From: Bigelowiella natans CCMP2755
Lineage: Eukaryota; Protista; Cercozoa
Assembly (NCBI GenBank): GCA_000320545.1
Contig: ADNK01001014.1
Span: forward strand, 62,001-126,000
DNA length: 64,000 nt
Direction: 5' to 3'
A model generated the notes under the pieces. That model was not told where the DNA came from. It was given only the letters and a program-made list of their open reading frames with translations, and searched no databases. Within the stretch, counting starts at the first letter, position 1; each line of letters opens with the position of its first letter. Made by a program: the position numbers and the translations under genes. Of the stretch, positions 1 through 64,000 are shown in pieces.

Positions 1-89
1 GGAAACACAAAAATCAATCAAGGAAGATACACATAAAGGCACACACACATAAAGGCACACACACACACACACACACATATTTACTCAAC

Positions 90-134
<45 letters not shown>

Positions 135-159
135 CACGTGCACACTGTATGTATTATAC

Positions 160-1896
160 TTCGTCCGTTTGGCAGCATGTTCAGCATGGCTGGGCTTCTC
201 CTCTTTTTTCCTGAAGTTGTTCTGGATCAAGAAGTTCTTGAGGTCATCAGCGCACGCCTTGGTAACAATAGAGCGAACTTTTGCCATCTGCCCGTCAAGT
301 ACCTTTCCAACTGCTTGCAGCATTTTTTCCTGGCGTTTTTTGAACATTTTGAGCGGCATTGCTTCTATTTCGCCACCATTCTGTTCCTGCATGTAATCTA
401 TTGGGAACAGTGACATGCGAGAGATATTGAAGCAAAGGAGCTGCAGTTCGGAGAGGGACGGCCGCAAGTGCTTATTCAGCATGTATAGGTTGTTTTTGAG
501 GAAAGCACGACACTTGTCGTTCTTCTGCTTTCGAATGAACTTGTTCCAGAAATAGAAAACCTTCCATACCTGGAACTGCTTGAAAAATTGGATCTGCTTG
601 ATTTCCATAAACAAGAAAAATTCACGCTCCCACTGCTGAAGAGAGATGAACTCTGTCTCGCCGTGGTAAAAGTGCGCGACGCCGCGCTTCGACATTGTAA
701 AGTAGTTGGTGGGGTCAACATGATCGTGTTTGGCGATCTTTAGGTCGTATGGGCCGTGCGACTTAAGGTATACAAAGTCGGTCGACGAAGGGTTCTTGAT
801 GAGTTTATTAATAAAGTGGAAAGGACTACTTTTGGACATATCCACCTTAGGATACCTGAGGGGAAAAGAAGTAATTCTCACGAAACAGCAATGGAGAGCG
901 GGAGCCTTGTGAATCTATATAGCTGCAGGTTTTTTGATTGAAAAACTTAGCAGAAATGTTGACAAAAAAAAAATCTTTCCTTTTTACCCTGCAATAAACA
1001 TACACACTATGCACGCACCCTAGCTTCTCGTCGGAGGCCTTGATGGCTGTTTCGTCCTCCGGGAACAAAAGACCGTGCTGGCCATATGTGGCTGTGGGGC
1101 TTGCATCATTTGATTGTAATGATGATTTCGGAGACTTGGAAATAATGTTTTTAATCGACTGCATTCTCTGGAGCGGTCCAAGACCATCAAATCGACTTTC
1201 GAGACGCTTCATTGCAGGTCTCCCATCAAACGACGACGACGACGACGACGAAGATGTAGTAACTGCTTTCTTACTAATAGAACCAATCTTTGTTTCTATT
1301 GGATTAATGGTTGGTCCTAAGAGCGGTTGCAAGCTCCTCGTAACCTAAGGGGTAAAGGGGTGAAAATTCACGTTTTTGTTTTACAATTATTCCTTTCGTA
1401 CCGCCATGATTATTTCGCTAATGGCCAAATCGTATCACGTCACATTACCTGAAGCTCACTGTCCCTCGATGAGTCCTTTTTGTCTCCCGTTGATGATGTG
1501 GGTTTGCCTTCACTCGTTTTGAGTGTCATCTCTTTCTGAGCTTGTTCATTCATGCTACCAGTGCCGCCCCGTCTTGCTGGCTTTCGCATGAAGGTTGCTC
1601 CAGGAGTGAAGTGCTTCCCATGCGTCCTATGTAGGCGCTTGAGAAGTGTGTCGGGGCCTGATGACCCATCCTCCCCATGCGGGGGGCCTTGGCCTGCAGA
1701 GAAGATCTCATATAAGTTATAACTGCCACTTTATGTTATGTTGATGTTATTTCACAGCTCAATCATCTCTGCTTTGAGCCCGCATATCGAATAAGGAATT
1801 TCTCAAGGATGGTCAGATAATAATTTGGAAAAAACAGGATTGGGGTGTAGGGAGCGAGGTGGAATCCGGCGGGGGAGGGCATCGGTTACCAGACAT
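160..1896 (-). CDS. Axonemal inner-arm dynein heavy chain (DNAH6-like), 5' exons; gene continues beyond the left edge
   Basis: Frame-consistent exons 1896-1890 (ATG TCT G), 1693-1449, 1344-1019 and 855-160 with GT-AG introns. The peptide FVYL..PYDLKI..NYFTMSKRGVAHF..EFISLQQWEREF..FFKQFQVWKVFYFWNK..LYMLNKHLRPSL..SHAEHAAKR follows the N-terminal region of DNAH6-type chains. Confidence 0.8.
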
Positions 1897-2273
1897 CCCT
1901 CGATGGACGTTTCTATTTTCAAAATCAGATAACACCGATAGATTTAAAATCCGTTTTAGAATCCTACGTCAGGAAATAATGAATGTAAATAGTTTAGAAT
2001 GCAAGCCAATTATGTATAATTTTTAATCATCGGCGGTCATTCCCGACCGATCTTCATTTTATTGGATCTTGCAGGCCAACTCGTTTTCTAAGACCTGACG
2101 CAAAGGAGATTTTCGTACATGCGACAATCCGCTTTACAGATTTAAAAAAAACATGATAGTGATTCTGTTTTTATCGAACGACAACTAAAATATGGATGAA
2201 TCCTTAGAATTCGCCATTATCCTGAGCAAGGAATGGGCCCCACGTTCCGAATCAGTTCCTTGTTACATCTGCT

Positions 2274-3107
2274 ATGGTTACTGTAGTGCAGCCTTTCTTC
2301 ATCGTATTCTTGGTGCTTATTCCAGCATACTCACGTGGAGATGATGCTTTCACCCTTGATAACGTCGAAGAGCATCTTGAGGACATGTTAAAGAGGGTAA
2401 AGAAGGTCACAATCAACTTAGATAAGTAGCAGTTGGATGAATGGAATTTATGATCCTTCAACTCTATGCGAAGGTCGGCGGAGAAAAGGAAAGTGATGTC
2501 AGTCATGAGAAACTTGCCCATCTTAGATCCGGTAAAGTTAATCACCCCTGCTTGATCATAGTCTACCTTGGGCACATATAAATATTCTACTTTGGCATAT
2601 TATGCATCTCGGCAGAGATTGAATCGCTGGCCTTTCGCGTCCGCTCATCGAGGATCAAGTTTGCAAATTCAGATCGTCAAAGGGAGGCGGAGAGGACCTC
2701 TCTGGCAAACACACTGTTGCCGTGGATCAAAGCTATCCTGATAGTCTTCAACATGTGAGTTGCAGCAACACTAGCTCTTAGTGGTTGTAGTTAGGGTTTC
2801 GTGCACATTCTATCCTATGCGTATTGCCTGTTGACTATGACCCTTTCCTTGGCCATTTTTCTCTTGTGTACGCAGTGTCTGTCTCGCACTGAGCTCGTAT
2901 ACAATGCGGTCACAATTGGGCGATCATCGTGAAACTGACCCCAAAGAAATTCCGGAGAAAGATATAAATGCAGAGGAGGCAGAGAGAGAGAAAGATCATG
3001 ACACTCAACAAGTAAGGCGACGATCAACAGCAGCAGTGAAAGATAGAATAACAAAGGCGAAGGAGGAAAAGAAATCTGGAAATGATATGCATAAGAAAGA
3101 TTCATGA
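2274..3107 (+). CDS. Hypothetical type I membrane protein (signal peptide, helical lumenal part, TM, charged tail ending KKDS)
   Basis: Four frame-compatible GT-AG exons: MVTVVQPFFIVFLVLIPAYSRG.. / VGGEKES.. / ..LLPWIKAILIVFN / IVCLALSSYTMRSQ..MHKKDS*. The last exon is ORF 2904-3107. Confidence 0.6.
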
Positions 3108-3860
3108 TAACAAAGATGAGAAAAATGAGACGAGTAGCGCATGAACGCGCACTGGCATTACACGCACACAAGCACACATATTATATATATGTATATATGT
3201 ATATATGTATTGTACAAATATACAAAACATCTTTATTATTATTGTCATTATTATTTATAATTAACAGCGCAGCAGCAGCAGGCACGCACAGGCGCGGTCA
3301 AAAGTATCTATGCAACAAAGTATCCCCCCCACAATGCACATGAATAAGATTACGTTGTGCGCATAATACACACGTACATCGTAGCTATACGTCGCGAGAT
3401 GTGTGACGGCTTCAGAGGCCGCCTTTTGGGCTCGCGCACTTGTGAATGCATGTGTGGATCGTGTCGCGTAAAAACGCATCGCATCCGTGGGCCGACCAAG
3501 CTAAAATCATCGTGGAAAAAAGCAGTTATAAATTGCAAGCAAGCTGGATTACTGGCTGCCCGTGTGGCCATGGAGGAACAACAGCATCGACACTGCGACA
3601 GCATGCACCCTGAAAATCCCATGCAGATGTGCGTTGTTTGCATGTTGTTGGGCTGCTGGTAGCACGCACGTGCATGAAATACCCAAAGCTGGTTTAGAAG
3701 CTGATGCTGTTGATTTTGCAAAAGCTAATGGAAGAATGACGGAAGATTGATGTACACATGGCAGCTGTTGCTGTCATTCGCTGATTTCCAGAACTAAATT
3801 GTGTCGGGCATCGCGAGGACGGCCGAATGGCAACTGAAAACTGAGCTGATGATGCATGAC

Positions 3861-5226
3861 TCAGTCGGAGTGTAACTGATGCTGGGAAAGGCCGTCTTTG
3901 AAGACTTTATTCAGTCTCTCATGCTTTCTGCACAGCAAACAAGGCCATTTAGTCAGCCAAAAACTCCTGCTTCAAAGTCATCAATTCATTCGACCTTTCT
4001 GAACAGAAACTTGTTTGTGGGATCACTCACATGCTTGTATCGCTGAATTGATGCAATGGAAGGCAAATATGAACATCAATCGCAGAACATAGTTGATGCA
4101 TCATGCACCGGCATCATCTTTGTTTCCAATAGTGAAAGCTTTGGTAAAATTGTGATGATGCAGATAATAAAAGAGTCATTTAATGCGTAGAATCGAGCAA
4201 ACAGAACAAATGCATGGATGAGAGGGACTACTTTTGTTGTTACCTCAGCTATGTGCTTGAGATCCGGTATGGAGCTTAGGCCGCCTGCATGGCGCTGAGC
4301 CCTCATAATCTTCTCATTGTCTGTCGATTCGACCCGTGTGGTTCTGGAATTCGTGGTTCCACTTGTTGGCGTCATGTTGGTGCTGGTGCCCTTGTTATAA
4401 TTTCCTAGCTTCGAAAGTGACGAAATACTCGTCGAACGCGACCCGCAATCTCTTCGCCTCTGTAGCGCCTGGTTCTGCTGTGACAAATGTCGCTGATCCC
4501 ACTCGTCCGGTTTTGACATCGACCGTTGTTTCAGCCGTCTGTACATCTGTATTTGTACGCATGTATGTCAACCGCCTTAGTTCAGTGACTGCAGGATGGA
4601 TGGATGACATGTTTGAGTATTGCTTCATGTAGAAAAATTGCAATTTGAAAAGAATATACGAGACGGAACAAGTTTTTAAGCACGTTTTCCTTCTAGACCG
4701 CATAAGATTAATTAACATAGAAATAGCATTCTAATTGTGTGAAAGACATTCTCTGTGTAAGCGCCATAAAACCACCTCGAGCTCAAGATAGTCGTCATAT
4801 TGTCTATATGATCCAGCCTCCACTTTCTCTGCTGCTTCATCACTGAGATCATGAACTCCAACATTGCTATGGTTCTCATTATTCTGGCTGGAGAGGGAGG
4901 AGAGACTATTCCCTGAGGGACCTATCACAAACTGAGCGTTGCGTTTGATGATGCTGCTTCGGATTTCCATACTACTGACGCTACTACATGTACTGGCACC
5001 ACTGGCAGAAGTTGATTGACGGTACGAACGAGAGAGAGTGAACTTGCGACTAGGGTGGAGTTGGTATACTGATTTGGCGACCGGGGAAGAAGTTTTGATA
5101 TTGTTACTCCTAAATGGTATCGGTGCTTCGAATGACGAAGATGGCGGTGACGACGAGTTGATCAATTTCTTGCCTGCACTCTTCCTATAGTTTACGAACA
5201 CATATAGGTCAGATATAGTTCTAAGA

Positions 5227-5264
<38 letters not shown>

Positions 5265-5279
5265 ATTGTATGTGTGCTT

Positions 5280-5320
<41 letters not shown>

Positions 5321-6790
5321 GAAGGGGGGGAGGCGAGGAAAAGAGAAACAGTATGTGTTGGCTTTTCGTGCATGTACCCTGTCGTCCCAAAGCTGTCTAA
5401 TTTGTCGGATCTGCTGACTCTTAATTTGACTCTAGCTGGGGCATGCTCCTTCGTGTCCTTCGCCTCCTTCGCCATGGTCATTAGATGATTTTCGACGCCT
5501 CTTCTATCACCTTTTCCTCCATCTCTTTCGATCGACGTAAATACTTTCTGGTTCCCTGTCAATACGACCTGGAATGCGGATTCTTTCGCTGGAGAACGAT
5601 GATAATGATCGCTTCTGCCATTGCCTGCTTTTCGTTTATGTTGCTGTTCTTTTTGCAAGTCGTCATCTTCACTTCTGTTCCCGTCAACAGCTTTGCTGTT
5701 GTTAGTGCTACCAGTATTGCTGGTTTGTATAGCAGCGCTGGAGGAGCTGTTGCAAGCACTATGAAGAGAGCTGTTCTGAATAGTAGAAGGCACCTCCTTG
5801 TTGATATTTTTAATTTCTCTTACCGGTATTCCTATGCTATTTCTCATCATCATCTTGTCGTCATCGGGCTCTACGAGAGCGTTAGCATTGATGGGAGGTG
5901 CTTCTCCAATCTCTAATGATTGGTAGTTTTGCTGGTACCCTGTGTATTGTTCTTGTTGTTGTCGTCGTCTAAATGTCGTTGCTATAGCGGGCGTGGGAGG
6001 TGGGGCATTTCTCCCAGGCCCTATACGTGACACGGGCCGGGAAATGACGTCTTCGAAATTTAGTACACCGTCGTTCCATTCTGCTAAATCATGTAAATTT
6101 TCAATAAGAAGTGGACTTTCACTTCGGTCTCGTTTTTGGTGTAAGTCGAGCGAAGAACTGGAAGAGAGAGATGAAGCTGACTGCGACTTGCACATCTTTG
6201 CCCTTTTCCCGCTCGTCATACGTCTGAAATAGTAAGGAGGGGAAGAGGAGTATTGGAGGAAAGAAATAATTAAGATAGAAGCATGTAGCTTTGTAAGCGA
6301 TAGAAATGTAGCTTTCTTCCAAAAAATAAAAAGTCATATGGATAGGTATTTCGATAGCGCTGTTTTGACATTACTTTGTGAGTTGTTGTGCTTTCTTCTG
6401 CGTGAAGGGCTGCTGATTTTTCTCCGAGGATCCCTTGACTCCAGTGCTTACTGACGCTGATCCCAACACTCCTTTAACTTTGCCATCATTGTCCGCCGGG
6501 CAGCTATTATAATCCTCCAAGCGAACTGTGTAGTTCTTGTGTTGCAGGCTTAAAACTTCCCTGAAGGGAAAGTGAAAACTTATTGAACAACGAAAGGTGT
6601 CGCACAGGGTAGTAGGCTTCACATCAAATATTAATATTATAAGAAGAATTATTTGTTTTTACCCCCAGGGAGTAAGGGCTACAGGTCGTTCGTTAACTTG
6701 AGCAGTAGGGGCTACTTTTGGTCCTTCGTTCGCCTTTTTCTCAGTCACTCCCAAGGCACTACCGTGAAAGTAATAAAGGGCTATCAACGG

Positions 6791-6829
<39 letters not shown>

Positions 6830-7541
6830 TTATTTTCTATATAATTCAGTGTCTCAATCAGTGAGTAAGCTGCAGAATAGGGTCACAGTAGCCGAAAATA
6901 TGGCCAAATTGCGATGGCATGGAAAAATCTCGTGGTTTGTCCTTCTATCCTCATGAAACGAAACACCGAACGTTTTCTTTTTCAAAATTCCTACCTGTTA
7001 GCCTTATCTTTAGGTCCGCATTGGTCTTCTGAATAGTAGAGTCGAATAATGAAAATACGTTTTTAAACTTTGAAACATATCTGGTGCGTGGAGATGCAAC
7101 ATATGTGGAGTGTTGTGCGGCACCGTGTCCTGAATCGATGAGGCTGAATATCTTCAGGCATGCAGCAGCTTTCGATAACCGCCGTGGTATGACACTCTTT
7201 ACAAACCCTTTCTTCTTCAGAGGGCGACTATAGCTGCTCCGAAGAACGTTCATTTGTTTCTCTTCTTCAAGTCTGGGCACAAAAATGTTTAGATCAAAGT
7301 GTATACAGCATGGCAATGCATGTTTCTACTTTTTGAGTTCGACATCCAGCTGATCCAGAAGCTTCTTTGCCTTATCCTCTATCGAATCAAACTCTAACGT
7401 TCGCTTCCATTTTCTGCGATCTGAAGCAAACGGCAATGTCTCACCCCGTGCTCATCTTTCCGATTGAGAAAAAAACCCACCGAATGATGCATGATATCTA
7501 TCGCTCTGTTCCTCCACCAGAGGCCTTCGAACATTATCCAT
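3861..7541 (-). CDS. Hypothetical multi-exon, Ser-rich low-complexity protein
   Basis: ATG at 7541. Long open exon blocks lie within ORFs 6951-7316, 6371-6622, 5281-6219, 4731-5390 and 4076-4546, separated by GT-AG introns. No recognisable domain; the 3' exon structure is uncertain. Confidence 0.5.
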
Positions 7542-7871
7542 ACTCCAAGTCCTTGGGGCGTGCTCAGGGCGTGCTCAAGCAGGCCGCCCCCCCCCGTTGC
7601 TCTCTAGTCCGATCGAGAATGAGCGAGTGATGCTTGCACTCAGTTCGGTTTAGTGTCGAGCGTTTTCGAAAGCGCAACGTCACTTAATCGTCCGGTTGAT
7701 GAACCTCCTGGAAAAGGCTCCTGCGACAAGGAAAACCAATAAAATAGTTTTTTTTTTAATTCGAAAATCCAACAATGAGGCCTGGGATTTGCAGAGAACG
7801 TCCTCGTTTTTAGTTTGTTTCCAGATGAAACCCTAGGAAACCCCCAAGATTGGGATGCTAAAGTTGAGGCC

Positions 7872-8630
7872 ATGGAATGCAGAAATTCGAGCGAGAAACA
7901 TCTGAAGTTTGATATAAATGAATAGAGGTCATTTAGTCATTTATTTATCCCAGAAATATCGCATATCGTTTATATTTGCACGACCCCTAGATTTGAAGTT
8001 GACGATGGCTCCCAGCCGATGATGATGATGATGATGATGATGATGGTGATGGTGATGGGAAAGGCCAGGAGAATTACATGATTCATGCTCCTTGGAACTG
8101 GCGTCCGTCAGCCCTTAATGTATTTTCACAACAGAGCATAATACTAGCAGAAGGAGAACTAGGGACTCAAAATTACTACCCACAATACCCTACCAGGTGC
8201 TGGCGGTGCTGCTCGTGGGGCTGCACATGCGCTCTGGGGTGACGCACCATGGCAGAGCAGGCAAGAGGATGGGGAGAGGCTTGACTTTTCCACTAAATAG
8301 GCTACACGGTGAGTACCCGTAGGGGCAAAATTTTTACCAATGTTTTGCCGTCGAAGTAAAGCTGAGCTCTGTTCACGATTCAACGTCCAGGTGGTTGTGG
8401 CGGTGGCGGCGACGGTGACGGTGACGGGGGAGGTAGCAACAATATTGGGCCATATCGGAGCGGTCTTGGTCCTCTTGCTCCGTACGATGTCTTTGATCCA
8501 GCGGAGGAGCGTCTCCAAAGGAGCGAGAACAAGCGCATGTCCAGACGTATCAGATCAGCAAAGTAGTAGTCGTCGGTGATAATATAGGAAACAATGGATG
8601 CGATATATGATTGAATGGATGACGTCATTT

Positions 8631-8676
<46 letters not shown>

Positions 8677-9009
8677 AGTTGTATATGAGCACCTGCTTCA
8701 ATTTACAACTCGCTACATCCTCTTTAATTTATATATATCTTGTTGTGTAGGCAAGGGCGTTTTGTGAAAGACCTTCACAGGTAGACAACTCTCACTACGA
8801 TGTCATTATCATGATTATCATCGATATCGTTCTTTCCATCATATTCAGCTGGTATGCGGCGAATTTCTCCACTACTGCTGACCCTTCAAGCAGATTAGAA
8901 AAGCATTACGATCGATGGGAGGCCATAGCGCAAGTCAGTAGCACAAAGAAGGGGATAATATCCGAAATAATGATAATAGTAACAATAAAAATAATGATGA
9001 TAAATATAA

Positions 9010-9043
<34 letters not shown>

Positions 9044-9825
9044 TTCTAATGAGCTCAACGGCACGACCTCTATTTCTCCTACCCTCCCTACCCTCCCCCC
9101 CATCCCCCCCTCTCTCACCATGTAAATATTCAAATATAAAATATATGTAGAAAGTGGGTGAAATTTGTGAATCTGGTTGGTGAATTAAAGGATGTCAGCA
9201 GCGATGTGAAGACCTTTGGCAGCTCCGATAGACCGGCAGACTACCTCGATGATGACGAAGATGAGGAGGAGGACAATAATGCGACATATTTGCAAGAAAG
9301 AGAAGGAGAAGACAAAGAGCAACAGAACCAACCACAACCTCCAGCACGAGAAGATGCGGAACGAAGTAACAAGGATAGAAGGAAATGGGAGGCGGCAAAC
9401 GATGACAACACAGTCCAACAACACCAGCCAAAAGCGGTACACCTAGTATGCGAGTACATAGAGCACTGCAAACGCACACACTGGCGAAAGGATTGGACGA
9501 CAGTTAGAAAGAAAGTATCTTTCCTTATCGGTTGACGATAGGCTATTATAATTAGGAGGGGAGCGAGTACAACGACGGCAACGACAGAAAGAATAGTCAG
9601 CGTCAGTCTATTGCGGAAGAAGCCTCGAAGCGGTTACGACGTGAGAAGCTAGGAATCCGTCAAACGCGAAACCAACGAAAGCTTGGCCATGGTAAAGATG
9701 AAATCGACGACGATAAAAGCGTTTATGAAGATTTGGATGAAGGTTTGTAATTGTAGGAACAGCGATGACTAGATCTAGCGATTTCATCAACTAATTCTCA
9801 GTTTAGCTGCTGAGAAGATTCTCCC

Positions 9826-9867
<42 letters not shown>

Positions 9868-10527
9868 CATGTGATATGCGCTCTCACTCAGACACGAACG
9901 CATCTCATATACTGTTTACAACAATGCGCGTGTAAATGCATTAAGATGCACTGAGCATGATTTGCTTCCTTGTTTGCGCCTCCTTGCAATCCTCATCTCC
10001 GAAAAGGGCTACGTTCAAAGGACGATGATCTGTCGGGAGGAATGAAAGCACGTTAGGACAATCATCGCAATGACCATCATGATACTCCCAATTGTTTATT
10101 ATTTCCTGGTGTTTCTTATTCTCCCCCCCCCCTCCTCTTCCTCCTCCTGTACCAACAACGTTGTAACTCAGCTTTCCACGATCCTGGATTCGAGAAATGG
10201 CTGCAAGATCATCCGAAACGCTACGAATTCGCAGGTGGTATATCCCCAATGGCTACCCCCAATGGCTCTGTTCCTACCTGCCCTCTTTTTGGAATAAAAA
10301 TCAACCGCGCGTTGGTATGCACTTCACCCACTTTCTGACTTTCTCTGTTATTTTCAAAAAAGCCACCATCGCAAGAGACATTCTCAATCAGACTGAAGGG
10401 ATTCCTCCCATGGAGGAAATTGCAGAAAAGCTGCGGAAAAGCGAAGCAAGAGATGCACATACTCGAGAAGGTCACCTTTGTGATGAACAGGAATAGCGAA
10501 CGCTGTCACGCACACATATTCTACTAA
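7872..10527 (+). CDS. Hypothetical multi-exon protein; boundaries uncertain (may end at 9535)
   Basis: Spliceable exon chain ..FDPAEERLQRSENKRMSRRIRSAK / QGRFVKDLHS / WYAANFS..WEAIA / KWVKFVNLVGELKD..(ORF 9158-9535), with further candidate exons to ~10527. No domain recognised. Confidence 0.4.
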
Positions 10528-10563
10528 TTCACGCAATTTATTCATGTGTTTGCATGTATCTTT

Positions 10564-10628
<65 letters not shown>

Positions 10629-10674
10629 ATTTGTGTGTTTGTGTTCTACACATTAACATATATTTATATGTATA

Positions 10675-10713
<39 letters not shown>

Positions 10714-10714
10714 C

Positions 10715-10807
10715 ATGAGACGGACGTAATGAAATGTTTAAATTTTTTCAATGGTCATCCTAATGTAGCTGTGCAATGCAGCGGCTACAGCGCTTAAATT
10801 GTGTCTG

Positions 10808-10851
<44 letters not shown>

Positions 10852-10932
10852 GAGCGCTGTAGCCGCAGCTTTGTTCAGCTACATTAGGATGACCGTTGGA
10901 ATGATTTAATCACTTCATTACATCCTTCTCAT
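10715..10932. repeat. 80-bp imperfect inverted repeat pair (10715-10794 and 10853-10932) around a (TA)n spacer; member of a dispersed repeat family
   Basis: Manual ungapped alignment of the left arm to the reverse complement of the right arm gives 68/80 identities, with core GGTCATCCTAATGTAGCTG. Confidence 0.9.
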
Positions 10933-11557
10933 ATAATCTTTCCAAGTTTATTCTATTCTATCGTTCAGCAAGGGAGACTTTGAAGCATCGCGTGCATGCA
11001 GGTAAGCGGGCTCACATACAAAGCTGGAAGCAATGATAGATGGTCGCACATAATGTGCATGTATGCATGTATACATGCTAGCATGCCAATAAATCCTGGA
11101 CTATATAAAGCAGACGACACGTGTTATCCCTGTACGCTTTTTTCCATGATCTAGCTGGTCTATATAGTGGTCATCAGCAGCGTGCATGTGTATATGTTGT
11201 CAAACGTGTTGCACATGTATGCAGCAGCGTAGCCAGCGCATGCCACGTAATCTAGTACGTAATGCAGCACGCTAGATAGGGCTGTTTTTTTCGATTGCAT
11301 CGCTCATTGTGAACAACTACGAAAGTGTAATGAGCTCGTTGTTGCTACGCTAGTATGACGGCACTGCGCTGTAAGCCAGTAAGCCATTGCTGTAGTGCTA
11401 GATTGGGCTGAGCCCCATGCGAAATGCATGCTGTGTGTTGATGTGCACACATGTGGTCGATCGCGACTGCGGAGCGCGATGTGCATGCTGCAGCTCATCG
11501 ACACGCATAAATGTCTAGAAAAAGATGTCAAAGCTTGTACGTATGCTGTTTATATAC

Positions 11558-11588
<31 letters not shown>

Positions 11589-11918
11589 ATTTAAAAAATA
11601 CACGTAAAAAACCCCCATGTTCTCAATACTCCGTGTCCATTCTAATAGGGTATGTCTTGAATTGATGTGTACGTGTATATGCGATAATATACTTAAGTTG
11701 AATCCTTAAAGAGAAAAAACTCGAATATAAACAAAAATTATGTAGCATAAAAATACTTTTTTGATCTTAAGATTCAGGGTTCAACATTTATCATCTATCA
11801 CAGAAAATCTCTGCGTCCAATCAGTTTGTATGAGGCTTTTGATAATGTTTAGATAAGCAACATAGAGTCAACATGGCGTGCCGCCAATAACTAGCAACAG
11901 CAGTTTTAGCTCAGCAGC

Positions 11919-12694
11919 TTAGACAAACAGATTGACGTATGCTTCAGGGTAAAGCGTTTCTACACTGTTGTTTGTCGACTTCACTCCGACCAATCTGTGT
12001 TCTTTTGGCTGGAGAGCAGGTTCGCGCTTGAGGGACACAGTTTCTGGAAGAAGAGGAAAAGTCAGGAATGATGATGATGATGATCATGATGATGATGATG
12101 AGATGTGCTGGAGATTTTCTCTTTCGAGTAGAAATTAGAAAGCGAAGACAAAGATATACATAACGGCATAGAGAAAAACATATACAGTATTCATCTTACT
12201 TCCTGCTTTCTTCGCGAGCTTGGCAATAGTGTCGTTCTTGGCAACACGGTCAAGGAACTCCTTACGGCAGGTAGAATGCTTAACGTGCTCGATGCGCACG
12301 TGGATGCGCTTCTTCATGATTCTTCCACCAACAACCTTGTTGACCTGTAGTTGTGCAACGTGTCAGAACAATGATTTTAGCAAGTCTAATAGAAAAGGTT
12401 CCCCTGTTCATCTCTTGAGTAACTCACAATCGACCGAAACTATTTCTTCTCCTCTGTTTTTCCAATTACCTCTACACCGACAGCCCTCTTTGTGACGTTC
12501 CAGATGACACCTGTCTTTCCGTGGTAGAATTTGTGTGGCATACCCTTCTGGATAGCACCATCAGCCTTGATGTCGACAAGATCTCCAAGTTTATAGGTCT
12601 TGAGGTATCTCTGGGTAGCGATTGTACCATTCTGACGGAATCCCTTGCAGAAAAGGTCCCTCGTGCGTGCACGGTAACCGTAAGAGTGAGGCAT
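11919..12694 (-). CDS. RPL21: 60S ribosomal protein L21 (eL21)
   Basis: [32 protein letters not shown] / [27 protein letters not shown] / ..[19 protein letters not shown]; three coding exons. Confidence 0.97.
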
Positions 12695-13356
12695 CTCTTT
12701 TTATTTATAATCCCTGTGAACAAATACATTGTGAGAACCAGATTGGAGGGATGCAATGGGGAAAGGGGGGGCGCCATTGCCAGCGAGGCCGCAAACCTTC
12801 GTCGGAGTTATAACTAATTCGCCGAATGTCAAAGTTTGTAACAAAATACATTCAAATTCTCTTCTGCGACACGATAAGTTTCTGAATCCATTTTGCAGCC
12901 GTATCTGTTGTCGTATCGATGAAAGATCCTATCATGTTGGTATTGAAGGCAATTTAAGAAGAGATTACATTTCTGTCGGAGACTTCAATTATGCGACAAT
13001 GACTTCGACATTATTTAGATACGGAAAAGTCTCGAGGGCACTCCTGAGCTCAATTCAGCTCAATTTCCAGGTTGCCTTTGGAAATATTCAGAGTGTCATA
13101 TGGGCTCCCATAAGGATTGGAGGTGAGAGATAATGCCTATTTGATAATAGCGACAATAAAATAATTAATTATGAAGTAATTTATACCTGCTGTTCCTGAT
13201 ATCTCACATGGTTGCACTCTTAATCACTGATAACCCCAATATCCAGATTTGCCACGATCGCCCTCGCCCTGCACGAACCTCCGTAGAAGCACTGGGAAGC
13301 GATAGCAAAATAACGGGTTCATAGTTGAGTTTGGCGATCCGTAGAAGGAAGAACCA

Positions 13357-14344
13357 ATGCAGTCGGAGTACAAAGTTGCCCCAGTGATGGAATTGTCCAA
13401 CGAGGGGACGAAAAGTGGCGATGGCAAGGAAGAAGTAACACAGCATAACCAACTTGGCCTCCTTAATGGGGTCGTTGTTCCTTGCAGGTGAGCAAATAAA
13501 ACTAAATCTAAAACGAAATTGAGCGAAATACGGATTTAATGAGCGCAAGCTACTCAAAATCAAGAGCTATAATGGGTTACTTGTGTTAGTCTCAATATCC
13601 TCGGAGTCGTCTTGTTTCTTTGGCTGCCATGGGCTATTGGGATGGCTGGGGGTGGTCAGCTGTTAGGAATGTTCGTGCTGGGAGAGGCTCAGGTTTGATT
13701 CCGTTGCTGTCGCATAATTATCACATAGATTACGCTCAACTTTGTATCTTATCTACCTTAACAGACAGTTCTAACCGTGCTCTCCTTGAGCGCTATTGTT
13801 TCCAACGGAACGATGAAAGGGTATGACGAATTCACAATGCTAGTTATTTAGAGAAGCAAAATCTCGTTGCAGGTGGGAGCTGATGCAGAACGATGGTCCT
13901 GTTTGCCAGGGGCGGGTCATACTTCATGATCAGCCGGTCTCTAGGCCCAGAACTCGGTGGAGCGATGGGATTCTTATTTTATATCAGCTACGCCGTGAGT
14001 GCGACCTTTTATGCCGCTGGTTTTGGAAAGGTGGTGTTAACACACTAGAATCATAGAGACCACTCAAATTCTTCGGATAAGGCGATGATGACACCCGTCA
14101 GTTTTGGAGAAGAAGAAGATGATGATGATGATGGTGGTGATGGTGATGATGATAGTTAACCAGCCTACCTTTAAAAGTAATTCCTTCGTTCCATTCTAGC
14201 AGAACTGGGAATGATGGTAATTCTTTTGTATTGTGTTTCCATTACAGGAAGTGCAGCAAACCTTTTTCGCAGACATGGAACATGCCTGGGGCGGATTCTT
14301 CCTCACCTTTTGTTCATCGTGCGCTCTGCTTCTCGTCCTGGTTG

Positions 14345-14385
<41 letters not shown>

Positions 14386-16314
14386 TCCCTTCCTCCCTCC
14401 CTCCCTCTCTTCCCTCTAATAACTCTCTAGACGCATGCATGCACAAGACACACAGAAACAGAGGACAGAAACAGCATCTGCTCTATTCCACTTCCAGATC
14501 GTGGCGCTGATCGGGGCCAATCTCTTCACCAAGATCAACGTCATCCTGTAAGTATAGTAGCAAGAGATGATGCTCCTTTCCACACCAAATTTTCATAATG
14601 GCTCAGCATGACTCCGAGACAACTCACTCTCTGTGTTTCTTGAAGATTCATGATGCAGTTCGGAGCTATTTTCGTGGCGCTTTTCACAATATTCTTCGGG
14701 TCTCCAAAGAACTCTGAGAATGGCTGGCAGTCCTCACTTCTGAGAGAGAATTGGAGTCCTGGGTATGTTGCTCTGTAGTAGCTTTCGTATCTAGTCTGTC
14801 TGTTTTCCACTGGGATTTGAAATACCGTATAATTATTTTGTTTTAAAAATGCGTATCAAAATGGAAAGAACTACACCTTCGATTTCCCTCCTCCTCATCA
14901 TCATCATCTTCCTCTTCTTCGTCTGGTTGTCGTACCCACCCTATCTACTTGGCTGCTCAGATACAAGCGTAATGATGCATGCCAAGGGGAGTGCTCATTC
15001 CAAAAGGTGTTCGCTATCATCTTCCCAGCAGTGACGGGGGTCATGGAAGGCGCAAACCTCTCCGGTAGATTACAACTTGCAACCCGGATTAGTTAACAAC
15101 AGTAAAAGTAGCAGTAGTACTGGTGGTAGGAAGCAGAATTCAAGAAGAGCAACCACTCTTCCCCATCGCTTTATCTTACCGCATTCAACACCATTCTTGT
15201 CGTCACCGCAACTTTATTGATCGTGATGCAGGCGATTTGAAGAATCCGGGCAAAGACATTGGACGGGGGACGCTCATGGCCGTGGTTGGCGCGTTCCTGG
15301 TGATGACAGGATCGTCACTCTTTGTTACGCTGATCTACTGTGGATGTGTTGCATGTTGTCTTATATCATTATCTGTATTCTTATATTATTATGTGTGTTA
15401 GATTTACATCGTCCTGATCATTGCCTTTGCGGGTGCGTTCCAACGCGAAGAGCTCATCACGAATGAGGCGATATTTCAAGAGGTGCTAACAACTACTGCT
15501 ACATTTGCCCCGTTACCCCCCCTCTTCCCTCTCTCTCTTTCTCTCTCTCTCTTTCTCTCTTTCTCTCTTTCTCTCTTTCTCTCTCGTCTGATAATATTAC
15601 ACCCGCTCCCTTTGTCGCGATATGGTATTTTTAACATTTACTTTATCAGGCTTGCGTCAACGAGTATGTCGTCGTCGTAGGGATCTTAGTCTCCACATCT
15701 TCCTCCGCTCTCGGCGCTATTTTTGGTGCGAACACTCCTATTTTATTATCTTCCCTTCCCCCCCTTTTCCTTCCCCTCTTGGCACAATTAGCCACCACAA
15801 ATGTATCATGTCGTGAGCATCACTTGCTGGTTGGCTTTTAGGTGGTTCACGGGTCTTGCAAGCGCTTGCAAGAGACGAGATATTTCCCCGGACAAAGTAA
15901 TAGCAAACTTAGCAAAGACACGACGACTACAGTGCACAACACCGCCACACTCCTTTCAGCCCTGCCTTCTTCTCCTTCCCCCTACCCAACCTTCTTCGTC
16001 ATATATGCATCACAGATGGCTCGGTAGAGGAACTGTGAAGGGTGACGAGCCATGGGTAGCTGTCCTGGTCACGTGGGGTATCTCCCAAGCGTGCATGTTT
16101 ATCGGTGGCCTGGACGTCATCGCGCCTATCATTTCGACGTTCTTTTGCTTGTCGTACGCTTGCTGCAACCTTGCGTGTTTGCTCGTCTCCATCTCGGGAA
16201 CGCCCAACTTCAGGCCACGATTCAAGTACCCCGCCACACGCTATTCTCAACAGCATGTGCAGCAGATACAGCATCATCGCCAGCATTGCCACTCGCTTCC
16301 ATAATCGTCGTCGC

Positions 16315-16345
<31 letters not shown>

Positions 16346-16839
16346 GTGGTAATCGAGAATATCTCCATCAGGTACTTCAGCTGGCACACGTGCTTATTTG
16401 GGTTGATTCTGAACATCTTCGTGATGTTCTTCCTGAACGTCTACTACGCGACCGCCTCACTAGTGATCATGCTTGGAATCTTCGTCTACTTACTGTACAC
16501 CGCTCCGCAAACGACGTGGGGAGATGTCCGCCAGGCGTTGATCTATCACCAGGCACGGATAACTAACTGACGGCTTTATCGTCTTTTTTTGTTTTTTTAA
16601 TCATCTTTGTAGGTATTACTGTAGTTGCTATCAACATCGCGTCGTCGTTCATATTGACCTATCATATATATAGTATTGTTTGTATACTGCTGTCACCATG
16701 AGACTGTCGTCGTCGTCGGCATCGTCGCCTTCGTCATTATTCTGTTTGAAATCAACCAAATCAGGTGCGAAAGTATTTGCTAAGGCTTGATACACGACTA
16801 CAGCACGGGAAAACATGGAGGCCATCTGTGCTGCTCCTG

Positions 16840-16875
<36 letters not shown>

Positions 16876-19110
16876 ATAGCAGTGGCAGTAATCGCCGTTG
16901 TCGTCGTTGTTGTTGTTGATGATGATGTACGGTCAAGACTATCGCTAATAGTAACTGCACTCATATTAATTATATATTGTTCCCCCCCCCCCCCTCCCCT
17001 TGAGTAGATCGACCAGTTAAACGGCCCTTTGGTAGAGTTCTGCAGCCATCTTAAGAAAGGAGGTCTCTACGTGATCGGCAACGTGGTGCTTGGAGCACGC
17101 TTCGATAGGCTCACGAACACTGCGTCAAGGATGAAGAAGGTTGGATATGCTCGAAATCTAACGACGAGCGGAGAAGAGGATTAGAGTATGCGCGTCGTTG
17201 TCACCATCATCATTGCCATCGACCTATATTTCGTGTTGTAGAAGACGATGGTAGTGGTGGTTATGATCCATAGCGATTTCACCTAGCTTTCTCCCCCCCC
17301 CCTCCTCCATTCCTCTTCACAATCTTCACACCATAGGCGCTCGGTGACTATATCTACACCGAGAATTTGAAGGCGTTCCCTGCGGTATGACTGCTGTGTT
17401 AGTTTATAAATGCAGTAGTTATGCTGTTGATAGCACCTGGATGTGTACTTTCCTTACTGCTGCATGATGATGTGAGATGATGATGACGATGATGAGCGAC
17501 ATCAACCCAATGACCTCAAAAATGACTATTACTCCTCCTCCTCCTCCTCCTCCTCATCGTCTACTCGTGATCATCCTCATCTCCTCTCATTCTTCTAATT
17601 CCTAGTATCCCTTTACCTAATACTCGCAGGTAGCAGTGGGTAGTACTGCGCGCACAGCATACCAAAATCTGATGGTAATGTCTGGGCTTGGAGCCATGAC
17701 GCCTAACACGGTAGTCGTTCCATACATCGAGGGCCTTCATCTCAAGCAGCAGCATCATCCTGATGGTGGAAGTGCTCCTACTCCTACTACTGCTGCTTCT
17801 TCAGCTAGAAGCTCGCATCATACTGATACGAAAGCTGAGTCCCCTGATCGCTACAGCAATAGGTAGCATGAGGGGGGGGAGGGGGGGGGAGGGTCCCACA
17901 GGCAATGATAATAGAATAGAGCTGTTAATGCTCATTATTGTGCATATCGATATCGACATCGTCATCATCATCATCATCATTAATGTGATGTTTGGTGGTT
18001 CTCATTGGGGTTTGGCTGTTTGGTCTTTTGCTTCATGCATCACCCTGATGATGATGATGATGGTGGTGATGACGTACGAACAACAATCAATCGCAACAAC
18101 AACAACAACAACAACAGCAAAGCGGGTATTCTCCTCTCCCCCCTTTCCTCTCATAAAGGGAGGAAGAAGAAAAATGGGGGGCCAACAACCTCATTGCTAT
18201 CATCACCATCGTTGTCATCACTTTCATCAGCGCAACTATTACCTATTATGTCGCCATCTTCCTCTCTTCTTCCTATTGCAATACATGGTGCTAAGAGTAA
18301 CATAACTTACGATTCACCCTCACCCCACCACCGCTCACGTGATGACCCTAGGAGCAAATCGCAGTTTTTCCACGATCTGAGCCTCAAAATGGAGAGGAAG
18401 GTAATAATGGAGATGATTTGGGGCTTGTGGGAGGAGGGGCATGCAATTTCAAAATTCTCACCGCCGACAACAACAACAACGACGACGACGACGACGACGA
18501 CGAAAAAACCAACAAGTTGTACGTTCTATTCAACGCGTTGTTGCTCTTCTACTCTAGTAATCTGCTTCTCCTCTCATTGTCTTCTTGCCCCATCATCATC
18601 ATCACCATCAATCTATTGCTGACAGGACTACTCGGCAAGCGCGTTCTTCAATAGCTCTGTCACGAGCATGGTGATGAGGAGGAGGGAGGAGGTGGGAGGA
18701 GGGAGGGAGGGAGGAGGATGAAGGGAACAAGGGGGGGGGGGGCGCAGAAAATATCACTCAGACCAAACGCATCGATCACCATTCATCATCATCATCATTA
18801 CCACCACAGTAACACTAACGTTGATCATCATTTACATTACTCATGTAGCACGAATTCGTCAATCTGCTGGGTGATGGACGGGCATTGTCCAAGAACGTGC
18901 TCGTGACTCGCAACTTCGATAAACTGGTGCCTGAGCGCATCTCCGCCTCCCGATTTATCGATATATGGCTACTTGACGAGGTGATAGCAGTAGTAGTTGT
19001 GTGTCGTAGTAATAGAAGTAATAGTAGTAGTAGTAGTAGTAGTTTGAAGGAATATACGCATACAGGCTGTGGAATAGTGAAAATCATTTATTGCTTGGTA
19101 GTATCCACAC

Positions 19111-19141
<31 letters not shown>

Positions 19142-20803
19142 TATCATCATCGTCGCACCATTGTGAGCATCGTCAGCACCGCCACTGTGACTGCGTGCAC
19201 ACGATTCACTATCATCTCAAACGTCGGTCGGTCCTCCGGTCCTTTTCGCACATCCATCCACCCATCGATAATAACACTCTCAGAACTGCGTGAAGTCATG
19301 GAATGCATTCGAGAAGCAGGCGCTGCTGATCGTGGAGATGGCTCACATCCTCTTGAAGAACAAAGTCTGGGGTTCGCAGTGTCAAACGCGGATTGTCATG
19401 CCAGTCAAGAGCAACACAGACGAATTAGAGCTGACCGTTAGTCCCCCCAGTGGAAAGAGCAGCGCGGTATTCCATTCCAGCACCCCCCTGCACGAATCAG
19501 GATCAGTCGATGCGAAGTTGTTGAAGACCGAAGTGATTCTTGAGGAGGTAGTGATAGTGACGCTGATGCAGAGGCAGACAAGCTTCACTCATCCATTCGT
19601 TCTTTTCTTTTTTCTTTTTTTTTTTTTAATTGTTCCCATCCTCCTCCTCTTCTTCTCCTCCCCCCCATTCCTCTTCTTCCCCCCCCCCCTCCTCGTATTC
19701 TCCGACAGGTAGAGCCATCGGAAGGGGACAAGATGCTACAACACGGTGGCGACAATGATGATGGTGATGACGACGACGAGAAGGTACTAGTGCTAGACGA
19801 TGCTTACTTCTTTTTCTCCTTGAGACCTATCATATACGATAGAGCGGAAGGTTGTAGTAAAACAAGCAGTCTGCAATGATGGTGATGATGATGATGATGA
19901 TGATGGTGATGATAGTGAGGAGGAAGATGAGTGCTAATGTCAACACCTCACATTTGATCGTAATGTTTGATCTTGTTGTTCTCCTCCTCCTCCTCCTCCT
20001 CCTCCTCCTTCTCTTGCTCTCCTCATAGGAACCCGTGGAAGCTGCAAAGAGCATGCTGGAGCAACGGCTGTACCAGGCGAGGATCAATATCGATCGAGTA
20101 CGTCTATCTGAATTATCTTCATGCTGGAAGAACCGAGAGGAGGGGGAGGAGGAATGATATTTGCTGTTCATTCATCGTGGGATATGATATGTCTGTCAGA
20201 AATGGCGCTTCTAGCGTTCCTGATAACAGCTGATCATATGTTCTGTTTCCCCCTCCCCCTCCCCCTCCCCCTCCTTCCTCCTCCTCCTCCTGCTACTTCT
20301 TCTGCTACTTCTACTACTACTACTACGGTTGGTGTGGTATTAAAAATCGCAGATAATGGTGATCCCAATTAGTCAAGAGGATCTACTATCCGATAGCGGC
20401 TACAGCACTTCGTCGATGCCACCCCCCTCTAAGCTGAACAGGATGATCAGAGAACGATCTGCCTCAACGCTCCTCTCGCTCTTGCCTCTGCCCCCACTCC
20501 CTAAGAATCTTTCTAGCGCCTCGAAGGTAGGTTAGCACGTACATCAATCTTCAACGAAGTAGTGGTAGAAGTCGTAGATACCTGCGCGCCGTTTTGGTCT
20601 TCCTCCTCCTCTTTCTGTTCAGTAGTCCTCCCCCCCCCTCTCTAGCAAAGCAACAACAGAGAATAACAATGTCGTCCTTGTTGTCGTCATCTCCCCAGGA
20701 ATGTGATAAGTACTACCGAGTGCTGGGAGAGATCTCGCAAGGCCTGCCGCCAGTAGCGCTGCTCTCAGAGAGTGATGACCTGATTATGAGCCGGGAAATT
20801 TAA
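13357..20803 (+). CDS. Cation-chloride cotransporter, SLC12A9-like
   Basis: Family motifs across many exons: LGLLNGVVVPC, GGGSYFMISRSLGPELGG, FPAVTGVMEGANLSGDLKNP, SGTPNFRPRFKYFSW, WGDVRQALIYHQ|VRKYLLRLD, HLKKGGLYVIG, SGLGAMTPNTV, KNVLVTRNF, IDIW. It ends ..LIMSREI* at 20803. Confidence 0.92.
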
Positions 20804-23382
20804 AATTGAATAATCATTCACGTATAGCATTAATCTCATAGTTTAATATGCGGAGGATAGAGTACTAGCACGTAGTAGTAATATCAACAACGCGGGGCCA
20901 ATATGAGAACAATTTGATAATATTTGTTACCTTGCGCGTATCGTTGAAATGTTTACGGGTTGATCATGTTGCATGAAGACTCGAGAGGGATAGCGATATG
21001 TCTTTTGTATTTGCCGCAACATGCATTTCGTGCATGCCTTAACATTCGTATATTCGCGTAACTTCTGCATACATACACTTTTGCCTTATCATTAATGAGG
21101 CGAGCGCGCAGCACAAAGAGATGTCAGCATGCAACGTAAAGCTTGGCGGATGCGTTCATGTGGCGACCCAGCAGCGTACGTACATGCACATGATACATGT
21201 AGCGTACGACGATGCATTGCTGCGTGCTCTAGTACTGTCGCACGTGCGCACTAATGTGTAGTGCTATGTGCACATACATGCAGGCCAGGCCTGCATGTAT
21301 CGTGCCTCAAACGATCCTAGCTATCATCGCGAATAAGCTCCGTCACATCTAGACATGCAGCTAGCATCGCATAGCCTTCGCTGTATCTTCATTGCATGTT
21401 CGCATAATGTATGCGGTTTGAGTTATTGCTTGACACAAACGAGGCTAGCGCAGCGAGGCGGCCACATGCTATGTATGTGTGCTATTTAGGACTGAGCATA
21501 TCTAGCTATAAAACGTGAGGCAGTATTTTCTTTCTACCTCAACATCTTTTTAAGCCGTGGCGCATATCGATCTAGACATTGTGCATCGATCACTCGGTGC
21601 ACGTACTTATGCTCTTCCCCCGCGCTGATAGTGCAGTTGTAGCTCTTATTGCTTGTATCGCATAGCTCTCCTAATCACCTCGTAGCGAAGCTAAACGATT
21701 ATCATCCATTGGTTGCTACTCAGGATCAAGTCCAGTGCACTCCACGGAACGAGTTATCTCGAGCAGTTCTTCATGTATCTGAAGCAGCATTACCAGCAAG
21801 GTGAATAGTAGCAGCATGAGCAGCACAACGCGCATGTACGTGTCTAAGAATGTCAGTCTGCTTGAAGGATAGCCGGAAGAAAGATATGGTAAGAGTGTAT
21901 GAATGAGATGTTGCGAGGCCTTTTGCCACAAGGCAGCACGCCAGGCTACAGCGACGATAAAACCCAACTACCCTCCATCGTCAGCGGAAACTTTTGCATC
22001 ATAAAGAGTAAGGAACCTTTCCATTCGTTGCACATAGAGGCCGTGTGGAAAGAGTCCAGTCGTTGCCTTCCAAGTCGGTCACCTGTTTGAAACAGCAGCT
22101 TAGTAGTAGTAGTAGTAGAAGAAGAAGAAGAAGAAGAAGAAAAAGAAGAAGTCGAAATAGTGGCATTGTGATCACGATAGCAGGGAGGCCACGACGATAT
22201 GCTCACGACTACTGATGCGGTCATGGTTGGAAATCACACGCAACAGCCCGAGTTTTAGCATAGAAAGAGCTGAAACCTGCCCTCCAGCCTCTTTCACCAT
22301 CAGCACACCAGCAGCCTGATGGTTTTCAAAAACAGCATCCAGATGCAGAATCTTGAGAGAGAAATGAGCACACACACACTGTGGCTCAATGAGGTGGGTC
22401 GCAGCCAGATAGAGAGGGTTGACCAATTTACTCTCTTTCATCTTGGCCAACATTCATTCTATGTATCTTAATACCGAGTCCCACGCATTGAGGTCTGGCT
22501 CGTAATAGGCTCCTGCACGCCCAGCTGCAACCTGCAATTAGTCGAAAAACACGATTATTGCTTGAGGTAGGAAGGAGGTGCTGAAGCAGCAAAGCTGCGC
22601 GATGTGCGTTTGTGTGCTTGTCTGCTGTGGCATCGGCGATGGGTGTGGGAGAGGCAGTAGCATGCACTCTGTCATCGTCTGTGCGGCAGCTGAAGCTTTG
22701 CGTCTTCGTTCTTCCAATCATTGGTAGTGCATGTACTGAAATACTATACAGTGTTATTATCGTTGACTTTGTATCTATTGCCCCCCCCCCCCCCCCCCCC
22801 CCCCTGGCCCCCCCTTTTTTTGGCGGGGAAAGCAATCTGCCCATCATGTGCCCTTATTCGTCTTTTTTTGTGTTCTTGAAGTGTGCTATTATCACTACTA
22901 TTACTACAAGTAGCAGTAGTAATACCCATGCAAGCATCAGGGCTGCAGTGCCTGGTTGCCGTGAATATGGTTCCCCGATAAGATGGGTGAGGGGCAAGCG
23001 ATGAGTGAAAGATACATAGGAGGAGGAGGAGGAGGAGGAGGAGGAGGAGGATTTATAATACGTAAAAGGAAAAGAAGGCAAGAGCGAGAACATGATCTAA
23101 ATTGTCCTATTGTGCATTGCGCATGAACGTCGATCAACGGAAATCATATCTGCAGCAGCTTCTTCTCTTCCTCTACCTAGCATCCTGATGGTACGTGCTC
23201 TTGGCATTAACGCATGTACGCTCCTAACAACAACGACGATAATCGCAAATAATGATGGTGATGATGATGATGATGAGGAGGAGGAGGAGGAGGAGGAGAA
23301 GTGGGGGAAATGTATAGCTATGGTAGTTGTGGTAAAATTTCGCGCATTGTCATGATAATCGTAATCGTTGCTACCACTTTCA

Positions 23383-23422
<40 letters not shown>

Positions 23423-23689
23423 GTGCAGGTGGAATGAAGCCCCATCGTCGCTAGATCCTCACACATGCACTACTACTACTACTACTACTACTACTACGAC
23501 GACGACTACTACAACTGCTAGTACTGACCTGAGGGTCGGAGCGATGGAGCGTGGGTTAGGGGGGGAACCGGTGTAAACCACGCTGCGACTTAGACTTGCT
23601 GCATCGGATACCTTCAGTTTATATATATATATATATATATATAAATATCACTATGATATAAAAATGTGTCTGCACTCCCCCCTATTCTT

Positions 23690-23739
<50 letters not shown>

Positions 23740-25416
23740 TTTTAAGAATAGGTTCGAATGAATAGGGTTATTAAATTGCTACTAACACAGCTATTACGAG
23801 GACCTTCCCCCTCCTCCCCCTTCTGCCTACGACTAATACACTACTTGCATCCTTTTCCCGTTAACAAATGCGCCGTTGCCTAGAATCGCTTCGAATCTGA
23901 GGGGAGATTGCAATCCTAAGCATTTGATCAGTGTTCTTCTGTTTATCTCCCTAGTCCTTCTCTTGAATGATAGAGCTCGCAGATAACGTGGTACACGCCC
24001 AAACGCACCAGAAAGTCATTCCACACACACACACACACACACACTTAAGTATATTTATTATTAATATATGCACTGAATGAAGGAACGTACAGCTCGTCAT
24101 TGAAGGGATCGTAGATCACACCCAATACCTGCCAAAAGAGAATGAATAACCAACACAACGAAGAAGCGAGGAAGTGATATTATGACGGACTACTCGCGTG
24201 TTGCAGTGAAAATAATAGTAACAATAATACTAATACTAAAATACCAACCATTTTGCCTTTGTGAGCTAAACCTATTATTGTTCCGACTAAGGGCATCCCT
24301 GATGATGATAACGACGACGAATTGAGAGAATCATCGTATTATCAATCAGGAATATTAACAACTACTCCTCCTCCGCCTCCTCCTACTACTACCGGAGGCA
24401 AAGTTGGTCGTTCCGTCAATAGGGTCAACAATCCATAGCCATTCTGATGAGTGATGATGTTTTGCACATACCAGCAACAAGGGAAAAGAAGTCAGCGGAT
24501 GTACACATTCAATCATATCATCCTCCAATTTCATGTCTAGCAATGCAGGAGCAGCAGAGCAGATTCCACTACTTGCTGCGAGGATATTACAAATGATGAC
24601 CATTATCACGTGCTTCCTGGAGAGCGATCTGACTAGCATCTGCACCGGGGGCAACGCCTATTTTTGTTTTCTATCCGTTATCATCATCATCATCGCTCTA
24701 CCGAACTGGGGAATGGGAACAACCAACTTTGCATCTGTGACGGGGATTTTTTAAAGCACACACTCGCGGAAACATACAACACAATATACTTTCCTCTCCC
24801 AGAAATCCATGCGCAGGATATGCCTCGAGGATGATCTTTTCTATGATTTCCTGAAAGTGTCAAGTAGTTGTTACAATTGTGTGAGAGTAGACGGTGATGA
24901 TGATATGATGATGATGAATGAAATAGAACCACGGAAGTGGCAAAAACAATGACGACACACTGATGATTTCTGGTGCTTGGAACACAAATTAACAACCATT
25001 CAATTCGCGACCACAACCTGGCATTTTCCGTCGACTTCGGTGAGGAGATCCATCGCATTCAATTTAGTCTGAACATGGTATGTATTGTAATGATAACTGT
25101 CCTTGACTGCATTTTAATGCTCACTAGCTTATAGGTCACCACCTCAATCACATCTGCCCCGAGTCTTTGTCGAATCAATTCACCGGCCTCTTTAGCGGCC
25201 TAGATAAATTTTTGACATGCGAAATATGCAACATTCGTTATTTTTTATGTGGAACTCAGATCACTCTCTGCTCGTGCATATTGCTTTGTGCTGCTACTTT
25301 TATGGCAGTATTCCTAGCCTCGAAAATATCTATTCCTCCAAGAAGATTGGGGTTCCCTAAAGTAAATTTGGATTTCCCATCAAATAAAAGATTAAACGTT
25401 GGTGTTGAAAATAGCG

Positions 25417-25459
<43 letters not shown>

Positions 25460-25520
25460 TATGTGTGTGTGTGTGTGTGTGTATGTGTGTTGTGTGTAAA
25501 TGCTCAAGCAATCTTTCACA
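13490..25520. repeat. Dense intronic microsatellites: (ATC)n, (AGT)n, (AGG)n, (TA)n, (CT)n, (GT)n, poly-C/G (representative span; they occur window-wide)
   Basis: Directly visible, e.g. (GTA)n at 16840-16873, poly-C at 22780-22804 and (TA)n at 23385-23417. Most introns contain at least one tract. Confidence 0.95.
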
Positions 25521-25944
25521 GGCACCACTCCTAGCACCACCTGATTCATCTGCAGTCCTGGTGCTGCTACTGCAGCGGATTGACTTTTGCCTCGAAGAAG
25601 ATGGTGGTGATGATGCGCCGGTAGATTTCCTCATGAAAGAGGTAAACCGAGCAGAAAGTTGTGGAGAAGAGTAGCTATGGAGAGGTAGTGTACGAAGTCG
25701 TCCTGTTTTGGGTACCGTATAGAGAGTGCTTCTACCCGCGGCATGCTGGAGGACAGCCAAAAAGAGAAAAGGCCCTGAGGTAGGTAAGTAGGTATTTATA
25801 CATAGGTAGCAGGGAAGATAGGGGAGGGGGTGGTGGTTGGTGATTCGATAACAATAATACGACAAAAGCTAAGGTATAATAGCAGCAACCAAATGGTCCT
25901 ATCCACTGCCTAAACGATTTTCTCCTCTCTTTGAAAACTTTCAT
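21716..25944 (-). CDS. Inositol monophosphatase family protein (SuhB/IMPL1-like), probably plastid-targeted
   Basis: Motifs WIVDPIDGTTNFASG, VIYDPFNDEL, RTIRML and AAGVLMVKEAGG. The N-terminus has a hydrophobic stretch (YYTLAFVVLLL) followed by a Ser/Arg-rich region (ORF 25392-25865). Many small exons, not all resolved. Confidence 0.85.
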
Positions 25945-26495
25945 CGGTGGCTGTTATATGGGGTAGTGCCACGTGGCAGGGGTTCGGGAGAGTAGTAGTA
26001 GATCTAGTAGTAGTCTAGAGGGTTGCAGAGAGAAATCGTGAAAAATATATTCGTCGTCCATTGATCAAGAAAACACAGGCGATTTTGGCCCAACGACGTG
26101 ACCTTTTGTCAAATAATAATGTCGATTTTCTAAAGATTGTGTTAGTCGCAGCTGTAAAAACGGCTTCTATCATGTTACTTCGGCTCGCTAAACAGAGCGA
26201 GAAGGATTGAAGCGTGGCCTCCTCCTGCGAGTCAGGCTGCTTCTGTAAAGCCGCTTCATTCATTCATTCATTCATTCATTCAGTCTTATGAAACTGCTTC
26301 CTTTATTCATTCATTCATCGTTCCGTGCGATCCACTGCAGCACTCTTCAAGGCCACGTTCCGCGTCCCTTGACGGGGGTGCTGTTACAGAGGACTCGGCC
26401 TTTGGAATTTCAACCTGTAATTCGATTCGTGCTCAAGGGGAAAATCCACCCGCAGATTGATCTACGCCACATTTGAAGTCTAAGCAATGTCTTGA

Positions 26496-27056
26496 ATGAT
26501 AACACTGGATGTTCCAATCACTCAACCCGTGAACACAAGAAGACTCATGACGAGACCAAGACTAATAAGGATTCCTTGAGCACAGCTCGATCAACCGCAA
26601 GCTGAAGATTCGGTGCCCCTTAATTTCTCTGCTCCTCGTCATAAGAAGAAGAACAGTAAGACTAGGAATGAAAAGAGAAGAGGGAAAATTGCTAAAAGAG
26701 GAGGCAAAAAGGATTTTGGATCGGGGCTAGCATCACTGCCAAAAGCAGGGGTCTCTCTCGCCGTAACAGTCAAGAATATGGTCAGAGTGAGCAGCCCGAG
26801 AATGAGAAGTTCGTCACTAAGGAGTACGTACAGGGCTTTCTGTCCTTGGAGTAAGCGTCTCGAATTGCTCCTTGACATTCTGAGGTTAACAGCTTACTTG
26901 GAAAATCCCCCGACAGGCTACAGTTCCACAACGCCGGGATGCATCTGCGGAAGAGCGGCATGCCTGAATTGTGGCTGCTCCTTTTTTGGGGCAACAAAGC
27001 CAGTGGAGAAGTTCGCGCGCCACAACAAATGGAAGCGTGTACCAAAGATTTTCTGA
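26496..27056 (+). CDS. Possible hypothetical protein (Lys/Arg-rich region followed by a small Cys cluster CICGRAACLNCGC)
   Basis: ORF 26613-27056 lacks microsatellites. No clean start was found (in-frame TGA at 26577-26579 after ATG 26496), so the model is unresolved. Confidence 0.3.
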
Positions 27057-27653
27057 GCGTAGCAAAACTTGCGTGTGGGTACTTTGTCGGATTTCGCGAC
27101 AGAATCCTATGCAAATGCGAATCATCGTCTACGTGTTCATGTCAAATCACAACAGCCAGGATGATCAATGCTACAAAACTATTCTGCAGACCACTTCGAA
27201 GAAGATGTTTCTCTAAACTCTGGCCCTAGCTAGCTAGCTTTCCACAAAAACAACCTTTGCACACATCTAGGCATGCTAGCATGTATTCATGTTGTTCCAT
27301 CTAGAGCAACTAAACACAGATTTGTATGTGACATGTTGCAACTCGCGCGAACTTGCTACTGTACTCAGCACGGAGCAGCGAACATGAGCAATGAGCTAGA
27401 ACGAAGACTGGCTTCGTTGGTGTGCAATGTGCACGTTGCTTGCGACACAGGCGCAGCGCAAATGGTTGAGCCACGATGCGACATATATCTAAACAACAAC
27501 ATACCCATGCTGCAATATGGAGGGGAGATGAGAAACTAAAGCAATGTCACAAAAATTTTCTCCGATTGTTGATGTCATTTATGATTTGAACGCACACTTA
27601 AAATGCTGCATCTCTCAGAACCACGACTAAGCATCATATTGTAGATGCAATGT

Positions 27654-29314
27654 TTAGGCCGCGTTATCTCTGCTGAGATACTCTCCACTTCGAGAATCAA
27701 TCTTAATCGATTCGCCCTCCTTGATGAAAATCGGGACCTGAAACAAGAATAAGATGAGCAAAGCCTTTATGTCGCTCAAATATGATGATTACTCATACTA
27801 CTGAGATATAATTTTTGTAAAGCAATATTCAAAAATCTTGCAGTCCCCATAAAAACAACTATCATTCCGTCAGAAACACCCGATTTCGCTTTGATTTCAG
27901 GATGATGATAATGATAATGATAATGATGATGATGTGAAGCTTGTTACTATGTTTGACCTGGATGGTTGCGCCAGTTTCCAAAGTGGCAGGTTTTGTTGCG
28001 CCAGTTGCGGTGTTTCCTTTCACTCCCGGCTCTGAGGACAATGGTCGAACTTAAGTATACGCTGCCATTTGACAAGTACAAATGGCAAGGAAAATGAAAA
28101 CACGAAAGAAAAGCCTACAACCAGGGATTGCCAACTAGTATTATTTAAGCATCACTACTTCCGTCATTATCATCATTATCATCACCACTTTTATCACCTG
28201 AGTATGTGATCTTCAGGGTAACAGTCTTGGGAAGATCCACACCAATCACCTGCAGCACAACAAGCAACAATGACAAAATAACTTAAAGCATTACTAGCGT
28301 GTCTTCTAGTGCGTTTTATAGCTGTGCCCGTTTCGAGTCCTGGTCGCATCTGACGACATGCCCAGTCTCAAACAAAGTGATCAACAGCAGGATCACCTGT
28401 CCGTTGTAAGTGACGACTCCCACCGTCTCGCCTTCTTTCATCCACTTCCAGCTGTCTCCTGGTTTAGGCATATGAATGTATGAGCATGAGTAGCTAGACG
28501 GATTTTGCACCTTCACAGATGCTATATTATGCTTGCTATACGATGTATCCATAATCACGAGCAGGTTCCTTTTGTATGGCATCAAAAATCGTGCACGTTC
28601 TTGCAGGCGGTGATAATCATGATGGCGCACTGATAATACCCATTTCAGCTTCGCCCACCTTAACTTCTTCAAAGGATTCCATATTCTGAGTTGTGATGAT
28701 ATTATTGCTGATAGTTCTCGTGAGACGATATGTCTCTACATTACACTAATTGACAGCATCAAGATCGAAGCTTTATGGCACAGCACATTGAGAATAAAAA
28801 ACTACGTCCAAACGAACGACAAAAATGTATTCCTCTCTGTGGCTATGAAGGAGGAGGACTCCAATATATTGTATGAAAATACTACCATGAAAACAAAATC
28901 TGGGCCGTCTTTATAAGTGTATTGCACATCGCTCTTGTAGACATCTGCCAAGGTCACCTGATGGGGAGAGGAACCGATTTGGTTCAATGTTGTACGGTTA
29001 TTTTCATCGACAACCAGCACATGTTTAATATCAGAAGTAATACCGTTTCCCCAGCTCGAAATGTCTTCTCAACGCTGGTACCGGTCAAGAGATTTTTCAA
29101 CTTTGTCCTTACAAAAGCAGATCCCTGAATGCGAGCAGGAAAGGACGAATTTAGCCAGTTTAGCTATGGTCAATGGGAAATTTCTCGAAGAAATCTGAAC
29201 CAGATGATACCTTCCCAGGTTTTACATGAAGAAATTCTGTTACCTGAAGGTTAATGCAACACAATTCTGCATCATATCATATGAGGAGCGATAATAATCT
29301 GGGTTTCAAACCAC

Positions 29315-29356
<42 letters not shown>

Positions 29357-29919
29357 ATATTTTCTGCTCTGTTACTTTGAACGGGATGGAATCGATCTCC
29401 AAATTCATTCCATTTTTGAAATCATTGCTTGATGTCGTTGCCTTCAGGTGGTTTAATCCTCTGAACCGAGACTTGTGTAAATTGGGGTTACAGCCAGCCA
29501 TGCTGAATCTCATCATTGGCGAAACCATAGAACGCGGGGAGGTCACTGACACAGACACATCATTTCTCACCACATTAACTTACAGCTCCTTATTTTTCGA
29601 AACTATAATTCGAAGAACATATGAGCAAGCCCATCGAGTAATGATTTAGTTTGTATTCAAATGGTAGAAGGGAATCCATCCCAGTCCTCCCTAGCTTCCT
29701 CCCGTCACCTTGGATTGCACCCCGACTCAAGGTCCCTTGGCGATACATAAACGGCGCGGATAACATGACAACAGCGAGTGGCAGAAGAATACATAAGGTC
29801 TGCGAGCGACGCGGCATAGTGAAGTTTGGCTTGTGGGGAGTGCACGTGGAGTCACAGGGGGGTACACGTGGCGTTGGGGATGCTAACTGATCAGGACTTT
29901 TTCTACCCATGTACTCCAT
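27654..29919 (-). CDS. efp: Bacterial-type translation elongation factor P, nucleus-encoded, probably plastid-targeted
   Basis: [94 protein letters not shown]. The leader has a signal-like [14 protein letters not shown] followed by an S/R-rich segment. Start is 29919 or 29817. Confidence 0.95.
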
Positions 29920-30511
29920 GTAAATAGACGTCTATTACATTGCGATAACAATAATAGTTACTATATCTTCAAATAAACATGTATTATTGCTTTTGAATCC
30001 CATAAAATGGCATTGTAAGATCTGATTTTTTAATCCGGTACGGGCATAAATCTAGGCCAAAATACAAGCCAACAACAACCAGAGACAATATACTTGGAAA
30101 AATAATGGAATTGTGGAAGTTTGACGCTTAGAGAAAAAAAAAAAGATATTTAATCGATATTTATGCGGAATTATAATCATTGTGATTAAAGTACTGCTTG
30201 CAAATATTCACTCGACCTTCTCGATCTTTGACGGCTATGATAGGTTCATTCTACATAGAGATATCTTCCCAAAATAGATAGCTAGTTTCCTACTAAAGTT
30301 GACGTTTTTCACTAGTAATTTACCGCATACTTAGAAAAATATAATGGCTCTCTGAAGAATATTTAGCACAATAATAAACTAGAAATCCCAGTTCCAGCAT
30401 CAATCTTATAATAATTTAGATGTATTACCCTCTTAAAATTATCCCTTCCAACGAATATGACGATAGAACTCAGACCACGTACCCTACCACGCCCCGTCCT
30501 CTCTGGCTGAG

Positions 30512-32480
30512 ATGAAGTTTATCCAGGTTGTGCCCCAAATCAATTGGCGGTGACCAATGAGAAACTAACAAGGGTTTGAATGCATAAATTTAGGTCGATA
30601 ATACTAAGCCTGCGCTTCTCCGGCGGTTCTTTGATCTGCTCTCAAAGACTTTCGACGAGTCAGGTTACTGCCACACCAACCAGCGATGAAGGAGCCCCGT
30701 ATTTCACGGACAAAAATGAAATTATTTTATTCTTGCAGAGATGGATAGTTGGGAAAGCTGGGAGAAGGAAGCAGACTGGTCAAAGGTGGTGAATAGGCAG
30801 GAGGAGGAGGAGGAGGAGGAGGAGGTGGAGACAAGTTGCGGGATAATAACGTGACAACCTTTCTGAATTCCTAGGCAAAATGGGACTCGTCAAGGGCGAA
30901 AAAGCTCATTGTAGTCGCAATCAACAACAAATCTGAGGTAGTGATGGATCGTCCCACCATTGTATTTTGTGTGATCATGATCAGTTATCATTGTTAACGT
31001 CGTCGTCTGATGATCATGTATCTGTTCACCTGCTGCTCACCCTTTAGATACTTGGCGGCTCTATCTGGGAGTACTTTAGAGCTTCGCAGCACTATCTATT
31101 CACGTATCTTTTTGTCGCGGAGCAGGGAAGGGGGAGAGGTGCGTTTGTAGAGCTCATCATCATCATCATCATCTTCTTCTTCTTCTTCTTCTTCCAAAAA
31201 AATCAATCCAACGAACCTATACATGGTGGTATGTTGATGTCGCTGGATCCCTCCCCCCCCTCTCCCCCTTGTTGATGTTGTTGTTGCTGCTGCTGCTGTA
31301 AGGTCTGGCTTTCCAGTGTTCCGTGAAAACATGGCAAGCAGCCTGTCGGTTAGAACAGGAGAGGGGCTGCAGCTTCACACATATATTCTGCGAAATGCAT
31401 GATCCAAGGTATAGGTAGCAATGATTGCCAGTGCTGGTTGTTCTGTACTTCTCCACCATTATTTCTTCTCCTTTACCAAGAATCACCTCGGCGGAAAATG
31501 ACGTTATCGATCCTTACGAGAGACTGCGCATGTTCCAGCATTTGGGCGTCAGGGGTGTCAGGGTTAGATTAACCAACAAACACAGAGGAGGGCTGAGGGT
31601 GGGGGAAAAGACAGTAGGTGGAAATGAAAGCTCAATTCAGCTTATAGTTACTTTGCGAGGACTTAAATAAAATTATTCATTACTACCCTTATAATGCAGA
31701 TTATATGTGATTATTGGATATGACAATTCTCTGAATTTTTACTGGCCGCTATGCTCTCGTCTTGTCCTAGCTTCGCTCTCGACTATCCCCCTCCTCACCG
31801 CCCCCCTGCCATCATCCATCAAATAGGGCCTTGAGTTCTTTCAGCCCCCTCTCCACGAAGGTGACAAGCCGCAGCCGTTTCTACTTGGCGTCGTCATCAC
31901 TCCGAAAGTTAGCATCGAAGAGAAGACAGGCACTCCTCAAATTGAGCGAGAAGCACTCGGTCAGAGTAGAGTGAGGGGGGGGGGGGGGTATGAGACGGAG
32001 AAAAGAGGAAACAAGGGTAGGGGATAGAGATTGTCAGATCGAAAAGTTGAAGCTGAAGATAGTGAGGATTCTTCCTCGCTTTTTTGCTGATGAGTGGCAG
32101 CGATGGTGCTAATGATGGCGACGGTTTTATTTTAGTGGCGTTCATCTGCGACTACTACCATGACCTCATCGGGCCTGATTACGCTACAAACCCCTACTTC
32201 AAACGAATCATGGCCTCGGTGCCGCAGCCGGCTATTCTGCCACTCCACCAGTTTGAAATAGAGCTCCAGCAAGAGAAGAACACGAAGAAGAAGAAGGCTC
32301 GCAATCATAAACACAGGCAACACAAACACGCACAGCAGCAACGAAGGAGGCGGAAGCAGCGACATGCGGTGAGTTTTGATGACACCCAAATGCACAAATG
32401 CCGATGATGATACAGCAGACCGACTGCCGAAGCTTACACGTGTATACAATAGATATTGCCGCAAGTGCGTATTTTTATAT

Positions 32481-32516
<36 letters not shown>

Positions 32517-32668
32517 CATATACATATCTACACGAAAGGGTGGCGAAGAGGAGAAAAGGAAGAGAGTGATCATCGTCGGCGCGGGAATTTCGGGGCTGGC
32601 CTGTGCACAGAAACTCGTGGAACACGGCGGATTTGATGTCCGTTAGCTCTACTGATGATAAAAGAACA

Positions 32669-32700
<32 letters not shown>

Positions 32701-33042
32701 AATGACGAGGTTAATTATGATAAGTAACAATAATAGTAATGATTACAGTGGCAACAACAGACGCTTTGGCGTTTTCTCAGAGCTCTAATGTGCACAATAA
32801 AAGATGATTATTATTCTCCCTCTCTTCCTACTATTGCTCCCGCTACTTCTACTTTTGCTATCACTCCTCCTCCTCCTCCTCCTCATACTACTACTACTAC
32901 TACTACTACTACTGCTGCTGCTGCCATTGATACAACTACCACAAAGGTAACTGTTCTTGAGGCGCGAAACCGAATCGGAGGCCGCATATGGTCAACACGG
33001 TTGTTTGATGAAGTATTGGTCCGTGATCACTATCATCACATT

Positions 33043-33074
<32 letters not shown>

Positions 33075-33530
33075 TGTCGTCGTCACTGCTATCATTATCA
33101 TCCTGATTTGAGGGATATATATGTGAATATTTTCTTCTCCTTCTTCTCCTTCTCCTTCTTCCTCCTCTTCTGTTTTTCCTTCAACAACAGGTGGAAGCAG
33201 GGGCTGCATGGTTCCACGGCACAGAAGGCAATGAGTTCTTTGAGAAGGCGAAGGCCATAATGCCGGAGCTCAAACTCCATCCGATGCCAATCACTTCCAT
33301 TCATACTGCGTTAAGACCTCATGGTATTACAATCTCACTACACAGCAATGCGTCTCTCTTAAGAGCAGCATTGAAGTAACATAAGACAGATATTCGCAAC
33401 AACAACAACCATCATCATCGTCGTCGTCATTGTTGTCGTCGTCGCCGCCATCATCAATCAATTGTTATCATCGTTATCATGACCATAAATGTTCAATGAG
33501 GAGCTTGTTATTGAGTATTAAGATTTCACG

Positions 33531-33563
<33 letters not shown>

Positions 33564-35992
33564 GGCTCGGAGAGCATTGCGCCTGATGTAATGCTAGAGG
33601 CGCTGATGAATTTCGAGGCAATGGTAGAGCAGCTCAAAGAGGAGAAAAAATCCCTTGGAATCTCCGAGAGTACCGGGTTGAAAACTGCCCTTGAGTTGCT
33701 TGTTAGGCGTCATCCAGACCTCACGCGGTGCGTTCCAAGCGAAATATTGTATTTTAAGAACTGCCATATTTATCGTCATCACCACCATTATCGTCGTCGT
33801 CGTCGTCATCATCAGGGAATGGAGACATGAGATGTCAGAAGCTTTCCGATATATCCTCTCGAAGGTAACGGCTTTACTGTTGGATTATAAATATGCATTG
33901 AGCGTCATACAGAAGCTATGGCGTGTCTGTCTGTGAGTGTATGTGTGTGTGGGTGTGTGGGTGGGTGAGTGTTGCATGTGTTGTGTGTGCTGTTGGAGGA
34001 AATTAAAGGATACTACCCACATTTAATTCCAAAGATCGAATCCGAAGAAAACACGCACATGGATTCTCTCTCGGCGCTACACTTTGACTCAGGCGATTAT
34101 TACGAGGTATTAGTCAATAGCATGACTATCAGCATTGTCAAGGTCATACTTATCGTCCCTGCCATCTCTCAGGGGGGGGATCAGTACATCGTGGGAGGCA
34201 TCAAGCAGATTCTCACTACGATGAGCGCTGAAATTGACATTCGATTCAAGACCATAGTGACAGAGATCGAGGTCTGTTTGAGTTGATGATTTGAGAATGG
34301 CGCTAACATGATGATAAATACGCTGCTGGCGACGACTGCTTCGATTCTTGCGGTATGACGACCATTGTTTCAGTTCTACCATCACCTTTTGGACTTTTTA
34401 GGAAAACAAAGAAAAAGGCAAAGTCGTTGTATCAACGGACGATGGAGCTGTGGAAATGGCGGACGCCGCCGTCCTCACTGTGCCTCTTGGGGTAGGGTTT
34501 GAGGATAATAATAATAGTAATAATAATGATAATTGTATGAACAACAACAATAATAGTAATAATAATAATAATAGCTCTAAAGCGGTGATGATGAGCATGG
34601 TGGATAGGACGATTGAAGCGGCAAAAAACCACCTGCAACATCACCACTACAACCGCAATAATATTTACCAAAGGTGCTTAAAAGGGGACGAATATCAATC
34701 CTTCCAAGATTGCCAGTAGAGAAGCAAGATGCGATTTCTCGGTTGGGTTTTGGCCAAATGGACAAGGTCATCGTAGCAGCAGCAGTTGTAGGAGTAGTAG
34801 TAATGTGTGCGTGTGCGTGTGCATGTGTGTAAACTGCCCAAGATATATCATAAGTGTGCGAATGATTCCTACTCTTCGTATCTTGGTCTTCTTTTTGGAT
34901 CTCCCACCTCTCTCTTCTCTCCATAGGTACTGCTGCAGTACAAGGAGTGCTTTTGGCCAAGTGGCACGTACGTCTTCGGTTATAACTTTCCCAGCGAGAC
35001 AAAATCTACCGCTCCAGGACTCTCATCGTCGATAATATCACAACGCCCTCGGCACAATCTGTTTATCTTCAACCTCGTTCCGGGTGCATGCAAAGCGTGT
35101 GTTAGTTTGCATGAATTAGTGCCTCCTTCGCCCATCATGATTGTTACCCCGACCAAAATCTTTGATTTTATGGTGATGATTCCGCTCATTTTGTGGCCCT
35201 TTCAGTTACGGGGAAAGCCGTTCTGGTCGCCCTGATCACGGGAGATTTACAGCAGATTTTGGCCGAGAAGCGGCGAAATAACACGTCTTTCCCCGAGATT
35301 TCCACCGTAAGGCAAGCGCTAGAGAAAATGTTTGGGCGAAACCCTACTCCTGATAAAGCTCGAGTCGTACGATGGGGCGATGATAACTTCACACACGGGT
35401 AGTTATTAGTGAGTGGCCACCACACAGTGCTTGATACATGCGGTTCTACTGGCTGTGATCTGGTGCCTTCGGCTCTGCAGCAAGCAAACAAACAATCAAT
35501 CATCAGCGGTGTGGATGGTGGTACACTGTATTTTCAGAGCGTATACTTTCATGGCTAAGGGAGCGGAGCCGAAGGATATTGAAACTCTTGCCGCCCCCCT
35601 TTACTCTGGCAAGCTAGGTTGGCAATGCGATATACATACATAGTACACAGAGTAGGGCGGACGGCGTGTGACAAATAAAGTAATCGTGGCCATTGTAGAA
35701 TGCCAAAAAATCGGGATTCTTATTCATAAATCCGAACACACCAGGTAGTTTTTAAGCAGCCATGTGTTTCCTTACGATTGTTTATGCAGGATTTGCCGGA
35801 GAGCACACATCGCGTAACCGATACGGATATATGGACGGAGCGTATTGCAGTGGAATTCGAGAAGGAAATCGACTCATCAAACTGTTGGACTTGTCGCAGG
35901 GTCACGAGAATAGTAGAGACGAAGACACAATACGTAGCGATAGCGTCCTTGCTAGAGAACGAAGTAATAATGTACAGCGGAGCAAACTTTAG
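30512..35992 (+). CDS. GNAT N-acetyltransferase / FAD-dependent amine (polyamine) oxidase, apparent fusion with C-terminal PTS1
   Basis: GNAT exons 30512-32368 give FTYLFVAEQGRGRGLA, IFCEMHDP, ERLRMFQHLG and FFQPPL. Oxidase exons from 32539 give VIIVGAGISGLACA, VLEARNRIGGRI, EAGAAWFHG, TVPLG|VLK, RW..D..T.GAY and FAGEHT..YGYMDGAYCSGIRE, ending SKL*. The oxidase call is firm; the fusion is inferred from splice phase. Confidence 0.85.
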
Positions 35993-36478
35993 AAGCGTAA
36001 GTGCTACTCCGTATATTACGACATTCGATCACGACGTACTAGCATCATTTGCTGTTCAATTTAAACTACATCTAGACATGCATGCCAGCAGGCTCGCGGA
36101 GCCTGCATCGATCACAGCTGGTATGAATAACTCGTAATGTGTGCATTACGCGTCAATGCTATCTAGCTAACTAGCTAAGTCGAACAATGCAGCACTACAT
36201 ATAGCTAGCTAGAGCACATAATTAAAACGACAACGCATTTTGTTGCGAACGCATAGAGTTATAGAGTCGCGCACACGTGTGTATACATGTGTGTACACAT
36301 GCATATAGCTAGCTATTTGCTACATGCTCATCCCAGCGAAGGCAGCCCAATGAGCGCACGAACGTACACTGCTAGCTAGCTAGACTGGTATAGAAGCGCA
36401 GTGTGCTTCGCGTCACGCTACATTTATTTCATGCAATGGGGTATTGATCAATGGGGTAGTATTGATGCACATGCATGC

Positions 36479-36518
<40 letters not shown>

Positions 36519-36916
36519 ACCCGCTGCTATGCTACTAATCACTATTATTAGTTAAAAAGTTGTTCGGTGTCTTGACTAGCGAATGCGGGTATCGCACCTC
36601 GTCACACATCTAGACAATGCACCTTATAAGTACTATCTAAATCGTGCATACTTAGCGTCCATACACCGCAAACACTTGCCAACTCCACACAGACTCAATT
36701 GATGATTCTGTCATGCACATTTTGTGTACAGGCTGCATTCATTCGATTTAATCGAGGTTAAGAGGGGTTTTCCTAGTTTGAACGTGAGGGTGATGAATCA
36801 TTCGATGCGATATGTGGAATAAGGAAGCGACTATGAGTAGGATGTATGGCCAATCACGGTTTTCTCCCCGTATCAAAATTACACGAGGGAGCATCCCGTG
36901 ATCGTCGCATATCAAT

Positions 36917-37687
36917 CTAATCGCGCTTTCCCTCGTCTTTCGGCATGATGATGTCGGAATCACCTGGAGTAAAATGATGATATCAGCGAGTGGGGAAACG
37001 ATGAAACGATAGTAGAAACAAGTCTAACGATGATTGGTATTGCTGATGTGTCTACATCCCCATTCGTCAACTCTACTTTCGTTGTTTCACCCTAGCTATT
37101 GTTATTATTACCAGGGTCCGTAATGCTCAAGCAGCTAACGCGGTAGAATTTACCGCATGCAGTTCCCAGTTCAATGTTGTCTGTGATAAAATTGGGTGTT
37201 AGATGGAAGAGCATGGAGCTGGAACACGTCAACTGTGGAGTTTCATTGGACTCTTCTCTCCAACATGTTCACATTAAATCTTACTTCCAGTGTAATGGTG
37301 GACTCCGGTTTGTGCAAGCATGGCGTAGTATTCAATTTCCGAGCGCTTGAGAGGAGGGCAGTTTTTGGCGATAATGATAAGCCAAGCTATAATTTCCACC
37401 ATCATACATAACATTGAAGTTAGAATATATAATGTTGGCTGATGGATTATAGTCGAAATACCTTTGCCGGCTCTCAATGTCTTAAGGGTTTGCTTGTATC
37501 CAAGCACGTACTTACCGCTCTTCATAACGAGCGCAAGACGGCTGTTGATGGATTCCTAGAGTAGCATGGCGAATAATCCCTCAGCTCGATGCCACAAATT
37601 CATGCACACAAACACCCACGCTACTATCTATCCTCTGATCACAGATTAAAGGCTTACCATAGTCTTCTTTCCCTTTTTCGCCGACAT
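36917..37687 (-). CDS. RPL30: 60S ribosomal protein L30 (eL30)
   Basis: [79 protein letters not shown]; five coding exons. Confidence 0.97.
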
Positions 37688-38449
37688 GATTGCTGTGTTC
37701 TAAACTGAGAAACAATGGAAGAAGAAAACGACAGGTCAATTTTCCCGTTCCGAATACTCAAGCAGGTTAGCCAAGGTTGGGGGACGGGGGTGCGCCACAC
37801 CTCAAATCGGAGTTTAGATGCAATTCGCCGACGCCTGCCGACAAATTGTTCAGAAATCCTTCTCGGCTTCTCAAATAAGGGAATCCCGGCGGGATTCTAC
37901 GAAGATTCCCGGAGGAGCGGAAACTTCTTTCCAATTCGGAGGATAACGTAGACTTCAGGCAGAGACAGATTCTTTGTCTTGTCGTAATTAAGGAATATAG
38001 TCCGCATCATCTATGCTTCCGAATTTTGCGATACTGTCTTCTTCCCATATAAATTGTTGTCTCGCAGGAGAAATTAGATGTCATTCGGATTTTTGTTGAG
38101 AGTAGTCGTCAATTGTTTGAATCGACATGTGATTTTGCTTGTCGTTACATGAAAAGGGATGCGACAAACTGGAGCACCTTCGTGCTGGACACGACACCTC
38201 TCTCCCAGAGAGCACTTTCCAAGACACTTCGCCACTGCACAGCAGGTTGGTTCCCCGGCCAACATCCTAAGGACATGGCTCATTAGTTTTTTAGATTTAA
38301 ACTCCTTTGATTTATTCTATTTGTCTAAGATGAGATGGACACTTTACATCCGATTCTGGCTGCTTATTATGTAGGCGGTAATCTCAAGCCGTGTGGTGGT
38401 GGTGGGAGAAGAAGCTAGAGCAAATAAGCTAGAAATAAAAACAAAGAAG

Positions 38450-41400
38450 ATGGACGATGGACCTTCACCAAGACCTCTCCCTCGTGGCCGTGGCAGGGTA
38501 TGTTTATCGTTAAATGCGCCGTTCTCTAATGCGTGCCTAACGCCTGATAACCACCCCCCATTTCTCTCTTCTTTAAGGGTCGCGGATTTCGAGGCCGACA
38601 TCGAAGAAGGGGCAGGGGCAACAGCAGCAATAGCAACGATAATCAAAATTACGAACGATATCCTAGCAAAAGCCCTGAAAATACCGGGGACGAAAGCGAA
38701 CGAGCGCCAAGCAGCGGTGCTGGCAGAAGGGTAGCTCGGAGTTTCAGAGGACGTCAATTCCGGGGTGGCCGCGGTCGTGGGGCTATGCAGGGGAGGTTTA
38801 GTGAGGAAGATAGTGGTAGAAAATTTGTAGCAGGGATGCCTCAGAGCGGCAGCGAAAGCGAGTCGAGTGGGTTTAAACTTGTTCCTGCTGCTCCATCATC
38901 CATCGCACCAGCAGATTTGGTCGCAGCTCCAGATGCCCCAAACTGTAGCCTGTGTAATTTCCCGATCGTGCACTACGCCATTTTATCTTGTGGTGAATCT
39001 GGGAGCATGTGCGCGCGCTGTGTGGTCAAGTTAGCGAAGTTCCAACCGAAGGAAGAGAAAGGAAAGCCGCTCAAGTGTCCGTATTGCCAATCTTACTGGA
39101 AGGAGGGCATCATTTTTTCCAACGAGAACAAGTCATTCTCGGAATGTCTGCCACTCAAAAAGTCTTTATACAACACCCAGCTTAGAATATATTCGGACTC
39201 CATCGACGTTCATCAGAGGTACGGTATCTTCAATCGGTATTGTCTCCCATACATTTGTACACATGTTTTTTTCAATAGCATGACACTTGCTTGACTGTAA
39301 ATTGCTGCTTGATTATCATCTCGTTCATCATCAAAATGAAGGTTTCTTCGTGCGACTGCGATATTCTGCAAGCCGTGCGAGAAAATCGGCAAGCAGACAC
39401 GTTTCAAGTCTCTGAGGCAGTTATCACAGCACCTTGAGAAAAAGCACAAACTGTTCCATTGTATGGCCTGCATGACTGCGCGCAAACAATCAGTCGAGGA
39501 TGCCCAGCTATATACCAAAACTGCGCTTCTCAAGGTAGTTGTGTGTTTAGGTGTCTTCCATCATCAATAAAACATCAGTGTAGTAGTCGTCTCCCATCAC
39601 TCTGTAGTTTTGCATTGAGTTTTTTTTAGTACATGTTCCCTTTGAAAATGATTGGTGCTGCTACTTACTAGCACTTCAAGCACGGTTCTCCAGCAATGGG
39701 CAACGACCCCCCGGTTGCTCCACACCCATTTTGCCAATTCTGTCGGGATCCGTACTTCTCCAAAGATGAGCTTTTCGCTCACATGGAGTCTAACCATCTT
39801 ACGTGCGCCATCTGCAACCGTCGTAGTGAGGATGAAAGGGTACTACTTTTTTGCCAGATATATTTATTCCTACGAGCTATGTAGTTTGGCCATGTTACTC
39901 TTTTTTATACTACCATCTTGATCATCATCATCATTATCATCATTACCATCGCCATGATGGACATCGTCGTTACATCGTGCTGATATAAAATATGCTTATA
40001 GGTCTACTTCCGGCATCATAAGGCCCTACGGCAGCACTACGACGAGGCGGAGCGCCACTTCGTCTGCAAAGAGCCGTCGTGCATGCAGCTGAACCATGAT
40101 GTCGTGTTTGACAACGAGATTGACTTCAAGCAGCACAACCTCGCCTACCATATTGACACCACCAAGATGTCCCGAGCTGAGCGAAAGCGCGCGACTAGAC
40201 TCAACTTTGGCGTATTTGCCGGCTCTTCCACCGCAGGAAGGGGTACTAAGCATGATGCTGCACCGCTACTTCCTTTTATCACAGGCAATGAAGAAAAGTT
40301 GTAAAATTGGCCAAAGAACTGAAATATCTGTCGTCGAATTGGTTATTGTCGTTGTTCAGGAGGCGGAAGGGGAGGACGTACATCATCATTTCGACGACAA
40401 GGGACACGATTCTCCCGTGATATCGCCTACCTCTCCCTCGCAGATGATGATGATCACAACGAAGAAAAGAACCCAAATAACACCGAGGAAGTTGCAAGAG
40501 CAAGAGAGGCAATGCGTGCCGAACTCGAGGTGTAGATAATCCTAATATCACTGTTATTGTGAATCAATATCATGCACATCTTCAATCCCTAATTTTCGCA
40601 AACGTGTCGTTCTTAGAAAAGGTACAAGGTAGCAACGGCCAAACTACGTGCCGCAACACCCCCGTCCCAGAACAGGAGGAACTACGATAAAGACGGTGAC
40701 AAAACCAAAGGATCATCATCATCATCATCATCGTTGGCTGGTGAAGGCGGTATTGGAAGGTCTCATAGCATTCCAACGCGCCTGAGTGCTGCCGCAGTTG
40801 TAGGAGGGAGAGGAGGAGGAAATAGTCGAGGCGCTCTATCGGAATTTCCTACTCTTGGCGGTGGAGCGGGAGGGCAGCAACGACCACAGAATAAGGTGGT
40901 TGTCGCAATCGTTTGGCTATCAGTTGTTCAGTCATTCAAGCACTCCGTCGATCATTGTATCATAGTAGCAATTGTCACATCACGCGAATACTCACAGCTC
41001 CTGCAAAAATATACGCGTAGGTTTATCCTGGTGCTCCTCCGGAGGCTAGCGTGGAGAACTTCCCTGCATTTCCCTCGTCACAGCAGCAGCAGGCACAATC
41101 AAAGCAGAGGCGAGCAAACAACCGCTCCAACAGAAACGAGCGGCGTGCGCGTAAGCGACAGGATTCTTCCAATCACTCATCATCATCCAGCAGTGGTAGT
41201 GTGTCAGTAGGCGACGGCAAGATCGAGCCATGCCCTCCGGAGCTTAAGAAGCAGCGCCACCAGTATGTTCTTCCTTCCCCCACCATCGACGATGATATAT
41301 CGATGATATGCACGCACATGTACACTTCCCTCACACATTCTCAGAAGAATGATCATCGTTGTCACGGTCGCCATGACCACAGAATACCACCATATTTGAT

Positions 41401-42301
41401 TGATTCTCTGGGCGGCTCATCAACATCATCATCATCATCGTAGGTACTTCAAAGAACGACTGCTTCGATCTCTCGGAGGTGATAAGGCTGCGATGACACA
41501 AATTAGACGAGCGTTGAGCGACTTTGTAGGGAAGGGCCTCCTGTCAGCAAGAGCGTTTCTTGACCTCTACTTCGAGAGCTGTGATGATACAATTCCCCTC
41601 AAAGATATTATATCTCTAATTCTAGCGGAGAAGCCGGAGCGCGGGCGTGCCCTCCTCTCTACCTTTCGTGTTGTTATGAGCGAATGGGAGCGTGGAGGAG
41701 GGGGGGTTGCGACAACGACATCATCAATTCCGCCGGCAGCTGTAGCAGCAGAAGGCGGTGGCGTGTGGAGCGGCAAGCACGACATAAATCCCTACCGAGT
41801 CGAAGTGCTCTACAACCCCATGAAGGAGAAAAAGAAGGATGATCAAAAGCATAAGAATAAAAACAAAAAGAAGAATACTGAGAACAGGAATGGAGGAGGA
41901 GGAGGAGGAGGAGGAGGAGGAGGAGGAGGAGGGGGGGGGTGGGGAGCAGGAGCCACCAACGCAATAGCATCATCATCACCATCACCATCATTAGCATCAT
42001 CATCATCATCATCATTACAGAGAAGCGCCACGCTAACATCGACAAATACAGCGAAGACAAAGGGCCGAAATAGAGGGAAAAGAGACTTTCCCACACTCGG
42101 GGGTGGTGGAGGTGGTAGTAGTAGTGGTGGTGGGGGTGGTAGTAGCGGCCTTGGAGAGGGTATCCCAAGGGATTCAAAGGCTGCTGACAGAGTAGCAGCG
42201 GAAGACGACAAATCGTGGCGTCGAGAGGGCATGGTGGACGCAGCGGTGCTTCGCAGCCAAATTTCGGATGTGTGTGCTAGCCCGGGTGATAAATAGTAGT
42301 C

Positions 42302-42333
<32 letters not shown>

Positions 42334-42552
42334 TTCGCATGCCAGTAGTTAGCAGTAGTTGTTAGTTGTTGTAGTAATAGGAGGAGGAGGAGGAGGAGGA
42401 TGTGGTGGTGGTGGTAGCGGTGTCAAGATGCGGATGATGGGATCTGGAGCTTTTGCTCTTATTGTGCTTTGAGGCTGCTCGTGTTCTCCCTCAATCTTGT
42501 GTTGTCAATTTCCCGCCAAATGAGTTCATTGCCAATCATCATCGTCAGCTTC

Positions 42553-42583
<31 letters not shown>

Positions 42584-43661
42584 CCTTTCCAATAGCATCT
42601 CGCCTTCCGTCTGAAATCACCGGTTTAACATCCGATAATACCCTAACCCCTATCCAGATTGTGGCCTGCAGCTGATGATCCTTTGTACGATTCATGGATT
42701 ATGTGAAGAGTTCATGATGTACAAAGGCGTAACCACATCATCGGTAATGATTTGGATGATGTCGACCAACAGTGATGAAAAGAAGCAGCGTAGCGTGATG
42801 CATTATGATGGTATTGGTAATGATAATGATGATGATAATGATGATGATGATGATGTGATCATGATCGAGGCAATTAAGATTCGGAGGCTGCTAAGTGATT
42901 AGTCCATAGTTCATGGTCGTCGCCGTCCCGATTGTAGCTGACTACTATCACCACCATCAGGGTATAGCTCAACAAGTGCCATCCGGTAAGCGCGACGGGC
43001 TCGCCGACCTTGCAAAACGACCTAATTTTAAGAAAAAGAACCCCAATGTAAGTGCCTTACTTTTGCGTGACGTTGTTTTCATTGTCATCAATCAATGAAG
43101 CAGCATTATTTGTTAAACTGATTCCCGACGTCCTCTCTTGATTTGATACACCTAGCTAATATTGGCCATTGGGAATCTTCGTTCTCTTGGGTACGGCTAC
43201 TGACCATGATCCTTTTTTTGTTTGTTTCCTATAATTAAACAACAACAACAACAACAACAACAACGCCATCGATATCATTGTTATCACAGCCATCTATGAC
43301 ACTATTTCTTAAGTTGATAATCGTTCATTCATGCAGGTTCAAAGAATCATCTCATCAGTACATATCTCAAGTATCTCGTATGGCATCGGCCGAGGATGGG
43401 TGCGGCAGCCGTGTCGCGAATTGGGTGAGAACATCTCTTGGCTCCTTCTCCACCACCGACGTGGTCCTCCTGCACCAGTTCGTTCAAATGCTGCTGCTCA
43501 GGGCTTTCTTGGCCCGCGACAAGTTGGCCAACGTTGTCAATGAGCCCAAATCAGCTGGTACCTACACAGTCGGTACGAATGCCGAGACGGATTCGACCTA
43601 TGGCGGGGGCGGGAAAAAGAAAAAGAAGAAGAAGAAAAAAAAGAGAATTCTGCTCTTATGA
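38450..43661 (+). CDS. ZNF598: RING/C2H2 zinc-finger E3 ubiquitin ligase, ZNF598/Hel2-like
   Basis: RG-rich N-terminus; RING-like CSLC..SCG..MCARC..CPYC; followed by HCMAC..LYTK..H, HPFCQFC..DELFAHMESNHLTCAIC and HFVCKEPSC..VVFDNEIDFKQH; repeated FPTL motifs in the tail. Confidence 0.85.
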
Positions 43662-44254
43662 TGATGTTGCGCGTATACGATGATCTAGTGATGCCAGAGA
43701 TGCTAACGGTCGTCAGTACAACTAACGTATCTTAACAAGTAATGGCGATGTGATTCGATGCTGCGCTACAGGCATTATATAGCAATGCTACCGTCACATC
43801 TAAGCCCTAATGCTTTGTGTCGCTCGTCGTAAGAATATGTGATGAATCGCTACGCTTGCACTGCATTTATTTGCCCTATCCTGTAACTTTAGAAGTCCTA
43901 CTAGGCTAGCTGGAGGTGTATATACACCAGTCAGTCGAGCTAGAGACAACGCCATACATGTGTAAGTGTGGTGTGTCTTCGCACTAGCAATGTTTAGCCT
44001 ACGCTAGCTAACATGTCGTCTGCTAGACGCGCCACGCCACGCTACGCCATAGCGAATATTGCTATGCTCGCAACATCTTGCGCGTGTGTGTGTGCTGCGA
44101 TGTCATGACATGCAATGCACATCTAGCAATGCAGAATGGCATGTGCAACTCGATCATGACATTTAGATTCATCAACTCTGTCCAGAGCTACCTGTGGCTA
44201 GCTCTAGAGCTCTAGAGATCGAGCTAGCTGTGTCTATTATAGCCACAGGTAGCT

Positions 44255-44353
44255 GCAGCTTGTCCATCGCTTCCGATCCCGTGGTCGTGCTCGACTTTGC
44301 GGCACATTGTCATTGTAGCTGCTGGTGCCTTCTTTTCCGTAGCTACCTAGCTA
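44255..44353 (-). pseudogene. Decayed duplicate of an 88-bp coding fragment (46465-46552) of the neighbouring C2H2 gene
   Basis: Direct alignment gcagcttgtccatcgcttcc..cgtggtcgt.ctcgactttgcggca..ttgtcat..gctggtgccttcttttcc.tagctacc, with small frame-breaking insertions. Confidence 0.9.
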
Positions 44354-45101
44354 TCCACACAACTGTCAACGCTGTGTGCAACTTGCGTACGTGCTAGCGT
44401 GCGCTCATCATGCTCCCCACAGCTCCAATCGTTCATGCGACGCACGCTTGCAAACGTGTCCAAGTGTCACTGCGAGACGGATGTGCCGTGCACAATGAAT
44501 TGACTAAACATTTTCAGCATCGTGTCGCATCGTACTAGCAGAGTAGTCATCCATGAGACATCCTGATGTGGGTTGTGCAAAGCAGCACAGCAGCGGCTAC
44601 AGTGTGTCTAGTTGTGTCAGGCATTTGTGTGCACACTGTGCATTGCATTGATGTCACATTCCACCAGCATGCGCCTGGATCTAGCATCGTAGGCTTGCAG
44701 ACAACTAATTTTTGTGGAGCATAGCTGCATTGCATGCGCCATTGAAGAGCCACCGCTAGACCGGAAGCAATGCAAAGCTAGAAAGGCGCTGCGGCGTTGT
44801 CCTGGCCGATCTAGCGATGCTACGCATGTAGCACACGCACTTGTTACACATAAGATATGCATCCATATGTTGTAAAGCTATAAGAAAGAATAGCTGGATC
44901 TCTGAATTTTAGATTAGCCGCCATTCTAGTACTGCATGATGCCAATACTGCTCTGAATGTGCGTAACAATGCACATGAACCAGATAATCATTGCGTGTTA
45001 ATTTAGGATTTTAGTAACAAAGGACGCACATTACAGAAGTAAAACGAAAAATACTGTCAGAGTTAGGTTTGCATTGGTAACTGGGATGACACCCACCATG
45101 C

Positions 45102-47164
45102 TTATGGTTGTTGAGTTGGAACTGTGTCAGTAACAGACGCTACTGCTGGTGTGCTACTTGTATTTTCGGAGCTTGGTGTTGTTGTAGTTGTCGTAGTGGT
45201 GGTAGTGGTGGTGGTGGTGGTGGCATTTGTTTTAGGGGTTTCAGCAGCAGCAGCTGCAGTGCCAATGCTTGCTGAAGGAACTGGTGTTCCTGCAACTGTA
45301 GTAGCTGCTACAATTACTGCTGCTCCAGTCGGTGCTGGCGGTGGTGGCGGTGGCTGTGGCGGGCCTACTACTGCTGCTGCCGCGGCAGCCGCAGCTGCTG
45401 TGGAGGGGGCGGCTGCAATTGCTGATGGTCCTGTAAGGGCAGTTCCCACAGCAGTCCCTCCGCTAGTATTATTACCAGATGATGTTATTGGAGGAATTAT
45501 GGCGGGCTTTCTCCCTTTTTTGTGCACATTCTTGTGGCGTTTTAGGTTAGTAGCCTGAGCGAAACCTCTGCCGCACTCAGAGCAGACATACGGCTTCTCA
45601 CCGGTGTGAGTCCGCAAATGGGTAATGACGTTTGAACGAGCTGAGAAAATTCTGTGGCAGACGAGGCATTGATACTTCAGATTTATGCGGCCTGTAGCCT
45701 GGTTCAGCATCGGTACTTTTTCGTAAAGCATATCTGGCGTTCTTTGCGCGAGTTGTGAAGGATCCAAAGGCGCTCTTTGAGTAGGAGGACGGACTAAACG
45801 AATAGGTTGGTACAAGGGATTGTACATTCCGGGTTGCGGTTGCTGTTGCTGTTGCTGCCTCTGTTGAGGGTTAAAGTTCGAATGGTGACCTTGCACAACA
45901 GGAGGCTGGTCTCCTGCTCCGGCCCATGCTCCATATTGGCCATAAGGGAATCCCGGGTGATAACCACCCGCCAGCTGTGGTGCCATTGTCTTGGCCCCCT
46001 TGTTCGCTGCTGTCGTTGCTCCTGTCGTAGTACCAGAACTTGTAGTTTGGTTCGAGTCCGGTGAGGGTTTAGCTACCGGCTGGCCGTCCTTTTTCTCTTC
46101 AGTCTTCTCTGGTTTACTACCGCTAGAACCTGTAGGTGTATTTTCGCCCTTCAAAGACTTGTTCTCAGGTCCAGCACTGGCGCTAGCAGCAGCCGTCGCT
46201 GAACCTTGGGGAGAGAGCGCAGCTTGAGGGTGTGGCTGCATCGGCCAGTAGTACATCCCATTGTTATAGGGCACCCCCCCTTGCATCGGATGGTACACGG
46301 GCATCCTGGCCATATTTGCCATCCCCGTTGGTTGAGGACGCATTTGCTGCATGAATTGAGGCGGCTGCATCGGAAAAACCCCAATCTGACCTGGAATCAT
46401 CTGATTTTGATGCTGCATCTGCTGTTGTGTCGCTCCCGTCTCAACAGGCTTTTTGGTATTTGAAGCAGCTTGTCCATCGCTTCCCGTGGTCGTACTCGAC
46501 TTTGCGGCATTGTCATCAGCTGGTGCCTTCTTTTCCATAGCTACCCCAGCTACTTTTGCGGTACTATTTGCGCCGGCCAGGTTATTCGGGGCTACATTTG
46601 GTTGTGGGAGCTGCTGAAGCTGGTAGTGTATACCTGCCGCTGCTGCCGGGTTTGTTTGATAACCCTGATAAGGATACGGCTGGCCAAATTGAGGGTGTGG
46701 AGCAAATTGCTGAAAGCCCATCACAGGAGGACCCGGGTGGTACATACCCTGCATTGGACCGCCGTTCCCAAACATAGCTGGGTGTGTATATTGCGGGTGT
46801 ACCTGGATTATTGGAGTTTGCATCTGCTGGGCCTTTGGAGCTTCTGATCCATCAACAGGTTTCGAAGATGGATCAGGATTCGTTTTGATTCGTGCTTGTT
46901 TGGTTGCTTCTTTATCCTTACTCGAACCGAGAGCCTCCCCAGCATCTGAAATACAAACAGTTCATCTCTTGGGAAGCACATATTTTGCGTACCCGTACCT
47001 CTTTTCTTGCCGCGTGAATCTTTGTCATCGCTGGGCGAAGAATCTGTGTTTACTTTAGTGTTGTCATCCGTTTTCACATTCGCCTCTGCAGCCTCTTTCG
47101 ATTCCTCTTTTTTTGTGGTGTTCATCCCAGCTTCTGAGCTGGCAGCTTCATCGCTCTTTCCCAT
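45102..47164 (-). CDS. C2H2 zinc-finger transcription factor (two fingers) with Gln/Pro-rich low-complexity region
   Basis: YQCLVCHRIFSARSNVITHLRTH-TGEKP-YVCSECGRGFAQATNLKRHKNVH in ORF 45102-46823. The upstream exon from ATG 47164 joins through one short intron near 46945-46996. Confidence 0.92.
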
Positions 47165-48363
47165 CGCAGACCCGAACTGCTTCTCTCAGCGGTGCCTACG
47201 GTGAAGAACATTAATCATTAGTGTTCCACCCAAGCGATATTTGTCCACGATAATAGATAGCTTGGCGACTCACCCGCTAGTTGCTGGCACGGCACCGAGA
47301 GGGAGGAGTGAAATCGACTAGTGCCTAGTTGAATGCTGACTTCCTTGTTCCTATTCTAGAGCAGCCAAGATCTAATAATAAGACTCATATGTTTTCATTG
47401 GATTTCTGCTAAATTATTTTTTTGCCTTCCTGATGCCCATTATTTTTAGTCGGAATTTGATTATCAACCCATATGAGCGTACACTTCGTTCGTAGTGGCA
47501 TGAATTGGCACTTACTTTTATTTTCGGATGGATAAAGGTTACCGGGAATCAAATAGAATGTCGTAAGATCTTATAATATATACTTGAGACAACTTCGAAT
47601 CAGTAATCTGCAGCAAAATGTAATGCTGTTTGTCAATCTGTTCTTTCTAAAACGAAGATCTTGCGACTAAATTAAGGTTCTTGAGGAATGTCAGATATCG
47701 CAACCTCAGTTGCTATAGAAGTTCGTGATTCCTTTCAGCCTCACAATTCATACTTATCATATCCAAATTCTATTAATTCTTGCCTAAATTTTAGATATAA
47801 GTATCCGATATCCGTGAAATATTACAAAAAAGGCTCTGATTCCGAAGAAAAATATTTTATGAATGAATTCAATTTATCTGAAAAATATGTCCAGAGTTAG
47901 ATTCTTGTTTTAGATGGATAAACATTTACGATTTATCAGATTTGAACTGCATAACCTGGTAGATCTTCCAATTATGAAGCACATTACGTGCTTCTTTAGG
48001 AATATTATGAAACGTAAAATATCTGAAAGAACCATTTTTAATAACCGACAAACTACGGTGTTTGGAAAGGCACGTTTAGCGCCTTCAATTCTATGTGTTT
48101 CCATAGATTTCCGATGAGTCGAAAATGATCTAGATGTGCATCCAACGACTGCATTGGAACCAGGTCGCATCCATTAAACATTTTTCTTTTTCAACTTCCA
48201 TATGGATTTCAATCCGAACTTCCATACGAACCATCTTTTGATTGATTATTTAGGAGGAAAACAACATGCGACAAGTCATTATATTGATTTTATAACAAAA
48301 AACCAGCGATCGAAGATAACAAACGTGAAAAATTCATAATCCATTACAGGTGTTTTTATACAC

Positions 48364-49169
48364 ATGCGTTCCTTTCTCTATCGTCAAAGATCCGCAACCC
48401 GTTGTGCACTTCTGTGTGGCAACATCGCTTTATCATCACGGGGAGGACCACGTGTTAAGCCCTCCTACCGCTTCCTATGCCAGCAGACATCTGGTGGTGA
48501 ACAAGCTTCTAACAGCATGATTGCAGCGAAGGCACTATACGCTATCACGGGAGGTGCGATCGGCTTTGCTGTCGCATCGGTATTTAGAGAGCAAAAATAC
48601 AGAAATAGTGACCCAAAGCATCATTTCAACGCTGATGAAGCCAAGATGGGGCATGCGACTACTGTGGATAAGTCGCTCTTGCGTAAATTTGGTGACAAAA
48701 ACTACGTGTATCGGGTAGCATTAACTGGGGGTCCTTGTGGAGGGAAAAGTTCAAGCCTCAAGGTCTTCTTAATCCTGATAATTATGCATTCTGTCCGCTT
48801 TACCAAATCTGTTTCCTGCGTTATCAAAATTTTAGGCATTCTCCAAAGAACTATCTAGTCGCGGATTTGACGTTTATCGTGCGCCTGAGGTAGATAAGGG
48901 CAAACATCAGTAGGCCTTATAGCCTCTTAGAATAATGTTTTAGGTGCCTACCCTTCTCATGAATGGCGGCTGTAGCTATCCCGGGATTGATGGTAATATT
49001 TCATTCCCTTGGATATGAAAGGAAAACAATCAGATACATGACGGACATAATATTTTCTCATAATTCTTCTTTGTTCCGCTCTCCCCCGCCTTTTTTTGTA
49101 GGTGGTGAGAAGTTGTTCCAATTCGAATCACATCTTATGGATTTGCAGGTTTTATATTCTAGATATTTT

Positions 49170-49207
<38 letters not shown>

Positions 49208-50399
49208 TATGTCTGTGTATGTGCGTGTGTAGAATTTGCATAGTTGATTCCGAGAAATTTGTTATCGTGTAGCTCCAGACAGAGCGCTCTTTCGTGGGTA
49301 TCGCACAATCCACAGAAAGACCTTCTGTTCTTGTCATGGACAGAGGTGATACATCGCTCGCTCTCTCTCTCTCTCGCTCTCTCTCTCTCTCTTTTAAAAA
49401 CATATGTGGCATTACTTAACAAGCGTTGTGTGACCATCCGTCTCATCGTATCATACCACAAAATAATATTGCCCTCCTTTATCCCCTTCTTTTGTTAAGG
49501 TCTCCTTGATATCGCGGCGTATATCCCTCGCAAGGAGTGGAAAGAGGTTGCCGCGCTAATCCGAGTCACAGGCTTTGCTCCTGATGACAGCGATGATGAT
49601 AAAGAAGTTACGATGACGATGATACAATATTGACATGGTTGGCTTGGCGAAGGATAGAATTTCCATTTCTCTGTGATTTTATAGTATGTTTGAAAGTTGC
49701 TAAAGTTTACAAAACTAAAGCTACTGGTATCACTATATAGATCCTTAATAGAAAGGGCCTGACTGAGGAGCAGTTACTGGGAAGGTGGCTGCTACAGTGT
49801 ATTGTTTCCGAGAATAATGACTAGTTTCACTGTATTGTAAAGGTTATTGCACGTTGGGGTGATGATTTCATCAGATATAGTGCTCACAATATCACAATTT
49901 CTACTCACTCGCCGCTCATGGAAACAAAAACTCCAGGTATGATATGGTGCTACATCTGGTCACAGCGGCTGACGGCGCGGAGAAGTTCTATACGACGGCC
50001 AATAATAAAGTATGATTAGGATTTTGAATACATACTACTAAATATAAATGTAGCTGATGTAAGATAGACGCCTTACAGTAGGAGAATGTAAAAGTACCTC
50101 CTTTAATCTGATGATGATGGCTGTTTCAGGCTCGCCGTGAGACCGTAGAGGAAGCACGTGCTCTGGACAAAAAGATGGTTGGATGCTGGGGCCAACATCC
50201 TCATCACCACGTTATCGACAACAGGTGAACGAATCAATGACTAAATCATGGTTTCTAGATTTTGTAAGTTTTTGGTGATTTGACAAGAGCCTAATTCGCA
50301 CCTTTTTGAACCTCGCTAAATAAATTTAGCACGGACTTTAAAGGAAAACTTGCGCGAGCTACATCAGCTGTGATATCCATGATTGAAAGGAGGGAATAG
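48364..50399 (+). CDS. TTD14-like (NadR/AAA_28) P-loop nucleotide kinase, possibly organelle-targeted
   Basis: VYRVALTGGPCGGKSS, APEVPTLL, VLVMDRG|LLDIAAY, RYDMVLHLVTAADGAEKFYTTANN, WGQHPHHHVIDNSTDFKGKL; about ten exons. Confidence 0.85.
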
Positions 50400-50911
50400 A
50401 GTAACAGCGTGTAAGAGTGTCCAGATAGAAGACGTAGTTCTACTCGATATTTTTACGTGCGCGTAACTAAATCGTATCGGATGCAATCTCGGCATGGTGA
50501 CAAATTGGATTTGTAGTGTGGTATTGCGTGGTATATTACATAGTATGAAAGTTATCCACTGGGTTATAATGACCAACGTAATCTATCTATGCTGCAACGC
50601 TCAGCAAAACTGCCTTGTGGATGCTCGCATGTACGTACTTGTGTACAAGCAAAATTAGTGCGCACTGCGCAACGCAGACGGGAATCGAATGAACGAGCAA
50701 GTGATGTCATTGGGCATGCATGCATGACATCATGAGAAATTTAGAAACACATAATCTATAATAATGTCGTACGCAAGCCGAGAAACGCAATCTGTGTGAA
50801 TGCAGACGAAGCAGAATTATACGCACTAAGCAACATCCGTGCGTAGGCACACAGCAACAACACTGAATTGGTAATAGCCGAAACAAACGTAATACAAACA
50901 GCACGCAACAC

Positions 50912-51449
50912 AGCCGCCGCTTTGCATAGCTACATTAGGATGGCTGCAATAAGTATTAGAATCATTCCATTACATCCGTCTTATGCCGCCGCGTAACTTT
51001 TCAAAAAAAGACGGATGTAAGGAAATAATTACACGCTTTCAGTGGTCATCCTAATGTAGTTATGCAGAGCGACGGCGACGGCTACTGCGCTAAAAAAGAA
51101 ACACAACTCTCTTTACGTGTAGTTGCAAAAGCATATCGATCAATAGTTAGATGACACATTGTGAGCTACATAGGGATGACCATTGAACAAATTTAATTGA
51201 TTAAATACATCCGTCTTACATTGTGAGTTCCGCGTACACAAGTAAAGAGACACATACACGTATGTATCTCACTTACTTTTATGTTTCTTCGTTTTTACAA
51301 TGATGATGGGTTCCACCATGCTGGCAAAAGCATGTGCTGTGTCACGTATATAATGTACTAGGGACTGTCTGTGCGTCTATCGCTAGACTGTGTGCTATTT
51401 ATATGTGCGGTGTACTGCCGCTGCTTTACATAGATACATTAGGATGATC
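50912..51449. repeat. Cluster of four more copies of the ~80-bp repeat family (50912-50984, 51008-51091 inverted, 51164-51218, partial 51415-51449)
   Basis: They share agctacattaggatgacc...tacatccgtctt (or its reverse complement) with the 10715-10932 pair. Confidence 0.85.
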
Positions 51450-53715
51450 AAATGCTGTCCTCCTCCGGAGAAATAGATCGTTTTCTTTCTATTCCATGAA
51501 GCAGCTGCTCGAACGCCTCCCCGTTTTGTCTATGCTTGCCGGGCTCTGGTTTGTTTTTCACGGATTCACTTTCAACTTCCTGTGTCTTTGAAATATTTTG
51601 ATTTTTATTTTTAAATGGAGTCATTATTTCTGCATTTTCTTCTTTTTTTTCCTGTACTTCTCCTTTTTGTTCCTGATTTCTTTGGTTTACTTCAGAGTTA
51701 GGGTCAACGAAATAAGCGTCTTCTTCAAGGCTTTGAGGGTTCGCGCCCGGAGAAATAGATCGTTTTCTTTCTGGGAAAGGAAGCAGCCCTTTCATAGGAT
51801 TTGCAAATATCCCACCAATTCCTGAATCTCTTCTTAAGGCAGTTTTGTCTTCATCCTCCGTCATTTTAATCCAATGAGAAAATCCTTTAGACATGTGATG
51901 TTTATCCATAGTTATCAAATCATTATGCCTTATGCTGTTGTTGGCCGTCCGCGTGCCGTTGAGATAGTAGCGAAGAACCTTACTGAATATCTCGGGGTCC
52001 TCGTTGAAACTATGCACAATTCCCCTTCTTCGGTTAGAGAACTCGGAAAAATATCTAAACAAACGTGTGTTTCTGAATTTGGGTTGGAGGAAGGTCCCCA
52101 AGGTGTATACAAAACGCTTGCCTCCTGCCTCCATGATGACGTCCATATCCTGATTCTTGAAGGCGACCGGATGAAATTCAAATTTATTTCCCTTCAATCG
52201 GAGCTCTATAATGCGCTTGACTTCGGCGAGAGTGGGGGCTGATAGTAAGATGTAATTCTCTTTTCGCTCCTCTCCCGCCTCCATTGTCCAGTAGTACATT
52301 CCGCCTTTCCTTTCTTTCCCGAAACCCTTTTGGTCGTTGATCTTAGAGTCAGGTCCAGGGTCATTGAATATTCGAATTTTCTTGACAAAAGGCTTCCTCG
52401 TATCAGGATGCTGAAGTTTGATATTGTATGTGAAACATCCCTTTTGTCTTGATTGCCGGATGCCAAAGGTACCCAGAGGACATGATGACGGCTGAGGTAG
52501 GCCCTCTCTATCAGCAACCTCACGCCGTCGCTTGTCGCCAAAGGGGTCATTACTGTCGTTAGAAACGCTATGATCCCACAAGAACCACTCTGCGTCTATT
52601 ACAGCTTTGACTTTTGTAGTGCATTGATCCAATGGGCCAAAATACTGCATGAAAGCGACAAATTCCTCCACAGATACAACATCATCGTTGTTGGGGTCAA
52701 GGAGCATTTTGTAGAAGCTACAAATCTTCTCTTTCTCGTTACGATTCTGTACGTTTTTGTCAATTCCTTTGCTTTTAGCAAGCAATAACTCAATTATTCT
52801 TGATACTTTCATTTCAGAGAATTGACCACCGATGTTTGTACGCCAAAACTCGAGAATTTCCTTCAGAGAACGGAGGAACTGATCTTTGTAGTCTTTGACG
52901 AACAACTTTGCATGCCCCTTCGTTACGATTTTCAAATCGTTTTTCTGGTATAGATCCTCAATATATCCTTTAATTGTACCTTTTAGGCTCTGCCATTCGA
53001 TTGCGATGTCCGAGTTGCTGCTGATACCATCTCCGTTGTCGGTTTTACTAGTATTATCGTCGTTGTCCTTGAGCTCATACGCCTTTTTTAGAACGTTAAT
53101 TTTGGCTCGAATTGCATAGTGATCCGCCTCGCGCTGGTGCTTCAATATGACTGCGAGGCTTTGCATCTCGTTCTCATCGATTTCAGAGACCTGACGTTTA
53201 TATTTTGCCAAAAGGTTGTCCTTTTTCCATATCTTCGAGATAGTGTCACGATCCGGGTTCCAATCGACGCAAAAATACTTTACAATTGCTATAATAATAA
53301 CAATGAGCAAGATGTGCGCTAATCCTAAACGCATTGTCGAATATGCAGCAAAACACAGAGCTCCCCGAGGGTCAAATACCAGCGGCTTAAGCGGTCGGAT
53401 GAATTCTACAATGCGTGCAGTTTCTGGCAATGCTTCTTCGGCGTTCTGAAGCTCCCAGACCTTGGATCGAATTCTAAGCAGGTTCTTCTTCATCCTTTCC
53501 AGTTTATTCTTCGTATATTTTGAGTCGTTAAGGTTTGTGTTCCATAGAGTTTCCAATTCCTTGATTCCTTGGTGAGTTCTTTCTATCTGCTTCAGAATTT
53601 TTTCTGTCTCGTCTTCCCCCGTTCCTCCCAGGTTTCCAAAGAGCTCGATCCACATCAATGACTCCAGAATTCCTCCTTTGGAGGAGCGGCTTCTCCGTTT
53701 CCCACCACTGAGCAT
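51448..53715 (-). CDS. Coiled-coil / EF-hand-SH2 (Cbl TKB-like) / BTB-POZ (KCTD T1-like) protein
   Basis: Uninterrupted 763-codon ORF, first ATG at 53715. Motifs: EFW..; EF loop DPNNDDVVSVEE-F..FGP; WF..GTFGIRQS..G.F; TLAEV..HPV; then VIMEAGGKRF..T..TRL..FNEDPEIFSKVLRYYLNG. Confidence 0.7.
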   Translation of the reverse strand: MLSGGKRRSRSSKGGILESLMWIELFGNLGGTGEDETEKILKQIERTHQGIKELETLWNTNLNDSKYTKNKLERMKKNLLRIRSKVWELQNAEEALPETARIVEFIRPLKPLVFDPRGALCFAAYSTMRLGLAHILLIVIIIAIVKYFCVDWNPDRDTISKIWKKDNLLAKYKRQVSEIDENEMQSLAVILKHQREADHYAIRAKINVLKKAYELKDNDDNTSKTDNGDGISSNSDIAIEWQSLKGTIKGYIEDLYQKNDLKIVTKGHAKLFVKDYKDQFLRSLKEILEFWRTNIGGQFSEMKVSRIIELLLAKSKGIDKNVQNRNEKEKICSFYKMLLDPNNDDVVSVEEFVAFMQYFGPLDQCTTKVKAVIDAEWFLWDHSVSNDSNDPFGDKRRREVADREGLPQPSSCPLGTFGIRQSRQKGCFTYNIKLQHPDTRKPFVKKIRIFNDPGPDSKINDQKGFGKERKGGMYYWTMEAGEERKENYILLSAPTLAEVKRIIELRLKGNKFEFHPVAFKNQDMDVIMEAGGKRFVYTLGTFLQPKFRNTRLFRYFSEFSNRRRGIVHSFNEDPEIFSKVLRYYLNGTRTANNSIRHNDLITMDKHHMSKGFSHWIKMTEDEDKTALRRDSGIGGIFANPMKGLLPFPERKRSISPGANPQSLEEDAYFVDPNSEVNQRNQEQKGEVQEKKEENAEIMTPFKNKNQNISKTQEVESESVKNKPEPGKHRQNGEAFEQLLHGIERKRSISPEEDSI

Positions 53716-53968
53716 CCTACGAGTGGGATCGAAGATCACTCAGGCAGTATCCACGTTTCAGTTTCAGCACTAAACATCTCCACGAAGTTACGTCGTATGC
53801 CCAGCACCCCAAAATACCTTTCATTTTGGTTCTAAAACAAATCTGTAGGCATGTCGCACATTACTAGACCTAGTTATTAATTATTAAGATTTTCGTCACG
53901 GATGGACGCCATCATGTCGATTCTGCTTTTCGCAGACCCGACTGAGCGCTGACGCAGCTGTAATTTCC

Positions 53969-56339
53969 ATGCCGTTTTGTGACCGTCAACATTGTTGTTG
54001 GACTCAGGAGATGAACGGCTTCGAATTTATCCTGAGCGACTTCTCTTCGGCCAAGTCGCAGCAAGGAATATGCCAATTTCCTACTGCTCCTGCTCACGAG
54101 GAAAGGCCAACCTACCCCACCCCACGTGGCTGGCCGGATGAGGAAACTGCAGCGGCGTCGTGGCTGCGCACATCAGGACACGATGTTATCATCATTCGTG
54201 CTAGCAGCTTGTATCGTCATGAGTGAGATTCATTTTCGCTTCTTCATGCACGAAAGGCGCCTTGGTACACCTTGTGCTATGAGCAAAATCGCGACGACGA
54301 GGCCAGCAATGACACGGAAAAGGAGCGGCCTTCGATCTTCCATGCCATCGTTGTTGCAGACTCGCTGCGAGAAAACGAATTCTGATCAAATTTTGAGGCG
54401 AATGCCCAGGTCTCTACTCGATGGCAGCAGCAGCAACAGCAGCACTCGTAGGGGTATAGGATCCCTGTATGGCCCTGAAAGACGACTGACAATGTCCTCC
54501 GAGTACGAACAAGTTCCGCCAAAGGGAATCGTGGAATTCATTCGGAACAGTTTCTTTATCGTCAAGAGACAGTAATAATAGGCTCTCTCTGAATAACAAG
54601 AAGAAAGAGAGAGACGATGACCTAGAATTTACAAAACGCAACCGACGACCAAACTACACATCACTGCCCTTGATAATAACGACAACGATACTACGACGAT
54701 CATATCTATAGTCATACTCCGAGTTCGAACAATAACTGTACAGTGAGGCAATAAATGCCGTATATTATAAGTATGAAGCAAGAGGTATCCTCTAGTTCTG
54801 AGCAAGATACCCATCTATTGATGAATGGGTGCACGAGTTGTCACATGTTTCTTATTCTTCGTGAATGCACCAGGAAACCGACTCAGCGTAGTCTGAGGTC
54901 ATACGTTATCAACGTTACCGAGTTCACGACGATGGATGTAATAAAACTAACGGGGTTGATCCCAATGTCAGGGACAACCCGAGCTCATTGTTGTTTAAAA
55001 TAAGATCTCACTTCTGCTTCTCCATCAGTATGAGTGCTCAAATATAACTGAAGCTCTGGAAACTAGACGGGACTACGAATTAGGTAGTCATTGTAGCAGC
55101 AGGACTCGGTAGCGGTGGTGGTGGAAGTGGCAAGAGACCGCAGCCGCGATGTTTTAATCGGAAGGGAAAATAATAGTCAGAATACCCAAAGAAAAATCAT
55201 TTAAAGATCATTGAAAGGACGAAGAATGACCCTCATCTTACGTGAGCATGATGATGATCGATCCTGTATTTTATTCGTAGATGGGCTGTACTACTCCTTG
55301 GGTTTCAGAGCTGCGGTCGTAAGCGTAGATATATTCACGAATAATAGGAGCCAATGTTGCGCATGAAAGTGCTGTTAGTAGTAACAACCAATGATGGAGG
55401 TAGTAACATTAAATGACAGCCGTGACCTTACCGCGAAACCGGAAATCGCCAACGTCGTTTTATCATTGTATATGAAGTGGAAGCGAGGAGGAAGAATGTA
55501 GCATGCTGCTTAAAATGAACCAATCTTCAATTGAGTTTGTTATTCTCGTCATTGTTCCAATATCTTGTACTTTTTTCTTGCTTTTTCTTGTTTTTCAAGC
55601 CATTCCTCCTCCCTCTCCTCCTCCTCCTTCATCTGACAACTATTACCCTTTTTTTCTCGACAGGTTGCGACAATCGTTTACTTCATTTTCCCTATTCTTC
55701 AACGCATTATAAAGTGTGTGTGTGTGTTTTGTTAGAACATGCAGAATTGGATATATGCGCAATAGTGTTGATTTTCTACGCGCAAAAAGCACAACGAACT
55801 AGGCGTAACACTACATACTTGTCATCGTTGTTCTTCGTTGGAAATAGGGCTATTTTCATCACACGATCCTGTGAACAAATGTTACGTGTTGTCACGTTAT
55901 GGTGTTGAGATAGTTTTCCTCAGTCGTTGCGTCATCATCATCTCCATCATCGTCGACATCATCATCATCATCATCATCATCACCATCACCATTATCAGTC
56001 CCTCCGTATCTGGCGTCAATATCGATGAGCTGCAGGTACTATTTTTAGAACAACAACAACATAGTAGTAGTAGTAGTAGTAAAAGCAGTAGTAGTTCCTA
56101 TCACTATTCTTACTGCTGCTATTATTTTGATAACATTCGTTTTGTCTCAGTATGGTTGTTAGTAGAATCATATTCGTGAGTTGAGTTGTTTCTATCTACA
56201 TGCTACTGCTCATATTGATTAAAGAAATTAGATGCTGTATCTAATCTTCTTATCCTCCTCTTTCAAGTTTCCCTGAAACCTGTTAGCAGAGTTAGTTACA
56301 CAGGTCTTTTGTCTCTTCCACTCTCTCTCTCTTTCTCTT

Positions 56340-56387
<48 letters not shown>

Positions 56388-57381
56388 CTCCCCCCCCTCT
56401 CCCTCTCCCTCTCCCTATCGCAGGCTTCTGTCACAGGAGAGTTCGCTCCTGTCCTGGTATGTATTTGTAGTAATGTGTGCTGCAGAAGAAAGATGGTGAT
56501 CGTGAGACGCATTTTAATGACGACAGCGTGCAAAGAGATTAGGACGTATAATTACTATGCGGATATCATGAATATTTACGATGTAACACTGCTCCTTGTT
56601 CCTTTTCTCTTCCTCCTCCTCCTCCTCCTTTATCCTCTTCGTCGCCATCCTCTTCTTCGTCTCCTGTTGTTATTTAGGATGTGCTATACGCTTTGATCGC
56701 TGCTAGCACTGTCGCCAGGCTAGAAGAAAGGCAGGTGTGGTGATGAGATGACAGAGTGCAATATCGTTGGTAGTGGTGGTAGTTGGTGATGGCAGAGACT
56801 AAGAAAAAGAAAAAGAACAAGAAGAAGAAAAAGAAGAAGAAGAAGAAGAAGAAGAAGAAGAAGAAGGAAAATGACCTCTAGTTGTCTTATTTGCAAGCGA
56901 TTTGGTTATAGTCGTTAGCGTTGTGTTCAAAACGACGACGGCATTCTGTTCTTAGTACACACTGCAATCGTTAGTCTTATTATTACTTGAAAATATGGCT
57001 TGCTTGAGAACGCTGCTGCTGCTGTTGTATCTTTGAAGGATGTTATTCAAGACACAGCATTGCAGGAGCTATGCCAGCTGAGAGTCCTCGTTTGGTAGTA
57101 GTTGTAGTAGTAGTAGTATTAGTGGTGATGGTGGTGGTGGTGGTGATGTTGTGTGTTGGTGCTAATTAGCGGGGATTTGAAGAAGAAGAAAAAGAAGATA
57201 GTCCTGTTTCCAATATCTCGCTCAATTGAGAGGGAGGCGGAGTAAAACGGTAAACTTACATCCATCCCCCCCCCCGTGCTATGTCGTCCTTTGTAGGTTA
57301 CTGATCGAGCTCATAGCGGAGACAGAGGGGGAACAGAGGCTGCAGTGCCTTGAAGCAATGACAGCTCTTTGGCGGTTGGTA

Positions 57382-57418
<37 letters not shown>

Positions 57419-57547
57419 CTATTATACATATGTATAAATATATACTATGTCGTATTTCAGCTCGTCAGTGTTGCCTAATGATGATCACGGTGATTGTCAC
57501 GGAGTTATATTGATATCATCGAGAATTATAATCATCATCATCATCAC

Positions 57548-57579
<32 letters not shown>

Positions 57580-58724
57580 GTTGTATCATCACTCTTTGCA
57601 CCACTACTGACTCCTTTGCCCTCCCTTTTGGTAGTGATAGAAATGATTTTTGCGATGACGTGTCCTGTCGGTCTTATATCATGCTTTCAAACCTCTACTA
57701 CTCAGCTACACGGACATGTTGGTGTTCTCCAGCAGAGCAGATGAGCTGGTCATCATACACAGCATGAGAAGAACGACGCAAATCACCTCCTTCCCCGTGT
57801 CACACACGTTAGCCTGCACCTTTACACGTGCTGCAACCTGCCAAAGCCAAGGCCCCATCATGTGTGTAGTAGCTCCAACGTTCTCATCGTATTGATGTGT
57901 ATGTGTTGTTCGTGTTGTTTGTTAATGATGCTGCCAGGACCAAGTGCTTTATCAAGACTTGATTCACTCCACATATCGCTCGCTCTTCACCCTGCAGGTT
58001 ACTCTGCGTGTAGTGCTACGTCGTAGTGGAACGCTTAAGCGGCGGTGATGATGGATGATGATGATGGATGATGATGATGATGGATGATGATGATGATGAT
58101 GATTATGGTGATGATAGTAGTAGCGATGTTAAGGATGATGGTGGTGAGGATGGGTGCTAACAGGCAACGACCGATGAAATGGCATCTGAGTGCCAAACGG
58201 ACAACTCTCTTTCTACGTGTGATAGCTTAAGACGAGTAAAGGTAGCAATAGGAAGAAGAGGAAGAAGAAGAAGATGATGAGGAAGTGTTGCGATAGTTAA
58301 CTTCATTTGAATCATATCGGAGTATCATGGGAGGGAAACAAATTGAGCTCTAATTACTAGCACAATGTTGCTTCTCCTACCCTCCTCTGCTCTTTCCCCT
58401 CCCCAGCAAGCACAGAGGGTTCAACGCGCAGCATCAGAGGTAAATTACTACTTATGCCACGCCGTACACACGAATAATGTACATGCGCTCTCCTATTCAA
58501 ATTTGGGGTTTTTGGATTGTTTTCCCCACCTCCTCCTTCTTCTTCTTCTTCTTCTTCTTCTTCTTCTTCTTCTTCTATTACGTCATCATCATCACCATCA
58601 TTGTCATCATCATCGTCATCATCATCGTCATCACCTATCCTTTTAACATAATAACTTTGCGGCGGTGCAGGCGGAGAGACACGTCGAGTCCCTTCTTTCG
58701 CTTCGCACACAGAGACTTAACACG

Positions 58725-58755
<31 letters not shown>

Positions 58756-59627
58756 CAGTAGTAGCATCAGCATCAGTAGTAATGATGAAGGAAAAAAGGG
58801 GGAGGAAGGGATGTTCAGGTGTCGTGCTCTTTGTCATCTTCCAACTCTAAGTCACCGTAGCGATGATGGTGATTATGTTCCATTGGTGATGTGAAATCAG
58901 GAGGGAGAAGGAGTTCCACCTGCAATATTCACTATCTTGGATTCACTCTCAGTAATAAATAATAGTGCGCTCGTCTAGGATATGAGACATAAATAGAGAT
59001 GAAGAGAGATTTGGTGGTATTATAATGGTAGTGATGATGTAGTTGTTGGTGGTGGTGATGGTGATGATGATGATGATAATGATGACGATGATAGTTGTGA
59101 TAATCTCACCCTAATCTATTCTTCTTTCTGTACGAAATAGGTATACATCCTGGTCTCATACGTGGTGTTATCTTCTGCCCGGAGCCTCGAGCCTATAGCT
59201 GGCTGTAAGATAAAAATCTCCACGACGACGACTAATACTACTAGTAGTAGTAGTAGGAGTAGCCACTATGTAGTTCTGTACTGCTGCAAAATGTGCTCCA
59301 TCACCATCATCATCATCATCATCATCATTATCATCATTCTGTCATCTTTTCAGTCAATGAAGTTGACCTTCCTTGGAGCATAAGCAGTAGTGGTAGTAGT
59401 CTCCACAGCGTTGGGAGTATCTCTGGAATGATGGTCAATACTGCAAATGCTGTTGCTTCTTCCCCCTCCATTGCTGCACTGACTTCAAAGTGGCATTTGG
59501 ATATTGAGGTCACAACATGTACACATTCTCTTTCTCTCTCTCTCTCTCTCTATTTCCTCCTTTTTATTTTCTTTGAGCGCGCGCGCGTGCGTGTGCAGTA
59601 ACTCCGTATGCTGGCATGTATAATCAT

Positions 59628-59658
<31 letters not shown>

Positions 59659-59944
59659 AACACACACGCGCGCGCGCGCGCGTATCTCTCAACCTTAATC
59701 TTCCATGAAGGTGCCATTGAGAAGAATAAAATGCTCTTTTCCTATTGACAGGCGTTGTTGTTCGCCGTATTAGCATCGATGCTGCTTGTCGTGAGGACCC
59801 TATACCGAGACTTAGACAGGTGTCGGGGAGTAAGAAGAAGGAGGGGGGGGGGAGATTAGCGTGACATTCATATGAGCACAGCATACCATAAGCATACAAC
59901 GTTGGATAGATTTGATGGATTTCTCAATTCTACTATTCTAGAGT

Positions 59945-59988
<44 letters not shown>

Positions 59989-60546
59989 AAATATATATGT
60001 ATATATGTCCACATGAGTAGCGTATCCTCGCAAAAGCACATGGTGTACTTTGTAGATTGATGTTATATATCTCTGCTGACTGACTGACTGAGCATCTGAA
60101 TGCAGGCCCTTCCGTGGACATGCGCAAATACGCCGGACGGTGATAAAATCGCCAAATAAAAGCAAAGTTTCCAATGATGCATTCTTGTTATTGTTATCAT
60201 TATGCTCTCCGCATATGTTTCCTATGATGGACTGGTGCAATGTTGCTACTAATTGCTTTTAACTTCGATTCTATTAATCAGCAATAGTACTATTATCAAT
60301 AAAAAACGAACAAACTTGCTGTAGGTAACATCCAATTCGATACGTGCAATTCGTAAGGACATCGAGCAGGTCCCCTCCATATGTTTTTTTTTTTACTTTA
60401 CATGAATAGATTTGTGCTTGTACCATATCCACATGGAAAGGCTCTTCTGAGCGAAGAAATGGAGAGTATAGCAGGATATCTACAAGGATGCTCGGAGAGG
60501 CAGGTAACTGTAGGAGAATTTTCCTTTTCTTAAGGTTTGTTACTAG
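53969..60546 (+). CDS. Hypothetical many-exon protein, possibly alpha-solenoid; model unresolved
   Basis: Short AG/GT-bounded non-repetitive blocks lie between microsatellite introns on the + strand, e.g. LLIELIAETEGEQRLQCLEAMTALWR at 57298-57375. Start and stop are approximate. Confidence 0.35.
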
Positions 60547-61523
60547 CGTCTCGCTAGTGTGTAATGTCCTCTTACAACTGAGCGACGTTGTGCGATGTGC
60601 GCGTCGTTGAACTGCTTGCGTAGGCGAAGACTAGGGCCACCAGAGTAGTAGAACAAAAATGGGATGCAATGAGCGGAGATGAATGAGGAAAAAACGGTCG
60701 GGTTGCATTCAAATTGAGCGGGAGCCGCACGTACTGTTCCATTTACACCATTAAATAGAAGCAAAGCTAGAAAGCAAGCGGGCGGCAAGTCAGCGTCAAT
60801 TGTGATGTTGGAGTGGCAGCGGCTTAGCATTACATCATGTCATCTCGCCTGCTTTGTGTGACTTCCATCAAAACAATAAGCAGAATGAATGTGCGCACGT
60901 GATCGAACAGTATGCGTGCACAAGACAGGAAGACAATTCATTGTGCTTTTTCGAAGCATGCAACCCAATGAGCATGTCTTGGACGCACACACGTTTGCTT
61001 TGACAGGCAGGCTGTGCGCGCCTACAAACTTTTGTAGGCGTGCATCTTGATGTGACGAAACGGCGCAAATGGCTAAAATGCATGAGGGGCGACCGCGCAG
61101 GCTGGAGACATTCTTCTTCTTGAACCTACATTGTGTCTGCTTTTGCACAAGAGATCTAGATGTGGTTGCCGTCGCGTCTAAGCTCTGCATTGCGCACTCT
61201 TTGTGAACGAACTGCAACTTGAAAATGCTTATTGGACATGCTGCAGTCAATTTTACACACACAGAGGTACATACTTAAAACAAAACATGGGGAGCACGAC
61301 TCCTCCTGGATCGAGCGGTACATCGCCAACAAAATCATCGTAGTAGGCTAACAAAGCATCATGGATACCAGTCCAATACCGGATATCATTGCTAATTCAA
61401 TCGCATTACTACAATACGCACTCGAGTCAGCCAAAACAATTGAGGCGGAAGTACGATGAGCCATTGGATCGATTAAGGGAAATAATGAGGAGGAGGAGGA
61501 GAAAGAGGAGTAGGATAAAAAAT

Positions 61524-61555
<32 letters not shown>

Positions 61556-61805
61556 AATGATGATTCCATGCGTGGTCGCTGTTCAATTGAGTCGATCTTT
61601 GTCATCGTAGTCGTACTACGTGCCCTCCTCGTCCTTATGCACCTTTTGATTGCCATGGTAATGTTGATGTGACGCTGGTGGTAGATGACAGGGTTCATTC
61701 GTTCTTCTCACGTAGCTACGATGAGTGGCCATGCGGCTTCTCGATCCCTTGTTTTCTTTCTTGAAAAAGGGAAACACCTTTTGTTATTCTGGTGGTTGGT
61801 GGTGG

Positions 61806-62229
61806 TTAGGTTCTTACGAAGAAAGCAGCACTGACGATGATGTACGCGACGACCAGCATCGCGCCCTTGAGGTAGTTAGACTCTCCATCCCCCACAAGGA
61901 ATCCCACGGCGAGTGTAGACACAAGCACTACCGCTGTCGATCAGAAGAGGGGGAAGGGCAGCAGCAGATGAATCAACGCATTTAAAGGCAGACCGATTAA
62001 AATGCAGCGATCCGTGGGTGTTTCACCCATGCAGTAGTAGTGGTAGTAATAGTAATAGTAGTTGGGGTGATAGTAGCAGTAGTAGTAGTAGGCGCAAATA
62101 TATATGAAAATAAAGGGAAAATATGAAATATGTGTATAATATATAAATACACACACGTCGTCGGCTTTCTCAAATAAATGGGTCGCATGCTCCATTGTTC
62201 TCTTCCTCTTGGTACTAATGTTGTTATTA

Positions 62230-62264
<35 letters not shown>

Positions 62265-62389
62265 AATACGATAACTATGATGCAGGGAACACTGTGTCGT
62301 TCTTCGTAGTAGTGCCTGTTTCAAAGACGTGAAAATCGAGGGACAATCGCTTGCCCATCATCCATGCAACGATCACTGCGACCTAGAGA

Positions 62390-62428
<39 letters not shown>

Positions 62429-62465
62429 AAGATGAAGAAGAAGAAGATGGGGTCCGCACACACAT

Positions 62466-62498
<33 letters not shown>

Positions 62499-64000
62499 GA
62501 GCAAGCATCACGTGCAAACAATTTATGCTGTTAGTTCCAATCGCAGCAGCAGCAGCTTTAGCTTTGAAACGGGATCTTACACATCATCTATCCATCTTCA
62601 TCAAAAACAGGAAGAATGTGGTTCTCCTTCTTCTCCTCCTCCTCCTCCTCCTCCTCCTCCTCGGTTAAACTACATATACCGGCACTCCAAAAAGGGCGAT
62701 TTGAACCGCAGAGCCAAAGGCAATGCCAAGTGACAGCTCCATTTTCCCCTTCATCGCCACGATCACAGCCGATGCGTGCTCCGCTATTATGATGATGATT
62801 TGATGATAATTTGATGATGATTTGATGTAATAGGGAAAAACTAAAGGTAAAATGAGACTAAAGTACTCTTCTTCTTCTTCTTCTTCTTCTTCTTCTTCTT
62901 CTTGTTCTTCTTCTTATGATATCCACCTGCATTACCAACGATTGGGATGACAATCACACCTATGAACACCTGAGCAAGGACATGTTGTTAAACGGGACGA
63001 TCATTACAGTAAAAACACCGATTTGAATATCATTGACACACACACACACACACATCCCCGCACTCACTGTGCAAAACAAGACATAGAAATGAAGAAGAAG
63101 AAGAAGAAGAAGAAGAAGAAGAAGAAACAGAAACCACACAACATTGCAAAGATATTCGCGAAAGAAGGAGATCAGTGTCTCCGTAAAGCTTGATGGTAGA
63201 TCGTTAGTAGTATCATCATTATCATTGTTAGTTCAACAGTATTCGTTACTATTGTTGTTTCTGCATCAGGACAGCAATCTTCTCTTTAAAGCTGCTTACT
63301 TTTGGCACATTCCACGCCGCAGCAGAGCCCTCGATCGATCCCACCAACAGCTCCGAAAAGAACGATATTAACGCCTGACAGTGGGGGTCAGAGTGCAGAT
63401 TGACAAGCGATTAAGGCACAACCAAAAGAAAGCGTTCGTAGCGATGATAAGTGATTCTTATTACATGTATAGATCGGAACACTATCACACACACACACAC
63501 ACACACACGACGACGAAGCCTGTCTTCCATGCATTTACCGTATCTATTGCAAGCCATATGATGGCCTCTTTTAACGTTAGAATTTGCTCCTCTTCCTCCT
63601 CGTCGTCGTTCTCTTCATCCTTTGTTGAAAACAAGGCGGCAAACATCCTCATCATGATTATCATCATCATCACCCTCCCATCACCACCGCCACCGCTACT
63701 ACTACTAGCACCACCACCCCAACACGGACAAGAGCAGAGCGTAACTGCTATTCCCCCCTCTCTCATCAATACACGCGGCGGACAACACACACGCGCCATA
63801 ACCTCGAGCAGCAGGTGTCGATGCGTCTTGATCTGAAAGTACATAAGCAACCCGTACACTCCCAAGAGCAGCATGGCGGTGAAACGAGAGAAGGAGAGCA
63901 CTGATGCCGCGGAGCGCTCCTCGTCAGCAGCATCTAATGCTGCAGGCAGTAGCATGGCCATGGTGGAGACCATAAGCAGCCCTGAGTTCGTCGTGGCCAT
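61806..64000 (-). CDS. Ca2+/H+ antiporter (CAX/VCX1 family), 3' part; begins beyond the right edge
   Basis: [28 protein letters not shown], acidic loop [31 protein letters not shown]|[38 protein letters not shown]. Stop at 61806 if unspliced; further exons to ~61270 are possible. Confidence 0.93.

Follow-up and report, generated by a model that had tools for sequence, protein, structure and literature searches.

A possible fusion of a GNAT-like domain and a flavin amine oxidase with a peroxisomal targeting signal in Bigelowiella natans

In animals SSAT (SAT1), a cytosolic GNAT, and the peroxisomal N1-acetylpolyamine oxidase PAOX are the products of two separate genes. The same two enzyme classes appear side by side at a locus of Bigelowiella natans (positions 30512-35992, plus strand, of the window, i.e. 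the entire 64,000-nucleotide stretch of DNA analyzed), which raises the question of whether they are encoded there as a single polypeptide. Across this region we recognized 22 exons, nine upstream and 13 belonging to the oxidase, all with AG..GT borders; the joined path runs through 780 codons without a stop to a terminal -SKL, and all 21 introns are GT..AG. This is weak evidence by itself, because such open spliced paths are easily found; the reading frames of both portions are further backed by codon usage, splice-site scores and an unbiased dynamic-programming parse. On balance we lean towards a single 22-exon fused gene encoding some 780 residues. Its first ~225 residues would constitute a divergent GNAT-type acyl-CoA N-acyltransferase domain, the next ~55 would end in a basic low-complexity linker, and the last 500, with -SKL at their end, would form an FAD amine oxidase of the polyamine/spermine-oxidase type. 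The sequence 5' of 30512 is AT-rich and gene-free (34% GC in the 500 nt upstream). Tandem repeats are largely confined to the proposed introns, the linking segment included (19 of 22 rows), the exceptions being two exonic rows, in exons 7 and 9, and a third lying across the end of one of the oxidase introns.

The oxidase half comprises 13 exons totaling 1503 nt (500 residues and a stop), every intron of which is bounded by GT..AG. A preliminary description, made from the sequence alone, had taken it to be a complete amine oxidase, and a Pfam scan run exon by exon bore this out, with three exons matching Amino_oxidase (PF01593; cut-off 19.8 bits) in profile order: exon 2 (32947-33018; 27.7 bits, positions 17-37), exon 8 (34402-34491; 15.1 bits against that cut-off, positions 230-257) and exon 13 (35790-35992; 20.8 bits, positions 415-442 of 443), which carries the FAD motif of the C-terminus as well as the stop. 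Furthermore, alignments of public amine oxidases follow the exons one by one, with matches ending at the proposed exon borders. Nine of them match exon 1 (32539-32637), whose GxGxxG motif lies at 32578-32595 and which also matches NAD_binding_8 (25.2 bits, profile positions 1-20), and the alignment of P0008 crosses the join between exons 1 and 2 without a gap. Exon 3 (33191-33323), containing the G-A-A-W-F-H-G motif, is matched in order by P0009 and P0012. Borders, frame and codon score support exon 4 (33565-33727; +0.45 bit/codon), exon 5 (33816-33864), exon 6 (34035-34106) and exon 12 (35538-35617; +0.54 bit/codon), while exon 7 (34173-34271) is supported by its borders, its codon score and a P0009 match at 34170-34271. 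Public amine oxidases also match exon 8. In the case of exon 9 (34674-34766), which carries the L-G-F-G-x-x-D-K motif with the conserved lysine, the matches of eight proteins stop exactly at both borders, and residues 285|286 of P0012 fall on its join with exon 10 (34927-35083). Exon 11 (35206-35398) has supportive borders and codon score, along with weak matches ending at 35399.

At the level of sequence comparison, the assignment of this half as a complete flavin amine oxidase of the polyamine-oxidase type is secure, although the exon matches do not settle its placement among the PAO, SMOX, PAOX and Fms1 subfamilies. Two residues relevant to the subfamily are readable, namely the lysine in exon 9 and the histidine of the G-A-x-W-x-H-G motif in exon 3. 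Exon 9 aligns with residues 282-311 of human spermine oxidase (SMOX), conserved lysine included, but weakly (E=1.6), and exon 3 is without a PDB match. Exon 13 matches the C-termini of maize PAO (1b37), mouse PAOX (5lae, a weak match), yeast Fms1 and LSD1; the single-exon E-values for SMOX and Fms1 are weak, ranging from 0.015 to 1.6. A word search with exons 8 and 9 aligned to the long ORF of a paralogue returned only relatives of that paralogue, and MAFFT piled the exon fragments onto one another, resulting in poor search profiles. The protein ends as described earlier, with R-S-K-L-stop at 35981-35992, so that S-K-L (35981-35989) constitutes a type 1 peroxisomal targeting signal (PTS1) at the oxidase C-terminus, and the same genome encodes a Pex2/Pex12 peroxin (Pex2_Pex12, 61 bits; none of 14 prokaryote controls). 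The B. natans protein shares with PAOX both membership of the PAO/SMOX family of FAD amine oxidases and a C-terminal peroxisomal signal. A reading as an LSD1 histone demethylase was rejected: LSD1/KDM1 shares the amine oxidase fold and C-terminal FAD motif but has in addition a SWIRM domain and a long tower insertion, and in agreement with the preliminary description the exon-wise Pfam scans yielded no SWIRM match and no LSD1-type insertion was seen in the 500-residue oxidase. The PTS1 likewise argues against a nuclear role.

The nine upstream exons were found to splice in frame as had been claimed, giving 840 nt or 280 codons without a stop, with an AG before and a GT after each exon, and they are real coding sequence. 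Under a codon-usage model trained on three unrelated genes they score +0.29 bit/codon versus +0.28 for the oxidase exons, and their codon total was matched by three of 5000 random open chains. When scored with splice-site matrices whose training set consisted of the oxidase introns only, upstream donors average +1.7 versus -1.9 for all GT, and upstream acceptors +0.4 versus -5.1 for all AG. The dynamic-programming parse recovered the frames of exons 3, 4, 5, 7, 8 and 9, and departed from the preliminary model in skipping exons 2 and 6 and lengthening exons 3, 7 and 8. Exon 1 (30512-30526), consisting of an ATG, five codons in all and a GT donor, is the least certain, being retained by the parse at the lowest intron penalty only. 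Exon 2 (30594-30663) has AG/GT borders, is in frame and scores +0.28 bit/codon, but is shortened or skipped by the parse; exon 3 (30739-30785), supported by AG/GT borders, frame and codon score, is found in the same frame and extended to 30824 via an (AGG)n run. The borders of exon 4 (30875-30937) are returned exactly at every intron penalty, as are those of exon 9 (32136-32368), which encodes about 50 ordinary residues followed by a K/R/Q/H-rich tail. Exons 5 (31048-31138) and 7 (31481-31562) are supported by borders and codon score, and exon 8 (31827-31959) by +0.61 bit/codon; the parse finds the same acceptor for all three, and the same frame for exons 7 and 8. Exon 6 (31303-31408) has the lowest codon (+0.05 bit/codon) and acceptor (-2.4) scores and is omitted at intron penalties of 6 bits or more. 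No paralogue of exons 8 and 9 was detected in the B. natans genome. A word search with exon 9 alone came back blank, and a profile search with 51 of its residues against 1.84 billion representatives matched only two repeat proteins, one of them a formin with eleven repeats of the CCDC53 type that are similar to query residues 12-33; the own protein of B. natans was absent from these matches.

What this upstream region might be is suggested by a putative acetyl-CoA-binding motif A (Q-G-R-G-R-G-L-A; 31123-31310), which is split by a 164-nt intron (31139-31302) and aligns with the R-G-x-G-x-G/A columns of GNAT domains. In a GNAT reading, exon 2 would provide the helix alpha-1 region, exon 4 the strand beta-2 region, exon 5 strands beta-3 and beta-4 together with the first half of motif A, exon 6 alpha-3 and beta-5, exon 7 the alpha-4 region and exon 8 the last strands. 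A home-made local profile of 102 GNAT domains, compared with the script-built spliced N-terminus, scored 10.8 bits, a value reached by none of 1000 shuffles (maximum 8.2); residues 18-98 cover alpha-1 through motif A with the elements in order, and exon 5 is aligned with the motif-A columns. Weak exon-by-exon GNAT matches also track exon order (Spearman 0.21, P=5.5e-4; control 0.00). Pairwise alignments with bacterial GNATs span motif A and the join of exons 5 and 6, and because one of these (L180) runs across that join, we favor the preliminary model's exon 6. The best pairwise match among the 102, extending from alpha-1 to motif A, is to one small bacterial GNAT of Acetyltransf_10 / PRK09831 type, but at only 8 bits (E=0.0055 in this set of 102) it is uninformative on orthology or substrate. 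Together the local profile, the exon order along it and motif A lend moderate support to a GNAT-like N-terminal region.

The curated resources did not recover this domain: single upstream exons matched nothing in Pfam, NCBIfam, PDB or the Atlas clusters, in scans that are low-powered because the queries are only 21-77 residues long; with exons 5 and 7 as queries, PDB gave no GNAT structure of any kind at E up to 10; in these exon-by-exon comparisons no exon of the locus is detectably similar to a solved GNAT, SSAT included; and a search of the entire genome with Pfam Acetyltransf_1 did not place the locus among its 35 candidates. Hence, of the Acetyltransf and Amino_oxidase profile matches expected earlier, only the latter materialized exon by exon, and the claim of a GNAT-like domain is moderately supported by motif A and the local profile though not by curated family models on single exons. 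One could thus posit that the upstream exons are coding yet specify no working GNAT and instead extend the oxidase at its N-terminus in a lineage-specific manner, or that exons 2 and 6 are wrong; the parse prefers a path lacking both, the lowest codon and acceptor scores belong to exon 6, an exon required for the GNAT fold, and by our estimate some 0.3 chance occurrences of motif A by itself are to be expected in 280 residues. Against this stand the superiority of the profile score to all the shuffles, the bacterial alignments over motif A and across the boundary between exons 5 and 6, and the ordering of the exon-by-exon matches, and we consider such an explanation very improbable.

The central issue is whether the GNAT-like region and the oxidase are joined. 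The preliminary description had proposed a phase-0 linking intron, and a segment with these properties is indeed present at 32369-32538: it is 170 nt long, begins with GTGAGT, ends with AAAG, contains (TA)15 and joins the upstream frame to that of the oxidase. Its codon score is that of an intron whichever of the three frames is read, as with the gene's other introns; its splice sites score +2.3 (donor) and +1.7 (acceptor), and the parse takes the 32368^32539 junction at each intron penalty used. Among 14 candidate links that keep the frame it also ranks first, although a link of equal quality would arise by chance in about one in five cases (P=0.18). If it were left unspliced, the upstream frame would end at 32405-32407 (ORF 32084-32407), a stop that sits 131 nt before oxidase exon 1, in keeping with the gap of about 130 bp noted earlier.

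That stop allows for two tandem same-strand genes, the first a small GNAT-like one ending there and the in-frame GT..AG pair between them being a coincidence, and we regard this as a serious though distinctly less probable reading. The oxidase would then begin at one of two in-frame ATGs, 32512-32514, from which an intron-free lead of 22 residues precedes GxGxxG to give a typical oxidase N-terminus, or 32398-32400 (ORF 32398-32646) followed by a short intron. The former is the start that the parse picks when starts upstream of 32369 are disallowed, and the two-gene parse trails the fused one by only 4-8 bits. Oxidases of this family are, moreover, known from animals, plants and yeast as stand-alone enzymes. 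Both starts have drawbacks: the TA array (32483-32513) lies directly over the 32512 start, and from the 32398 start the array can be avoided only by using a poor donor at 32440 (score -3.4). Translation from 32398 straight through the array was rejected, because a coding dinucleotide array shifts the frame with each change in its length. A separate oxidase would begin either 105 nt past the upstream stop, leaving that interval to accommodate a 3' UTR, poly(A) site, promoter and 5' UTR, or 7 nt before the stop, with overlapping genes; such tight spacing or overlap favors one gene. We also considered a single transcription unit with two products, wherein splicing yields the fused protein and retention of the 170-nt intron yields the acetyltransferase-like protein alone. 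Retention would bring a stop after 12 codons, so that both outcomes are readable, and a second intron, that between oxidase exons 6 and 7 (34107-34172), is likewise open in frame (ORF 33969-34286). This possibility, which refines the single fused gene and is not independent of it, seems to us quite improbable.

Protein and metagenome searches retrieved no transcripts, gene models or orthologues for either half: a word search with all exons together was blank, as were metagenome scans with upstream exon 9 and with oxidase exon 13, in a collection containing at least one chlorarachniophyte-like transcript contig, and an exact look-up of the neighboring 573-residue ORF gave no record, in resources from which B. 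natans entries may have been withheld. The specific proposition of one polypeptide uniting both halves via the in-frame intron is thus supported neither way. Rhizarian sequences have been reported to group in clade IV with plant peroxisomal polyamine oxidases, in a study where we found no mention of such a fusion (PMC7576179), nor did we find a report of this acetyltransferase-oxidase architecture in the literature searched.

If the single fused gene, which we continue to prefer, is real, the entire protein would be imported into peroxisomes, where the first domain might acylate an amine from acetyl-CoA and the second oxidize an amine with release of H2O2. It would then be the first case we have found of both polyamine back-conversion enzyme classes in one protein, would locate an acetyl-CoA-dependent step in the peroxisome, an organelle with ready access to acetyl-CoA and catalase, and would supply a likely partner function for a very divergent GNAT without detectable relatives. 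One may speculate further that the polypeptide acetylates a polyamine or other amine with peroxisomal acetyl-CoA and then hands the acetylated product over to the second domain for oxidation, which would place the animal SSAT and PAOX back-conversion pathway within a single protein; we think this coupling rather unlikely. The plant peroxisomal polyamine oxidases (AtPAO2/3/4 type) and maize PAO are stand-alone proteins of ~490-530 residues, some with a PTS1, and unlike the proposed fusion they are without an N-terminal acyltransferase domain. The plant peroxisomal enzymes oxidize free spermine and spermidine with no need for acetylated substrates, and with plant-type use of free polyamines an attached acetyltransferase would be unnecessary for back-conversion. 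If the genes are separate, the locus would comprise an ordinary peroxisomal polyamine-oxidase-type gene adjoining an orphan small gene. Other LSD1/PAO-like amine-oxidase genes are present elsewhere in the genome, on contigs C1593 and C3241.

The nine upstream exons, spanning 30512-32368 on the forward strand, carry AG..GT borders in 9 of 9 cases and splice into 840 nt, or 280 codons, free of stops. The 13 oxidase exons (32539-35992), which we derived from the sequence and checked by script, likewise show AG..GT at all borders and sum to 1503 nt, yielding a product of 500 residues with the C-terminus R-S-K-L-stop. Between them lies a 170-nt segment (32369-32538) beginning with GTGAGT and ending in AAAG, whose removal joins both frames in phase 0 and would give a protein of 780 residues; left unspliced, it takes the upstream frame into a stop at 32405-32407. 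The elements described in the preliminary description, namely nine in-frame upstream exons, a phase-0 intron and a complete amine oxidase ending in -SKL, are thus all present and confirmed. The organism is known to be intron-rich, with 7.85 introns per gene (PMC8887013), and its assembly comprises 91.4 Mb in 3736 contigs, the window being C2723:62001-126000. The oxidase intron between exons 6 and 7 (34107-34172, 66 nt) is open in frame, and its retention would add 22 residues without introducing a stop (open frame 33969-34286).

Searches with single exons recovered matches of oxidase exon 1 to NAD_binding_8 (25.2 bits, profile positions 1-20) and of exons 2, 8 and 13 to Amino_oxidase (27.7, 15.1 and 20.8 bits; positions 17-37, 230-257 and 415-442 of 443); the Amino_oxidase matches are collinear with the profile, and two are individually above the curated cut-off. 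Exon 13 further resembles the C-termini of maize PAO, mouse PAOX, yeast Fms1 and LSD1, and exon 9 resembles residues 282-311 of human spermine oxidase. Comparison of 14 public amine-oxidase-family proteins with the locus region using tblastn gave collinear matches ending at the derived exon borders, with adjacent residues of two of these proteins flanking an intron (P0012, 285|286 at 34766^34927; P0008, residue 296 across 32637^32947). As exon-by-exon searches returned no match to SWIRM and the oxidase has no long insertion, we reject its interpretation as an LSD1, in agreement with the earlier suggestion that this was less likely. The same genome encodes a Pex2/Pex12 peroxin, and the -SKL terminus is therefore a meaningful peroxisomal address. 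We regard both the amine oxidase assignment and the peroxisomal targeting signal as solid. The genome has at least two further amine oxidase genes of PAO/LSD1-like type, on contigs C3241 and C1593. One such paralog corresponds to the public model jgi/Bigna1/69266, a protein of 861 residues with long serine/glutamine runs and a single exon of 699 residues, whose relatives are found in Amorphochlora amoebiformis and JGI transcript contigs.

Because nearly any sequence offers an open spliced path, the upstream exons were assessed independently. Using codon usage trained on three long open frames from unrelated genes in the genome, against a background of trinucleotides from the oxidase introns, the upstream exons score +0.29 bit per codon in the proposed frame, comparable to the oxidase exons (+0.28), with the other two frames near zero. 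Their codon total was reached by only 3 of 5000 random chains of open fragments drawn from the rest of the window. Splice-site matrices built exclusively from the twelve internal introns of the oxidase place the donors and acceptors of the upstream exons well over the background of all regional GT and AG dinucleotides. Tandem repeats also mark the proposed introns of both halves and the linking segment: across 30799-34827 nearly every intron contains a microsatellite, in most cases a trinucleotide repeated 6 to 23 times, and the linking segment contains (TA)15. Of the 22 repeat rows, only 2 fall wholly within an exon; another, rich in GT, spans the 5' boundary of the open frame containing oxidase exon 6. 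We conclude that the upstream exons are genuinely coding. A simple gene finder based on dynamic programming, which combined the codon and splice scores under several intron penalties, recovered the proposed frames for exons 3, 4, 5, 7, 8 and 9; relative to the original model it extends exons 3, 7 and 8 into E- and G-rich runs and skips exons 2 and 6.

The assignment of this region to the GNAT superfamily is moderately supported. The acetyl-CoA motif A (Q-G-R-G-R-G-L-A, 31123-31310) is present, but curated models match no single exon: Pfam, NCBIfam, PDB and Atlas clusters gave no match for any upstream exon searched singly, and a genome-wide Acetyltransf_1 scan did not flag the locus. These searches constitute a weak test, since each exon encodes just 21-77 residues and an intron interrupts motif A. 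We scored the N-terminus, assembled by script from the window sequence, on a local profile of 102 GNAT domains (12 encoded in the B. natans genome, the other 90 in those of five bacteria); the database searches had been run exon by exon. It reached 10.8 bits versus 8.2 for the best of 1000 shuffles, in an alignment spanning helix alpha-1 to motif A. An Acetyltransf_10-type bacterial protein aligns pairwise over residues 9-104 of the N-terminus, and another bacterial GNAT aligns through the exon 5/6 join into the following strand, which favors the originally proposed exon 6 over the exon-skipping parse. In exon-wise tblastn with the 102 domains the weak matches rise in profile column with exon order (Spearman 0.21, P=5.5e-4, an optimistic value as the matches are non-independent), and an upstream control region displayed no such trend. 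With this moderate support, the region is quite probably a divergent GNAT; these comparisons gave no support for SSAT in particular.

At every penalty tried, the gene finder returned a single path that enters the oxidase from the upstream exons via 32368^32539. Least secure is the fusion itself: the two halves are somewhat more likely than otherwise to form one gene and one protein. Alternatively, two tandem genes might be present, with a separate oxidase start: an ATG at 32512, 22 codons ahead of the GxGxxG, could serve as such a start, as could one at 32398. The best two-gene parse trails the fused one by just 4-8 bits, and the junction itself, with 4.0 bits the best of 14 in-frame, stop-free GT..AG links, is equaled or exceeded in 18% of random draws of site scores. 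However, the ATG at 32398 precedes the upstream stop and requires reading the (TA)15 array or using a donor scoring -3.4, the linking segment has an intron-like codon score in every frame, and the 105 nt between the stop and the ATG at 32512 would need to accommodate a 3' and a 5' untranslated region together with a poly(A) site and a promoter. It is primarily this geometry that favors a single gene, and we regard two tandem genes as rather unlikely. Before the first exon, window positions 30000-30499 form a sharp AT-rich dip (34% GC versus 41-49% around it), as expected for an intergenic or promoter stretch.

A large profile search with upstream exon 9 returned no relative, nor B. natans' own protein; word searches of protein records found nothing for the locus, and two metagenome scans, of a collection including at least one chlorarachniophyte-like transcript contig, were blank. 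As sequences from this genome or a very close one may be missing from the collections searched, these blank results are not evidence against expression. Literature on such an architecture, on B. natans polyamine oxidase and on PAO phylogeny (PMC7576179) yielded no fusion of the GNAT plus amine oxidase kind. If confirmed, the fusion would unite two known families in a new domain combination. Any coupling of acetylation to subsequent oxidation by the two domains is speculative; free polyamines are the substrates of plant peroxisomal polyamine oxidases.

Within upstream exon 9, the stretch 32171-32236 (residues 12-33 of the 51 used as query) is similar to a motif at the C-terminus of the WASH subunit CCDC53 (Pfam PF10152), of which the formin-like protein P0001 (1238 residues) has eleven copies; the single copy is not significant, as the E-value of 3.6e-19 sums ten weak repeat matches. 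Elsewhere in the window, an intron-free open frame on the reverse strand (45102-46823), whose product matched no record on exact look-up, encodes 573 residues rich in Q, P, A and T with C2H2 zinc-finger motifs.
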